From a bacterium (GTDB lineage: Bacteria > Zhuqueibacterota > Zhuqueibacteria > Residuimicrobiales > Krinioviventaceae): a DNA stretch of 64,000 bases. The notes beneath the pieces were generated by a model. The model did no database searches. It was not told the origin of the DNA and saw nothing but the letters and a program-made list of their open reading frames with translations. The translations under genes and the position numbers were made by a program. The stretch covers positions 1,088,001 through 1,152,000 of the forward strand of contig CAXXMD010000002.1 in NCBI GenBank assembly GCA_963675755.2, in the 5' to 3' direction. Position 1 is the first letter of the stretch; every line of letters starts with the position of its first letter. Below, piece by piece: positions 1 to 64,000 of the stretch.

Positions 1-1312
1 TATCATCAACTATGTTGCGATCGGTATCATCATTAGGATTCAGGTTATTTTTCAATTCCCAATCATCCGGTATGCCATCGTGATCAGAATCAACCGGTGC
101 GGCAAGACTGGATAAAACCGGCCATCCACCAACATCATTCTGGCTGTCAATTATACCACGAATAATTGATGTATCTGACAAGTTTTGAATTTCTTCATAT
201 CCCGGACCTTCAAAAGTTGCTGTTCCGGATTCAACTTCTGAGATAATTCGAGCATCTATAGGGTCTCGTGCAGGCAAAGTTGCGCCAACATCCGCCAATA
301 CACTGAGGAACGCCTCTTCTGCTGTTTGAGTGGTAACTGTAGTAAATGGAAAAGGTTCATCAACACCTATGATGGATTTAACGGCAGAACTTCCTTGAAC
401 TCCGCCAGCCCAATTGTCGTTTGTGATATTAGGTGAACCAACAACATAATTATCTTTAATATACCATCTTCCTGCAGTACCTGAAGGTTCACAAATTCTG
501 TATTTAACACTACTTTTGGTAGCCGGACCGGATTTATAATAGTTGGCTATCATGTTAATTGTACCGGCTTCACCGCCATAAGCACTGTTAAATCCCCAAT
601 TATAGATCACATTGTTGCGATAGTCTACATTCTTGCAGGTTGAAGTCTGACCGCCGGCAAATCTTGGATTTCTGCTGGAATGATGCGCAAACAAGTTGTG
701 ATGAAAAGAAGCATCTTCTCCACCCCAAATGCCTCCGTAACCATGTGCACCTTTGGAATGATTAGAGTTGTACAAGCTTTCAGAGATTAAACACCACTGA
801 ACGGTAAGACTGTCAATTCCGTAATAGGACAATCCTTCATCCACACTCCAGCTTGCAGAACAATGATCAAGGATTACACTCTTGCAATAACGCCCCCAAG
901 TAGCATCAGACTCTACTCCGGATTCATCACCCAGACGAAACCGTATATAACGAATGATTACTTCATTATGGTTTACATACAAGGTATGGTCTTTGATGCA
1001 AATTCCATCACCCGGTGCAGTTTGGCCGGCAATGGTAATATAGGGGCTTTTAATTTTAAGATCAGATTCCAATGCAATGGTGCCTGATACGCGAAACACT
1101 ACCGTTCTGGGTCCACTGGCTTCAATAGCTTCCCGTAAACTGCCGGGACCACTATCATTCAGATTGGTTACTTCATAGACATCTCCACCACGACCACCTA
1201 TTGTATACATGCCCGCGCCTTCAGCGCCCGGGAAAGCAGTTACCCGGGCGTATATGAAGGAAGAAAAAATCAACAAAAATGATATTATATATTTAGTCAA
1301 ATTGAATTTCAC
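1..1312 (-). CDS. Pectate lyase-like (PL1-type) secreted protein; 3' end runs off the window
   Basis: Not in the ORF track; translated by hand from GTG at 1312 (AGAGGA upstream): signal peptide, then AFPGAEGAGMYTIGGRGGDVYEVTNLNDSGPGSLREA, and DSDHDGIPDDWE near the window edge. These motifs are typical of PL1-like lyases. Confidence 0.85.
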   Translation of the reverse strand, partial: MKFNLTKYIISFLLIFSSFIYARVTAFPGAEGAGMYTIGGRGGDVYEVTNLNDSGPGSLREAIEASGPRTVVFRVSGTIALESDLKIKSPYITIAGQTAPGDGICIKDHTLYVNHNEVIIRYIRFRLGDESGVESDATWGRYCKSVILDHCSASWSVDEGLSYYGIDSLTVQWCLISESLYNSNHSKGAHGYGGIWGGEDASFHHNLFAHHSSRNPRFAGGQTSTCKNVDYRNNVIYNWGFNSAYGGEAGTINMIANYYKSGPATKSSVKYRICEPSGTAGRWYIKDNYVVGSPNITNDNWAGGVQGSSAVKSIIGVDEPFPFTTVTTQTAEEAFLSVLADVGATLPARDPIDARIISEVESGTATFEGPGYEEIQNLSDTSIIRGIIDSQNDVGGWPVLSSLAAPVDSDHDGIPDDWELKNNLNPNDDTDRNIVDD

Positions 1313-1350
1313 AATATTCCTCTCAGCATCTCTTAATCGATATCAAACTA

Positions 1351-2718
1351 CTATTCAAGCAGAGTCATTTTCTTGGTCATTACACCATTTGGGGTTTCAA
1401 GACGATAGAAGTAAATGCCAGATGGCAATTCTTTGGCTTCAAAAGTAACCTTGTGTTCGCCTGCTGCCATTCTGCCGTTAACCAACTGTGCCACACGGTG
1501 TCCCAGCAAATTGTAAACATTCAATATAGTTTGTCCATCTTTAGCAAGTGAGAATTGAATGCTGGTTTCAGGATTAAAGGGATTGGGGTAATTTTGTTTC
1601 AATGCCATGGTTTGAGGCAGTGTTTCTGCATTATCATCTTCAATTGCGGTTGCATTTGTTGCCCAACGAGGATCACCGATGGCTCCACCGTCTGAGGCAT
1701 ATGTTAACAATGCTGAACCGGCAGGTAATGTAAAATCACCATTATCGGGATCAGCAAATTCAGGATCAACAGCCAAAGTATCAGATACAGGATGATCACG
1801 CCAGTTGCGCGCACCTACATCCCACAAACAAATATTATTGATAACTGCCTGTTCCGGAGTTACGGTTTCTTTGATATTGATAACAACCTTGTCTTTATTG
1901 AGCTGTTTTACACAAATAGAGTTACTTACCTGCCATTGGCCCAGGTGTGGACCTTTTTCGCATAGAATAACTTCACGACCATCTTCAGTACCAATGTTAT
2001 ACCAGGTGGTGTGGTCAATAACAACCGATGGTGTATTCAAGGGGAAATTGCTCTCAACAGGGCCAGCTACGCGAAAACCATAACTATTAATCGTATTAAA
2101 AGTAGAATTAGTTAAAGAAATAAAATTGGCACCACAGTATTTATAGTATATAGAAGTACCCGTGTTTTCCATAATTACATTATCTACAAAAGTAGAATCT
2201 ACAATAACATTACCGCGCATATCTGAACCACCTGCGGCAATAACGTCACTGATAAAATCATGAATGTAACAATTTTCTACTCTGATTTTATTAATAGTAG
2301 CTTCGGCTGGGGTTTCACCCATGTAAAAGGTAATCAGATAATCTGCACTGGGAGCACTACTGAAAGAACCATCAATTTCAAGATTCCTTAATGTTAAAGA
2401 GGCATTATCACCCACTTCAAAAAAACGAATGGTACTTTCACCATCGGGGGGAGTTTGAATTTTCAATATTGCTTTAGAAGCTGCGGCATCACCACCTTCA
2501 ACATCAATCGTAATATTTTTGTCTACAATGGTACCAAAAATATACCCTGTTGATTCGGTGTATTCACCTTCAGGTACCAGTTCAAGCACATCTCCATCCT
2601 GAGCATCTGTAAGGGCCTGGGTTAAGGTACCTTCACCTGGAAATACGGTAACAACATTTTGTGAAAAACCAACTGCAGTGAATGCAATCAAACATACAAT
2701 AACTAACCAATTCTTCAT
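1351..2718 (-). CDS. Secreted beta-helix protein (DUF5123-like end) with T9SS-like C-terminal sorting domain
   Basis: Signal peptide, beta-helix-like repeats, DFTLPAGSALLT...AIGDPRW, then QNYPNPFNP...SGIYFYRL...KKMTLLE; GGAGG RBS. Confidence 0.75.
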   Translation of the reverse strand: MKNWLVIVCLIAFTAVGFSQNVVTVFPGEGTLTQALTDAQDGDVLELVPEGEYTESTGYIFGTIVDKNITIDVEGGDAAASKAILKIQTPPDGESTIRFFEVGDNASLTLRNLEIDGSFSSAPSADYLITFYMGETPAEATINKIRVENCYIHDFISDVIAAGGSDMRGNVIVDSTFVDNVIMENTGTSIYYKYCGANFISLTNSTFNTINSYGFRVAGPVESNFPLNTPSVVIDHTTWYNIGTEDGREVILCEKGPHLGQWQVSNSICVKQLNKDKVVINIKETVTPEQAVINNICLWDVGARNWRDHPVSDTLAVDPEFADPDNGDFTLPAGSALLTYASDGGAIGDPRWATNATAIEDDNAETLPQTMALKQNYPNPFNPETSIQFSLAKDGQTILNVYNLLGHRVAQLVNGRMAAGEHKVTFEAKELPSGIYFYRLETPNGVMTKKMTLLE

Positions 2719-2806
2719 TTCTCATTCCTCCGTAATATTTATGATTATTGATATTTAATTCAGGTATCATAAAATCCTGACAAACATTACAGTGGAATAT
2801 AATATG

Positions 2807-2831
2807 AAAAGCAGGATTTGTAAATCCTGCT
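2807..2831 (-). terminator. Probable intrinsic terminator after the HTCS gene
   Basis: AGCAGGATTT-gt-AAATCCTGCT inverted repeat, followed by a short T run on the minus strand. Confidence 0.55.
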
Positions 2832-2899
2832 CAGTTCAGAAAAGGTTCAATATTGTTCAAACGGGGTATAAATGCGTATTTTGTGGTATTTTGAGGGTT

Positions 2900-5800
2900 C
2901 TATTCTTGAATCTCTGTTTCAGACTCTCGATATTCAGAGGGGGTTTTGCTGTATTCCTGCTGAAAGCAGGTACTAAAATATTTGGGATATTTGAATCCAA
3001 CCCGGTATGCAATTTCACTAACTGTAAAATCGGTTTTGTGCAGCATCTGCGCAGCCTTTTTAAGACGAACAGCTTTAATGAATTCCTGTGGAGAATACCC
3101 AATCAATTCCTTTAATTTCATAAACATCATGGTTCGGCTTACACCAACATGATAAGCAAGATGATTCACACCCAATTCCGGATCAGATAAATGTTCTTCA
3201 ATATAATCCCGTATCTGTACAAGCATTTTTTCATCATGAGAAAACGGTGTAACCTGAGAAGGTTCAATAATGAGTTCTTTGCGATAACGTTCCTGTAACA
3301 TTTTTCGGGATTTTAACATGTTGGTTACACGGGCATCAAGAAACCGAAAATGAAAAGGTTTCTCAATATAATCATCTGCGCCAAACTCCATACCCTGGAT
3401 TTTATCTTCGACCTCACTTTTAGCAGAAAGCAATATTATAGGTATATGACTTGTAGAAATTTCACCTTTTAATCTTTTACACAATTCAATACCATCTATT
3501 CCCGGCATAACTACATCGCTTATAATAAGGCTAGGCATACGGGATTCTGCAAGTTCAAGGCCCATGTTACCATCGGGGGCATCAATAACATCATACTTTT
3601 TGGACAACTGTTTTTTTAAATACGCCCGCATTTCCGGATCATCTTCTACAAGCAGTAATAAAGTTCGTTTATCATTTTCATCATTAGAATCAAACTCTTG
3701 TTCTCTAATATCCCAAATTTCTTCGATATCAGATACATTTAAATTTGTCAAATGGTTAGCACCATTCCCAACATGATGCATTTCCAATTCCGCCAAATGG
3801 TCCGTACCAAATGGAAGTTTAACTGTGAATTCACTACCTGATTCTTCCGAGCTTTGAACGAGCAATGTTCCGGAATGCAGCTCTACAAACTTTTTGGATA
3901 AAGCAAGCCCTAATCCTGAACTTGCCTGTCCCTGTCTATACCCACCCTTGGCATTGTAAAAACGCTCAAAAATGTGAGGCAAATCCTCTTCACTAATCCC
4001 TTTTCCAGTATCACTCACTTTGATCATAATAAAAGATTTTTCATTCTCGGTCTGATTTTCAATGCTGACTTTGATATAACCATAATCAGGTGTATATTTA
4101 AAGGCATTATCAATCAGGTTCACCAAGACTTCTTCCAACTTGGACCAGTCAAACCATCCTTCAATTGTATCCTGATCTATATTCAATTCATAATCAATAT
4201 GGTGCTTTTTAGCGGTTTCGGAAAACAATTCATATATACGGCGTACAAATTGAATCAGATCCCCTTTTGTAGTTTCAAGGGGCATTTTGCCATGTTCAAC
4301 ACGTCTGAAACAGAGTAATTGTTGTACAAGACGCATAAGATAACGTACATTTCGATACATTAAACCCATCTCATCTTTATGCTGATCACCTTTATTAGCA
4401 GCAAGCATCTCTTCAAGGGGAGCCTGTATCAATGTGAGTGGGGTTTTAAACTCGTGTGCAATATCAGTAAAAAACTGGAGTTTAAACTGGTTCATTTCTT
4501 TAGCCTTTTTACGCTCCAGTCTTTCCAACTTTAATTCATGTTTAACGTTGATCAAAGCAAAAATATAAGCGTTGATACCATAAATCAAACCAATGCCAAC
4601 AATACCATAAATTAAATAAGCCCATATGGTTCGGCTAAATGGCCGGGGTATATAAATATTCAAAGAAGCTCCGGTTTCATTCCATACGCCGTCGCTGTTT
4701 GAACCTTTAACTTTAAAAGTATAATGGCCGGGATCAAGGTTGGTATAATTGGCAAACCGTCTGGTCCCGGTATAGTTCCATTCCTGCTCAAAACCCTCCA
4801 GAATATAGGCAAATTGGTTCTTTTCAGGAGAAATATAATCCAGCGCTGCAAATTCAAGAGATATCTGATTTTTATCAAAATCGAGACGTAACGTATCATT
4901 TCCCTGTACATAGGGGAATACACTTTTATTCAAAGGTTTATTTAAAACATTGATATTTGTAATAACAATGGGCGGTATAAGAGGATTGGCCATTTTCTCT
5001 ACATAATCCGGAAAAAAAGCGTTAAATCCGTTATTGCCGCCAAAGAACAACTCGCCGGTTTTGCTCTGAAAGCAGGAACGGTTCCAAAACTGGTTTCCCT
5101 GCAAACCATCCTGTACATCATAATTTGTAAATTTTTGTTCATTACTTTCAAATTTGGATATTCCATTGGTTGTACTCAGCCACAAATTTCCATTTGTATC
5201 TTCTACTATACCGGCAATTACATTACTGGGCATGCCATCTGATTTATCAAAACGGATAAAATCATCATTTTCTGAATTATATTGATTCAATCCCTTACGC
5301 GTTGCAATCCATAAACGGTCTTGAGAATCCTGAAAAATGTACTGGATAAAGTTACTGCTGAGACTGTTTGAAAAATTAGCATCAGCGCGATAATGGGTAT
5401 AACTATTATCAACTGGATTAAATGCTACCAGACCGGATCGCAAGTACCCGATCCAGAGTATTCCTTGTTTGTCAAAACAGATAGATACTACAGATTCATC
5501 ATCAAGTACACCGGTTGAATCAAATTCCACTGGTTTAAAGATACCCGTACTTTTTTCAAAATAAATCACCCCTCCATTTGTTCCCAGCCATAATCCCTCC
5601 TCATCTTGCTGCAAAATCGCATTGATAAAATTATTTCCGGTAATAGGAGTAATTGTTACATAATATCTATGGAACATGCCATTTTCGATATTAAATTTAT
5701 TGAGACCTTCTTTTGTACCCGCCCAAATTGTACCGGTATTGTCTTCCAATATACAGGTAACCTGATTACTGCTAATGGTAAATGAATTGTTAACATTATA

Positions 5801-7000
5801 AACATAATGCGAGACAGTTTGGGTAGCCCGGGAAAAGCTTACCAAACCTTCACCCTCTGTTCCTAACCACAAAGTACCTTTAGAGTCTTCTGCAATGGAG
5901 AGTACCGTACTGTTTATAAATTCAGTACCATCATTTAAAAGAGTGCCATAAAATTCAAACTTTTTTGTATTACGGTAAAAGCTGTCAATGCCGCTGCCAT
6001 CCATTCCCAGCCAGATTACACCACTGCCATCCTGATAAATGATTCTGGCACTGTTGCTGCTAAGACTGGAAGGATCATTGGCATCTGCTAAATAAGCATG
6101 AAAACTTTTAGTTTTGCGGTCATATTGATTCAGACCACCATGCATGGTTGCAATCCAAAGATTTTCTGATTCATCTTCAAAAATATCTTTAATTTCATTA
6201 CTGACAATACTGGAAGGATTACTGGGATCATTGGTATAGGGAACAAAACTCCCGGTATAAGGATTATGAACCTGAATTCCATCATAACGGCTGCCAATCC
6301 AAATATCACCAAAGCTGTCCTGAAAAATTGAGGTTATTCTCTTTTCATCACCTTCACTTGCATAATGTGTGAGTTTATTGCGTTGATTGTTTATCTTGTA
6401 AACATCATTAGAAGTGCCCAACCAGAGGTTACCGTCACGATCTTCAAGGATTTCAGTTATATTTTCATTAAAAACCGGGCTGTTTGTATCCAATGGATTT
6501 GTATGAAAAGCAGTAAAACTTTCTTTATCTTTATTAAATATTACCAATCCACTTCGGGTACCTACCCAAAAAATACCATTATGATCGATCAAAAGCGCAC
6601 GAACAAAATTATCATTCAGACTGGTAGGGTCATCATTATCCTGAAGCCATTGATCAAAAGACTCGGTTTCATAATTGAATCGATTTAATCCCCCACCTTC
6701 AGTACCAATCCACAACTGTCCCTCATCATCCTGCATGATACAGCGAATCCAATCTGAAGAAATTGAAGTCGAATCAAAAATATCATGACCATATACAGCA
6801 AAATTATAACCATCAAACCGATTCAAACCATCCTGTGTACCAAACCATAAAAACCCGTAACTGTCCTGAAGTATACAATCCACCCTGCCATCAGACAATC
6901 CGTTATTTATAGTCAGATGATCAAATGTCATTCTTTCATTCTGAGAAAAAGCTGTAATATTCAGAAATAATAAGAGTATGAAAATGGAAAATTTATTCAT
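2900..7000 (-). CDS. Hybrid two-component system (beta-propeller sensor, Y_Y_Y, TM, HisKA/HATPase, REC, AraC HTH)
   Basis: Repeated DxxGxLWxGT propeller motifs, YTNLDPGHYTFKVKGSNSDG, AHEFKTPLTLI H-box, GLGLAL G-box, LIISDVVMPGIDG receiver, and AraC tail SEIAYRVGF..PKYFS. Confidence 0.95.
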   Translation of the reverse strand: MNKFSIFILLLFLNITAFSQNERMTFDHLTINNGLSDGRVDCILQDSYGFLWFGTQDGLNRFDGYNFAVYGHDIFDSTSISSDWIRCIMQDDEGQLWIGTEGGGLNRFNYETESFDQWLQDNDDPTSLNDNFVRALLIDHNGIFWVGTRSGLVIFNKDKESFTAFHTNPLDTNSPVFNENITEILEDRDGNLWLGTSNDVYKINNQRNKLTHYASEGDEKRITSIFQDSFGDIWIGSRYDGIQVHNPYTGSFVPYTNDPSNPSSIVSNEIKDIFEDESENLWIATMHGGLNQYDRKTKSFHAYLADANDPSSLSSNSARIIYQDGSGVIWLGMDGSGIDSFYRNTKKFEFYGTLLNDGTEFINSTVLSIAEDSKGTLWLGTEGEGLVSFSRATQTVSHYVYNVNNSFTISSNQVTCILEDNTGTIWAGTKEGLNKFNIENGMFHRYYVTITPITGNNFINAILQQDEEGLWLGTNGGVIYFEKSTGIFKPVEFDSTGVLDDESVVSICFDKQGILWIGYLRSGLVAFNPVDNSYTHYRADANFSNSLSSNFIQYIFQDSQDRLWIATRKGLNQYNSENDDFIRFDKSDGMPSNVIAGIVEDTNGNLWLSTTNGISKFESNEQKFTNYDVQDGLQGNQFWNRSCFQSKTGELFFGGNNGFNAFFPDYVEKMANPLIPPIVITNINVLNKPLNKSVFPYVQGNDTLRLDFDKNQISLEFAALDYISPEKNQFAYILEGFEQEWNYTGTRRFANYTNLDPGHYTFKVKGSNSDGVWNETGASLNIYIPRPFSRTIWAYLIYGIVGIGLIYGINAYIFALINVKHELKLERLERKKAKEMNQFKLQFFTDIAHEFKTPLTLIQAPLEEMLAANKGDQHKDEMGLMYRNVRYLMRLVQQLLCFRRVEHGKMPLETTKGDLIQFVRRIYELFSETAKKHHIDYELNIDQDTIEGWFDWSKLEEVLVNLIDNAFKYTPDYGYIKVSIENQTENEKSFIMIKVSDTGKGISEEDLPHIFERFYNAKGGYRQGQASSGLGLALSKKFVELHSGTLLVQSSEESGSEFTVKLPFGTDHLAELEMHHVGNGANHLTNLNVSDIEEIWDIREQEFDSNDENDKRTLLLLVEDDPEMRAYLKKQLSKKYDVIDAPDGNMGLELAESRMPSLIISDVVMPGIDGIELCKRLKGEISTSHIPIILLSAKSEVEDKIQGMEFGADDYIEKPFHFRFLDARVTNMLKSRKMLQERYRKELIIEPSQVTPFSHDEKMLVQIRDYIEEHLSDPELGVNHLAYHVGVSRTMMFMKLKELIGYSPQEFIKAVRLKKAAQMLHKTDFTVSEIAYRVGFKYPKYFSTCFQQEYSKTPSEYRESETEIQE

Positions 7001-7058
7001 GATATATAACCATATATTATAAACATTAAAAAGGAGTATTTTGCTTATCTCAAATGGA

Positions 7059-9098
7059 TTATTTAACCCATTTGTTATGTAACGGACCCATTTTTTCTAT
7101 AGGGATGGTTTCCAAACCATAAAGTTTCATTACATCCGGACCACATAACTGCTCAACAGTTTTCCCTCCTGATGGGAAAACGTTATTATCTTTAATGACA
7201 TTTACATTATTTTTGTTTCTTAAAAACAATTCCTTACAATCTACAATCAAATTATTCTTTACAATATTTCTATCGTGGTTTGATCTTAAATCGCGCAAAA
7301 CCGGATATTTTTCCTGATACAAAGACGAACTTGTATCAACATCCTTATAGAGTTTGTTTTGCACTACATCCTTGTCCAGAAATTCAAGCCAGCGTTTTTC
7401 GCCCCAGGGTGAAAAACTGACAGCAGCGTGACATTGATAAAAAAGATTATTTTCTACAACATTCTCCTTGCCACCATGTATCTGAACAGCACCAAAAATA
7501 ACACTGCCACATCGTTCAAAAACATTACCATAAATCTGCACTCCGGAAATCATATCATCAAGACGAACACCTGCCGCGCCATTGTGGCCTGTTCTGCCTG
7601 ACATATCTGACCACTGATTATATCTGATAACAATTCCCTGATATGATGGATTGAACCACATATCCAATCCACCCTGGTCATCAGATTCAGTAACAACATG
7701 ACTGATCTGGTTATACTCTACAATATAATCATTTCCTTCAAGACGCATAGCCGATGAAGATGAATATCTAAAACGATTATGTGCAATATAGTGTCCGCAT
7801 CCCTCGGTATGAATTGCCGGCTGATAAGTACGATTGAGCAGAGAAAAATGCTCAACAACGGTTTCCGTTACAGAATGCCCGGAAGGAGTTAATGTTTTAC
7901 GATCTCCCCCTTCAAGATAGATACCCATTCCACCCAGATGATGAATATAGCACCCTGCAATTTGATGATTAAAACCATTTTCAACACGAATGGCATCTAC
8001 TCCCAAACGCTCAATTCTGCAATCTTTGATTTCACAACTTTCACCCTCTTTTATCAATATTCCACTTCCCCGGCTCTCACGAAAAGTCAATCCTTCGAGA
8101 GTAATAAATTTACAGTTGTCCATTTCAACCATATAAGGTTCATTGAATTCGGTCAATGTTACGGTAGCAGAATTGGGGTCAATCTCTTTTTGTGGATACC
8201 AAAATAGCAATCCGCTGTCTTTATCCAAATACCATTCTGTTACAGAGTCAATTTCGCACAGCATGTTGTATCCATAGTAACGTAAACTGTCACGATATCC
8301 ATAATGATGATAGGGTTGTGATAAAGTAAAAATATTGTCTGCTATATTAATATTTTCAACCTTTTGATGTTCGTCTTTCCAGTCCCAATACCAGTAACCA
8401 TGCAGCCATGCGTTTTTTTCATTTATCCACCGGTCCTGATACTCGTCCAGATATTCAAAGACACCTTGCTCTGTACCATGCTTTTTGGTATATCTGGGTG
8501 GTATTTCCGTTTCACCCAAGGTCAAACCAGCATGTACAAATCCGGAATTGGGCCAACGGGCAAGTGTTTGCAATTGACCATTACAAATCAAAGAAGGACG
8601 ATTATTAGGATTGGTTAAATCGCCATAATCCTGAATTCCATTAGCTTTTAAATCTGCCACATAAACAAGAGGTCTGACAAATGCGGGTAATCTGTGTGTT
8701 AATGCATTATCATCCACCTTTTTCCAGTTTTTGATTTCCTTACTTCCTGTAAAAATGGGAACCGCGTCTTGAAATGCTTTGTAAATTACCGGTGCGGATT
8801 GGGTTCCTGAATCTTTATTAGAAAAAAGTATGGGGGAATTTAAATAATAGGTACCATGCTTGATATATACGGTTACAGTCCCATCAGAATCAGCAATGGA
8901 TTGTCTTGCAACTTTTTGAGCATGTTCAATTGACGCAAACGGATGTTCAAAAGAACCATCATCATTATCATTACCATAGGTTGAAACATAAAACGAGTTA
9001 TCAGCATACAACATCACTACGGGAAACAATACTACAAAAAAATACAACACTATCCTTGAAAGCTGACGGCATTCTAACAGTAGTTTCATCTTTAGCAC
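7059..9098 (-). CDS. Secreted right-handed parallel beta-helix protein, probably glycan-active
   Basis: Signal peptide, FYVSTYGNDNDDGSFEHPFASIEHA start, LARWPN, and beta-helix repeats with GVRLDD. The true start may be the ATG at 9089. Confidence 0.75.
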   Translation of the reverse strand: MLKMKLLLECRQLSRIVLYFFVVLFPVVMLYADNSFYVSTYGNDNDDGSFEHPFASIEHAQKVARQSIADSDGTVTVYIKHGTYYLNSPILFSNKDSGTQSAPVIYKAFQDAVPIFTGSKEIKNWKKVDDNALTHRLPAFVRPLVYVADLKANGIQDYGDLTNPNNRPSLICNGQLQTLARWPNSGFVHAGLTLGETEIPPRYTKKHGTEQGVFEYLDEYQDRWINEKNAWLHGYWYWDWKDEHQKVENINIADNIFTLSQPYHHYGYRDSLRYYGYNMLCEIDSVTEWYLDKDSGLLFWYPQKEIDPNSATVTLTEFNEPYMVEMDNCKFITLEGLTFRESRGSGILIKEGESCEIKDCRIERLGVDAIRVENGFNHQIAGCYIHHLGGMGIYLEGGDRKTLTPSGHSVTETVVEHFSLLNRTYQPAIHTEGCGHYIAHNRFRYSSSSAMRLEGNDYIVEYNQISHVVTESDDQGGLDMWFNPSYQGIVIRYNQWSDMSGRTGHNGAAGVRLDDMISGVQIYGNVFERCGSVIFGAVQIHGGKENVVENNLFYQCHAAVSFSPWGEKRWLEFLDKDVVQNKLYKDVDTSSSLYQEKYPVLRDLRSNHDRNIVKNNLIVDCKELFLRNKNNVNVIKDNNVFPSGGKTVEQLCGPDVMKLYGLETIPIEKMGPLHNKWVK

Positions 9099-9224
9099 CT
9101 GGAAAAAATTAATATTATTTTTTTAGAATTAAACTTAATAAATAGAAGGGGAACACGCAACCAGAAAATTGAAAGGAAAATAAAACAGCCCAATAAAGAC
9201 TTTAAACAGAAAAGAATTTAAAAT

Positions 9225-9259
9225 ATAAATGCTCCCACCCACCCGATGGGAGCATTTAT
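9225..9259 (-). terminator. Intrinsic terminator after the TPR gene
   Basis: ATAAATGCTCCCA...TGGGAGCATTTAT 13-bp inverted repeat just past the stop at 9269, with an AT-rich tail. Confidence 0.7.
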
Positions 9260-9268
9260 GTAAACTAT

Positions 9269-10714
9269 TTAGAGTGTAGCTAAAGCAGTAAGTTGATTTT
9301 TAGCTGCTTTTTTATAAAGAACAGAGTAAAAATTTGATGATTTTTGATCGAGAATCTGCTGATAACATTTTTGAGCATGAGTAAAATTGTTCATTTTTTC
9401 TACAACTCTTGCTTTCCACATTACAATTTCACAGCTCTGTTCCGCTTGTTCAAAAAGTTCAAGAGCTTTTGAATATTCATGGTTGTGAAAAGCCAGCATC
9501 CCTCTTAACAGCTCACATGCAGAAAACAAATTTGAATTTTTAGCTTGTAATTCGTTGTAATCTTTTAACAGGGATTCAACTTTGGTATCATCATCCTGTA
9601 ACACAGCAATCTGAATTAAATTACAATAGTAATTTGCATACTGTCTGGTTTTAAATTGTTGATTCAAATCAGAATTGTTAATAAATGCCATCCAATCATT
9701 ATATCCCTGAGCTGCCTTTTCATAATCCTGATGCAGAAAATAAAAATCTGCAATTTTGTTATAAACCGTAGCAGTCATTACCTGATTATCACGATGTTTG
9801 CATTTATCAAGAAAAGAATTTAAAACCAGTGAAGCATTTTCTTTATCACCCATCAATGTATAGCATGTAGCAATATTCCAATAACATTTCCATCCCAGAG
9901 TTTCTTTATCAAGGGATTTCATGATAAATTTAAAATGGTCAATTGCTTTTTCAGGTTGATCATTAAATAAATGATTTTTCCCATAACAGCAATGGAAATT
10001 TAAATTTTCGGGCTGTTCTTTTAACAATTTCTCATATATCTCTACAGACGCGGCATATTGACCCGTGTTGAGATATGCTTGACCTAACATATGATCAAGT
10101 GCTACATTATCAGATGATTGACTTGCAAACTTTTGGGCATAATCAATTACATGCTTATAATCACCTGTAGAATAATAACTTGATACTAACCAGTACTTGT
10201 ACTCGAAACAATTATTCTTGTCTGCATAAGGTAAAAGCAAATCAATGGCTTGAGCATATTGGTGTTTTGCATATTTATTGAGTGCATTAACAAGAACAAT
10301 TTCATTGCCATCAGTTAATTGTTTTTTTAAATCATTATACAACTTGATTTGTACTGGTAAATCGTTATTCCAAACCGATTGAACAAATTTAACATAATTT
10401 GATTCAAGTGTTCCATCAGTTGATGCATTAACAGCTTTTTCAATCGAATTATCACGTAATTGATCACGACCATTATATAAATGCAAAACAGCCATGTGAT
10501 AATTTGCAAAAACATCAAGGGGATAATTTGCAAGTATTCGTTTGGTCACTTTTTCAGCGGTAACAATGTCACCTTTTTGTAACGACTCTAAAACCATGTT
10601 TTTATCAGCATAAGAAGTTGTGGATTGCCAAAGAGAAGATGCGCTAGAGAAAATCGGAGTCACAAACACGGAAAAGAGGACGAGTACGAAAATCGTTTTT
10701 AGAAGAGTTTTCAT
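9269..10714 (-). CDS. Exported tetratricopeptide-repeat protein
   Basis: MKTLLKTIFVLVLF signal peptide from the ATG at 10714 (the track extends it to 10747); TPR-like helices such as LGQAYLNTGQYAASVEIYEKLL. Confidence 0.75.
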   Translation of the reverse strand: MKTLLKTIFVLVLFSVFVTPIFSSASSLWQSTTSYADKNMVLESLQKGDIVTAEKVTKRILANYPLDVFANYHMAVLHLYNGRDQLRDNSIEKAVNASTDGTLESNYVKFVQSVWNNDLPVQIKLYNDLKKQLTDGNEIVLVNALNKYAKHQYAQAIDLLLPYADKNNCFEYKYWLVSSYYSTGDYKHVIDYAQKFASQSSDNVALDHMLGQAYLNTGQYAASVEIYEKLLKEQPENLNFHCCYGKNHLFNDQPEKAIDHFKFIMKSLDKETLGWKCYWNIATCYTLMGDKENASLVLNSFLDKCKHRDNQVMTATVYNKIADFYFLHQDYEKAAQGYNDWMAFINNSDLNQQFKTRQYANYYCNLIQIAVLQDDDTKVESLLKDYNELQAKNSNLFSACELLRGMLAFHNHEYSKALELFEQAEQSCEIVMWKARVVEKMNNFTHAQKCYQQILDQKSSNFYSVLYKKAAKNQLTALATL

Positions 10715-10800
10715 ATTCCAACCTACCTTTACTACAAGTCTTGACAATTTGTCAAGTAAAAAATGAATTTATTAGCAAAAAAATTGTATTTTGCTACACA

Positions 10801-10829
10801 ATATTACGAAATTTAAACGTTCAAGTCAA
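10801..10829 (-). promoter_or_regulatory. Candidate sigma70 promoter for the TPR gene
   Basis: Minus-strand TTGACT-17 nt-TAATAT. Confidence 0.5.
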
Positions 10830-10975
10830 TAAAAAAATTGAACAATCGTTCATATTCTAAACTCATTCCGGGATGGAATTTACATTAAAAAATTTGGGTT
10901 AATAAAAAATATCAATTGAGCCGCAATAAACAATTCCCTATATTTATAAAGTTTAAAAAGAAAGGACCTTGACTA

Positions 10976-11521
10976 ATGTTAGTTTTTCTCGTTGCAATAC
11001 CCGTCTTGATTGCGCTCTGGGGAATTACAATTTATAACCGACTGGTTAAAAACAGAAATCTTGCTGAAGAAGGTTGGAGCGGTATAGACGTACAACTCAA
11101 AAGGCGAACTGATCTGCTCCCTAATCTTATAGAGACAGTCAAAGGTTATATGACCCATGAAAAAGAACTGCTCAGCAAAGTTACTGAACTGCGAAGCCAA
11201 AGCATGAAAGAAGTAAATCCGGCTGAAAAAGGAAAACTTGAAAATGCACTTTCAAAATCTTTGGTTAATTTATTCGCTGTTGCAGAAAACTATCCGGATT
11301 TAAAAGCCAATCAGAATTTTCTGGACTTGCAAAACCAGTTATCTGAAATCGAAGATCAAATCCAGTTGGCCCGCCGATATTACAATGGTACCGTTCGGAA
11401 TTTAAACATTATGATAGAATCATTTCCCAACAATATCATTGCCGGATATTTTAAATTTGAGAAAAAAGAATATTTTGAAATGGAAGAATCTGAAGGCGCT
11501 GTACCCAATGTATCCTTTTAA
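10976..11521 (+). CDS. lemA: LemA family protein
   Basis: N-terminal TM, WSGIDVQLKRRTDLLPNL, AENYPDLKANQNF, ARRYYN. Confidence 0.95.
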   Translation: MLVFLVAIPVLIALWGITIYNRLVKNRNLAEEGWSGIDVQLKRRTDLLPNLIETVKGYMTHEKELLSKVTELRSQSMKEVNPAEKGKLENALSKSLVNLFAVAENYPDLKANQNFLDLQNQLSEIEDQIQLARRYYNGTVRNLNIMIESFPNNIIAGYFKFEKKEYFEMEESEGAVPNVSF

Positions 11522-11535
11522 ACAAGAGTCGTATT

Positions 11536-13443
11536 ATGAAAAAAATCTCACATATCATTTTATGGATACTGTGCATCCTCTCTCCTCTTTTTGCCAGGTC
11601 TGAACTGGAAAGAATCATCAGCTTTGACAGCGATATCCAAATTCAGTCTGATGGTTCCATGACCGTTACGGAAACGATCAAGGTTTACAGCAATGGTAAC
11701 CAGATTAAACGCGGCATTTACCGAACATTTTTAACAAAATATAAAGATCGAATAGGCAACACGGTTCGTATTACTTTTGACATACTTGATGTTATGAAGG
11801 ATGGTCAAACAGAACCCTATCATACCGAAACAATGTCAGACGGAATCAAGATCTATTTTGGCAGCAGCGATGTCTTTCTTGAACCGGGTGAATACACCTA
11901 TACTCTTGTATATAATACCCAAAATCAACTTGGGTTTTTCAAAGACTATGATGAACTCTATTGGAACGTTACCGGAAATGATTGGGGTTTCATGATAGAA
12001 AACGCAAGTGCCACCATTCAGCTTCCCCCGGGAGCAGATATAATACAAAGTGCTGCATATACTGGCGCATATGGATCTAATGAACAAAGTTTTAAAAGTA
12101 AAATCAATGCGGATGGCAGCATTTATTTCACAACCACTCGATACCTGAGTCCATGGGAAGGCCTTACCGTTGCTGCGGGCTTTACAAAAGGTATCATTCC
12201 CGAGCCAACAATGATGGACAAGGGCCGCTTAATCATTCAACAAAACCCAACAACCCTGGTTGCCTTTGCAGGATTCATTTTGCTTTTATTCTATTACTCA
12301 CTAGCCTGGACGATGGTAGGCAAAGATCCTGAGAAAGAGACAATTATACCACAATTTGTACCCCCGGATGGATATTCACCAGCCGCCACTCGATTTGTTT
12401 TGAAAATGGGCTATAGTGACAAGGTGTTTGCAGCCGCTATTGTCAACATGGCAGTCAAGGGCTATATCACTATCAAAGAAAGCAAGAAAAAATTTACACT
12501 TGTTAAAACAGGTACTAACGATTCCAAATTGGAAGCTGGTGAAAAACAGATTGCAAATAAATTATTTTCATCTTCCAATTCTATTGTTATCACTCAGAGC
12601 AATCATGCTCGCATTCAATCAGCTATCAAAGCACTGAAAAACAGTCTTAAACTAAATTTTGAAGCGTTGAATTTTAAAACAAACAGCAGGTTTATTACTC
12701 CCGGTATCATCATAACAATCATTACCTTTGCTTTAATTATTCTAACGGCACCGGATAAAGCTGTAGCTGCATTTATGGCATTGTGGTTGTCGGGTTGGAC
12801 GGCAGGCACATTTTTTCTCATGTCCGGAGTTGTAAAAAGCTGGTATGCCTTACTTACCGGGAAAGCCAGGGGCGTGATAGAAAAAGCAGGTATTTTTGGA
12901 ATCACCTTGTTTGCCTTGCCGTTTTTTATTGGTGAACTGGTTGGGCTGGGTGTTTTCGCGTATGCAACTTCACCCGGTGCAGCACTATTTCTACTATTGA
13001 TCGTAATTGCTCATGTCGTATTTAAAGATCTTTTAAAAGCGCCAACTATTTTGGGTAGACGAGTTATGGATCATATTGAAGGCTTGAAAATGTATTTAAA
13101 AATAGCCGAAGAAGAACGTTTACAGTTCATGTCCCCTCCCCAAACTCCTGAGCAATTTGAGAGATATTTGCCCTATGCCATAGCGCTGGATGTTGAAACC
13201 GAATGGAGTAAAAAATTTGAAACAAGTCTTTCTCAATCCAGCCAATACAAGGATTATACTCCAACCTGGTATTCAGGATATCATTTCAGCACTTCAAATA
13301 TAACAACACTTACGTCAACGCTGGGCTCTTCATTTTCATCTGCAATCACTTCATCATCAAGAGCGCCCAGTTCCAGCTCGGGAAGCAGCGGTGGCGGTTT
13401 CTCCGGTGGTGGCGGAGGAGGAGGCGGTGGCGGCGGCTGGTAA
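11536..13443 (+). CDS. DUF2207 family membrane protein
   Basis: DELYWNVTGNDW, FERYLPYAIAL and Gly-rich GGGFSGGGGGGGGGGGW tail; the usual partner of lemA. Confidence 0.92.
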   Translation: MKKISHIILWILCILSPLFARSELERIISFDSDIQIQSDGSMTVTETIKVYSNGNQIKRGIYRTFLTKYKDRIGNTVRITFDILDVMKDGQTEPYHTETMSDGIKIYFGSSDVFLEPGEYTYTLVYNTQNQLGFFKDYDELYWNVTGNDWGFMIENASATIQLPPGADIIQSAAYTGAYGSNEQSFKSKINADGSIYFTTTRYLSPWEGLTVAAGFTKGIIPEPTMMDKGRLIIQQNPTTLVAFAGFILLLFYYSLAWTMVGKDPEKETIIPQFVPPDGYSPAATRFVLKMGYSDKVFAAAIVNMAVKGYITIKESKKKFTLVKTGTNDSKLEAGEKQIANKLFSSSNSIVITQSNHARIQSAIKALKNSLKLNFEALNFKTNSRFITPGIIITIITFALIILTAPDKAVAAFMALWLSGWTAGTFFLMSGVVKSWYALLTGKARGVIEKAGIFGITLFALPFFIGELVGLGVFAYATSPGAALFLLLIVIAHVVFKDLLKAPTILGRRVMDHIEGLKMYLKIAEEERLQFMSPPQTPEQFERYLPYAIALDVETEWSKKFETSLSQSSQYKDYTPTWYSGYHFSTSNITTLTSTLGSSFSSAITSSSRAPSSSSGSSGGGFSGGGGGGGGGGGW

Positions 13444-13451
13444 TGCCACAC

Positions 13452-16400
13452 TTACTTGATCAATAAACATTTTCGGGTTTGGGTAAACGTACCGGCATTC
13501 AAACGTATCCAATACAATCCGGATGAAATTGAATGTGCATCCCATGTCAATGTATGGTAGCCGGCCTGCATTTTGCCCATCTCATAATGCATGACCCTAA
13601 CGCCCTGTATGTTATAAATGGATATGGTAACATCTGAGGATTTTGGCAGTGCATAACGAATGGTAGTAACGGGATTAAAAGGATTGGGATAATTCTGGTA
13701 TAGTTGAAAATCGTCAGGTATTGGATTTTCTTCACCATCAACGATTGATGTTGGAAAATTTGTTTTTATATAATAGGGGTAGGTGATGGAATCTTCTCCC
13801 CCCGGTCCCTTAACTGTCAAACTGACATCAAAAGAATCAACACGATCGTAAACATGTACAGGATGCTGCTGCTCACTAAAAGTACCGTCTCCAAAATTCC
13901 AAAGCCAATGTTCAATAATACCTTTAGAACTGTCAGTAAACGTAACCATCAAAGGCACCAAACCACTGGTTACATTGCTGCCAAAGTTTGCAACCGGGGG
14001 TGTATCCTGAACATGAATAACCTGCTCCTGCGTCAATGTATCCACACCACCGGGACCTGTAACAATCAGCGTTACATCATAATCTCCTGATAATTCATAA
14101 ACATACTCCGGATTTTGAACATTGCTCGAATCTCCATCCCCAAACAGCCATTTCCAGTTATCAATCTCACCTGTTGAACTGTCAGAAAATTGAACTGTGA
14201 GAGGCACAAAACCATTGGCAGGAGTGAACCCAAAATTGGCTGCAGGTGGTGCAGCTTGGACGGTTATCAGGTTCGTCATTAATAAAGAGTCAGCACCAGA
14301 TGGTCCCGACACCTTTAATGAAACATCATATTGACCCGCCTGATTATAAACATGAATGGGATTATTTTCATTGGATAAACTTGCATCACCAAAGTCCCAG
14401 GTTACAGAATCAAACTCGCCAGTGGACTGGTTCGTAAACTGAACCGACAATGGCGCGATCCCCTGCCTGGGATCAGCATTCAAGGCCGCAACCGGCTTAT
14501 TGTCTCCCACTTTGATATAATCCGACTTGAAAATCTCATCAGCAGCAATTTTATTTTCAACACGCAAAGAGACTGTATAAACACCTGTCTGTTCATAGGT
14601 ATGCTCTGGATTATAATCGTTGCTGGTGACTCCATCACCAAAATCCCAGACAGAGGTATTAACAGTTCCTATTGACTGGTTGGTAAATCGTACTTTTAGT
14701 GGAGTATTGCCATTTTGTTTATCACTCGTAAATGATGCTGATATTTGTTTAATTCTCAAATCACAAGGCTGCCCCTCCTGGCTGAATTTAATCCAAAGAT
14801 AATCATTAGATGTCTGATAAAACCAACCGGATGTTGCGTTTTGAAAATCATCATAGTCAGAAATTTGAGACAATTCCGCACCATTTAACGTTATGATATT
14901 TACATCATCTTTGTATTTAATTCTAAAGAGCAAGTTTTCATTTCCTGCACCTGTTTTTATCTGTTGCCCAAAATCTTTTTGGGCAGAGGTGATTGTAAAC
15001 GCTTCGTCTTCATCGTAATAGTTGAAAAAAGAAGAATCAGAAGGATAATGAATCAAGGTCAGGTATCCGGAGGAATATTCGCTGCCATGGCCTGTAACAC
15101 CATCTACAACATTCATGGGAATGATTGCACCTTCTCTTATATACACCGGGTATTGCTCATAAGAAAATTCTTTATCATTCAGGACTTTCCCACCCTCATA
15201 GATTATATCATCATCCCAAAAGTCTATCCAGTTTGATTCTATTGGAAATTCAACAGTTCTTCTTTTAGAAGAAAACAATCCATAAATAATAGATACAAAC
15301 AATTCATTTCCCAGAGTATATTGTCTGTCACCAATTGATGGCCGTACGATACTGTTACCCGTAATGACTCCATCAACTGTACAAGAGTATATATACGGAA
15401 CCAGTTCACTGTGCAGTTTTGCAAAGTATCTATATATGTCCAAAGTTGTATCATCAAACATCCATGGACGGTGTTCATCCTGACCGCCATTGATCATTAA
15501 TGGGCAGAGAGCGCCGAATTGCGCCCAACGAATAAACAATTTATTGTTTACCTCCATATCCCCCATATAACCGCCAATATCAGAACCAACGACATGGTAT
15601 CCACTATCAGAAGACATGAATATATTATCAACAGCATTGGGTAAACCCATATCGCTCCAGTCATGTAATTGATCACCAACAAAAAAAGTATGGGCGTAAT
15701 TGTGAGGGACAAATATAGAATCGCTTTGCTGCTCATCCATAGATTTAGCATAAATCACAAAATCATTCTCTGTTTTTTCGCGGGTATATTCATAAAAATC
15801 CATGTAATACAGTTGACTGTATTCTTTGTAGGTTATGGTATCATTAAAACAGGATGCGCCATGAGGAAAAACACGATTTCCTGAATCCGTTTTCCAACCA
15901 TCAATGCCCATGTCCATCACATTGTCCAGTTGCCCATGCCACCAATCAAGCGCATAAGGATTGGTAAAATCTATAAAGCTTCCCTTACCTTTCCACCAGG
16001 TATAGGTTTCTCCCTCTGCCGTAAAAAAGTTGTTTTCAAAAGCATAATCATAATTTGTAGATTTGCCCCAATAAGCGGCATCAACAGACTCGGTATTGAT
16101 GAGCGGAGTGATCCACATGATGACTTTGTATTGCATATTATGCAGCTCGTTGATCATTCCCAGGGGATCTTCATATCGGGTACTGTCAAAGATCAATGTA
16201 TTATATGATGTTTCCCAGGGACTGTCAATTATGACTACACTCGCAGGGATATCCAATGCCCGATATTGATTTGCAATCCCAAGTGTACGCAGTTGCGTAT
16301 TATCATTATCCTCCCACACCCACGGTTCAAATGCCCACTTGGGCGGTATAGGCAGGGTTTCACGCTCACGAGTCTCTATAAATGCATTGCGGGTGATTAC

Positions 16401-16655
16401 AACCGTATCAGCCCCCATTACCGTCAAGGTAACTGTATAGTATCCGGATTTGGTATAAACATGCTTGGGATTTTTCAAACTGGACGTTACAGTATTGTCA
16501 CCAAAATCCCACATATATTGCAAACTGTCATCAGCTTGAACAGTAAATTGTACATTCAAAGGGATAAATCCACTATATGGATACGCTGTAAAATCCACTT
16601 GAGAATAAAGAAGATTGAATCCCATCAAGAGTAATATAAATATTCTAGTTTTCAT
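13452..16655 (-). CDS. Secreted GH31 glycoside hydrolase with PKD domains and T9SS-like CTD
   Basis: Probable start MKTRIFILLL at 16655 (or 16673). PKD motif WDFGD...H.Y...G.YTV.L once before and four times after the catalytic domain; GWKTD nucleophile, FVGD, GSDIGGY, FIRWAQFG; QNYPNPFNP...RKCLLIK. Confidence 0.88.
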   Translation of the reverse strand: MKTRIFILLLMGFNLLYSQVDFTAYPYSGFIPLNVQFTVQADDSLQYMWDFGDNTVTSSLKNPKHVYTKSGYYTVTLTVMGADTVVITRNAFIETRERETLPIPPKWAFEPWVWEDNDNTQLRTLGIANQYRALDIPASVVIIDSPWETSYNTLIFDSTRYEDPLGMINELHNMQYKVIMWITPLINTESVDAAYWGKSTNYDYAFENNFFTAEGETYTWWKGKGSFIDFTNPYALDWWHGQLDNVMDMGIDGWKTDSGNRVFPHGASCFNDTITYKEYSQLYYMDFYEYTREKTENDFVIYAKSMDEQQSDSIFVPHNYAHTFFVGDQLHDWSDMGLPNAVDNIFMSSDSGYHVVGSDIGGYMGDMEVNNKLFIRWAQFGALCPLMINGGQDEHRPWMFDDTTLDIYRYFAKLHSELVPYIYSCTVDGVITGNSIVRPSIGDRQYTLGNELFVSIIYGLFSSKRRTVEFPIESNWIDFWDDDIIYEGGKVLNDKEFSYEQYPVYIREGAIIPMNVVDGVTGHGSEYSSGYLTLIHYPSDSSFFNYYDEDEAFTITSAQKDFGQQIKTGAGNENLLFRIKYKDDVNIITLNGAELSQISDYDDFQNATSGWFYQTSNDYLWIKFSQEGQPCDLRIKQISASFTSDKQNGNTPLKVRFTNQSIGTVNTSVWDFGDGVTSNDYNPEHTYEQTGVYTVSLRVENKIAADEIFKSDYIKVGDNKPVAALNADPRQGIAPLSVQFTNQSTGEFDSVTWDFGDASLSNENNPIHVYNQAGQYDVSLKVSGPSGADSLLMTNLITVQAAPPAANFGFTPANGFVPLTVQFSDSSTGEIDNWKWLFGDGDSSNVQNPEYVYELSGDYDVTLIVTGPGGVDTLTQEQVIHVQDTPPVANFGSNVTSGLVPLMVTFTDSSKGIIEHWLWNFGDGTFSEQQHPVHVYDRVDSFDVSLTVKGPGGEDSITYPYYIKTNFPTSIVDGEENPIPDDFQLYQNYPNPFNPVTTIRYALPKSSDVTISIYNIQGVRVMHYEMGKMQAGYHTLTWDAHSISSGLYWIRLNAGTFTQTRKCLLIK

Positions 16656-17006
16656 CACGTATGCTGTTTTCATTATCAGTACCGGTAATTTTTCCACCCA
16701 ATTTATCAATTTTACAGCAGTATTACAAAACAATTGACAATAAATTATTATATTTAATAGGTACTTTTTTCTAATTTTGCAGAACCAATTCTAATCTTTC
16801 ATAATAAAGACCACCCGAGTTTGCTCACATGAAAGTTTCTAAAGTATACTATCTTTTAAAATCAGTCAAAAGCCAGTAAATTATCAGATTTATTAAAAGC
16901 ACTAATAACTATACAAAAAAACAATTGAATTTGAAATTACCATTATGTATTGTATAATATCAAATATATAGGGAAAAAATGTTACAACCGAAATAAGAGG
17001 TGTAAT

Positions 17007-18263
17007 ATGAAACCGTATTCACGCAGAGATTTTCAAAAAAAAGCAATTCTGTCAGCTAGCGCAGCGTTTTTTATGAATTCATTCAGAGGATTTGCAGCCG
17101 ATACCAATAAAATTGTGGATATGCGTTCCTTTCTGGAATCTATTCTGTATACCCGGGATGAAGTAAAACAATGGCTTGCCGGAAAAGCCTTTCCTTTTGC
17201 AAAATATCACAGTGAATTCGGATGGCTGCTGAACAATGACCGATATACGGACGGTATGAACGGGTCCGAATGCGTTTACACCTATGCGGGTACTGATGGC
17301 GAACGGATTATGATCCAATACAGGGACAAGCCCTGCCGCATAAACACCTATGGCAACAGCTTTACCCAGTGCCACCAGGTAAGCGATGGAGAAACCTGGC
17401 AGGAAGTGCTGGCCGCACACATTCAGGAGCCGGTACGGAATTTTGGTATTGGCGGATGGTCGGTTTATCAGGCTTATTTGCGCATGCTAAAGGAAGAAAA
17501 ACGCACACCTTCAGAATATATCATATTCAACATATACGACGATGACCACCGCCGCAATCTCGACTCCTGGCGCAACATCAGACGACGGAAACATCCCCGG
17601 TTTATCGAGCCTACACTGCCCTTTGTTACCGTAGACCTGAAATCCGGACAGATCACCGAGCACGCCAACCCCTGTCCTACTCCTGAATCGGTTTATGATC
17701 TGTGCGATTTGGATAAAACCTATGCAATATTCAAAGATGATTTTGTAGCCAAAATCATGATAGCGCACCTCAATTCAAAACAGGAAAATCCCAACAAGAC
17801 CTATAAAGAAATAACCGATCTGGCAACCACGCATGGTATCAATACCTCGATTGAGGACAATGGCACCCTGGCGACAGTTGCGGAAGAGCTGCACCAGAAA
17901 GCGGCACTGACTGCGTCCATGCGGATTGTGGAAAAGGCCGAAGCGTTTGCCAGACAGAACAATAAAAAGATCCTTTGGGTGCTGTCGTTTCCTCCGGGAT
18001 CAGTGGCAAAATACCTGACCGAGGGCAAGCGCTGGGACCAGCCTTTTGTGGATTACATGAAATCGAAAAATCTGCCCATGATCGACCTGATGGACGCGCA
18101 TGAACAGGATTATAAACAGTTCAACATCAGCGTAAAGGACTATCTTGCCCGCTATTACATCGGCCATTACAATCCTACCGGCAACATGTTTTGCGCGTTC
18201 TCGCTCAAAGACAAACTTGTGAATATGCTTGAGCCCAAACCGCTGCCGTATAAGATGAAATAG
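17007..18263 (+). CDS. Tat-exported SGNH-like hypothetical protein
   Basis: ATG at 17007 with AGAGG RBS; SRRDF twin-arginine motif; YGNSFT, NFGIGGW and GHYNPTGN resemble SGNH blocks I, II and V. Confidence 0.6.
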   Translation: MKPYSRRDFQKKAILSASAAFFMNSFRGFAADTNKIVDMRSFLESILYTRDEVKQWLAGKAFPFAKYHSEFGWLLNNDRYTDGMNGSECVYTYAGTDGERIMIQYRDKPCRINTYGNSFTQCHQVSDGETWQEVLAAHIQEPVRNFGIGGWSVYQAYLRMLKEEKRTPSEYIIFNIYDDDHRRNLDSWRNIRRRKHPRFIEPTLPFVTVDLKSGQITEHANPCPTPESVYDLCDLDKTYAIFKDDFVAKIMIAHLNSKQENPNKTYKEITDLATTHGINTSIEDNGTLATVAEELHQKAALTASMRIVEKAEAFARQNNKKILWVLSFPPGSVAKYLTEGKRWDQPFVDYMKSKNLPMIDLMDAHEQDYKQFNISVKDYLARYYIGHYNPTGNMFCAFSLKDKLVNMLEPKPLPYKMK

Positions 18264-18397
18264 TTGTAAGCATTTAAAAGAATAATATAAATTTGAATTT
18301 TGGCTAATATACATACTGCCAACTTTAAGTTTTTCTAAAATCACAACCAGGATAATTATTCTTGTCAATTTTTTAACATGCTTTATGGAGTTAGTTT

Positions 18398-20935
18398 ATG
18401 AAACCAATGAGAAGAATTATTTCAGCCTTGATAATTTTGTCTAGTGTGTTGATTATCTTGGAAAAGGCAGAAGCACAAAGCAATATCAAAGTTGGTCCTC
18501 AACCAGACGGGAGTATTTTGGTCCCGACTAATCAACTGTTACGCCCTGCCGGATTTCAGGTAACATTTCCGGGAAGACCTGTTGATCTTGCATTGATTCC
18601 CGGGAAAAACCTGGTCGCTGTAAAAAACAGAAAATCCCTGGATATTATTCGCATAAAAGATCGGACCATCCTACAATCCTTGAATTATAAAAAAAGCGGG
18701 AGTTCATTTACTGGCTTGTGCGTCTCTGCAAATGGCAAAAAGGTATTTGTTACCGAGGCTGAAGATCAAATTCTCATTGCTGAATTGGATAAAGATCTTG
18801 TATTACGATGGGAAAACGCAATCAAATTACCATCTCCTCTTATCGGTGGAAACCCTGTTCCCGGAGGACTGGTACTAGATGAAGAACAAGACAAAATTTA
18901 TGTTACGCTGAGTCGAAACAATACACTGGGAGTAGTTGATCTGGCAGACACGACAGTGAAAGAAATTCCGGTGGGTATTGCCCCCTACGAGGTTGTTCTT
19001 GGCGCTGATTCAAAGGCTTATGTGAGCAATTGGGGCGGTCGGGTACCACATGAGGGGGAATCCACCTATAACACATCCGGCAGCCAGGTACTGGTCGATC
19101 CTGAAACCGGTATCGCAAATAATGGTTCTGTATCCGTTATTGATTTAACAAAAAATGTTCAGACAAAAAGTATTGATGTAGGATTGCATCCAAGCGGGAT
19201 GGCGCTGAATCCAGATCGAACACGGCTATTTGTGGCCTGCGCGAATAGTGATATTATTTCTGTAATCGATACCCGTACAGACAAAGTAATTGAAGAAATC
19301 TCTGTACACACGCAAAAGGATCTGCCTTTTGGTAGTGCTCCAAACGCATTAACAGTTTCTCCGGATGGGAAATATCTTTATATAGCAAACGGAACAGACA
19401 ATGCAATTTGTATAGTGGAAATTGGTACACCTAGTAAAATCACGGGATTCATTCCAACAGGCTGGTACCCCGCTTCTGTAATCCTGGATAAAGAATCAAA
19501 TTTTTTATATGTAGCAAATGTTAAAGGAATCGGCTCAAGAAATCAACGTACAGACAGAGGCGGATTCAATTCCCATGATCATATGGGTAGCGTTTCTATT
19601 ATACCAATTCCAGATGAAAAACATTTAGTTGAAATGACAAAAACCGTTCAGAAAAACAATACTTTTGTTCAAAATCTGGTGGCAGTCAAGTCAGATAATA
19701 AATTAAAAAGCAAAGTACCGGTTCCACAGATACCTTCTCAGGTCTCTCATTTCAAACATGTTGTATATATCATTAAAGAGAATCGAACTTATGACCAGGT
19801 ATTTGGTGATATGCCGCAAGGCAATGGCGATATAAATCTTGTTCATTTCGGACGAGATGTAACTCCGAATCATCATAAATTAGCAGAAACATTTGTTTTG
19901 CTGGATAATTTTTATTGCAGTGGTATTCTAAGTGCAGACGGACATCAATGGACTGATGAAGCCTATGTAACGGATTACCTTGAAAAGTTTTTCGGGGATT
20001 TCACCCGCAGTTATCCATATGATGGTGATGATGCCCTGGCCTATGCAAGCTCTGGTTTTATATGGGACAATGTACTAAGCCATGGATTGACATTTCGGGA
20101 TTATGGCGAATTTATGGATACAATAGTGGAACCCAAAGACGCGACTTTTGCAGAAATTTATCAGGATTACATGGCTGAAACCGGCAAAATAAAAATCCGT
20201 GCCAAAGCCAATCTTGAACAACTTGAACCTTATATGTGCCCCACATTTATAGGTTTCACCAACAATATACCCGATGTGTACCGGGCGGATGAATTCATTA
20301 AAGAATTTAAAACTTTTGAAAAGAACAACAATTTCCCCAATTTCATTATTATGTTATTACCCAATGATCATACATCCGGGACCCGGCCCGGACGACCAAC
20401 ACCACGCGCTGCCGTAGCAGATAATGATCTGGCACTGGGAAGAATTGTGGATGCAATATCCCATAGCAAGTTCTGGAATGAAACCTGTATTATGGTAACC
20501 GAAGATGATCCTCAGGCAGGCCTGGATCATGTGGATGGTCACCGCACGGTTGGATTGGTTATAAGCCCGTATACAAAACGCGGCCAGGTCATTTCAACCT
20601 ATTACTCTCAAATCAATATGGTCCGAACCATGGAAAATATTCTCGGTATTCCTCCCATGAACCAATTTGATATAGCAGCCGAGCCCATGACAGATTGCTT
20701 TACCGATGAACCGGATTTTACACCCTATAAGGTTTTGCCAAGCAACATAAAACTCGATGAATTGAATCCGCCACTTGAAACGTTGAACGGGGACGCACTC
20801 TATTGGGCCCGGAAATCACTTGAACAGGATCTGGATGAGGTTGATCAGATCGATGAAGATACCTTTAACCGAATCATCTGGCATTCAGTGAAGGGTTATG
20901 ATGTGCAATATCCCGTACTAACACAAAAATACTAA
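18398..20935 (+). CDS. YVTN/YncE beta-propeller fused to a phosphoesterase (alkaline-phosphatase-like) domain
   Basis: Signal peptide; AYVSNW, LFVACANS and LYVAN propeller repeats; HVVYIIKENRTYDQVFGD, SADGHQW, LPNDHT, EDDPQAGLDHVDGHR. Confidence 0.88.
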   Translation: MKPMRRIISALIILSSVLIILEKAEAQSNIKVGPQPDGSILVPTNQLLRPAGFQVTFPGRPVDLALIPGKNLVAVKNRKSLDIIRIKDRTILQSLNYKKSGSSFTGLCVSANGKKVFVTEAEDQILIAELDKDLVLRWENAIKLPSPLIGGNPVPGGLVLDEEQDKIYVTLSRNNTLGVVDLADTTVKEIPVGIAPYEVVLGADSKAYVSNWGGRVPHEGESTYNTSGSQVLVDPETGIANNGSVSVIDLTKNVQTKSIDVGLHPSGMALNPDRTRLFVACANSDIISVIDTRTDKVIEEISVHTQKDLPFGSAPNALTVSPDGKYLYIANGTDNAICIVEIGTPSKITGFIPTGWYPASVILDKESNFLYVANVKGIGSRNQRTDRGGFNSHDHMGSVSIIPIPDEKHLVEMTKTVQKNNTFVQNLVAVKSDNKLKSKVPVPQIPSQVSHFKHVVYIIKENRTYDQVFGDMPQGNGDINLVHFGRDVTPNHHKLAETFVLLDNFYCSGILSADGHQWTDEAYVTDYLEKFFGDFTRSYPYDGDDALAYASSGFIWDNVLSHGLTFRDYGEFMDTIVEPKDATFAEIYQDYMAETGKIKIRAKANLEQLEPYMCPTFIGFTNNIPDVYRADEFIKEFKTFEKNNNFPNFIIMLLPNDHTSGTRPGRPTPRAAVADNDLALGRIVDAISHSKFWNETCIMVTEDDPQAGLDHVDGHRTVGLVISPYTKRGQVISTYYSQINMVRTMENILGIPPMNQFDIAAEPMTDCFTDEPDFTPYKVLPSNIKLDELNPPLETLNGDALYWARKSLEQDLDEVDQIDEDTFNRIIWHSVKGYDVQYPVLTQKY

Positions 20936-21348
20936 TCTTTATTTGATTATAAAAATCAGAATAACTCAGTCAAAAACCCGCAGGATGCGGTTGCTGATCG
21001 TGACAGAAATGATCTCTGTCACGATCGGGTATAGATGTTCAAAGTACCGGAAGTCATTCAATTGGAAGCGGCCTTAATGGAAATAATATATCATAATGCT
21101 TGACAATTTCATGAAAATTTCTTATTAATATATATATCCGACACGGGGTACAGGGACGGATATAAATCATATTTGCATATCAATACAATACATTATTAAT
21201 TAATTCATACAAAATGTTTCAATTTGAAAGCAGTGGTATAATTCATTATGTTTTTTTTATTTTTCTAAATGTATTCCAATATTTGGGGACCCTTTCTCAA
21301 ATTTCAAGATAATCATTGCATGAATTTCTAACAAAATCGAGTGAGAAT

Positions 21349-22221
21349 ATGGAATATTTGATCAAAGTTGAAAACTTGAAGAAAAAGTATCATGTAAAAT
21401 ATGCAGTAAATGATATTTCTTTCAATGTTGAAAAAGGTAGTATTGTTGGTATTTTTGGAAAAAATGGTGCAGGCAAAACTACATTGATAAAAAACCTGCT
21501 GGGATTAACAACTCCAACGTCAGGAGCAGTTAATGTGTTGGGAGTTGATCCCCAAAAGAAACGTATTTGGTTAAGAGAAAATATTGGTTATGTACCTGAA
21601 CAAATTTTCTTTCATAAAAACATGAAAACAAAATCTATTATCTCCCTCGCTTCTTCCATGTATCCCAATTGGGATAAGGAATATGAGGAAAAACTGGTTG
21701 ATCTTTTTGAACTGGATATTGAAAAAAAAGTTGGAGATTTTTCAATGGGAATGGTTAGGCAATTATCCATAATACTTGCCTTTGCGCACAAACCTAAACT
21801 CGTATTTCTGGATGAACCAACCGCCAATCTGGACCCGGTTGCAAGTTCAATCGTTCATTCACAAATCAGATATTTGGCAAAAGAATTCTCTACTGCTTTT
21901 TTTATTGCAACTCATTTGATACCCAGTATTCAAGATGTAATCAACATTTTTTTCTTTATTGATAAAGGTAAAATTATTTTAAATGATTCAATACACAACG
22001 TTACTGAAAATTACGCCAAGATATTTGTAGATAATCATTCAGAAAAGACAAACAGATTCGATGATTACACATTAAAAATAAACAATCAATCGAACAAAAA
22101 TTATGTTATTACCAATAATCTGACAAACTGGAACCAGGCTTATAATACATATGATAAATATAAAATTGAAAAATTGGATTTATTGAATTTATTTCTGGAC
22201 GCTGTTCAGGTTACGAGATAA
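21349..22221 (+). CDS. ABC transporter ATP-binding protein (ABC-2/YtrB-like)
   Basis: Walker A GKNGAGKTT, signature FSMGM, Walker B LVFLDEPT, and H-loop ATH. The ATG at 21349 is preferred over the TTG at 21316. Confidence 0.9.
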   Translation: MEYLIKVENLKKKYHVKYAVNDISFNVEKGSIVGIFGKNGAGKTTLIKNLLGLTTPTSGAVNVLGVDPQKKRIWLRENIGYVPEQIFFHKNMKTKSIISLASSMYPNWDKEYEEKLVDLFELDIEKKVGDFSMGMVRQLSIILAFAHKPKLVFLDEPTANLDPVASSIVHSQIRYLAKEFSTAFFIATHLIPSIQDVINIFFFIDKGKIILNDSIHNVTENYAKIFVDNHSEKTNRFDDYTLKINNQSNKNYVITNNLTNWNQAYNTYDKYKIEKLDLLNLFLDAVQVTR

Positions 22222-22227
22222 GGGGAT

Positions 22228-22665
22228 ATGATGAAAAAATTTATAAATTTAACACTTTATAATTTACAATATTTATACAGGTTACCGACATATTATACCG
22301 TAATCATAGGGTATTTTGGTTTATTCCTAATGATTGATATATTTATCCATCCTTTAGATCCAATCAATGGAATGCAATCTATCCTGGCATTTGTAACAAT
22401 TTATTTTATTCTATTAAAAGACAACGCTTCAAATGAAGTATTTTGGTTAACTTTGTTACCTACTTCATTATTTTTGATTAATTTATCTAAATTTTTAGCC
22501 GGATACATATCAATTTTAATAATTACTTTGTTAATAATTGTTAGCGATCATTTTGTTGTAAATTATTCAATTAATAATTGGGATTTAATTTTATCCACAC
22601 TCGTAACTTATTGTATGGCTTTTGGTATATATAGTGTTTGGTTTTTATTAAAGGGGAAAAAATAA
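22228..22665 (+). CDS. Small membrane protein, probable (possibly truncated) ABC permease
   Basis: About four hydrophobic segments with LTLLPTS...SKFL, resembling ABC-2 permease loops; directly after the ATPase, with an AAGGGG RBS. Confidence 0.55.
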   Translation: MMKKFINLTLYNLQYLYRLPTYYTVIIGYFGLFLMIDIFIHPLDPINGMQSILAFVTIYFILLKDNASNEVFWLTLLPTSLFLINLSKFLAGYISILIITLLIIVSDHFVVNYSINNWDLILSTLVTYCMAFGIYSVWFLLKGKK

Positions 22666-22737
22666 AAATTGAACTCAAAATATTATGCATACAAATGACA
22701 GTTAACCGTATCTAATTGTTGTTATAATTTGTAATAA

Positions 22738-23694
22738 TTATTTTACAGCAGCAGACACTACAAATTCAACAATCTCGATAATGAGGTCTTTAGAAACGGG
22801 CGCATCCGGAGTTCCATTGGAAGCCAACTGGTCAAATAGAGTCCCGGATATAATTTTGAGATGATGGTCCATTCCCTCAATTATTTTCAGCTTGACCTTG
22901 CTGTTTGATTTGAACAGCGCTTCCCCATTATCTGTATATACCTGAAGGTCCCTTGTGCCTTGCAGTATGAGAACCGGGATCTTAAGCTTTGCAAGTTCAA
23001 AGGCAGGATCGTATTTGAACCATGATATCATATAGGGTTGTACACTTTGACGGAACAAAGTTTTCAATCCCGGCGGTATTGAATCTATTTGAGTACCATG
23101 ATTCAACTGGTCAATAATGCTTTCAGCATCAATATACAGGTTTTGGGGCAACTGTGATTTCAATTGCGTCAAAAGAATATCAGACACAGGAACGCCGGGT
23201 CCCGCAATAGATATAAAAGCATCTGCCTCAAATTCCTGACATGCAATCATGCCAATCAAAGAACCTTCACTGTGTCCAATAACTGACAGGCTGGAAAAAC
23301 GGCTATCGGATTGGAGCTTCATTATCCATTGGACTGCATCATCAATATAGGTTTCAAATCGCAGGTCTTGTTCTTTGGTCATTGATTTTGCGCTTGCCCC
23401 AATGCCACGTTTGTCATAACGAACCGAAGCTATACCATTAACAGCAAGAGATTCAGCAAGCAGTTTTAAGCTATTGTTCTTGCCCTTTGCAATGGGATTG
23501 TTACCGTCACGATCTGTAGGTCCGGATCCTGCAATGATCAATACAACAGGACAAGGAGTTTGTTCGGAGGGCAGCTCCAGGGTCCCAAACAGTTCTCCCC
23601 CGTTAACATTAATTTCAATATTCTCACCTGCAATAGACAACATGGCCGATAAAAGAATAGCTAACAAGATATATATTAAAATATTTTTTTTCAT
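22738..23694 (-). CDS. Secreted alpha/beta hydrolase
   Basis: IAGSGPTDRDGN, RYDKRG, GHSEG nucleophile elbow, QGTRDLQV, MDHHLK. Confidence 0.9.
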   Translation of the reverse strand: MKKNILIYILLAILLSAMLSIAGENIEINVNGGELFGTLELPSEQTPCPVVLIIAGSGPTDRDGNNPIAKGKNNSLKLLAESLAVNGIASVRYDKRGIGASAKSMTKEQDLRFETYIDDAVQWIMKLQSDSRFSSLSVIGHSEGSLIGMIACQEFEADAFISIAGPGVPVSDILLTQLKSQLPQNLYIDAESIIDQLNHGTQIDSIPPGLKTLFRQSVQPYMISWFKYDPAFELAKLKIPVLILQGTRDLQVYTDNGEALFKSNSKVKLKIIEGMDHHLKIISGTLFDQLASNGTPDAPVSKDLIIEIVEFVVSAAVK

Positions 23695-24012
23695 TTGATT
23701 TTTCTCCCCTTTGCTCTATTGGGCTCGTATGAAAATATAGTAAAAATATATCTGATTATCAGTATAAAAAGTAAAATCAAAACCATTAAATACATATCGA
23801 ATAATTGATGTATCTTGCGGTATTTTCAAGCCAGTTTACAGGTTTTGACCAGTTTGATCTTGACAATGACATAAATATTCCGCTTTATATGTTATAGACT
23901 CTAACAATATTTTTTTACTTTCAAGAAACAGAGTAAAAACATATTCTTTATCAATAATCGTTCCGAATATTAAAAGAAAAAGAAAAATACAATACAACAA
24001 AAGGAGAATTAA

Positions 24013-26199
<2,187 letters not shown>

Positions 26200-26219
26200 G
26201 CATAAATAGTATTCATTTC

Positions 26220-26257
26220 AAAGCCGTTGAAACAATGTATTTCAACGGCTTTTTTTT
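26220..26257 (+). terminator. Intrinsic terminator of katG (possibly bidirectional)
   Basis: AAAGCCGTTGAAA...TTTCAACGGCTTT followed by a T run, between convergent genes. Confidence 0.9.
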
Positions 26258-26301
26258 ATTGAAAGAAAATAATTTTTCCATCTCTTTAATTAACCTTGTT
26301 A

Positions 26302-26931
26302 TTACAATTCCATCCCAAATAGTAATTCAATCCTTGATAATTTCCAGGGCTCTCTCATACCTTCTTTTGGCAAAAAGGTATTATCATTGATTCCTTTCAA
26401 GAACCTTAAATCCAATCTGTAATTATTGTGTAAAACATCAAATTCTTTTCCCAACCCTATACAGAAGAAATTATCATTCTTGCGCATTTTGGATGTTATA
26501 TTTCCTTTCGCTTTATATTCCGTCTCTGGAAAAAGACTAGCATATTCCATTCCGACAAGATTATAAATCGCTTGTATACCCAATTGTAGATCGAGTTTCT
26601 GTATCAAGTTCATTTTGAATAAAATGGGTAAAGAAAGATATTGTTTAGTATATGTACTTTGAACATACATTTCATCGGTTGAATAATAAACATACTCATT
26701 TCGAGAATAATTATATGCAAGTTCAAGGGTTAAGGAAAAGAGTGATGCAATATGTTTCTCACCAAACATACCCATAATAAAACCTGGTAGATAATGATAT
26801 TCTTTGGGTTCAAAATTTTTGTAATCCATTTTTTCAACATTCGTCCCTACTACAATTCCATATTTTGGGAATGCAAAACTATTATTTGTAAATATTAAAA
26901 TAAAAATAAATAGTAATAGATACTTTTTCAA
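26302..26931 (-). CDS. Outer-membrane beta-barrel protein (PorT/porin-like)
   Basis: Signal peptide, KYGIVVGTN, YLSLPILFK, LDLRF, and an alternating C-terminal strand IELLFGMEL; GGAG RBS before TTG. Confidence 0.7.
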   Translation of the reverse strand: MKKYLLLFIFILIFTNNSFAFPKYGIVVGTNVEKMDYKNFEPKEYHYLPGFIMGMFGEKHIASLFSLTLELAYNYSRNEYVYYSTDEMYVQSTYTKQYLSLPILFKMNLIQKLDLQLGIQAIYNLVGMEYASLFPETEYKAKGNITSKMRKNDNFFCIGLGKEFDVLHNNYRLDLRFLKGINDNTFLPKEGMREPWKLSRIELLFGMEL

Positions 26932-27184
26932 AATTAACTCCTAATTATTAAACTGATGCCTTCCTTTTGGCTGCCAGAAATACGTCAAAAATCCTTAAAT
27001 AACTGTTTTTATCGAACACTAGTTTTTGATTTTCAAATAAACTATGCAGTTTCACCCCATTTGAATACTAACTATTTGACCACTGTCATTTTGTGGTCAA
27101 AACATTCTCAAAAAGTAACAAATATATTGTAGTTCTCTATAGATACTAAAGGCTTTGAAACCTGTTTTCCAGGGCTTTTGTAAA

Positions 27185-28852
27185 TTACTTTAAATAAGAT
27201 GCCTTTAATATCTGAACATTATTTGGGGTTTGAATCCTGATAAAGTATAATCCGGATGCCACGGTATTGCCATAGACATCTTTGCCATCCCATATCACCT
27301 TATGAGAACCAGACTGCCTTTTGCTGTTCACCAGAGTTCTAACTTTTTTACCCAGGATATCATAAATATCAATCGTTACAAATTCATTAAATTTGACATT
27401 ATATGATATTGTAGCCGAACCATTGAATGGATTCGGGAACAAGCCAATTGGGAGTTCATGGGATTTTACATCCTTATCTTTAGTAATTCCAGTTACAATC
27501 TGTCCGTTTTCCAAATCCAATTCGGCAAGATGTATACCTTCATGAAATTCAATAAATAAAAAGCCTTTATCAGATTCATCAGATACTTTTATAATTGAGG
27601 TGCTTCCATTTAATATTTCAGAAGTATTACAGATCATAATCCCTTCATTACCCCATGGTAAACTGCCGTCTACTGCCAAATTCTGTAAAAACAAAATACT
27701 GTTATTATCTTCTGATGCATAATACAAAATAAAAAATCCATATTGATTTGAATATGCTACAGATATTGGACGAAGAACATATGAATCGTTTTTTATTAAT
27801 CTTAGAGGAATAGTGTTTTCAAATGATCCATCCTGTTCAAGTATTATATAATACTGTGATGAAAACAAAAAATACTTGTTATTCTCCGTTTCGGAAACCA
27901 ATAACCTGGAAAAAGCAGAATCCGGCCATGTATAGCTTATTCCATCTTCTCCCCATAACACTTCTCCATCATTATTAAACTTTTGAGCAACTACAGTTTT
28001 TGTATTATCCATTAGCCCAATTAATATATTTTTATTATTTGCAAAATTGAAAAAATATTGATTTATTATATTATTCAAACCGGTATTAACCCAGGGAAGC
28101 GGTAACAAAAATTCTCCGTTTGAATCAATTTTTTGTAAAAAATTGTTGGAACCAATTAAAAAACAACCAGAATCCGGTTTTGCGGCTATACGTCCTACAC
28201 CAACAGTATCACATTTAGAAACAATAATTCCCGGGTTTAAAAATAACAGATTTCCCGAGTTATCAATATGTTGTAGATATCTTGTTCCCCATGGACAAGT
28301 GGATTCTCCTCCATATAGTGCATAGACACCGCCGTTTCCATCTGTTATCATATCTTTGGGATACTCTGTGGTAACAGTTTCATTCGCTAGAACGGGTATG
28401 CCCTTATCTCCAAATAATAAATTACCATCTGTATCTATGTGTTGTAGATATACATCATAATCATACCACCATGCACCACCTTGTTCAATAAAGGTTGAAT
28501 ATGCATATAGTATAAAAACGCCACCATTTTCGTCACTCGTCAATTTTGGAGCAAAACCTGCATCTCCGTATTCCATTCCAGGTGAAACATTTAAACCTTC
28601 ATCCGGGCTTCCCCAAAGTATTTCACCCTCAGGATTTACTTTTTGAATTACAAGGTTGATAGATCCTAATAGTTGGCTAATAATAAACATATTACCTAAG
28701 GTATCAATGGTTACTGCACTTTGAGGTTTATCTACTGAATAGTCACTCCATTGACTTCTTGGTAAAATTTTTACGAACAAATTTTCATTTTGTGGTATTA
28801 ATACATTTGAATAAACTAAAAGTAGTAAAAATATTTGTAAACTTTTTTTCAT
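27185..28852 (-). CDS. Secreted repeat protein with FlgD-Ig/T9SS-like CTD
   Basis: Probable ATG at 28852; six Q(H/K)xxxxGxxL(W/F)G-like repeats; FPNPFN...IYDILGKKVRTL...WDGKD...ASGLYF. Confidence 0.75.
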   Translation of the reverse strand: MKKSLQIFLLLLVYSNVLIPQNENLFVKILPRSQWSDYSVDKPQSAVTIDTLGNMFIISQLLGSINLVIQKVNPEGEILWGSPDEGLNVSPGMEYGDAGFAPKLTSDENGGVFILYAYSTFIEQGGAWWYDYDVYLQHIDTDGNLLFGDKGIPVLANETVTTEYPKDMITDGNGGVYALYGGESTCPWGTRYLQHIDNSGNLLFLNPGIIVSKCDTVGVGRIAAKPDSGCFLIGSNNFLQKIDSNGEFLLPLPWVNTGLNNIINQYFFNFANNKNILIGLMDNTKTVVAQKFNNDGEVLWGEDGISYTWPDSAFSRLLVSETENNKYFLFSSQYYIILEQDGSFENTIPLRLIKNDSYVLRPISVAYSNQYGFFILYYASEDNNSILFLQNLAVDGSLPWGNEGIMICNTSEILNGSTSIIKVSDESDKGFLFIEFHEGIHLAELDLENGQIVTGITKDKDVKSHELPIGLFPNPFNGSATISYNVKFNEFVTIDIYDILGKKVRTLVNSKRQSGSHKVIWDGKDVYGNTVASGLYFIRIQTPNNVQILKASYLK

Positions 28853-29130
28853 GATTATGAATCCCCTTAAAATAGTTCCCAACTATTATTTTTTAATTTA
28901 CCAATCCTTTTCACAATATCAAGGAAAAATACATTTTTATAAAAAAAGATACTATTTTACCTGAAATTTGATTAATATTTCTAAAAGTACCGGCTATAAA
29001 AACCATAACAGGGTATAGTATATGTTTATACTAATCTTCCAAATGACTAAAGGCCATTCAAAAAATTTTTAAATAATTATGATAATAATATTGATTAGAA
29101 AATTAGAATTGGGGAAAAGTGCAGTATTGA

Positions 29131-29163
29131 AATAAAAACGCCGCGGGACATCACCCCCGCGGC
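29131..29163 (-). terminator. Intrinsic terminator downstream of tRNA-Ala
   Basis: GCCGCGGG/CCCGCGGC stem followed on the minus strand by GTTTTTATTT. Confidence 0.8.
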
Positions 29164-29197
29164 ACTAACATAAAGGAGAACATCATGAAATGGAACG

Positions 29198-29270
29198 TGG
29201 AGCTAGGGAGGATCGAACTCCCGACCTTTTGACTGCCAGTCAAACGCTCTCCCAGCTGAGCTATAGCCCC
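29198..29270 (-). tRNA. tRNA-Ala (anticodon GGC), CCA not encoded
   Basis: Reverse complement reads GGGGCTATAGCTCAGCTGGGAGAGCGTTTGACTGGCAGTCAAAAGGTCGGGAGTTCGATCCTCCCTAGCTCCA: cloverleaf, G3:U70 pair, anticodon loop CT-GGC-AG. Confidence 0.97.
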
Positions 29271-29287
29271 AGAATTTCATGAACAAT

Positions 29288-29316
29288 ATAATACTGAATT
29301 TTCTAAAAAATGTCAA
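29288..29316 (-). promoter_or_regulatory. Sigma70 promoter of tRNA-Ala
   Basis: Minus-strand TTGACA-17 nt-TATTAT, ending 17 nt before the tRNA. Confidence 0.8.
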
Positions 29317-29341
29317 GGTTTTATTTTTACATTACTTTACA

Positions 29342-30520
29342 TTAACTCACTTTTAATTGGGATTTTGCATACTGCAATGCATCGTTTATCTTTGCAGAAT
29401 CCGGGCCGCCGCCTTGAACAAAATCTGCCGGGCCTCCCCCCTTGCCGTTGATCATGGCAATGGATTCACGAAAAACCGGACGCAGATCCAGATCTTTACG
29501 GCTGGTAGCAAACACAAGAGCAGGATTCTCACCGGTTGTTCCCAACAACAACATACCCTGAGCTTGTTTGATCACTGCACTGGCTATGCGTCTCAATACA
29601 TCAATTCTTACATCCGGGTAAATATAATCCACCAGGGATTGATTATTCAATTTATCACATAATTCTTGAATAACCGATTCTTCTTTTTCCTTGTCAATCT
29701 GTTGAATGCGTTTAAAATAGAGTTTATTCTCGTCTGTAATTTTTTCAATCTTGGCAGGTATATCTGCAAATCCGGTTGTTAACAGTTTGCCGCTTTCAGC
29801 GAGAATGGTATGATATTCCTGAAACAGCCTTACCGCCCTTCCGCCTGCGGCAAAGGTAAAGCGAAAGGTACCTCTCACCCGCTCTCTGCTCATCAACTTG
29901 ATAACGCCAACCTCTCCGGTGGTTTTTACATGCGTCCCCCCACAGGGGTCCAGATCAAAGTCATCTATTTCAACCAGACGTACATTTTCATGCATACCCG
30001 GGACTTTGCGTAAATCCGGATTATCCAGATCTTTTTCTGTAGCAATAAACGCTTTAACAGATCGATTCTGCCAAATAATCTGGTTAGCTAACAATTCTAC
30101 TGCATTGATTTGCTCATCGGTAATGTCTTGCGCATCGGTTTCGATTGTAGAAAAATCCTCACCCAAATGCGATGCAAGCGTCTCAACACCCAACTGGTGT
30201 TTAAAGCTGCCGGCAAGAATATGGAATCCTGTGTGCTGCTGCATAAAATCAAATCGTCTCGACCAGTCGAGAACACCTGTAACCGTTCCCTCGGATTTCC
30301 CCGAGTCCAGAATATGCCAGATCGTATCATCCTGTATAATTACATCAGAGACTGTCAATTCACCCAACTTGCCCGTATCATGCATTTGTCCACCGGAAGT
30401 AGGATAAAACAGGGTTTTGTCCAGTTGTACCGCGTTTTTCCCCTCAATCTCTTTAACATCCAAAACCTGTGCTTGAAATTCAGTTTGATAGCTGTCATTG
30501 TAATAGAGTTGTTCAGTCAC
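29342..30520 (-). CDS. Alanyl-tRNA editing protein (AlaX-L type with C-terminal DHHA1)
   Basis: Probable GTG start at 30520 (VTEQLYYNDSY); FYPTSGGQMHD, zinc motifs HTGFH and CGGTH, C-terminal GKGGG...QGGG; no aminoacylation domain. Confidence 0.9.
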   Translation of the reverse strand: MTEQLYYNDSYQTEFQAQVLDVKEIEGKNAVQLDKTLFYPTSGGQMHDTGKLGELTVSDVIIQDDTIWHILDSGKSEGTVTGVLDWSRRFDFMQQHTGFHILAGSFKHQLGVETLASHLGEDFSTIETDAQDITDEQINAVELLANQIIWQNRSVKAFIATEKDLDNPDLRKVPGMHENVRLVEIDDFDLDPCGGTHVKTTGEVGVIKLMSRERVRGTFRFTFAAGGRAVRLFQEYHTILAESGKLLTTGFADIPAKIEKITDENKLYFKRIQQIDKEKEESVIQELCDKLNNQSLVDYIYPDVRIDVLRRIASAVIKQAQGMLLLGTTGENPALVFATSRKDLDLRPVFRESIAMINGKGGGPADFVQGGGPDSAKINDALQYAKSQLKVS

Positions 30521-31745
30521 GGTCGGTTCCTTTCTCTTTTTTGCCAAGCAATCTCTGCCTGCGGTGTTCCAACTCCGGGGTGCATTCATGTATCAATCCA
30601 CGTAATTCTTCCAGTACGCGTACACGTTCCATGGCGCGCTCAACAATCTCCAGCGCTTTGATATAATCCTTTACCTGATGCTCATAATATTTGGCCAATT
30701 CAATATAGGCAAAGGGTAAAAATCGGGATGAGCGATCAATAATCTCTAGCCACAGGGTTTCTGTTTTATCGAAATTTTTTAACCGTTTCAAAAGATAGGA
30801 CTGCTTGATCAGTATATCAATCGCATTATTTACTTGAGGCAAAGTATTTTGTTCGCAAATGGATATAGCAAGATCATACAGTTCCAGATCTTCAAACGTT
30901 CGCACAACTCCCAATATATCATAACTGTCCACAGCCGTGGGGGTCTTAAACGCTTTTGAAATAGCAACGGTAATAGTCACCATGGAGAGTATGTCCATCA
31001 CATTATGCTTGAACACGGGAATGAGCGGCTCGTATTCTCCCTGCCGCAGATAATCAAAATAAATCATGGGGATCTCGTATCCCGGTACATCACCGTGGCG
31101 TTTGAAACCCAGCAAGTGCTGCTCAAGATTTTGCAATGTACAGGGGACCACCCGGTCTTTCCACAATCTCCGGGATGTGTGAAGAATATCCAGATGCAGA
31201 TGGTTTTCCCAGGGCACAGGCAGGCGGTTTAAAATATAACGGGTAGTGAGGGTGGGCAAATCGTACGATTTACCATTAAAACTGATAATTGCATTTCTAT
31301 CCTGAAACAATTGAGCAAGACCTTGTAGCATGGCAGGCTCTTCGTGATAATCACGCATAAAATATTGCTGCACCACATATTCATTATTGTCAAAAAATCC
31401 CGCGCCAATCATAAAGGGATAGGTGCCGGTCCCTCCTGCGAGTCCAGTGGTTTCGGTATCTAAGAATATAATATTTTCCGGGGACATATCCCGCAAGTCA
31501 TGGGTTTTGCCGGCATAAATGAAATCCATTGATTCAAGCTTTAGAAAATCTCCCAAAGCGCTGCCGTGCATAAAATCCAACGGATAGCGTTTCTCTCGCA
31601 GAACAAATTCGCCCAATTCATTTTGAATAATGCTCGCACCCAACTCGGCAACAAGAGCATCCTTTTTCTCTGAACGGTCCGGCAACGGCGGTGTGGCTGA
31701 CACCGATTTCTGAATACCGCGTAATTTATCCTTGATCGAAACCAC
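30513..31745 (-). CDS. RNase H-like DEDD exonuclease with TPR tail (YprB/MrfB-like)
   Basis: FLDTETTGLAGGTGT, SFNGKSYD, HLDILH, HNVMDILS, ELAKYYEH; adjacent to a DUF1998 helicase. Confidence 0.88.
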   Translation of the reverse strand: MVSIKDKLRGIQKSVSATPPLPDRSEKKDALVAELGASIIQNELGEFVLREKRYPLDFMHGSALGDFLKLESMDFIYAGKTHDLRDMSPENIIFLDTETTGLAGGTGTYPFMIGAGFFDNNEYVVQQYFMRDYHEEPAMLQGLAQLFQDRNAIISFNGKSYDLPTLTTRYILNRLPVPWENHLHLDILHTSRRLWKDRVVPCTLQNLEQHLLGFKRHGDVPGYEIPMIYFDYLRQGEYEPLIPVFKHNVMDILSMVTITVAISKAFKTPTAVDSYDILGVVRTFEDLELYDLAISICEQNTLPQVNNAIDILIKQSYLLKRLKNFDKTETLWLEIIDRSSRFLPFAYIELAKYYEHQVKDYIKALEIVERAMERVRVLEELRGLIHECTPELEHRRQRLLGKKEKGTDRD

Positions 31746-31757
31746 GTGTTCTGCCGC

Positions 31758-34070
31758 CTATTTCCCGGTTGTGCTCATGTATTCAAACAATTGGATGGAC
31801 ACAGCTTTTCCCTGGTCTCCCACTTCAAGCACTGGCCCAACACAGGCAGGACAACCATTCTCGCATCCACAATCATTAACCAGACCGATACAGGCTTTGG
31901 CAATTTCAGGATAAATGCTAAACAGCTTTTTGCTGAATCCAACTCCACCGGGATACTGGTCCCAGATAAACAGTGTGGGCTTTTGCCACAAGGGTGCTCT
32001 TACCATGGGCATGGCAGCAAAATCGCGACGGTCACCCATTACAAACAACGGCACCACATGACTCAGCACATTAGAAGCCGCTTTTAATCCATCTCCCAAC
32101 TGCTGTTTGTCTATGCCCAGTATTTCATGGACCTCTTCCGGGAAACCATACCAGAAAGCTGTTGTGTGAAGTTCCATTTCGGGAAGATCGATCTTGGCCC
32201 AGCCGATATTTTCATGAGTATTAAACTTGATTTTTTTATACATGGTCACCAGGTTGGTTACCACAATCTCGCCATAACCCAGTGATCGGGTATCAGTATG
32301 GTCTTCATCCGTAATCTCGATGACTTTGAGATCGCTCTTGAGTTGAGCATCCGTATAATGATCAACCTTGACCTGATGAACGTATGCCTTGCGTCGTTCC
32401 CAATCGAGCCTGTCCACATGGAACTGTTGTCCTTCATGGATATAAATGGCTTCGTCATGCACCATCATGGGAGCGGCAAACAGATCAATCTCGCCAATCA
32501 CTTTTTCCTCGGGAGTGGTTTTGTCAATTATTACCACATTTTCTTCAGCAGCACTACGCAGACTGATGGTCTCGGCAGGGTACGTTTCTGCCATCCAGTG
32601 CCAGCGGTCACCTGCCTTGTGAATAACCCGTTCTTCTTCCAGGTATTCCAGAATTTCCTGTGTGCTGTCCAGTCCACCATTACCTTTCAGGTCTTCTCCA
32701 AATCGTTCAGATGTAGTAAAGGGCAGTTCAAATGCCGCACATTTGATATGACTGAGCAGAATCACCAGGTTATCCGGATCAACAATGCCTGCTTCGGGTG
32801 ATTTACTGAACAGGTACTCCGGATGGTTTACAATATACTGGTCCAATGGCGAAGATGAGGCTATGAGAATTGCCAACGATGATCCACTGCGCCTGCCGGA
32901 TCGACCTGCCTGCTGCCAGGTACTGGCAATGGTGCCGGGATAGCCGGCCATGACGCACACTTGAAGTCTGCCGATATCGATACCCAATTCCAGCGCATTG
33001 GTACTCACTACACCGGTAATACTGCCCGCGCGTAGTCCGCGTTCAATCTCGCGTCTTTGTAGTGGAAGGTATCCACCACGGTATCCGCGGATAGAGCTGG
33101 CAGGTTTCTTTTTGTGGCGCATATGATCTTTTAAATATGTCAAAAGGATCTCTACATTCATGCGACTGCGAACGAATACAATAGTCTGCAGCATATTTTC
33201 AATAAACCGCGAAGCAATACGTTCGGTCTCCTTGATATAAGACCGGCGAATACCCAGTTCCCGGTTTACTACAGGCGGATTATAAAGGATAAAATATTTT
33301 TCTCCCTGCGGAGCGCCATTGTCATCTACCAGGTTCATAGGTTCACCGGTGAGTTTTTGTGTCAATTCCACGGGATTCGCAATGGTTGCGGAACAGCATA
33401 TAAACACAGGATTGCTGTTGTAAAACCGGCAAATGCGTTTGAGACGTCGCAGTACATTACCCAAATGACTGCCAAATACACCACGATAATGATGGATCTC
33501 GTCTATGACAATATATTGTAAATTCTCAAAAAGTTTAACCCAGGTCGTATGATGCGGTAATACGCCCGCATGCATCATATCCGGATTGGTAACAACAATA
33601 TGTCCCGAACTTTTGATCGCTTTGCGTGCAGATACCGGGGTATCTCCATCAAAGGTATAGCTTTTGATATCAAAATCAACAGATTCACCCAACAGTTCAA
33701 TAACTGAATGCAGCTCTGAAAGCTGATCCTGAGCAAGAGCTTTGGTAGGAAATAGATATAACGCCCGAGCCTCACGGGATTTAAGAACAGCATTGAGAAC
33801 AGGGATATTATAACACAGGGTCTTGCCAGAAGCAGTAGGTGTAACAATGACCGTATTTTTTCCATCCAATGCAGAACCTATTGCCTGTGCCTGGTGGGTA
33901 TACAATTGTTTGATTCCATGCTGCTGTAAAGCCGAAACAATTCGGGGATCCAATGTATCCGGAAACGGTGCGTACCGTGCCTCCCGTTCCGGCAAATGCT
34001 TCCACAAAGTTGCATTGCTGTTAAATCCGGGATCACGTTTTAGAATATCAATTACCTGGTCAATTGTCAT
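31758..34070 (-). CDS. DEAD/DEAH-box helicase with DUF1998 (YprA/MrfA/SftH-like)
   Basis: PTASGKT, DEIH, SAT, TNALELGIDIG, QQAGRSGR, and the C-terminal CGCENGCPAC metal motif. Confidence 0.93.
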   Translation of the reverse strand: MTIDQVIDILKRDPGFNSNATLWKHLPEREARYAPFPDTLDPRIVSALQQHGIKQLYTHQAQAIGSALDGKNTVIVTPTASGKTLCYNIPVLNAVLKSREARALYLFPTKALAQDQLSELHSVIELLGESVDFDIKSYTFDGDTPVSARKAIKSSGHIVVTNPDMMHAGVLPHHTTWVKLFENLQYIVIDEIHHYRGVFGSHLGNVLRRLKRICRFYNSNPVFICCSATIANPVELTQKLTGEPMNLVDDNGAPQGEKYFILYNPPVVNRELGIRRSYIKETERIASRFIENMLQTIVFVRSRMNVEILLTYLKDHMRHKKKPASSIRGYRGGYLPLQRREIERGLRAGSITGVVSTNALELGIDIGRLQVCVMAGYPGTIASTWQQAGRSGRRSGSSLAILIASSSPLDQYIVNHPEYLFSKSPEAGIVDPDNLVILLSHIKCAAFELPFTTSERFGEDLKGNGGLDSTQEILEYLEEERVIHKAGDRWHWMAETYPAETISLRSAAEENVVIIDKTTPEEKVIGEIDLFAAPMMVHDEAIYIHEGQQFHVDRLDWERRKAYVHQVKVDHYTDAQLKSDLKVIEITDEDHTDTRSLGYGEIVVTNLVTMYKKIKFNTHENIGWAKIDLPEMELHTTAFWYGFPEEVHEILGIDKQQLGDGLKAASNVLSHVVPLFVMGDRRDFAAMPMVRAPLWQKPTLFIWDQYPGGVGFSKKLFSIYPEIAKACIGLVNDCGCENGCPACVGPVLEVGDQGKAVSIQLFEYMSTTGK

Positions 34071-34081
34071 AATCTATTTTC

Positions 34082-36424
34082 CTAATTACGAATAATCTCA
34101 ACAGTTCCGGTTTCACCGTTTATTTCAATCAAATCACCATTTTTTATAAGCTGGGTTGCACTGGCAATTCCTGTTACCGTAGCAAGGCCAAATTCACGTG
34201 CAACAATGGATGCATGAGAAAGTACGCCCCCGGTTTCCAGCACCATACCCGAGATATAGGAAAAAACCGGTGACCAAGCTGGATCCGCAGAATGGGCAAC
34301 CAATATCTCATCATCGCCAATTTGTCTGGCCTGATCCAAAGTACGGGCAACAAACGCCCTGCCCCTGCTAATGCCTCGACTGACTCCAAATCCCTGCAAT
34401 CGTTCAAAATCATGCGGTTCATGTGATTTGGGTTGGGCTTGAGATCCTTCCAGCAATGATTGATACGCCTGCTTTCTTGATTGAATTTGCTCGTCAGGGA
34501 TTGTTGAATCAATAAAAGATTGAATCAATTCAGCCCGATCCATAAAAAACACATCATCTGCATGGACGAGTTTATCAGCTTTGTATAATATATTACCATA
34601 TTCAATGACAACATCCCGCATTACAGATAAAATCTTGTGCCACTCGTTGCGCTGATTTTCTCGCAGCAGCGTAAATTCTCTGGCGTATTTCAATAATAGA
34701 AAAAATATCCCTTTTAACAAAGGACGAATAAATAGGGACTGGTTATTAATTTGCTGAATACAGTTCTGTTCTGCCTGGTTGCTACGATTCAATAAATCCT
34801 TACGATTAGTAGAAAATTTCTCACCTGCGTTATTATTCTTGTTTAAAAGATCAGTCATATCTTTCCAAACCGGTTGAAAAATATCCAGACTTTCTGAACG
34901 GTGGCCATACAATTCATGAAAAGTTTTGATATCAGCATCCGTTTCAATAGCAAGCATAGCACGGTTGGCTTTGATTGTCTCATTCTCTTCAAAACCGGTC
35001 AACAAATCCGTCAAGGTCTCTTCAATCTGTTTGATTTTGCAGATTTGAAGACATTTTTTCAACAAGGCATAAAATATATCGGCAAAGGTTATACTCCATC
35101 GATGGAGTGATAAAAACCGGTCTGTTAGTTTTTCTGCTTCCTCAAAAACTGAAAACAATTTATCCTTTTGAGACAATTGGGCTTTCAATACCGGTAGTTT
35201 TTCTTTGTTCAGATTGGAAAATTGTTTCCATTTTATCAAATTCACACCAGGAATCCAGTTAAAATCACCGGTTAAAATCAAACGAAACAGATAGCGGAAT
35301 CCACGCCAGCTGTTTCTAAACCAGACATTACGATGTCCCAATAACAGTGATGCCTGTTTATCAAGCGAGATAAAATTTAAAGGAATGACAGAATATAGAC
35401 TTTGAAATACGGAGATACGTGTAAATGGAAATCCTTTAAACAACCGGGTTATATTTTCGGATGTAGCAAGCTTTCCATAGCCTAATCCTTTCAAAGGATC
35501 ACGATAAGCATTATTTTCCATCCATTTTTGTAATATGGACCAACCCAGGGGTGATAACGGTTTTGTAAAGCGCTCTGCAAAAAAATAATCAGTCCAGATT
35601 CCCCCCTCTTTATCAACGCGAATGCGTTGTCTGCTTACACTGTTGGTTACAGGACGGGATTGTAAAATCCAGACTTTATTGTTCTCAATTGCCCATTCAA
35701 TATCCTGATTGGCACCAAGTATCAATTCGATTTTGAGTCCCAGTTCAAGCAGTGATTTTAGCTGATCAGCAAATTCTGTTTGTTGTGACAAGGTTTTCCA
35801 CAGCCCGGTATTACCGGTTACAGATTTTATCGCTAATCCATTTCGGTTAATAGATATCCGTACCGGATCTATTTCACCGGACACCAGGCCTTCCCCATAT
35901 CCCTGAACAATTTCTAGTAAAAATGTATCCTGGTCACCAGTTACCGGATGTCGGGTAAATAATACACCCGCAAAATCAGGATTTATCATTTGCTGCAGCA
36001 TGACAGCCATCACTGCATGTTTATCAGAAAATCCAAATTGTTCCAAGTAGGTTGATACATGTGATGAGTCCAAAGATTTCCAGCAATCAGATATGGCATT
36101 TACCAGATTCTCCTTACCGGAAACATTTAAAAACGTTTCAAACTGACCGGCCAGAGAAAAGGATGCATGGTCTTCAAATGGAGCTGAAGAACGGACTGCG
36201 TATTTATTTTGAGGATTAAAGTTGGTTAGCGAGTCGAGTTGTTTTTGCAGTTTAAATAAAGATTTGCTTCTGTATTTTTTAAAAGCACAAGTAGTTACAA
36301 CATAAAATTCAGGAACAGGTATACCCATTTCAGCAAGTAAAGATAACCTGCCGGCTTTGGCACCGGTCAGGTTAATATTGGATGCACATACAGCATCCTT
36401 ATGTAAAATAGCGTTTATCTTCAT
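34082..36424 (-). CDS. PEP-utilising phosphotransferase (ATP-grasp, central domain, phospho-His swivel; rifamycin-phosphotransferase-like architecture)
   Basis: GAKA, AVRSSA..ED..SLAGQFET, DIEWA...ILQSRPVT, and C-terminal GGVLSHASIVAREFG; no pyruvate-binding TIM barrel. Confidence 0.85.
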   Translation of the reverse strand: MKINAILHKDAVCASNINLTGAKAGRLSLLAEMGIPVPEFYVVTTCAFKKYRSKSLFKLQKQLDSLTNFNPQNKYAVRSSAPFEDHASFSLAGQFETFLNVSGKENLVNAISDCWKSLDSSHVSTYLEQFGFSDKHAVMAVMLQQMINPDFAGVLFTRHPVTGDQDTFLLEIVQGYGEGLVSGEIDPVRISINRNGLAIKSVTGNTGLWKTLSQQTEFADQLKSLLELGLKIELILGANQDIEWAIENNKVWILQSRPVTNSVSRQRIRVDKEGGIWTDYFFAERFTKPLSPLGWSILQKWMENNAYRDPLKGLGYGKLATSENITRLFKGFPFTRISVFQSLYSVIPLNFISLDKQASLLLGHRNVWFRNSWRGFRYLFRLILTGDFNWIPGVNLIKWKQFSNLNKEKLPVLKAQLSQKDKLFSVFEEAEKLTDRFLSLHRWSITFADIFYALLKKCLQICKIKQIEETLTDLLTGFEENETIKANRAMLAIETDADIKTFHELYGHRSESLDIFQPVWKDMTDLLNKNNNAGEKFSTNRKDLLNRSNQAEQNCIQQINNQSLFIRPLLKGIFFLLLKYAREFTLLRENQRNEWHKILSVMRDVVIEYGNILYKADKLVHADDVFFMDRAELIQSFIDSTIPDEQIQSRKQAYQSLLEGSQAQPKSHEPHDFERLQGFGVSRGISRGRAFVARTLDQARQIGDDEILVAHSADPAWSPVFSYISGMVLETGGVLSHASIVAREFGLATVTGIASATQLIKNGDLIEINGETGTVEIIRN

Positions 36425-36437
36425 TCATGTGTCTTGA

Positions 36438-37436
36438 TCAATTCCGGCTTTTTAATTTAACGCTGTTAATTTGATCTAGCTGCAATTTTTCTAATTCTTT
36501 GTCAAAATTGTCCAGTAATTTCAACATTTCAAGATCATCTACCATATCTTCTTTTAACGGCAAACTTTTACTATTATGATCTAAAATATTCTTTTTACTA
36601 TCCAATGTCAGCGTAAGAATGCTGCCATACTTGCCCATACTTACAGAAGAGGCTACAATTGCGTCAAATTTATCACGCGGGTTAACTAGATAATATTGCC
36701 CGCCCATAATCGCGATATCAATATCAGGTACCGTTTCCAGAATATCTTTTAATTTTTTATAATTGCCATTATACAACAATACAACCAGATCTGCTTTTTT
36801 CTTGACCTTGGGTACCAAGTCTTTAGCTACCAGAACCGGATCTTTGCAATATAACATTGGCTCTTTTAATCGTTTTGAAAAGAGCATACCTCTGTCATCA
36901 CATAAACCAATTAAACCCAAAGAAATAGATTTGAATGGCAATCCACTGTCATCCTGTGCTTTGACAGTTTGAACTTGAAAAGGCTCGGTAAACGGTTCAT
37001 CCGTATCTTGATAAAATGTATTGGACGCAAGAAAATTGATATCATTCTCTTTTGCAAGCTCTTTCAAAACCTCACCACCGTTAATAAATTCACGGTGGGC
37101 CAGATTTATATTCTTGTATCCAAAACCGGACATGGTATGGACAAGGTAATCCGTATATAACTGGCTGATTTGATTTGCACCACGACTAAAGCCGCCGGCA
37201 TCCAGAAATACATTAAAATTGTTTTCATTTAAATGATCTTTAATAAAAGTAGCCCGCCGGGCTACTCCGCCGTAGCGTGCGGTCTTTCACCCACAGGGGC
37301 GAACATAGCCCATCAGATCATTTGTATGAAATATACTCAGCGTAGCAGTTGCTGTTGAATCTACTGCCTCAGAAGTACGTCCACAACCCAGGACCAATAT
37401 GGCTATAGATACAACAAATTTCATCAGTGTTTTCAT
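36438..37436 (-). CDS. UshA/5'-nucleotidase-like lipoprotein, probable selenoprotein (Sec at codon 50), 332 aa
   Basis: Hand translation from the ATG at 37436: MKTLMKFVVSIAILVLGC (lipobox)...IFHTNDLMGYVRPCG-TGA(37289-37287)-KTARYGGVARRATF...FLDAGG. It continues in frame into track ORF 36438..37133, and a hairpin follows the TGA. Confidence 0.85.
37248..37276 (-). promoter_or_regulatory. Candidate bacterial SECIS element
   Basis: GCUAC-GGCGGA-GUAGC stem-loop starts 11 nt after the UGA, with a G-initiated loop at +16. An overlapping AGUAGCCC-GGC-GGGCUACU stem is an alternative fold. Confidence 0.65.
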
Positions 37437-37465
37437 AATAAACCTGTATTAATTTTGCATCAATA

Positions 37466-37494
37466 ATGTTAAGCATTCATTTGATAAAAAGCAA
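37466..37494 (-). promoter_or_regulatory. Candidate sigma70 promoter of the selenoprotein-led gene run
   Basis: Minus-strand TTGCTT-17 nt-TAACAT. Confidence 0.5.
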
Positions 37495-37518
37495 GAATTC
37501 ATTAGCAAGAATTATATA

Positions 37519-37546
37519 CAAGCAGGGTCCCCTGTTACCCTGCTTG
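37519..37546 (-). terminator. Probable terminator after the PorV-like gene
   Basis: CAAGCAGGGT...ACCCTGCTTG 10-bp inverted repeat 12 nt after the stop; weak U tail. Confidence 0.6.
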
Positions 37547-37558
37547 ATTAATATTCAA

Positions 37559-39379
37559 TTAATTTCGTTTTACAAATATAAAATTTTCAAGAGCTTGAAT
37601 TTCTGCATTCACCGGACCTGTTAAATCCAAAACGATTCGGGTATACGGGCCATTGGGATGGAATCCCAGTCGGGCACGAATAAAGGGTCCACGATTCAAG
37701 GGTATCTCTTTAACGTCAGAAAGCATATAGACATTGGGAACGTCTATTATCAACCGTTCAGGCGAACTAAATGTACGTGTGGTATATTCGACTTTACCAT
37801 TAAAAATAATCTGAATCACCTGATCGTTAACAGCCTTGACTGTAATCAATGCAGAGCCATTTGGCATTTCTGGTTTAGAATTATTTGTAAACAACTCAAA
37901 TTCAACACGGCGGTTACGTTCTCTTCCCTCTTCGGTAGAATTGGGCGCTACAGGCTGCATTTCACCATAACCAATAGGCATATAAAATTTCTTGTCCGTA
38001 AAATTCTTGGTCTCTTTGAGGTAATTGATCACACTGGTTATGCGCTTTTGAGACAGGCGAATATTATACCAATCTGTACCGATACTGTCAGTATGTCCGG
38101 AAACATGTACAACTGAATTGGGATAATTTGCCAGAATATCACCCACCTGATTTACAGTGGACTCGTCAGAATCACGAATATCTGATTTATCAAAATCAAA
38201 ATTGATACGCATACTTACCAAAATCTTGTTATCCGCTTTTTGCTCTACTTCAATCTTGCCGTCACTGTCAGCGGCAATTTGTTGTGCGCGAGCCAAACGT
38301 CGGGCCATTTCATCTTTCATTTTGTCCAATTCCATTCGGGACTGGCGGGCAGCTTCCAGTTCACGCTGCAGTAACTCGTCATAATTATTTTCTTTTTTCT
38401 TCTCTACACCAAAATTCAAGAGAATGGAGAAACGATGAATATCTGCTTCTAGGGCATCAACCGGAGAATAAGCATAATCAATACGCGTTTCAGAATTGGC
38501 CAGCCATTCCATAGGAATATTTAAACCAAACCCCGCAGATATGGGAGAAGCCGCAACATCATGCAATTGATATCCTGCACGCAAAAATAATAAATCCGAC
38601 AATACAATTTCACTACCCATATAATAACGTAGATTTTCTTTCAAAGTCCATGCAACATCACCGGCAAAATTAATATTCATAGATTCTGATTTACCAAGGC
38701 TATAGCCGGCACCAAAACGAAAAGTAGTGGGCAAAGGAGAAGACATGTCTCTAAATTTTGCTTTGGTAATACCAATATTCTGAATGGTACCACCAAACAT
38801 GATATCATAAAGAGTAAACTGGGTACCAACATCAATTGCAAGAGCCGAGCTCTGTTCACCGGCAAGAGTCTGGCGTAAAAATTTTACATCGGCACCTACT
38901 CCAAACACATAATCCCATAATCCCAAACGTGTACCAAAACCCAATGTTGCAAGAATATCATCACCTGTTGCGGTTCCACCGGTTTCTCTAAAATTGACAT
39001 CCATTTCAGTGATTGAACCTTCATTGAAATAGGTCAAATCCATTCCTATAACACCGTAACGCATGGGAAACGCAAAAGCAAAAGAACCTTGCTGTGTATC
39101 ATCAATCCAGTTATGAAAATTCATAGACAGCATTTCATTAGACAATTGACCCAAACCACCAATATTGTAACGCATTAGGTTCACATCATCAGCAAATGCA
39201 GTAAAGGCTTCACCCATAGCTACCTGACGCGCAGCCGGACTGATCTTGAGAAACGGAGCTCCATGGTAGCCAATTCCGGAATTAGATGCACTAAAAGCAG
39301 TTTGAGCAAGAAATGATATGAATACACAAATATAGATGTATATGTGTTTTAAATATTTTTTTTGAAATATGGTTTTCAT
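37559..39379 (-). CDS. PorV/PorQ (UPF0164)-like outer-membrane barrel fused to OmpA-like and AMIN-like domains
   Basis: GAPFLKISPAARQVAMGEAFTA...IDYAYSP...HRFSI barrel, then a coiled linker, then INFDFDKS..GHTDSIG..YNIRLSQKR..GYGE..NRRVE (OmpA-C), then SSPERLIIDVP..TRIVLDL (AMIN-like). Confidence 0.82.
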   Translation of the reverse strand: MKTIFQKKYLKHIYIYICVFISFLAQTAFSASNSGIGYHGAPFLKISPAARQVAMGEAFTAFADDVNLMRYNIGGLGQLSNEMLSMNFHNWIDDTQQGSFAFAFPMRYGVIGMDLTYFNEGSITEMDVNFRETGGTATGDDILATLGFGTRLGLWDYVFGVGADVKFLRQTLAGEQSSALAIDVGTQFTLYDIMFGGTIQNIGITKAKFRDMSSPLPTTFRFGAGYSLGKSESMNINFAGDVAWTLKENLRYYMGSEIVLSDLLFLRAGYQLHDVAASPISAGFGLNIPMEWLANSETRIDYAYSPVDALEADIHRFSILLNFGVEKKKENNYDELLQRELEAARQSRMELDKMKDEMARRLARAQQIAADSDGKIEVEQKADNKILVSMRINFDFDKSDIRDSDESTVNQVGDILANYPNSVVHVSGHTDSIGTDWYNIRLSQKRITSVINYLKETKNFTDKKFYMPIGYGEMQPVAPNSTEEGRERNRRVEFELFTNNSKPEMPNGSALITVKAVNDQVIQIIFNGKVEYTTRTFSSPERLIIDVPNVYMLSDVKEIPLNRGPFIRARLGFHPNGPYTRIVLDLTGPVNAEIQALENFIFVKRN

Positions 39380-39424
39380 TTGATCTCCAATACCGTTAAA
39401 TCTCTATTCGCAAAATCCATCTAA

Positions 39425-42337
39425 TTATCGAACAACCATGAACTTGCGAAATATAGCGATTTGTTCGGATTGACCGGATTCATCGGTTATCAAGTCTGCG
39501 TGTACTTTGAGCCAATACGTACCGCTGCTTACTTTGTGACCGCTGTCATTATATAAATCCCACCAGTAATCTACAACACCGTACTTTTCTTTGGGTACGG
39601 TACTTCCTGTATCAAAAGAGAGTGAATTTCCATCAATTTCTTTAACTTTTTCACCGGCAAGTGAATACACCTCTACTTTGCGTACAATCAAAGAACCCGT
39701 TGCAGAAGCAACACGCATACGAAAATTGGTAGCAGAATATTCAAAATATGGATTAGGAGCCACTTCAACAATATAAGGCTCTCCCCCTAAATCAATCACT
39801 ACATTAGGTTCACTCGGTACCAGTACAGATCGGGTTAATATCACATTATCAATATATTCAGCCTGTATACTTCCGCCAAAAGAACTTTGCAATATACCGT
39901 CATTGATATCGATTCCATTGGTATTATCGGTAATAAGAATACCTTCACGGTTTATAAAATCACCGGTATTATAAATCCCTTGGTTGTCAGGAATCTCGTA
40001 CAGGTATATATCTTCCCTATCCAGTGCTGTATTTTTTAATGTAACTTCTAATGAATCCTGGGTGATAGGATTCAGGTTTTTGTCCATTTCATCTGTAATT
40101 CTAACAAAAATAACCTGATCAAATTCAGCCTGGCTTAGAGAAACGCCCTGATTGTTTTCAATTGTCATATTGCCATTTGTTGCCAAAACGACCAGCACCG
40201 AATCCATTGAAATATCAGTCATGTCATTTACATCCTGATACATAACAGCAAGCGTATCTCTGTCCACAACTTCGAGGGTGTCATTACCCGGAGTAAATGT
40301 TGCAGAAATTTTTATTGGAATTCCCTCACTGTTTTGAAAAAAAGATTGTTTTAAATCCAGAGTAACCGTTTCAGAGTCTCCACTTATACAGGCAGTTACC
40401 GGCACATCAAAACTCTGACGAATGGATTCAAGATTATTATCGTCAAGAATAATAAGTGCTTGATCCATTGTTTGCTCATCATCAGGTTCAGTGTCTGATG
40501 CTAAATAGCCATATGTTTTTTCTCCGTCAGAATCAACAAAATGTATTGAAGAAGCTGTTGACTGAACTTCTTCGTAAACCAGTTTCCACCGTACAAGTGC
40601 GGGTGTAACCGCAGAATTTTTTGTACTGGGATACGCATTCAGGTTAATTGACGTAATTCCCAAAAGCGCGGGTATATTTTCAAGATTTACTGTATTTATA
40701 CTCTCATCCGTATTTGCAGAAAACTCGTAAAGCGTACGGTACGGGGATGTATTTTCAATAATTCTGAACAACAAATCAATTGCGCTTCGTTGGACTGCAT
40801 TATCCGGCAAATCCAGTTCACATTCAAAAGTTTTCCAATTGGGAATCAAAGAGTCTGAATCAGTAACACCAATAGAAGATGCCCAGAAATAAGGTTTTGG
40901 GGTTACATTCACATTGGTATCATAATAATGATATTTTACAGTCACTCCCTTTAATACCGGAGTATCTTTGGGGGTATCTGTTTGAAGAAAAGCACGGTAT
41001 TGATAAACACTGTGCGCTTTGTGTTTATCTAAATATAAACGCATACCCGAGCTGGTATACGTTGTAGTACTGTCACCACTGGGACCAATCCAGCTTTGTC
41101 TCTGGATATGGTTCACGTCCGTACCGGATCTGAACTGCATTTCAAGCGAAGTATTGTCACCCGAGTTGGTTTCCGCATTCCAAAAGAGTGAATCAAAATT
41201 CACATCTTTATCTAAAACAAACAGATCAGATTCACGCCAGCCGCTTTCAAAACCAATACGAGCAGGTATGATCTTGTTTGCATCATCATCACGATGAACA
41301 ACCAACAGTTTTTCAGAATCTAGAGATTGTGAGCCAATCTGATCAACATCTTTGAGGGCTTGCAATTCAAGTTTTAATTCCCAAAAATAATCTGTGTTTT
41401 GAGGATCAACTTCAACAATTCGATTGTTGCCGGCATCCGCGATCAAAACATGCCCATTTTCAATCATATCCGCATCAACAGGATTTAACAATCCATACGT
41501 TTCATCGCCAGCCAATTCTTCTGATGGATACTGCCAGACAATCTCTTTGGATGCCCGGGAAACCAGTAATACACGATTATGTCCCTGATCAGTGATCAAA
41601 ACAAGATCCTGATCACCCTGAATATATTCAACATCTACCGGTGAACTGAGAACTAAAGAACCCAACTCCCATACAATACTCTTGTCACTTTTTTCAACAA
41701 TAATTACCCGGTCATTACCACGATCAGCAATGAGAAATTCAGAACTGTCAGCAATTTTTTCAGCATCCGCAGGATTAGACAACTGGTTGGGGCCATTACC
41801 TTCAAGCCCATTGGGATCACCATAATCCCAATCTACGGATTGGGTTTCACGGCCAATCTGTAATACTCGGTGGCTGCCCCTGTCAGTAATCAAAACACGG
41901 TATTGTTCATTTTCCAGAAACTCGAATGCATCAACGGGTAGTACAAGCTCTCCACCGGTATATTCCCAGGTAATTCTTTTCGTTACAGGATTATATATAA
42001 ACACTTTGGAGCCACTGCGCAATGGATCGGTAACCAAATAAAGGTCCTGATCATCAATCGTACGCACATCAATATCTTCAACAGCGCCCAAAGGAATCGT
42101 TTCATCCGGCCAGGTCCAGTCAAATCCACCCAGGGTAAAGTTTTCTAATTGGATATCGTTACCATCCACTTCCCATATTGGGGTTAATGTAATCAATGAA
42201 TCTTTTTGGACACCTTGCTGCACGATTGTTTTAGGAAATGGAGCTGAATCCTGCCAGGTTATTTCCTTTTGTGCAAAAATGTTGCCTGTAACTGTAGTAA
42301 ATAAAAAAATAGCAATATACAGATAATATTTTTTCAT
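39425..42337 (-). CDS. Large secreted protein: NHL-like propeller, Ig-like repeats and variant CTD
   Basis: Signal peptide; repeats VLITDRGSHRV, FLIADRGNDRV, VLITDQGHNRV, VLIADAGNNRI; C-terminal VAPNPY...VYSLAGEKVKEI...WDLYNDSGHKVSSGTY...KFMVVR. Confidence 0.75.
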   Translation of the reverse strand: MKKYYLYIAIFLFTTVTGNIFAQKEITWQDSAPFPKTIVQQGVQKDSLITLTPIWEVDGNDIQLENFTLGGFDWTWPDETIPLGAVEDIDVRTIDDQDLYLVTDPLRSGSKVFIYNPVTKRITWEYTGGELVLPVDAFEFLENEQYRVLITDRGSHRVLQIGRETQSVDWDYGDPNGLEGNGPNQLSNPADAEKIADSSEFLIADRGNDRVIIVEKSDKSIVWELGSLVLSSPVDVEYIQGDQDLVLITDQGHNRVLLVSRASKEIVWQYPSEELAGDETYGLLNPVDADMIENGHVLIADAGNNRIVEVDPQNTDYFWELKLELQALKDVDQIGSQSLDSEKLLVVHRDDDANKIIPARIGFESGWRESDLFVLDKDVNFDSLFWNAETNSGDNTSLEMQFRSGTDVNHIQRQSWIGPSGDSTTTYTSSGMRLYLDKHKAHSVYQYRAFLQTDTPKDTPVLKGVTVKYHYYDTNVNVTPKPYFWASSIGVTDSDSLIPNWKTFECELDLPDNAVQRSAIDLLFRIIENTSPYRTLYEFSANTDESINTVNLENIPALLGITSINLNAYPSTKNSAVTPALVRWKLVYEEVQSTASSIHFVDSDGEKTYGYLASDTEPDDEQTMDQALIILDDNNLESIRQSFDVPVTACISGDSETVTLDLKQSFFQNSEGIPIKISATFTPGNDTLEVVDRDTLAVMYQDVNDMTDISMDSVLVVLATNGNMTIENNQGVSLSQAEFDQVIFVRITDEMDKNLNPITQDSLEVTLKNTALDREDIYLYEIPDNQGIYNTGDFINREGILITDNTNGIDINDGILQSSFGGSIQAEYIDNVILTRSVLVPSEPNVVIDLGGEPYIVEVAPNPYFEYSATNFRMRVASATGSLIVRKVEVYSLAGEKVKEIDGNSLSFDTGSTVPKEKYGVVDYWWDLYNDSGHKVSSGTYWLKVHADLITDESGQSEQIAIFRKFMVVR

Positions 42338-42391
42338 TATATTTTCCGTTTGGTTAGTCGGATTAAAACAAATATCCGATTATACATATTC

Positions 42392-43306
42392 CTAAATCTC
42401 ATCCCAGGAACTTATACTTGAACCAATGGCAATAGAGTAAAACTTTGTTAGTTCAGAATCAGCTCTTGAGGTCATGATAATAGGAACTTTGGCTCCCAAA
42501 ACAATACCTGCTGTTTTGGTATCCGCGAAATAACTTAACGCTTTATAGAAAACATTACCCGATTCAATATTGGGCATGATCAATACATCAGCATCACCAC
42601 CTACAGGACTGTCAATACCTTTGGTTTCGCAAGCGCTTTTACTGATTGCATTATCAAGCGCCATGGGACCATCAATTATACAGTTCTTAATCTGGCCTCG
42701 GTGGTTCATTTTAGTCAAAACTGCCGCATCAATAGTACACGGCATAGATTTATAATTCACTTTTTCTATAGCGGCAATCAAAGCTACTTTGGGTGTCTCT
42801 ATTCCAAGCATTTGAGCACAAGCTACAGAATTATCAATAATACCTACTTTGGCATCCAAATCCGGATAAATATTCATTCCGCCATCAGACATAAATATCA
42901 GTTTATGATATTTGGGTATCTGCAATACAGCACAATGCGATAAAAGCTTACCGGTTCTGACATCATGTTGTTTGTCTAGTACACCCTTTAACAAGGTAGC
43001 TGAAGAACAGCGTCCTTTCATAAGCGTGTCTGCAAGACGCTCACGCACAAGCTGTATAGCACGAACAACAGATTGATTTTCATTATCTGCCTGGACTATA
43101 TCAAACTGTGTAGCATCAACATTTATTTCCTTACCGGTACGGATGATGCTTTCTTTATCACCCACCAAAACGGCATCTACAATACCTTCATTGTGGGCAT
43201 GTGAAATAGCAGCGAGCACTTCGTGTTCATCTGCCATTGCAACAGCTATGGTTTTTTTAGGTTTCTTTTTAACTTCTATCAATAACTCATCAAACGTTGT
43301 GATCAT
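42392..43306 (-). CDS. ptb: Phosphate butyryltransferase / phosphate acyltransferase
   Basis: LMKG, DGGMNIYP, DGPMALDNA, PNIESGN, PIIMTSRADS; overlaps buk. Confidence 0.9.
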   Translation of the reverse strand: MITTFDELLIEVKKKPKKTIAVAMADEHEVLAAISHAHNEGIVDAVLVGDKESIIRTGKEINVDATQFDIVQADNENQSVVRAIQLVRERLADTLMKGRCSSATLLKGVLDKQHDVRTGKLLSHCAVLQIPKYHKLIFMSDGGMNIYPDLDAKVGIIDNSVACAQMLGIETPKVALIAAIEKVNYKSMPCTIDAAVLTKMNHRGQIKNCIIDGPMALDNAISKSACETKGIDSPVGGDADVLIMPNIESGNVFYKALSYFADTKTAGIVLGAKVPIIMTSRADSELTKFYSIAIGSSISSWDEI

Positions 43307-44381
43307 AGCTTACCGCCTCTTGTGCATAGTTTTTAGGTTCTTCTTGTCCTGTTAATACACGTAGCGCCCCCAGAGCCAAAGCCTCCATCTCTTCCTCACC
43401 GGGAAATTTTAATACCTGTGCTATAAAATCAATCCGTTTTTCTATTTTCACAATAATCTCGTCATTAAATGCAATACCACCGGTAAGGACTATTGCATCC
43501 ACATTACCAGCAAGCACAGCAGCCATTGCAGCAATTTCTTTTGATATCTGATATGTCATTGCTTCAATAGCTAAATTAATGTCATTTGCAGACGATGTTT
43601 TTAATAATTGTTGAATATTATTTGATCCGGTATAGGCAACAAGACCACCTTTACCGGTTAACATTTTTAAAATCTGTTTTTCCTCAAGTTCACCAGAAAA
43701 ACAAAATCGAACCAAATCACCAGCAGGTATAGTACCTGCTCTTTCAGGGGAAAAAGGGCCATCTCCGTCAAGGGCATTATTAACGTCCACCACTCTACCC
43801 TGTTTATGAGCAGCTACAGAAATACCACCCCCAAGATGGGCAATTATGAGATTTAAATCCTCGTACTTTTTTTGCAATGATTCAGCTACTTTTCTTCCAA
43901 CGGCTTTATGATTTAACGCATGAAAAATACTTTTACGTTTAAATTGAGGATGCCCTGATAATCTTGCAACGCTATCAAACTCATCTACAACAACGGGATC
44001 AACAATAAAAGCAGGCTTTTTACAAATACCTGCAAATTTGGCCGCTAGCACACCACCCAGGTTGGACGCATGCTGACCTTGCACCCCTTTGGTTAAATCC
44101 TGAATCATCTCGGCATCTACCGCATAAGTTCCACTGGGAATAGGATTTAATAACCCGCCTCTTCCAACATAGGCATCCATATCATTACAATCAATACCTT
44201 TATTGGTAAATACATTTTGAATCAGTTCAAAACGATAATCAAGCTGGTCCATTACCGTACTAAACTGTGCCAGTTCGTCAACAGAATGATGTACTGACTC
44301 GGAAAATACCGGTTCGGTATTTTTATAAAGCGCTAATTTTGTAGAGGTGGAACCGGGATTGATAACAAAAATATTAGACAT
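43290..44381 (-). CDS. buk: Butyrate kinase
   Basis: INPGSTSTK, VGRGGLL, HASNLG, IFHALNHKA, AHLGGGISV, GPFSPER. Confidence 0.95.
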   Translation of the reverse strand: MSNIFVINPGSTSTKLALYKNTEPVFSESVHHSVDELAQFSTVMDQLDYRFELIQNVFTNKGIDCNDMDAYVGRGGLLNPIPSGTYAVDAEMIQDLTKGVQGQHASNLGGVLAAKFAGICKKPAFIVDPVVVDEFDSVARLSGHPQFKRKSIFHALNHKAVGRKVAESLQKKYEDLNLIIAHLGGGISVAAHKQGRVVDVNNALDGDGPFSPERAGTIPAGDLVRFCFSGELEEKQILKMLTGKGGLVAYTGSNNIQQLLKTSSANDINLAIEAMTYQISKEIAAMAAVLAGNVDAIVLTGGIAFNDEIIVKIEKRIDFIAQVLKFPGEEEMEALALGALRVLTGQEEPKNYAQEAVSYDHNV

Positions 44382-44436
44382 TCAACCTCCGGGGAATCAG
44401 TTTTCAACAGGATTAATTTTCAACAGCGCTTTTTAT

Positions 44437-44465
44437 AGTTTAATGAAACAAAGCATAAAAAGCAA
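44437..44465 (-). promoter_or_regulatory. Candidate sigma70 promoter of buk-ptb
   Basis: Minus-strand TTGCTT-17 nt-TAAACT. Confidence 0.5.
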
Positions 44466-44484
44466 GAATTCTTGTAAAATAATG

Positions 44485-45009
44485 TCATTCAGCAGATACG
44501 TGAACAAGGGATTCTACACGATATTCACCCAACTTTTCACGACCTTTTAAAAAATCAAGTTCAACAAGAAAACAGCATCCTACAACAACGCCACCCAATC
44601 TCTCAACCAGGTTGGTAGTTGCTTTGATTGTACCTCCGGTTGCCAAAAGATCATCAATTACCAGTACTTTTTGGTCTTTTTTAATTGCATCCATATGGAT
44701 CTCGAGCGAATCTGTTCCATACTCTAATTCATAGGTTTCCTGAATTGTATTTGATGGTAGTTTACCCGGTTTTCTTACCGGAACGAATGCAATACCCCAT
44801 TTGTATGCAAGAATAGAGGCAAATATAAATCCCCGAGATTCAATTCCCACAACCACATCAATCTCTTCATTTTTGAAATGATCTTCCATTTGTTTTATAG
44901 ATTCCTGAAAAGCTTTGGGATCATCAAGTAAGGTGGTTATATCAATAAAATTAATTCCAGGTTTGGGAAAATCCTTTACCCGTCTCAAAGTTGAATCCAA
45001 ATCCATCAT
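44485..45009 (-). CDS. apt: Adenine phosphoribosyltransferase
   Basis: DFPKPGINFIDIT, ESRGF, RKPGKLP, YELEYG, IDDLLATGGT. Confidence 0.97.
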   Translation of the reverse strand: MMDLDSTLRRVKDFPKPGINFIDITTLLDDPKAFQESIKQMEDHFKNEEIDVVVGIESRGFIFASILAYKWGIAFVPVRKPGKLPSNTIQETYELEYGTDSLEIHMDAIKKDQKVLVIDDLLATGGTIKATTNLVERLGGVVVGCCFLVELDFLKGREKLGEYRVESLVHVSAE

Positions 45010-45019
45010 TAATTTTCCT

Positions 45020-45295
45020 TTATCGTTCTATACTAAAATTCTTGTATTTATTTTCACAGGACTGCCAGCTCACATTCACATATGTAACATCAGAAAACCG
45101 GGGTCCTCTCTCAAGCGCACTGATATATGCTTCAATATAAGGTCTTTGGCCTTCAGCAAAGCTTTCAACACTACCATCAACTCTATTGCGTACGTATCCG
45201 GTAATTCCCAGGGCCTGGGCTTCACGTAACGCATAGTAACGAAAGCCCACTCCCTGAACTTCACCGCTCACAATTATATGTGCTGCAGTTTTCAT
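45020..45295 (-). CDS. acyP: Acylphosphatase
   Basis: VSGEVQGVGFR, GYVRNRVDGSVE. Confidence 0.95.
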   Translation of the reverse strand: MKTAAHIIVSGEVQGVGFRYYALREAQALGITGYVRNRVDGSVESFAEGQRPYIEAYISALERGPRFSDVTYVNVSWQSCENKYKNFSIER

Positions 45296-45314
45296 TTATA
45301 AAACACCTAGTAAA

Positions 45315-46610
45315 TTACGGATACAGACGGTACAACATTCTTGGAAACGGAATGGTTTCACGAACGTGCTGTCTACCGCAAAGCCATGCAACGGTTCTTT
45401 CAATACCCAAACCAAAACCGGCATGTGGCACACTACCATAACGACGAACATCCAAATACCATTTAAAATTTTCCATTGGAAGTTCATGTGCTTCAATCTT
45501 TTTCATCAACGTATCGTAATCATCTTCACGTTGACCACCACCAATGATCTCTCCATAACCTTCAGGTGCAATCATATCCACACACAATGCGCGGTCAGGA
45601 CGTTCAGGATCATTTTTCATATAGAACGCTTTAATATTTGCCGGGTAATGGGTAATCATAACCGGCTTGTCATATTTCCCGGAAATGATGGTTTCATCAG
45701 CACCGCCAAAATCATCACCATAAACGAATTCAGCTTCTGCATCTTTTAGAATTTTAGCGGCATCATCATAATCAATTCTGGGGAAAGGCTTTACAACTTT
45801 TTCCAGTGGAGCAATGTCACGCTCCAAGATCTCAAGTTCATCACGACGATTTTCTAAAACCCGTTCGACAATATAGCTTACAAGCCCTTCGGCCATATCC
45901 ATATCCTGATACAGATCACAATAGGCCATTTCGGGCTCAACCATCCAAAATTCTGTCAAATGACGACGAGTTTTAGATTTTTCAGCCCTAAACGTAGGAC
46001 CAAAACAATATGCTTTACCAAATGCAGATGCAGCAGGTTCCATGTATAACTGGCCGCTCTGGGTAAGATAAGCCTTTTCATCAAAATAATTTACTTCAAA
46101 AAGATTAGTTGTACCTTCACAGGCTGAAGGTGTAAAAATGGGTGCATCTACCAGGGTAAAGCCATTATTGTCAAAATAATCCCGACATGATTTAATAATC
46201 TCATGGCGTACTTTGATAATCGCGTGCTGCTGGGATGAACGCAGCCACAAATCACGATGCTCCATTAAAAATTCCACACCATGTTCTTTTGGAGAAATCG
46301 GGTATTCTTCGGCTTTGTGAACAATTTTTACCGAACTGACCTGGATCTCACATCCTCCCTTTGCACGCTTGTCTTCCGCTACTGTACCGGTAACATGTAA
46401 TGCGCTTTCCTGCGAAAGATGCTGACATTGTTCAAACGTCTCTTCATCCACATTACCTTTAAAGACGACTGCCTGTACCAACCCTGTTCCGTCTCGCATC
46501 ATTAAAAAAGCAAGTTTACCTTTACCGGTCTTGTTGTATAACCAACCAGAGATAGTAACTTCTTTACCAATGTACGATTGCAGTTCTGAAATAAATACTT
46601 TTTCAGCCAT
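45315..46610 (-). CDS. asnS: Asparagine--tRNA ligase
   Basis: OB-fold N-terminus, [52 protein letters not shown]. Confidence 0.95.
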
Positions 46611-46641
46611 GAACCTGATTCCTTTCTTCTACTGATTATCA

Positions 46642-47478
46642 CTACCTTGCCAGCATGACATGGCAGCTTGAATGCCTTAAAATGTGTTCTGTATTACTGC
46701 CTAACAGCATCTCACGGAGTTTGGAATGACCGTAAGCGCCAATGGCTATTAAATCTACTTTATTCTCTTTGGCGAACTTTACAATTTCTTTGTCCGGTGT
46801 TCCGGGTAAGACAATATGATCTAGTTCTATATTATAATTTTTCAAATAATCTCGAGCTTCGTTTATATAGTGCTGACCTATTTTTTCATCATCTGTCACA
46901 GATAAAAGCGTAACACGAGAGTGTAATTTTTCAGCCAGGTGACCCGAAAACTGTAAAGCCTGGTTAGCATTGGGACTTCCATCATAACCGATAAGAATAT
47001 GATTAATTGACCGGCTCTCTTTATCAGTTACAATTACCGGCTTGTGTATATTACGACTCACAATTTGAATAGTAGCGCCCAGTCTCTGTTGGTCCCAGCG
47101 GGAAAATTCACCGCACTTGCCCAATATAACCAGATCAGAAAGATGAGAACGTTCTAAAATAGCATTAGCCGGAGAAGCTACCATCTTTTCAGTTTCAAAC
47201 AATACCCGGCTTTCATTCAAAATCTGTGAGGTTTTTTCAAGCACTTTATCACATTTTTCTTCAAGCAAACGCATGGATTCTTTTTGGTAAAGACCTGTAG
47301 GAGCTATTGGCACAAAACCATCAGAACCAATTGCAGTGGCCCATTCAAAAACACGTATATCTGCAACAGACAATACGCGCAAATAGCTATTAAAAGCACG
47401 GGCCAATTCAATACCCATAGATAAAACTGGATCCGTATAAGTAGATCCGTCAACGGCAAGCATGATATTTTTAAACAT
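46642..47478 (-). CDS. Universal stress protein (tandem USP domains)
   Basis: MFKNIMLAVDGS, ILIGYDGS, GAYGHSKLREMLLGS. Confidence 0.92.
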   Translation of the reverse strand: MFKNIMLAVDGSTYTDPVLSMGIELARAFNSYLRVLSVADIRVFEWATAIGSDGFVPIAPTGLYQKESMRLLEEKCDKVLEKTSQILNESRVLFETEKMVASPANAILERSHLSDLVILGKCGEFSRWDQQRLGATIQIVSRNIHKPVIVTDKESRSINHILIGYDGSPNANQALQFSGHLAEKLHSRVTLLSVTDDEKIGQHYINEARDYLKNYNIELDHIVLPGTPDKEIVKFAKENKVDLIAIGAYGHSKLREMLLGSNTEHILRHSSCHVMLAR

Positions 47479-47492
47479 ATCGTACCTCTCGT

Positions 47493-48509
47493 TTAAAACC
47501 AGACCTCAGGTTTTACATCCCGGGTCATTAAATCCTGCAGAGCCATTCTGGGTTCCTTGTTTGCAAAAAGAACATTATATACTTCAAAGCAGATAGGCAT
47601 TTCAACATCAAGTTTCTTTGCCAGCTCGACCGTAGATCGGCAGGTTTTTACACCTTCCGCAACCATGGTCATATTACCCAATACATCATCAAGAGACAAA
47701 CCACTACCAATCTGCTCGCCTACATGACGGTTACGACTGTGACGACTCATACAGGTTACAATTAAATCACCCATACCAGACAGTCCTGAAAATGTGTGAG
47801 GATCAGCATCAAACTTGCGGCCCAACCTGATGATCTCAGCCAGACCACGTGGTTGTAATGCGGCCTTTGTATTATCTCCGAATCCTGCGCCATCACAAAT
47901 TCCTGCCGCAATAGCTATTACATTTTTTAAAGCACCACCCAGTTCAACTCCGGCAACATCGACACTGGTATAAATACGAAATGTGGGTGTATTAACAGCT
48001 TCCTGAATTTGTAGCGCAGTTTTTTCATCTGTTGAAGCGACAACCACAGCAGTTGGAATATTTCGACTTACTTCTTCCGCATGACTGGGTCCAGATAGAA
48101 CTGCAAAATTTTCAACAGGATGAGTTGGTAATTCCTCATGAAAGATTTCCGAAATCCGCATCAGAGAATCATTCTCAATTCCTTTGACGCAACTGATAAC
48201 AATTGTATTGCTGTCAATTTCATTTTTTGCAAGTTCTTTTAATACATTGCGAGTTACATGCGATGGGGTAATAAGGAAAATAAGATTGGCACTTTTTACT
48301 GCATCTGATAAACAATTGGTAACATGTATAGTATCATTTAAAATTGCAGATTTTAATACACTTTCACGCATGCGGGTGCGCTGCAAAGATTCTGCTGCTT
48401 CTTTATCAAACTCCCACAATCTTACTCGGTGGCCATTACTTGCACATACATTGGCGATTGCAAATCCCCAACTTCCCGCACCCAATATTGCTATATCTAA
48501 ATTTGGCAT
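47493..48509 (-). CDS. gpsA: NAD(P)H-dependent glycerol-3-phosphate dehydrogenase
   Basis: GAGSWG, SGPSHAEEV, GGALKNVIAIA, GDLIVTC.SRHSRN. Confidence 0.97.
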   Translation of the reverse strand: MPNLDIAILGAGSWGFAIANVCASNGHRVRLWEFDKEAAESLQRTRMRESVLKSAILNDTIHVTNCLSDAVKSANLIFLITPSHVTRNVLKELAKNEIDSNTIVISCVKGIENDSLMRISEIFHEELPTHPVENFAVLSGPSHAEEVSRNIPTAVVVASTDEKTALQIQEAVNTPTFRIYTSVDVAGVELGGALKNVIAIAAGICDGAGFGDNTKAALQPRGLAEIIRLGRKFDADPHTFSGLSGMGDLIVTCMSRHSRNRHVGEQIGSGLSLDDVLGNMTMVAEGVKTCRSTVELAKKLDVEMPICFEVYNVLFANKEPRMALQDLMTRDVKPEVWF

Positions 48510-48519
48510 TCATTTTCTC

Positions 48520-49524
48520 TTAATTTATTTTACCCATAACAACCGGTTCTTCATTCACTGCTTTTAACGCATCTGTTACTTTTGAAACAGCATCTTGTTC
48601 AACAACAAAAACCAGACCGATACCCAAATTAAATGTTTTTCTCATTTCTTCATCAGTAACATTTCCAAACTCTTGAATCAGTTTGAATTCGGGTAACACC
48701 GTCCAACTGTTCCAATCTACATCCATTGATAGGTTGTCACGCAGCAACCGTTTAGTATTGCCTTCAATTCCACCACCGGTTATATGGCTAATTCCATTAA
48801 TTTCCGGCATCCTTCTTACGGCTTTGATAGCATTGGCATAACTTTTATGAACTTTGAGTAATGAATCTCCCCAGTTCATGCCGCCCAGTTCATCAACAGG
48901 CGCTTTCAGATCCACTTTTTTATGCTCAAGCAACACTTTTCTCGCCATAGAGTAACCATTGGTGTGCAATCCATTTGAAGGAAGGCCCAGAAGTACATTG
49001 CCGGGAGCTATTTTGCTGCCGTCAATAATATCGGGTTTATTAATAACTCCAACGATTGAACCTACCAGGTCATACTCTCCGGCTGAATAAAAGCCCGGCA
49101 TTTCTGCAGTTTCACCGCCAACAAGGGAACAACCATTCAATTTACATCCGTCAGACATACCCTTGACAATCTGTTCAGCTTTTTCTGGTTTCAGATCCAA
49201 AGTTCCAATATAATCAAGAAAAAACAGGGGATCTGAACCGCATACCATTATGTCATTCACACAATGATTAACCAGATCCTGGCCTACCGAATCGTGCCGA
49301 TCCATGGAAAATGCGATTTTTAACTTTGTGCCTACACCATCAACACTGGATACAATAATAGGCTCGGGGTATTTTTTTATATCTAGTGAATAAAATCCTG
49401 AGAACAATCCAATACCTTTTAATACATTATCATTAAAAGTGGATTTTGCCAGGGCGGAAATCTTTTTCGTAGAGGCTTCTGCTGCCTGCAGGTCTACGCC
49501 TGAATCTTTGTAACTAATGGACAA
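48520..49524 (-). CDS. purM: Phosphoribosylformylglycinamidine cyclo-ligase
   Basis: YKDSGVD, DGVGTKL, GGETAEMPG, SNGLHTNGYS, HITGGG, TFNLGIG. Confidence 0.97.
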   Translation of the reverse strand: MSISYKDSGVDLQAAEASTKKISALAKSTFNDNVLKGIGLFSGFYSLDIKKYPEPIIVSSVDGVGTKLKIAFSMDRHDSVGQDLVNHCVNDIMVCGSDPLFFLDYIGTLDLKPEKAEQIVKGMSDGCKLNGCSLVGGETAEMPGFYSAGEYDLVGSIVGVINKPDIIDGSKIAPGNVLLGLPSNGLHTNGYSMARKVLLEHKKVDLKAPVDELGGMNWGDSLLKVHKSYANAIKAVRRMPEINGISHITGGGIEGNTKRLLRDNLSMDVDWNSWTVLPEFKLIQEFGNVTDEEMRKTFNLGIGLVFVVEQDAVSKVTDALKAVNEEPVVMGKIN

Positions 49525-49527
49525 TGA

Positions 49528-50058
49528 CTATTCTCCCTTTTGTATATTTTCAAAGTATTTATTTCTAGCTTTAACAAAAAACTGTAAATTCTCTTTATCG
49601 TAATAATCCGGATAAGTCCATGGATTTGCCTGAAAGGTACCTCCCTGCCAAAAAAGTTGAACATCACCATAAATACCATTTCCAATATAGATACGGTGAC
49701 TAAAATTCTTTGTAGTTGCCAGCACCAGTTTGGGTACTTCAATATATCCAGGATCCAGATTTATTCTTCGGTTATTATTGTCGCTCAATTCTTCTTCAAT
49801 AGAATTTGTTTCAATTTTAGTATTAACAATATCTGAAGGATCAATATAGTTTTGAAATGTTACATAATATTTTTTCAGCTCTTTACCCATCTCTTCAGCA
49901 TAGTAATTAGTATGGCTGAAATCAAAAATATTGCTTTTATCATCTATCGGACCGTATAAAGTAATCAAACCTTCTTCAGCAATTTTTCTATCTTGCTCAT
50001 TTTTATAACATATTGCACATAACAACAATACAGGTTGTGGATTTCTAATTTGGCCCAT
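49528..50058 (-). CDS. DUF4416 family protein
   Basis: YYAEEMG, RRINLDPGY, LATTKNFSHRIY, WTYPDY. Confidence 0.85.
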   Translation of the reverse strand: MGQIRNPQPVLLLCAICYKNEQDRKIAEEGLITLYGPIDDKSNIFDFSHTNYYAEEMGKELKKYYVTFQNYIDPSDIVNTKIETNSIEEELSDNNNRRINLDPGYIEVPKLVLATTKNFSHRIYIGNGIYGDVQLFWQGGTFQANPWTYPDYYDKENLQFFVKARNKYFENIQKGE

Positions 50059-50074
50059 AATATATTCTTTCCTG

Positions 50075-50701
50075 TTATTTAATATTTACTAGATTCAAAG
50101 TACTGCCGCAAAAAGGGCAAAACTTCCACTCGGAATTGTGAAATACATGTTCCGAATGACTTGAACACTGAAGTACCGGTTTATTAAAATCGACCCGGGT
50201 TGTTTTACCATTTTCCTGATCGATTTGAAGTAAAAAATTACCACGTACAGTCTGACCAACAAGAAAAACATCAGACATTTCAGGCCTTTTAAGCCGTGAA
50301 TGAATTAAATTCCCTAGATTATCCATCACTACGCAATCGACTTCAATTTCACTCCAGTATCGGTATCCATCACTTTCTATATCATTATAATTTTTGCGAT
50401 CCTGCGCTACAATATATTTCTTCCAGGTTACCCGAACACCTTTAAACGTAACCCATTGAATTGTATCGAACCGGATATTTTCACCGGTTTCAAGTGGTAA
50501 AAAATCCACTTGAGGATAATCTGATTTCAGATATGTACCCTCACCATTAAACCTGAAATCAATCATGAAACTGTCTACGTTTGTTGATTTTTCACCAATA
50601 TCCGGCATAACCATTACGCTTGCAACTTTACGACCTTCATCCATAGCGTATATCAAAACAACCGAAAACAAGACAGTCATTAAAAGTATATGCCTAAACA
50701 T
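50075..50701 (-). CDS. Hypothetical exported protein with C-terminal zinc-ribbon-like motif
   Basis: ATG at 50701 with GGAG RBS; hydrophobic N-terminus; ends in CSSHSEH...CPFCG. Confidence 0.55.
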   Translation of the reverse strand: MFRHILLMTVLFSVVLIYAMDEGRKVASVMVMPDIGEKSTNVDSFMIDFRFNGEGTYLKSDYPQVDFLPLETGENIRFDTIQWVTFKGVRVTWKKYIVAQDRKNYNDIESDGYRYWSEIEVDCVVMDNLGNLIHSRLKRPEMSDVFLVGQTVRGNFLLQIDQENGKTTRVDFNKPVLQCSSHSEHVFHNSEWKFCPFCGSTLNLVNIK

Positions 50702-50785
50702 GGTTTTCTCCCAAATGTTTTTTATATAAACACCCAAGCGAGAGAATTAAATCCCATCAGGCAACAAACAACTTACAAAGCAAAA

Positions 50786-50821
50786 TAAAAAAAAACAAGC
50801 CCAAAGTCAAACTTTGGGCTT
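50786..50821 (-). terminator. Intrinsic terminator after xylA
   Basis: AAGCCCAAAGT...ACTTTGGGCTT stem with a long T run on the minus strand. Confidence 0.85.
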
Positions 50822-50828
50822 TTAACAG

Positions 50829-52160
50829 TTAAATAATAAACTGGTTTACAATCCGTTCATAGAGTTCCTGCTTGCCACTTTTCTTTTGAGGTTCACCTAT
50901 ACTTGCGGCAATGGTTGCAAGATCATCAAGCTCCAGCTCACCTCGCTCAAACTTGGCGCCCATACCCGTATCATAACTGGAATAGCGCTCTTTTTTCATT
51001 GCAAGGTAATCAGTTTCCGTAATAATTTTATCTGCAATCAACAATGCTTTGGCAATTGTATCGATAGAGTTGATATGCGAAATAAAAATATCTTCAAGAT
51101 CTGTAGAACTGCGTCTGGTTTTAGCGTCAAAGTTCATACCACCGTTTCCCAAACCTCCGGCTGGTAATAGTACCAGCATGGTTTCTACTGCATCCTGAAT
51201 GGAATGCCAGAACTCATCAGTGTCCCATCCGTTATGTGGATCACCCTGATTCACATCCAAACTGCCTAACATATTGGCGTTAGCGGCAACTTGTAACTCA
51301 TGCGCAAAAGTATGTCCTGCCAGTGTAGCATGGTTATTTTCAATATTGATTTTAAAATCTTTATCAAGCCCATACTGGCGTAAAAAACCAATCACCGTTG
51401 CAGTATCAAAATCGTATTGGTGTTTCGTAGGCTCCATAGGTTTGGGTTCAATCAAAAAAGTACCATTGAAACCTATTTTGCGTCCATACTCTTTTGCTTT
51501 TGTCAGGAACATTGCCAGATGTTCCTGTTCGCGTTTCATGTCAGTATTTAAAAGACTAAAGTAACCTTCCCTTCCACCCCAAAATACATAATTGGAACCA
51601 CCCAGCTCAACTGTAGCTTCGAGCGCGGCTTTGACCTGCGCAGCCGCATGCGTCAACACTTTAAAATCCGGATTTGTTGAAGCGCCATTCATATACCGGG
51701 GATGTGAAAACACATTTGCTGTTCCCCACAATAACTGAATACCAGACTCCTGTTGTTTCAGCTTTGCCAGTGCAGTCAGCTCCTGTAAATTCTTTTCAGA
51801 TTCAGAAACTGTACTGCCTTCAGGGGCCAGATCGCGATCATGAAAACAATAATATGGCAGTCCCAGTTTTGAAATAAATTCAAATGCTGCATCAAGCTTT
51901 TCTTTTGCAGCCTGAACGGGGTCATTATTGACCGCCCAGGGGAAATCCTGGGTACCCGGGCCAAAAGGGTCTTCACCCGTTCCACAAAAGGTATGCCAGT
52001 ATGCGACAGCAAAACGAAAATGCTCTTTCATGGTTTTGCCTGCAACCACCTTGTTTTCATCATAGTATCTGAATGCCAAGGGATTTCGGGATTCAGGACC
52101 TTCGTATTCGATTTTTCCGATTCCTTTAAAATATTCCTGATTACCGATAGTTACTTTCAT
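50829..52160 (-). CDS. xylA: Xylose isomerase (class II)
   Basis: ATG at 52160 with AGGAG RBS; [54 protein letters not shown]. Confidence 0.96.
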
Positions 52161-52182
52161 AAAATCTCCTGTAAATTTTCTA

Positions 52183-53445
52183 TTATGGAAAAATACCGCG
52201 AGCTTCAACTGCTTTGGCTACCCGCTGCACAGCAATCATCATTGCAGCATTTCTCAAATCAGTTTTTTCCTGTTGCGACAATTTCCAAACAGCATCAAAA
52301 CTTTGTACCATTACCCTGCGCAAGTTCTGATTTACTTCATCTTCATCCCAGAAAAAGGATTGGATACTCTGTACCCATTCAAAATAGGATACTACAACAC
52401 CACCGCTATTGGCTAAAATATCCGGAACGACATACTTTCCTTTTTCTACAAGATATCTTTCAGCTTCGGGGGTTGTAGGACCGTTAGCGCCTTCAACAAT
52501 AGCATATGCCTTGATCTTTTCACAATTATCAATTGTGATCTGTTTTTCCAACGCAGCAGGTACAATAACATCTACATCCAGTTCAAAAATCTCTGACGGG
52601 TCAATTTTGCTTACACCGGGTGCAGAAAAGCCTTCCAGGTGATGATGGCGATTTTTCTGGCAATGTTCAATCATATCAGAAATTGGCAATCCATCAGGAC
52701 AAAAATATGCACCGGTAACATCACTAACTGCATGTACTTTACATCCTTCTTTTGCCAACAGGTCAGCACTAACTGAACCTACATTACCAAAACCCTGAAT
52801 AGCTACACTTGTTTGTTTAGGATCTTTTCCCAGTCGTTTTAAAAGCTCAAGTGTATTGAACATAACACCCCGACCGGTAGCCTCACGTCTACCCAGTGAA
52901 CCTCCCAGTTCTATAGATTTACCTGTCACAATGTCCAGGACGGTTGAACCGTGGAACATACTGACAGTATCCATAATATAACCCATTGTTTCGGCATTTG
53001 TGCCAACATCGGGAGCGGGGATATCCTGATGGGGACCAATAATAGGCATGATAGCAACGGTATATCGCCTTGTCAGTCTGCGAAGTTCATCAGGAGATAA
53101 CAGGGTAGGATCTACCTGCACACCACCTTTACCACCACCATAAGGTATATTTACCACCGCACATTTCCAGGTCATCCACATTGCCAGCGCTTTCACCTCG
53201 TCAAGATTTACACCCTGATGAAATCGGATACCGCCCTTACAGGGACCTCGCGCATGGGAATGTTGAACCCGGTAACCACAAAACACTTCAATCCGGCCGT
53301 CATCCATAACTACCGGAAGAGCGACGGTCAAAGCCCGTTCCGGAAAGCTAAGCACACCTAACGTGCTTGGGCTGAGGTTGAGTTTTGTTGCAGCAGACTC
53401 TAACTGCTCAAGAGCCATGTCGAACACACTGGAATTTGGCATCAC
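52183..53445 (-). CDS. gdh: Glu/Leu/Phe/Val dehydrogenase, probably glutamate dehydrogenase
   Basis: [55 protein letters not shown]. Confidence 0.92.
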
Positions 53446-54254
53446 GCCCTCCCATTTTTGTGTGGTTTTTGGATTATATAATACGCAGACATGGTTACAA
53501 AATCCCTAATGTATAGCAAACGGGATATGAAACCATTCTGCAGCCTTGGCTTCATATTGAATTTATATTTATAAATCGGTGCAACAAAATAAAATAACCG
53601 TTTGATGAGTTTGTATTGATTTCTTTTAAAAATTCGTTCAAAACGCTCTATAGAGATACCCGTTTCTTTAATTTCTAACAATGCCTCAATTTTATCATCC
53701 GTTTCACCAAAGCGTTTTAAAATAAATCTGTACATAAATTCAGGCAAAAGATGATAATAAGGCAGCTTGGCGGCAAAACGGTTTACACAGATTTGCTGAT
53801 GTCCGCCAAAAGGCATGGCAAAAGGAGGAAAACCAAAAAATACAAATCCACCAGGATTCAGAAAATCAAGTAAACGAGCCATAAAACGTTCCTGATCATG
53901 AATGTGTTCAATCACATCTTTGAGAATAACAAGATCAAACTTTGTTTCAATTTCAGTATCAAAATCCACATCATATATATTTTTAGAAAAAAACCTCACC
54001 TGCCCTGATTCGTATTCTGCTCTGGTAAATTCCTTGGCAAGTTCAACGCGGCTGGGAGAAAGCTCAACGCCCACACACTGACAGCCGTAATCCAAAAAGG
54101 ATTTTAAAACACCGGCTTCGGCACAGCCAATTTCCAAAACATGGGTTTGATTATTCAGATTTAAATAGGGAGATATAAATGGGATTATTGAATCGCGGGA
54201 GTTGTTGTATTGCATTTCAAAATAGTGCTTTTTATCGGAATGAAAATCGTACAT
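53442..54254 (-). CDS. Class I SAM-dependent methyltransferase
   Basis: VLEIGCAEAG, DVIEHI, LNPGG, PFGGHQQ. Confidence 0.88.
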   Translation of the reverse strand: MYDFHSDKKHYFEMQYNNSRDSIIPFISPYLNLNNQTHVLEIGCAEAGVLKSFLDYGCQCVGVELSPSRVELAKEFTRAEYESGQVRFFSKNIYDVDFDTEIETKFDLVILKDVIEHIHDQERFMARLLDFLNPGGFVFFGFPPFAMPFGGHQQICVNRFAAKLPYYHLLPEFMYRFILKRFGETDDKIEALLEIKETGISIERFERIFKRNQYKLIKRLFYFVAPIYKYKFNMKPRLQNGFISRLLYIRDFVTMSAYYIIQKPHKNGRA

Positions 54255-54266
54255 AAAGTTCGGGTC

Positions 54267-54704
54267 CTAACTCATCCATGATAATGGATCATTCTTAACC
54301 TTATCCATCTTGCGGCGTTCCTTTTTGGTTGGCCGGCCTTTATATTTAGGTTTCAACTGTTTTGTTGATTTATAGTGAAGACCAATTAGCTCTTTAGCTT
54401 CATCTGATAATTCTAATTCCTCCTTGACATACATTTCTCGGGCATCTTTTGCAGACACATTTTTATGCGCAAGCCCGGAAATTGTATAGTTGATATATTG
54501 ACCACCTTTTTGCTTGATAGTCAATACATCCCCAATATGTATCATTTTTGAGGGTTTTGCAACCTCATTATTGACTTTGACTTTACGGTCATCACAGGCA
54601 CGGGTTGCCTGGGCCCGCGTTTTAAACAAGCAGGAAATATTTAGCCATTTATCAAGACGTTGCTGTTCGGCTTTATCGAAAATAATTTTATCTTCAATAC
54701 TCAT
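54267..54704 (-). CDS. hslR: S4-domain ribosome-associated heat shock protein Hsp15-like
   Basis: RLDKWL...FKTRAQA..AC, GRPTKKERR. Confidence 0.9.
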   Translation of the reverse strand: MSIEDKIIFDKAEQQRLDKWLNISCLFKTRAQATRACDDRKVKVNNEVAKPSKMIHIGDVLTIKQKGGQYINYTISGLAHKNVSAKDAREMYVKEELELSDEAKELIGLHYKSTKQLKPKYKGRPTKKERRKMDKVKNDPLSWMS

Positions 54705-54706
54705 TT

Positions 54707-55675
54707 CTAAAAAATTTCAACCTTCAAGTAGCGTTGTGGATTTTTACGAACATCTTTGACCAGACTGTCAAGTTCTGTAGTAATACGGGTCATATCGTTA
54801 TACAGGTCTTCATTACTTATAGCCTTACCTACAGAACCTTCACCCTTTTCAATTTTTGTAATGATTGAATTCAGCTTAGAGACCGATGTATCAATCTTGT
54901 TATACATTTCAGGATCAGAAATTAATCTGGCCGCTGTACCTTGTCCGGTTTTCAAACTATCTGACAATTCTCTCATATTTTTAACAGACTCTGCAATATT
55001 GATGGCAAAAGTAGAGTCATTAAGCAGCATGTTTAAAGTACCTTCACTGTTTGCAACTTGCGAGCCAATCAGCTCAACCAGGTTCAATAAACGGTCAAGA
55101 CTAAAATAAATACGTGGATCATTCACAATCAAACCCAACGTACCTTTACCGGAATTAATTTTACCGCTAATCTCTTCAATCTCTTTGGTTGCACGCTTGA
55201 GACCATTAACAACATTTACACCTTCATCAATAATTTTTTCAACATCTATTGGGTCAGAACTTTTCAACAATTCATTATTTTGCAATACAGGCTGATCAAG
55301 TGATCCCATGGTCAAGCCAATAAACTTGTCTCCTAAAAGACCCAGTGTACCAATGTGTGCTTCAGAATCCTGACGAATGCGGTTTTGTACTGTTTTATCG
55401 ATTTCCAGTACAACTTCAATCTTTTGGTCTTCCAGGTCACTGGAAAAATCCACACCCACAACACTTCCCACTCTAACACCAGCAAGACGTACCGGAGCTC
55501 CGGATTGCAGACCATTCACCCGGGACATTAAAACCCGCAATTGATAACGGTCATTCAAAAGTCCTTGTTGGTTTCCCACAGACATAATTGCAAATATAAT
55601 AATTGCTATTCCAACAAGTATTGTAATACCCACTTTAATTTCATGCCGTTTTTCGGCTTGTTCTCTATTACTCAT
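54707..55675 (-). CDS. mlaD: MlaD/MCE family protein with long helical tail
   Basis: N-terminal TM, GLQSGAPVRLAGVRVGSV, GLLGDKFI, repeated G.GT.G.L..D helices. Confidence 0.9.
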   Translation of the reverse strand: MSNREQAEKRHEIKVGITILVGIAIIIFAIMSVGNQQGLLNDRYQLRVLMSRVNGLQSGAPVRLAGVRVGSVVGVDFSSDLEDQKIEVVLEIDKTVQNRIRQDSEAHIGTLGLLGDKFIGLTMGSLDQPVLQNNELLKSSDPIDVEKIIDEGVNVVNGLKRATKEIEEISGKINSGKGTLGLIVNDPRIYFSLDRLLNLVELIGSQVANSEGTLNMLLNDSTFAINIAESVKNMRELSDSLKTGQGTAARLISDPEMYNKIDTSVSKLNSIITKIEKGEGSVGKAISNEDLYNDMTRITTELDSLVKDVRKNPQRYLKVEIF

Positions 55676-56421
55676 TTTGGACCCGCTATAAATCGTTGAA
55701 CAAATTCATTTTTACTTGATTTAATTTCCGCAATAGTACCTATTTCAATAATTGCGCCATCATTAATAACCGCAACCCGATCAGCTACACTAAAGCCACT
55801 ATCCAACTCGTGGGTTACTACTATGGATGTAACACCCAGTTCTTTTTGAGTTTTTCGAATCAATGCATTAATAGTCGTAGCCGTAATCGGATCCAATCCG
55901 GTTGTAGGCTCATCATATAACATGATCTGTGGCTGGCTTGCCATAGCACGCGCAAGGGCTGCTCTTTTTTTCATTCCGCCTGATAAACTGGCAGGCATTA
56001 ATTTTTCTGTACCTTTAAGATCTACAAATTCCAGATTTCTTTTAACAATTTCTTCTATTTGTACCGGTTTCATTTTGGTGTGTTCTTTTAAAGAATAGCC
56101 AACATTATCACCAACAGTTAAGGAATCAAACAATGCCGCACCTTGAAAGAGCATGCCAATTTTTTGTCGTATAGGAAACAATGCGTTTTCCTGCAATTCA
56201 GTAATCTCATCTCCATCAACATATACCTGCCCAGAATCCGCAGGTAATAAACCGAGTAAAATTTTCAACATTACACTTTTTCCACATCCGCTGCGTCCCA
56301 AAATAACCAGCGTTTCACCACGATAAATGGAAAGATTCAATCCCTGCAGCACATGTTTATCTCCAAAGGATTTATAAACATTTTGAAAATCAATTATATA
56401 GTCTCGGTTCTCTATCATCAA
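55672..56421 (-). CDS. mlaF: MlaF-type ABC ATPase
   Basis: GRSGCGKS, FQGAALFDSLTV, LSGGMKKR, YDEPTTGLDP. Confidence 0.92.
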   Translation of the reverse strand: MMIENRDYIIDFQNVYKSFGDKHVLQGLNLSIYRGETLVILGRSGCGKSVMLKILLGLLPADSGQVYVDGDEITELQENALFPIRQKIGMLFQGAALFDSLTVGDNVGYSLKEHTKMKPVQIEEIVKRNLEFVDLKGTEKLMPASLSGGMKKRAALARAMASQPQIMLYDEPTTGLDPITATTINALIRKTQKELGVTSIVVTHELDSGFSVADRVAVINDGAIIEIGTIAEIKSSKNEFVQRFIAGPK

Positions 56422-56424
56422 ATT

Positions 56425-57198
56425 CTACATCCACGAAATTGACAAAATCAGCTTTGTTATAAAAAAGTCCAATACAAAAATCAATATTGAAGAAACAACA
56501 ACAGATTGTGTAGTAGCTTCACCAACACCTTTGGTACCTCCCTGTGCATTAAAGCCCATATAGCAGCTCACAATTGCTATGGTTATACCAAATACAAAAG
56601 GCTTTATCATACCTGTAATCAAATCACCAAAACCCAAAGCACGTGTTACCGTTTTCCAGTAAAATGATGAACTGATTCCTAACGAACTTGTGGCTATTAC
56701 CAGACCACCTAAAATCCCAACCATATCGCCAATAACTGTTAAAACCGGTAGCATAATAGCTAAAGCTTTTAAACGGGTTGATGCTAGTTTACGGATAGGA
56801 TTGGTTCCCAGGGCCTTCATAGCATCCAGCTGTTCAGTAACTTTCATAGATCCCAATTCTGCCGCAATACCAGCTCCTACTCGCCCGGCAACAACCAAAG
56901 AAACCAAAACGGGTCCCAGTTCACGCACCAGTGAAACACTGACCAAAGTTCCTACATACATTTTTGCGCCATAAACTGCCATCTCATAACCGGATTGCAG
57001 GGTCAATACCATACCCGTAAACCCGGAAGTCATCAAGATAATCAGTAATGAACGCACTCCAATGCTGTGCATTTGATCAAATGTGTCTTTGATATAAAAT
57101 GGGCGGCTAAAAATATTGTAGGTAGCCCTGCCAAACAATTCAGCAAGTCCATGCAGGTGTACAAGAAATTCTATAAAAGTATGATATGATCGTTTCAA
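56425..57198 (-). CDS. mlaE: MlaE-type ABC permease
   Basis: RELGPVL, AGRVGAGIAAELGSMKVTEQLDA, GVGEATT.SVV. Confidence 0.93.
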   Translation of the reverse strand: MKRSYHTFIEFLVHLHGLAELFGRATYNIFSRPFYIKDTFDQMHSIGVRSLLIILMTSGFTGMVLTLQSGYEMAVYGAKMYVGTLVSVSLVRELGPVLVSLVVAGRVGAGIAAELGSMKVTEQLDAMKALGTNPIRKLASTRLKALAIMLPVLTVIGDMVGILGGLVIATSSLGISSSFYWKTVTRALGFGDLITGMIKPFVFGITIAIVSCYMGFNAQGGTKGVGEATTQSVVVSSILIFVLDFFITKLILSISWM

Positions 57199-57303
57199 AT
57201 GATATTTACTTTAATTTTTTTATTAAAATCCATAAAAAACAATGTGATAAAAAAAAAGGTCTTTTGCAAATATTTCTTGAAAAATCTTTATTATAAAACA
57301 CTA

Positions 57304-58044
57304 CTAATCCTCTAATGTTCCATTTACAAGGGGTACATTTTTTCTGATCAATACGGTTATACCTGCCATTAGCAAATATATCAATATTAAATTATGAATA
57401 GGACTTTTCAAAAGAACGATATGCATTTTAAACAACAAGAAAATAATACCAGACATTATTAAAAACAATAAAGCAGAAATATTGGTAAAAAAAGTAAATC
57501 CAAGATTTCCATCCTGAAAAGCATCGATCATGAATCCAATACCACCGCCAATAACAACTATTAACAATAGAACCAAATAACAAAGCAAAGAAACAACTAT
57601 AGTTGCTAAAATCATCAAAGATTTTGAATATTTATGAATAAAGCTACTAACCTTCAAGGGTTCTATAACAATGGGTTCATCTGAATCAATCTCAAGTTCA
57701 CTGACTTTAATGCTCTCTATATCATTATTGGTTTTTAAGACCAGCAGGCTTTCAGAAATTAATACAGAGTTTTGAACGGTTGATTCAAAATAATCAAGAT
57801 CAGGTTCTTTTTCACAAATAATCTCTACCGAATTCCCGATAGTCAATTTGACAGGTACAGGATCCAGAAAAACAAGTTTGTGATCATCCAGCTCTATTCT
57901 GGGAAAAGGTTCAACAAAAGCCTGTCTGTAAAGAGATACATATTCCATTCCCCTGTTAAACAATGGAACAATTACCAACAGTGCAAATAAAACAGTGTTG
58001 GCTAGAACAATTAAAAAATAATATTTCTTGTTAATCACATGCAA
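57304..58044 (-). CDS. Hypothetical membrane protein
   Basis: N-terminal TM, soluble loop, and three or four C-terminal TMs; 7 nt downstream of the second buk. Confidence 0.6.
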   Translation of the reverse strand: MHVINKKYYFLIVLANTVLFALLVIVPLFNRGMEYVSLYRQAFVEPFPRIELDDHKLVFLDPVPVKLTIGNSVEIICEKEPDLDYFESTVQNSVLISESLLVLKTNNDIESIKVSELEIDSDEPIVIEPLKVSSFIHKYSKSLMILATIVVSLLCYLVLLLIVVIGGGIGFMIDAFQDGNLGFTFFTNISALLFLIMSGIIFLLFKMHIVLLKSPIHNLILIYLLMAGITVLIRKNVPLVNGTLED

Positions 58045-58051
58045 ACCTGGT

Positions 58052-59125
58052 TCAATACTCTCTCAACTCTTCCTGACCATTTAATACTCGCAAAACTCCC
58101 TGGGCCATTGCATCCATTTCCAATTCGCCGGGAAAAACAAAGACAGGTGCAATAAACATAACACGTCCGGTAACTTCGGTAATTAATCGATTTGAATTTG
58201 CAAGTCCACCAGTCAAGACAATAGCTTTTACATCTCCATTAACCACTGTTGCCATTGCTCCAATCTCTTTGGCAATCTGATAGCACATGGCAAAAAAAAC
58301 ATTCTTTGCCAATTCATCACCATCCTGAATGCGTTGCTCAATTACCTGCATATCTTTTGTTCCAAGGTATGCTTTTAATCCGCCCTTGCTCATGACCAGT
58401 TCTTTCATATCATGATTGGCATATTTGCCTGAAAAACACATATCAATAAAGGGCATAAGTGGCAATGCGCCAGTACGTTCAGGTGAAAATGGGCCGGCGC
58501 TGGAAGCATCGTTCACATCAATCACCCTGCCATTTCGAACAGGAGCAATAGAGATGCCTCCTCCTAAATGCGCAACAATGAAATTATTTTTACTGGCATC
58601 TATATTCAGCTTTTCAGCCGCCCAGTATGTAGCGGCCCTTAAATTCAAAGAATGTGACAATGAACGTCTTTCCATTAACGGATGCCCGGAATATCTGGCT
58701 ACGGGTTCAAACTCATCAACAGATACAGGGTCAACTGTATACGCAGGACAACCATATTTTGTTGCAATTTTATCTGCCAGCGCACATCCTAAATTGGATA
58801 CATGTGCACCCCTGTGCCCTTCACGCGCATCTTTGATCATCTGTTGATTAACTTTATAAGTTCCCCGTTTGAGTGGTTTTAGAATTCCACCACGTCCAAC
58901 AACTGCATCAAGGGGATCAGCTAATCCCTGATCTGCAAGGAAATCTTCAATAGCATTTGTACGGTATTCAAACTGGCTCCAAAGAGAATTAAACCTGCCG
59001 AGTTCTCGCTCATCATGTTTAATGTTCTCTGAAGCTATTACCTCTTTACCTGCATACAATGCAACTTTGGTTGAAGTTGAGCCAGGATTTATTACAAGTA
59101 TTAAAGCTTTATCATTTTGGGTCAA
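58052..59125 (-). CDS. buk: Butyrate kinase (second paralogue)
   Basis: INPGSTSTK, VGRGGIL, HVSNLG, SHSLN, AHLGGGIS, GPFSPER; AAGGAG RBS. Confidence 0.93.
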   Translation of the reverse strand: MTQNDKALILVINPGSTSTKVALYAGKEVIASENIKHDERELGRFNSLWSQFEYRTNAIEDFLADQGLADPLDAVVGRGGILKPLKRGTYKVNQQMIKDAREGHRGAHVSNLGCALADKIATKYGCPAYTVDPVSVDEFEPVARYSGHPLMERRSLSHSLNLRAATYWAAEKLNIDASKNNFIVAHLGGGISIAPVRNGRVIDVNDASSAGPFSPERTGALPLMPFIDMCFSGKYANHDMKELVMSKGGLKAYLGTKDMQVIEQRIQDGDELAKNVFFAMCYQIAKEIGAMATVVNGDVKAIVLTGGLANSNRLITEVTGRVMFIAPVFVFPGELEMDAMAQGVLRVLNGQEELREY

Positions 59126-59202
59126 TTCTTTACTCCTTTAATTGGATATTTTATGGAATTTTCCCTGGTTTTTGCACAATATATAAAAAGGTTCTGTTAC
59201 AA

Positions 59203-59238
59203 ACAAGAAAAAAGGGAAAGGCTAAAGCCTTTCCCTTT
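59203..59238 (-). terminator. Intrinsic terminator of the hydrogenase operon
   Basis: AAAGGGAAAGGC-taaa-GCCTTTCCCTTT immediately after the hydrogenase stop, with a T-rich tail on the minus strand. Confidence 0.88.
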
Positions 59239-59242
59239 GCAA

Positions 59243-60982
59243 TTATGCTGCGTTTTCTTTATAGATGCTTTTTTTATCATAATGTGTATGAAGCAGTTCA
59301 TGTGCTTTGTGACCATTAGGTTCACCCAGCCATTCTTCATACAATTTTATAACAGCAGGATTCTCATGAGATTTACGGATCTCCATTTTGCGGTCCTGCA
59401 GATAAATAGCTTCAGCGCGTTTCTTGCGGATATCTTCGGAAGTTGGGATCGGTTGACCACCACCACCAATACATCCACCGGGGCAAGCCATAATTTCAAT
59501 AAAATGATATTCAGCTTCACCGGCTGCAATTTTGTCTAACAATTTGCGTGCATTTGCCAAACCGTTAGAAACAGCAGCTTTAACTTTTAAACCGTTTAGG
59601 TCTATTTCTGCTTCTTTAATACCTTCTAAACCGCGAACATCTTTGATCTCTACATCATCAAGTGTTTTTTCAGTAACAATTTCATAAACGGTACGTAATG
59701 CAGCTTCCATTACACCACCGGTATTACCAAAAATAACAGCAGCACCTGTAGAGATACCCAATGGATCATCGTAATCTTCTTCATGCAGGTCAGGTAAATT
59801 GATACCAACCTGTTTCATCATAACAGCCGCTTCACGGGTGGTTAATACAGCGTCCACATCCTGAAAACCACTGTCATTCATTTCCGGACGACCACATTCA
59901 TATTTTTTAGCTGTACAAGGCATGATGGATACACAATAAATATCTTTGGGATCAATGCCATTCTTTTCAGCATAATATGTTTTAGCCAAAGCGCCAAACA
60001 TCTGCTGAGGTGATTTACAAGAAGATACATGCGGCAGTAAATCAGGATAAAAATGTTCAATAAAATTAATCCAGCCGGGGCTACATGAAGTTAACAATGG
60101 CAAAGTACCACCATTTTTTACACGACCCAACAGCTCGGTACCTTCTTCCATAATGGTTAAATCTGCGGTAAAGTCTGTATCAAAAACTTTATCGAATCCC
60201 AGCATTCTCAAACCGGTTACAAACTGGTTGGTTACCAGAGAACCAGGTGCCATTCCAAACATTTCACCGATTGACGCGCGAACCGCGGGTGCAGTTTGAA
60301 CAACAACATGTTTTGTTGGATCATCCAAAGCAGCCCAAACGCGTGCTGTATGATCATTTTCATACAATGCACCAACAGGACAACGATCGATACATTGACC
60401 ACAGGAAACACAAGCAACATCGCCAATGCCTTTACCAAATGGAGTATCAACCCAAACTTCGTATCCACGGCCTTCAAGACCAATTGCGCTAACGCTCTGT
60501 ACCAGTTCACAAGTCTGGATACAACGGCGGCACAAGATACATTTGGAAGGATCACGAACGATAGCGGCACTGGAAAGATCCAGTTCACCTTTACGTTCAT
60601 GGTATTCAAAACGATTTTCACGCAAGCCCAATTGTTCTGCGGCATCCTGCAATTCACAGAAATTATTGCGAACACATTCAGTACATTTCATGGGGTGACG
60701 AGACAACAACAACTCGAGCGCCATTTTACGAGAGTCGCGAACAGTTTGTGTGCGTGTTGAAACTTTCATCCCCTCCTGACATTGCCATGAGCAAGCAGTG
60801 CGTAACAAACGATCACCTTCGACCTCTACAACACATAAACGACATGCAGATACCGGCGGTAAATCAGGATGATAGCATAAACGGGGTATTTTAATATTTA
60901 ATTTTTCTGCTGCTTCTAGAACAGTCGTACCCTTGGGTACTGTTACTGTTTTACCATCTATTGTTAATGTGATATTTTCCAC
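59243..60982 (-). CDS. hydA: [FeFe]-hydrogenase catalytic subunit, group A (HydA/HndD-like)
   Basis: H-cluster motifs TSCSPGW, MPCTAKKYE and EIMACPGGCIGGGGQP; N-terminal 2Fe-2S, His-ligated 4Fe-4S and 2x4Fe-4S motifs. Confidence 0.97.
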   Translation of the reverse strand: MENITLTIDGKTVTVPKGTTVLEAAEKLNIKIPRLCYHPDLPPVSACRLCVVEVEGDRLLRTACSWQCQEGMKVSTRTQTVRDSRKMALELLLSRHPMKCTECVRNNFCELQDAAEQLGLRENRFEYHERKGELDLSSAAIVRDPSKCILCRRCIQTCELVQSVSAIGLEGRGYEVWVDTPFGKGIGDVACVSCGQCIDRCPVGALYENDHTARVWAALDDPTKHVVVQTAPAVRASIGEMFGMAPGSLVTNQFVTGLRMLGFDKVFDTDFTADLTIMEEGTELLGRVKNGGTLPLLTSCSPGWINFIEHFYPDLLPHVSSCKSPQQMFGALAKTYYAEKNGIDPKDIYCVSIMPCTAKKYECGRPEMNDSGFQDVDAVLTTREAAVMMKQVGINLPDLHEEDYDDPLGISTGAAVIFGNTGGVMEAALRTVYEIVTEKTLDDVEIKDVRGLEGIKEAEIDLNGLKVKAAVSNGLANARKLLDKIAAGEAEYHFIEIMACPGGCIGGGGQPIPTSEDIRKKRAEAIYLQDRKMEIRKSHENPAVIKLYEEWLGEPNGHKAHELLHTHYDKKSIYKENAA

Positions 60983-61034
60983 ATTTAACCTCCATTGTGC
61001 GTATTATAACGTTAAACTCAACGTACATTATTTG

Positions 61035-62624
61035 TTATGCCACAGCTTCCGGTTGTTTTACCAGTTTTTCGAATTCAGGGCGGAAATGTTTCAGTGTTCC
61101 CAAAATAGGTACAGGAGCAGCCTGACCTAATCCACAGAACGCACCCTTCATCATTACAACTGCAAGTTCTTCAATCATATCGATGTCTTTGATCTCGCCT
61201 TCACCACTGCTCAATTTTTCAAGTCGTTCCAATAAACGGCCTGTTCCTTCGCGGCAGAGTGTACATTTACCACAAGATTCATGATTAAAGAATTCTACAA
61301 AATTGGTTACCAGATCAACAATTTCCTGATCTTCATCAACAACCAGTAAAGCACCTGAACCCAAACCTGAGCCAATTTCGCGCAAGTTTTCAGCTGCCAA
61401 TGGCAGATCCAGATGTTCGGAGGTTAAAATACCACCAGTAGTTCCACCCATTTGGGCAAGTTTAAAACCTTTACCATTGGGAATGCCCTGACCGATGTCA
61501 TAAATAATTTCTCGCAGGGTAATACCCATGGGTACTTCAATAAGGCCGGGATTATTGATATTGCCAACCATGGTAAATACCTTGGTACCCGGGCTTTTTT
61601 CAGTGCCCAGTGATTTATACCACTCGGCGCCTTTTAAGATAATCTGAGGAATATTCGCAAGTGTTTCCACGTTATTTACGATGGTCGGTTTTCCCCACAG
61701 ACCTTCGGAAGGTGGAAACGGCGGTTTATCGCGTGGTTCTCCGCGTTTTCCTTCAATGGATTCTATTAATGCGGTCTCCTCACCACAGATATAAGCGCCG
61801 GCCCCTTCACGAATTTCAAGATCAAATGAAAAATCTGTACCAAACAGATTATCACCCAGCAATCCGTTTTCTTTGGCCTGATCAATAGCGCGCTGCATCC
61901 GATCGATGGACATGCGGTATTCACCACGAATATAAACATAACCTTTGGTTGCACCAACTGCAAAACCAGCAAGTGCCATTCCCTCAATAACTGCATGTGG
62001 ATCACCTTCAAGGATCAGACGGTCTTTGAATGTACCCGGTTCACCTTCGTCAGCATTACATACAATGTATTTTTGCTCAGCGGTTTCTTTGGCAGCAAAA
62101 TCCCATTTCAAACCGGTTGGAAAAAATGCACCACCACGTCCCTGCAGGCCGGATTCTTTAACGGTACTGCGAACAGCATCGGGGTTCATTTCGGTCAATG
62201 CTTTACCAAATGCTTCATATCCGTCATGAGCAATGTATTCATCAATGTTATCAGGATCAATAACACCGGCATTTTTCAATACTACGCGTACTTGTTTTCC
62301 AAAACGTGGTGCAGGTACACCTGTCGTTTCGGTTTCGGGAATATCTGTATATTGTAAACGATCAACTTTACGACCTTTGATCAGGTGTTCAGAGATGATT
62401 TCAGAAACATCTTCAACCTTGACACCGGCATAATATACCGCGTCAGGGAAAACCACCATAACAACACCTTTATTATAAATACCCAGACTACCGGTTTCAA
62501 CAACACGGACTTCATCGGCAAGCGCTGCCATTTTCAGTTCGCGCTCCAATGCGTCTTTGACAGAACGGGCGCCCTGGGCAATTGTATGTCCATCCATTGC
62601 AATAAGTATGTGAATCCTATGCAT
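61035..62624 (-). CDS. NuoF-like flavin/NAD-binding hydrogenase subunit (HydB/HndC-like), short form
   Basis: GRGGAFFPTGLKW, CNADEGEPGTFKDR, GAGAYICGEET, NNVET, ESCGKCTLCREG...CGLG; no C-terminal ferredoxin domain. Confidence 0.93.
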   Translation of the reverse strand: MHRIHILIAMDGHTIAQGARSVKDALERELKMAALADEVRVVETGSLGIYNKGVVMVVFPDAVYYAGVKVEDVSEIISEHLIKGRKVDRLQYTDIPETETTGVPAPRFGKQVRVVLKNAGVIDPDNIDEYIAHDGYEAFGKALTEMNPDAVRSTVKESGLQGRGGAFFPTGLKWDFAAKETAEQKYIVCNADEGEPGTFKDRLILEGDPHAVIEGMALAGFAVGATKGYVYIRGEYRMSIDRMQRAIDQAKENGLLGDNLFGTDFSFDLEIREGAGAYICGEETALIESIEGKRGEPRDKPPFPPSEGLWGKPTIVNNVETLANIPQIILKGAEWYKSLGTEKSPGTKVFTMVGNINNPGLIEVPMGITLREIIYDIGQGIPNGKGFKLAQMGGTTGGILTSEHLDLPLAAENLREIGSGLGSGALLVVDEDQEIVDLVTNFVEFFNHESCGKCTLCREGTGRLLERLEKLSSGEGEIKDIDMIEELAVVMMKGAFCGLGQAAPVPILGTLKHFRPEFEKLVKQPEAVA

Positions 62625-63093
62625 TTGCCTGTCCTTTCATTTTATAGTCTTTTAATATTGCCACTGCTTTTTCCGGAGTAAGATTACCATAAACTTCATC
62701 ATTGATCATCATAACCGGTGCAACCGCACAAAGTCCCAAACAGCTTGTAAATTCCAGAGTAAAAAGCTTGTCGGTAGTGGTTTCATTCATTTCAAGACCC
62801 AGATATTCTTTAATTTTTTCTAGAACATCTTTGGAACCTTTAACATGGCAGGGAGCATTGTTGCAGCAACGTACAATATATTTACCTTTATCTTCTGTAT
62901 TAAACAGACTATAAAAAGTAGCTACACCATAAATATCTGAAAGTGGTAAATTGGTAGCTTTTGCAACTTGAGTAAGTACGGGTTCTGAGAGAGAACCATA
63001 CTCTTTTTGAACATCTTTTAAAATATAAATAAGTGGTGTTTTTGTGTCAGCATAATTATTGACAATAACATCCACCTTGGTTAAATCTTGCAT
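62617..63093 (-). CDS. NuoE-like 2Fe-2S subunit (HydC/HndA-like)
   Basis: VATFYSLF, CNNAPC, CLGLC; the ATG at 63093 follows GGAGG. Confidence 0.93.
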   Translation of the reverse strand: MQDLTKVDVIVNNYADTKTPLIYILKDVQKEYGSLSEPVLTQVAKATNLPLSDIYGVATFYSLFNTEDKGKYIVRCCNNAPCHVKGSKDVLEKIKEYLGLEMNETTTDKLFTLEFTSCLGLCAVAPVMMINDEVYGNLTPEKAVAILKDYKMKGQANA

Positions 63094-63136
63094 TCTCAAC
63101 CTCCATAGATTGAATTTCCAGCGTTGCGGGTATCGT

Positions 63137-63499
63137 CTAGTTTAAATTAAATACATATTCCGAAACTACAGTATCGTTCACAATATGTTCTGCAATAATT
63201 TTACGAGCTATTTCAGCATTTACTTTACCATATGTAACGGTAGGTTTATCTGCCTGAGCGATCTGCAGCATGGGTTCATTATCACAATAACCCAAACAAC
63301 CTGTTTGCGTAACAACAGCGTCTTTGATACCACGCTTTTCAATCTCATCTAAAATCGCTGACATTGTGTCACGTGAACCAGCGGCGATCCCGCATGTTCC
63401 CATGGAAACAATTATGCGATATTTTGCATCGCTTTCCCGTGCAGCCATCTGAGATTTTGCCTTCTCCTTGATAGCACGGAGATCTGCTAATGTTTTCAC
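63137..63499 (-). CDS. Thioredoxin-like (2Fe-2S) ferredoxin subunit (HndB-like)
   Basis: VSMGTCGIAAG, TGCLGYCDNEP; GGAGG RBS before GTG. Confidence 0.9.
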   Translation of the reverse strand: MKTLADLRAIKEKAKSQMAARESDAKYRIIVSMGTCGIAAGSRDTMSAILDEIEKRGIKDAVVTQTGCLGYCDNEPMLQIAQADKPTVTYGKVNAEIARKIIAEHIVNDTVVSEYVFNLN

Positions 63500-63733
63500 T
63501 GCTTTACCTCCTGTTTGTTTTGTTTATGTTAAATACGAATTAATTCTCATTCTTTTCCCGTTGCGTGTGAATTAATCCAGTTTACTTTTCCGAACAGTGT
63601 AACATCTTGTTAAAGAATTGCTTCTATTTCTTTTCCCTAAAAATTGAATCAATTCCCTTTTATCTTACAGTGTTTATATTCATTTGTTCACTTTTTTTTA
63701 TAAAATCTCCCTTACTAATTATTATTTACTTTA

Positions 63734-64000
63734 TTAATCTAATAAAACTTTACTTTTCACTTGAATGCGTTTCAACTCTGATTTGATATGTTTTTTTGCC
63801 GGTACAACCATATCAAAAAAGTCACAATCTTGTTCAGCCATTCTTGCAAGCAGCCAATATGAATCAAAGCATAAAAGTCCCTGATCAGTACGGTGAAGAT
63901 AACAAAAGTGCACATCAACAGCACCCATTACCAAATTTACAACCGTACCGGCAATATCGCCCAAAGGTGCCAGGTTTAAACTGTTGAGCTTGAAATCAGC
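63734..64000 (-). CDS. 3' part of a histidine-kinase-like ATPase typical of hydrogenase operons; 5' end is outside the window
   Basis: The frame is open to the window edge: ADFKLNSLNLAPLGDIAGTVVNLV...FCYLH resembles the 'PLGD' tail of HATPase proteins found upstream of hnd-type genes. Confidence 0.6.
   Translation of the reverse strand, partial: ADFKLNSLNLAPLGDIAGTVVNLVMGAVDVHFCYLHRTDQGLLCFDSYWLLARMAEQDCDFFDMVVPAKKHIKSELKRIQVKSKVLLD

What the first reader, a model, noticed from the sequence alone, without database searches (positions are those of the whole stretch)
36438..37436. Hidden selenoprotein: UshA-like lipoprotein with a C-G-U motif, split by the ORF caller
Seen: the track ORF 36438..37133 has no signal peptide and lacks the first metallophosphoesterase strand. 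The same frame stays open upstream to the ATG at 37436 except for one TGA at codon 50. Read-through gives a lipobox (LVLGC), IFHTNDLMG, then PCG-U, then GGVARR and FLDAGG, all collinear with the N-terminus of UshA/5'-nucleotidase-fold proteins. Known: UshA-like proteins with CxU/CxC motifs have been reported as a bacterial selenoprotein family of unknown function. Inference: this is a 332-aa membrane-anchored selenoprotein. It lacks the C-terminal nucleotidase substrate domain, and its metal motifs are degenerate (DAGG, AHRE and GGQ in place of DxGD, GNHE and GHxH), so it may be a redox or metal-binding protein rather than a phosphatase.
Basis: partly seen in the sequence, partly recalled or inferred. 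Interest (0 to 1): 0.82.

Follow-up and report, generated by a model that had tools for sequence, protein, structure and literature searches.

The report
Heme-less UshA-like selenoprotein gene
The internal stop codon in this gene is almost certainly read as selenocysteine, giving an exported protein of an already catalogued but untested family, here in a stripped-down form that lacks both the family's heme domain and its metal-binding residues.

Summary
Confirmed. Window 37436-36438 (-) is one 332-codon frame broken only by TGA at codon 50. The genome has SelA, SelB, SelD and tRNA-Sec. TGA occupies the same column in all 29 relatives examined among the best hits. A SECIS hairpin 28 nt downstream covaries at synonymous sites. 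Five homologous loci have Cys and no such hairpin; three lie in genomes where Sec machinery was not found.

The family is known: the UshA-like CxU selenoprotein of the 2008 GOS survey, NCBIfam NF041198. This scan has met its heme-fused form in at least 20 other genomes. This protein scores 126.8 bits against a cut-off of 275. It belongs to an order-wide clade (100/100) with no tetraheme tail and none of the remaining metal site (0 of 31, against 31 of 40 in sister lineages), yet the Cys/Sec pair is invariant.

Best reading (about 55%, inferred): an exported, lipid-anchored thiol/selenol redox or sulfur-transfer module recycled by separate partners. It is not a working nucleotidase. Modest novelty, but a convenient single-domain test protein.

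The parts
36438..37436 (-). Complete gene, 332 aa with Sec at residue 50; single 5'-nucleotidase-type N-terminal domain
   Evidence: AlphaFold model of residues 25-332, pLDDT 96.8; VIA Z 29.6, rmsd 2.8 A over 286 residues to E. coli 5'-nucleotidase 1ush_A
37383..37436 (-). Signal peptide ending in lipobox V-L-G-C18 (predicted lipid anchor)
   Evidence: sequence; Cys at this place in 14 of 17 same-family loci by pattern, 3 more by eye; pattern reading only
37287..37295 (-). Cys48-Gly49-Sec50 motif; in-frame TGA at 37289-37287
   Evidence: C, G and TGA invariant in 30 of 30 loci
37246..37268 (-). Bacterial SECIS: 8 Watson-Crick pairs (37266-37259 with 37255-37248) plus 2 G-U pairs, loop GGC at 37258-37256, 28 nt after the UGA, -13.8 kcal/mol
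   Evidence: covariation; meets all four constraints of the consensus quoted in PMC13188914
37317..37319 (-). Asp40, the only 5'-nucleotidase metal ligand kept (equivalent of E. coli D41)
   Evidence: D in 30 of 30; E. coli numbering recalled, columns anchored on the genome's intact 5'-nucleotidase
36693..37193 (-). Degenerate metal and catalytic positions: G82 (D84), H114-R115 (N116-H117), N223 (H217), G246 (H252), Y248 (H/Q254)
   Evidence: D84 to G in 30/30, H117 to R/K in 29/30, H217 kept in 3/30, H252 kept in 0/30
36438..37133 (-). Truncated 231-aa ORF given by gene callers (no signal peptide, no CxU)
37519..37546 (.). 10-bp intergenic hairpin between the upstream PorV/OmpA/AMIN gene and this gene; role not tested
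   Evidence: terminator-like on + only; 0.9 expected in shuffles, so it may be chance

Best explanation
The mRNA folds a SECIS hairpin over the codons for Val58-Thr63. SelB binds it and inserts Sec at UGA-50. The product is exported and, in this family, acylated at Cys18. It is a dead 5'-nucleotidase N-domain used as a scaffold for a Cys-Gly-Sec pair on the loop after the first strand. Most likely the selenolate attacks an S-S bond (an envelope protein disulfide or a polysulfide), Cys48 resolves the adduct to a Cys48-Sec50 selenenylsulfide, and a separate periplasmic thioredoxin-fold protein or multiheme cytochrome re-reduces it; those are the domains fused to it in homologues. Shown by computation: reading frame, Sec machinery, SECIS covariation, fold, loss of ligands and of the heme tail. 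Inferred: actual Sec insertion (about 97%), lipidation, redox chemistry, substrate and partner.
For: Recoding. In 63 TGA loci the loop-forming Arg codon is CGG in 59, and the two synonymous third positions pair Watson-Crick in 57 (4 more by G-U). The same counts at Ala-Arg-Arg sites in G000's long ORFs are 8 and 34 of 177. The SECIS-bearing Ala is present in 63 of 63 TGA loci and 0 of 5 Cys loci. Redox role: the Cys/Sec pair is invariant while the metal site is gone. Of 24 database homologues scanned with Pfam (a subset of 158, picked mostly for extra length), 9 carry cytochrome c554, 9 a thioredoxin-fold domain (6 DsbA/Trx-like, one of them below Pfam's cut-off; 3 AhpC-TSA/TlpA-like) and 15 at least one of these. 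CxxC is visible in P0061 and P0080. Sec is replaced by Cys where it is lost. Precedent for a periplasmic Sec/Cys pair reduced by hemes that cleaves S-S bonds: MccSep (PMC13510729, abstract and Discussion), an unrelated fold.
Against: No activity has been measured for any family member in the papers found. No trans partner was identified. The stand-alone c554-like protein of this genome (L014) is only 21-27% identical to the fused tails, and 6 genomes with the selenoprotein have no c554 match at E <= 1e-8. Gene neighbours are not redox genes and differ between orders. A C-x-U ring is strained and less usual than CxxU (general knowledge). 8 of the 24 scanned homologues had no Pfam hit and 1 had only a non-redox domain. 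The position of the loop relative to the old metal pocket was not measured, since no model coordinates were available.
Confidence: 0.55

Rival explanations
1. Soft-metal binding protein or periplasmic metal chaperone: Asp40, Cys48 and Sec50 form a new site (Cu, Fe, Ni, Zn or Hg) replacing the lost His ligands of metal 1.
For: Asp40 and Asn39 are invariant with C48/U50 in 30 of 30. In sister lineages metal site 2 (D84, E/D116, H217, H252) is kept while the site-1 His residues are lost (18 heme-fused rows: 18, 18, 17, 18), which fits Cys/Sec having taken over site 1.
Against: The focal clade lost site 2 completely (0 of 31) and has no other invariant His, Met or Cys. There are no metal-transport neighbours. 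The fusions point to thiol-redox partners.
Confidence: 0.2
2. Remodelled hydrolase or transferase of the SoxB type: Sec acts as a nucleophile on a thiosulfonate, thioester or phospho-substrate, without a redox cycle.
For: The fold is shared with SoxB (2wdc_A, Z 27.5, rmsd 4.5 A, 284 aligned). TIGR04486 hits weakly (39.5 bits, cut-off 550). The catalytic His is replaced by a conserved cation (R/K in 29 of 30) that could bind an anion.
Against: All metal ligands but one and the substrate-binding C-domain are missing. SoxB needs a dimetal centre (recalled). A second Cys two residues away is invariant, as expected for a resolving Cys.
Confidence: 0.14
3. Non-catalytic envelope scaffold in which C48-U50 is only a structural bond, working with the PorV/OmpA/AMIN protein encoded upstream.
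For: The PorV-like gene lies directly upstream in 23 of 30 loci of the order. Eukaryotic 5'-nucleotidases have cysteines in the same loop (alignment; their disulfide is recalled).
Against: A dedicated SECIS is kept for the codon across the class, which a structural bond would hardly need. The PorV-like neighbour was not seen beside any locus from outside the order.
Confidence: 0.08
4. The TGA is a true stop, a sequencing error or a Trp codon.
For: 4 of 98 database homologues with the C-x-(C/W) motif show Trp in column 50 (P0027, P0032, P0049, P0084). No RNA or protein evidence is in hand.
Against: TGA is conserved in 63 loci with a covarying hairpin. The genome ends this very gene with TGA, has a CCA tRNA-Trp and a separate UCA tRNA-Sec. 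The upstream codons are under purifying selection. The two Trp rows looked up come from contigs of 1307 and 1163 nt, and P0027 is sister to a TGA locus (100/100), so a code-4 miscall is likely; their DNA could not be read.
Confidence: 0.03

Closest known systems
UshA-like (seleno)protein, NCBIfam NF041198 UshA_like_PCGU = 'COG0737, UshA-like, CxU' of the GOS survey (PMC2398784) and of reviews PMC9312934 and PMC13188914
   Same: PCG-U motif in the same column, 5'-nucleotidase N-domain, export signal. Best NCBIfam hit (E 8.8e-37, model positions 3-296). The GOS supplement shows sequences with a lipoprotein-like leader and PCGUK. Homologues in the same class pass the cut-off (14 of 151 genomes).
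   Different: 126.8 bits against a cut-off of 275. No C-terminal tetraheme c554 domain (0 of 30). The D84/H217/H252 triad is lost in 31 of 31, but kept in 31 of 40 sister rows.
UshA-like (seleno)protein family 2, NCBIfam NF049981
   Same: Short (262-position) UshA-like selenoprotein model; weak hit over the N-terminal 53 positions.
   Different: 29.1 bits against a cut-off of 140. Listed motif CxxU (PMC13188914), here CxU.
UshA / CD73 5'-nucleotidases, CpdB and SoxB
   Same: Fold of the N-terminal metallophosphoesterase domain including the linker helix (Z 27-30 to the top six chains).
   Different: No substrate-binding C-domain, one of seven metal ligands kept, catalytic His replaced by Arg. 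The genome has a separate intact 5'-nucleotidase at C3:2101408.
MccSep/ExtKL polysulfide reductase of Geobacter (PMC13510729)
   Same: Periplasmic Sec/Cys pair fed by hemes; a mechanistic analogy for the heme-fused relatives only.
   Different: Unrelated fold. NF040886 reaches its cut-off in 0 of 43 genomes of this order.

Membership tests
Bacterial selenoprotein gene | In-frame UGA aligned with Cys in homologues | tested here: met
   63 TGA and 5 TGC/TGT loci among the 68 of 69 loci that matched the motif
Bacterial selenoprotein gene | SelA, SelB, SelD and tRNA-Sec in the genome | tested here: met
   493, 371 and 377 bits, all over cut-off; tRNA-Sec 68.1 bits, anticodon TCA
Bacterial selenoprotein gene | SECIS: loop 3-9 nt, stem 4-16 bp, G in first two loop positions, 16-37 nt spacing, MFE <= -7.5 | tested here: met
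   loop GGC, 8-10 bp, 28 nt, -13.8 kcal/mol; criteria from PMC13188914; covariation
Bacterial selenoprotein gene | Sec detected in the protein | not testable with these tools
   needs MS or 75Se labelling
NF041198 UshA_like_PCGU | PCG(U/C) motif after the first strand | tested here: met
NF041198 UshA_like_PCGU | Score over the curated cut-off of 275 bits | tested here: not met
   126.8; three orthologue domains 121-159
NF041198 UshA_like_PCGU | C-terminal tetraheme c554-like domain (model positions about 340-519) | tested here: not met
   0 of 30 orthologues have a heme tail; frames end 262-317 codons after the TGA
NF049981 UshA_like_Sel_2 | Score over 140 bits and CxxU motif | tested here: not met
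   29.1 bits; motif CxU
UshA/CD73 5'-nucleotidase | N-terminal metallophosphoesterase fold | tested here: met
UshA/CD73 5'-nucleotidase | Dimetal ligands DxH, D, NH, H, HxH/Q | tested here: not met
   only the first Asp is kept; the genome's intact paralogue keeps all of them in the same alignment
UshA/CD73 5'-nucleotidase | C-terminal substrate-binding domain | tested here: not met
   the protein ends after the linker helix
Bacterial lipoprotein | Hydrophobic leader ending in a lipobox Cys | tested here: inconclusive
   pattern and conservation within the family fit; no predictor or experiment
Thiol/selenol oxidoreductase | Reversible redox-active Cys/Sec pair | not testable with these tools
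   inferred from conservation and fusions

The most novel reading that the evidence does not exclude
An order-wide lineage of KSB1-like bacteria has converted a metallophosphoesterase, in steps that are still visible in its relatives, into a metal-free, heme-free seleno-oxidoreductase or sulfur carrier of the cell envelope. Site-1 His and the substrate domain were lost first, then the heme tail repeatedly, and finally site 2. This would be a thiol-redox catalyst on a fold not known for such chemistry, and it would define the function of the whole UshA-like family.
Probability: 0.35. Interest if true: 0.62.

Novelty: new variant of a known kind. Interest (0 to 1): 0.33.

Why it matters
The UshA-like CxU family has been listed since at least 2008 with no function in the papers found here. 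This clade shows that selection keeps Sec and its SECIS after the hemes and the metal site are gone, so the essential chemistry probably sits in the Cys/Sec pair. A single 300-residue domain needs no heme maturation, and natural Cys versions exist (G092, P0012), which makes it a convenient member for a first assay. It is also an annotation fix: the closest public proteins start after the TGA, and some are labelled nucleotidases.

Tried and rejected
Pfam found nothing in the full protein. The ESM Atlas gave unnamed clusters and one set with Metallophos on 39% of members.

Split-off cytochrome partner: no support. The fused tails match only L014 and L013 at 21-28% identity. The c554 family is found in 36 of 43 genomes of the order without tight co-occurrence. 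NF040886 as a co-occurrence marker was uninformative, 0 of 43 over cut-off.

Heme loss and metal-site loss are not correlated (6 independent pairs, median p 1). Gene neighbourhood was rejected as a functional clue: PorV-like upstream in 23 of 30 loci, PPDK-like downstream in 16 of 30, other neighbours in other orders; flanks were only 1.5 kb.

Structure: a model of a heme-fused relative (P0045, pTM 0.83, CxC block pLDDT 63) and its fold search did not show how the domains dock.

Reads: no RNA holder listed. X7 laid nothing, and the difference table for X3 was cut before the codon.

My first genome-wide SECIS scan missed SelD because its spacing is 38 nt. The wider scan gave 11 candidates, most probably false, and is not a full selenoproteome. 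The genome-contig scan returned one locus only.

Literature searches found table entries for the family and no functional study or description of a heme-less, metal-less CxU clade. The library lacks most subscription papers and bioRxiv supplements, so this does not show absence.

Full report
Observation. The minus-strand frame from ATG 37436 to the stop at 36440-36438 has 332 sense positions and one internal stop, TGA at 37289-37287, codon 50. A mechanical ORF list gives only 36438..37133, 231 aa. The closest database proteins likewise start downstream of the TGA, and a 231-aa form seen on a contig as long as G000:C2 is in the public collection.

The TGA is a Sec codon. G000 (98% complete) has SelA (493 bits), SelB (371), SelD (377, itself with one TGA) and a tRNA-Sec with anticodon TCA (68.1 bits), beside a normal CCA tRNA-Trp. 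The gene ends in TGA, so the genome is not generally recoded. Of 61 genomes searched I read the 30 best loci at codon level: 30 of 30 have TGA in column 50, at 35-95% pairwise identity. Adding loci from the class and phylum, 68 of 69 non-duplicate loci matched the motif, 63 with TGA and 5 with TGC/TGT. Between G000 and G001, codons 1-49 differ at 10 synonymous and 1 non-synonymous codon.

Co-occurrence with the machinery, counted by hand. The 63 TGA loci lie in 62 genomes, 58 of which were in the SelA search, and 56 have SelA. Of the two misses, G099 has SelB and tRNA-Sec, and G138 (76% complete) showed no SelB either. Of the four genomes not in that search, G022 has SelB, G042 has a below-cut-off fragment at a contig end, and G012 and G009 (86% and 73% complete) showed none. 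Three of the five Cys loci are in genomes where SelA and SelB were not found: G092 (96% complete), G061 (98%) and G077 (72%). G061 and G077 have no tRNA-Sec over the cut-off. G092's best hit is 47.0 bits, like the 47.2-bit hit in G000 that ARAGORN calls tRNA-Leu. The other two Cys loci (G073, G153) are in SelA-positive genomes. G092's protein nests among TGA-bearing relatives (99/99), which suggests a Sec-to-Cys reversion. Against: 4 of 98 database homologues with the motif show Trp; I take these for code-4 miscalls but could not read their DNA, and a C in database proteins may hide a U.

SECIS. A hairpin with 8 Watson-Crick pairs, loop GGC and -13.8 kcal/mol lies 28 nt after the UGA and meets the four constraints quoted in PMC13188914 (passages). 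Under my rule 156 of 270,385 TGA triplets in the genome have a stem of 10 or more pairs. On 29 distinct sequences, 84.7% of cells pair, against 22-45% when partners are slid, and one pair is U-A in 19 and C-G in 10 with no mismatch. Both of its bases are synonymous third positions. In the 63 TGA loci the loop codon is CGG in 59 and that pair is Watson-Crick in 57, against 8 and 34 of 177 Ala-Arg-Arg sites in G000's long ORFs. The sequences are related, so these counts are not independent events. All five Cys loci lack the Ala whose codon forms the stem. The genome's selD has a similar hairpin, loop GGA.

The protein. AlphaFold on a 78-row alignment gives pLDDT 96.8. The fold is the N-terminal domain of 5'-nucleotidases: Z 29.6, rmsd 2.8 A over 286 residues to E. 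coli UshA, with SoxB at Z 27.5. In an alignment where the genome's intact nucleotidase shows all its ligands, the 30 orthologues keep only the first Asp (30/30). The bridging Asp is Gly (30/30), the catalytic His is Arg/Lys (29/30), H217 survives in 3 and H252 in none (E. coli numbering recalled). Eighteen heme-fused relatives from the class and phylum keep D84 (18), E/D116 (18), H217 (17) and H252 (18); eighteen heme-less ones keep them in 15, 15, 15 and 13. A maximum-likelihood tree of 72 rows with the motif and ligand columns removed gives the 30 orthologues plus P0012 as one clade (100/100). The D84-H217-H252 triad is intact in 0 of these 31 and in 31 of 40 other rows, and the heme tail needs 7 changes. 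Metal loss is not unique to this clade: a few other rows lack the triad too, as does, by eye, one of the three GOS sequences seen. The lipobox Cys is found across this genome's family (14 of 17 by pattern, 3 by eye), while other families of the order look like soluble exported proteins. One truncated homologue at 49% identity is labelled candidate division KSB1; the window's own lineage was not determined. PMC9012183 (passages) reports selABD in most KSB1 clades.

How it probably works. Strict retention of Cys-Gly-Sec after loss of hemes, metals and substrate domain puts the function in that pair. Among 24 homologues scanned with Pfam (a subset of 158, chosen mostly for extra length), 15 carry cytochrome c554 and/or a thioredoxin-fold domain, two with visible CxxC. 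I therefore favour an envelope thiol/selenol oxidoreductase or sulfur-transfer protein recycled in trans (0.55). The rivals are a soft-metal binder using D40/C48/U50 (0.20), a SoxB-like nucleophilic hydrolase (0.14), a structural scaffold (0.08) and no recoding (0.03). MccSep (PMC13510729, abstract and Discussion) is a precedent for such chemistry on another fold. No partner was found: the stand-alone c554-like protein is only 21-27% identical to the fused tails, and six genomes with this gene lack a c554 match. Neighbours (PorV/OmpA/AMIN upstream in 23 of 30 loci, PPDK-like downstream in 16 of 30) change outside the order and look like conserved gene order. The spatial relation of the loop to the old pocket and to the hemes was not measured.

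Comparison with what is known. The family is the 'COG0737, UshA-like, CxU' selenoprotein with 76 GOS sequences (PMC2398784, passages and one supplement passage), listed in PMC9312934 (table passage) and, as NF041198, in PMC13188914. This protein works like that family and shares its motif, but fails the NF041198 cut-off (126.8 of 275) and the NF049981 cut-off (29.1 of 140), and lacks the heme tail. It should be filed as a related subfamily, not as an NF041198 member, and not as a nucleotidase. The scan's own notes hold 21 findings in at least 20 genomes on this family; the eight listed were all heme-fused, and look-ups for a heme-less form or for look-alike DNA returned nothing or only heme-linked cases. 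Those notes are unchecked leads.

Verdict. Observation confirmed and interpretation supported. New variant of a known kind: an order-wide, heme-less and metal-less clade. Interest 0.33, because the recoding is routine and the family is catalogued, while the minimal architecture makes its unknown function easier to test.

Noticed in passing
G000:C2:660450 (+), in L092: Small ORF with an in-frame TGA (P-T-U-M-S-G-A-C context) and a hairpin with the same GGC loop as this gene's SECIS, upstream of an NADH-oxidase-like flavoprotein ORF and a multiheme cytochrome ORF; probable unannotated selenoprotein (neighbour labels by eye).
   Followed up: partly
G000:C3:572121 (-): Top-scoring TGA read-through candidate of the coding-potential scan (G-F-G-U-G-G context) with a SECIS-like hairpin.
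   Followed up: no
window 37559-39379 (-) and 39425-42337 (-): PorV/PorQ-family barrel fused to OmpA and AMIN domains, preceded by a 970-aa NHL-repeat protein with a weak FlgD-Ig tail hit; looks like a type-IX-like cargo and anchor pair.
   Followed up: partly
window 34082-36424 (-): PPDK_N plus PEP-utiliser protein whose best NCBIfam hits are PEP synthase and rifamycin phosphotransferase-like models, all below cut-off; starts 13 nt after the selenoprotein's stop and follows it in 16 of 30 loci.
   Followed up: partly
L014:1435-1989 (-) and 2363-3421 (+): Stand-alone 184-aa c554-like cytochrome set divergently to a repeat-rich multiheme cytochrome.
   Followed up: partly
P0036, P0070: Proteins of about 1200 aa with two CxC UshA-like domains flanking a DsbA-like region and ending in a tetraheme domain.
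   Followed up: partly
L053 and L089 (G126): One genome carries two TGA-bearing paralogues, one heme-fused and one heme-less.
   Followed up: no
P0012: A full-length database protein with C-A-C inside the otherwise all-TGA clade; its codon could not be read.
   Followed up: partly
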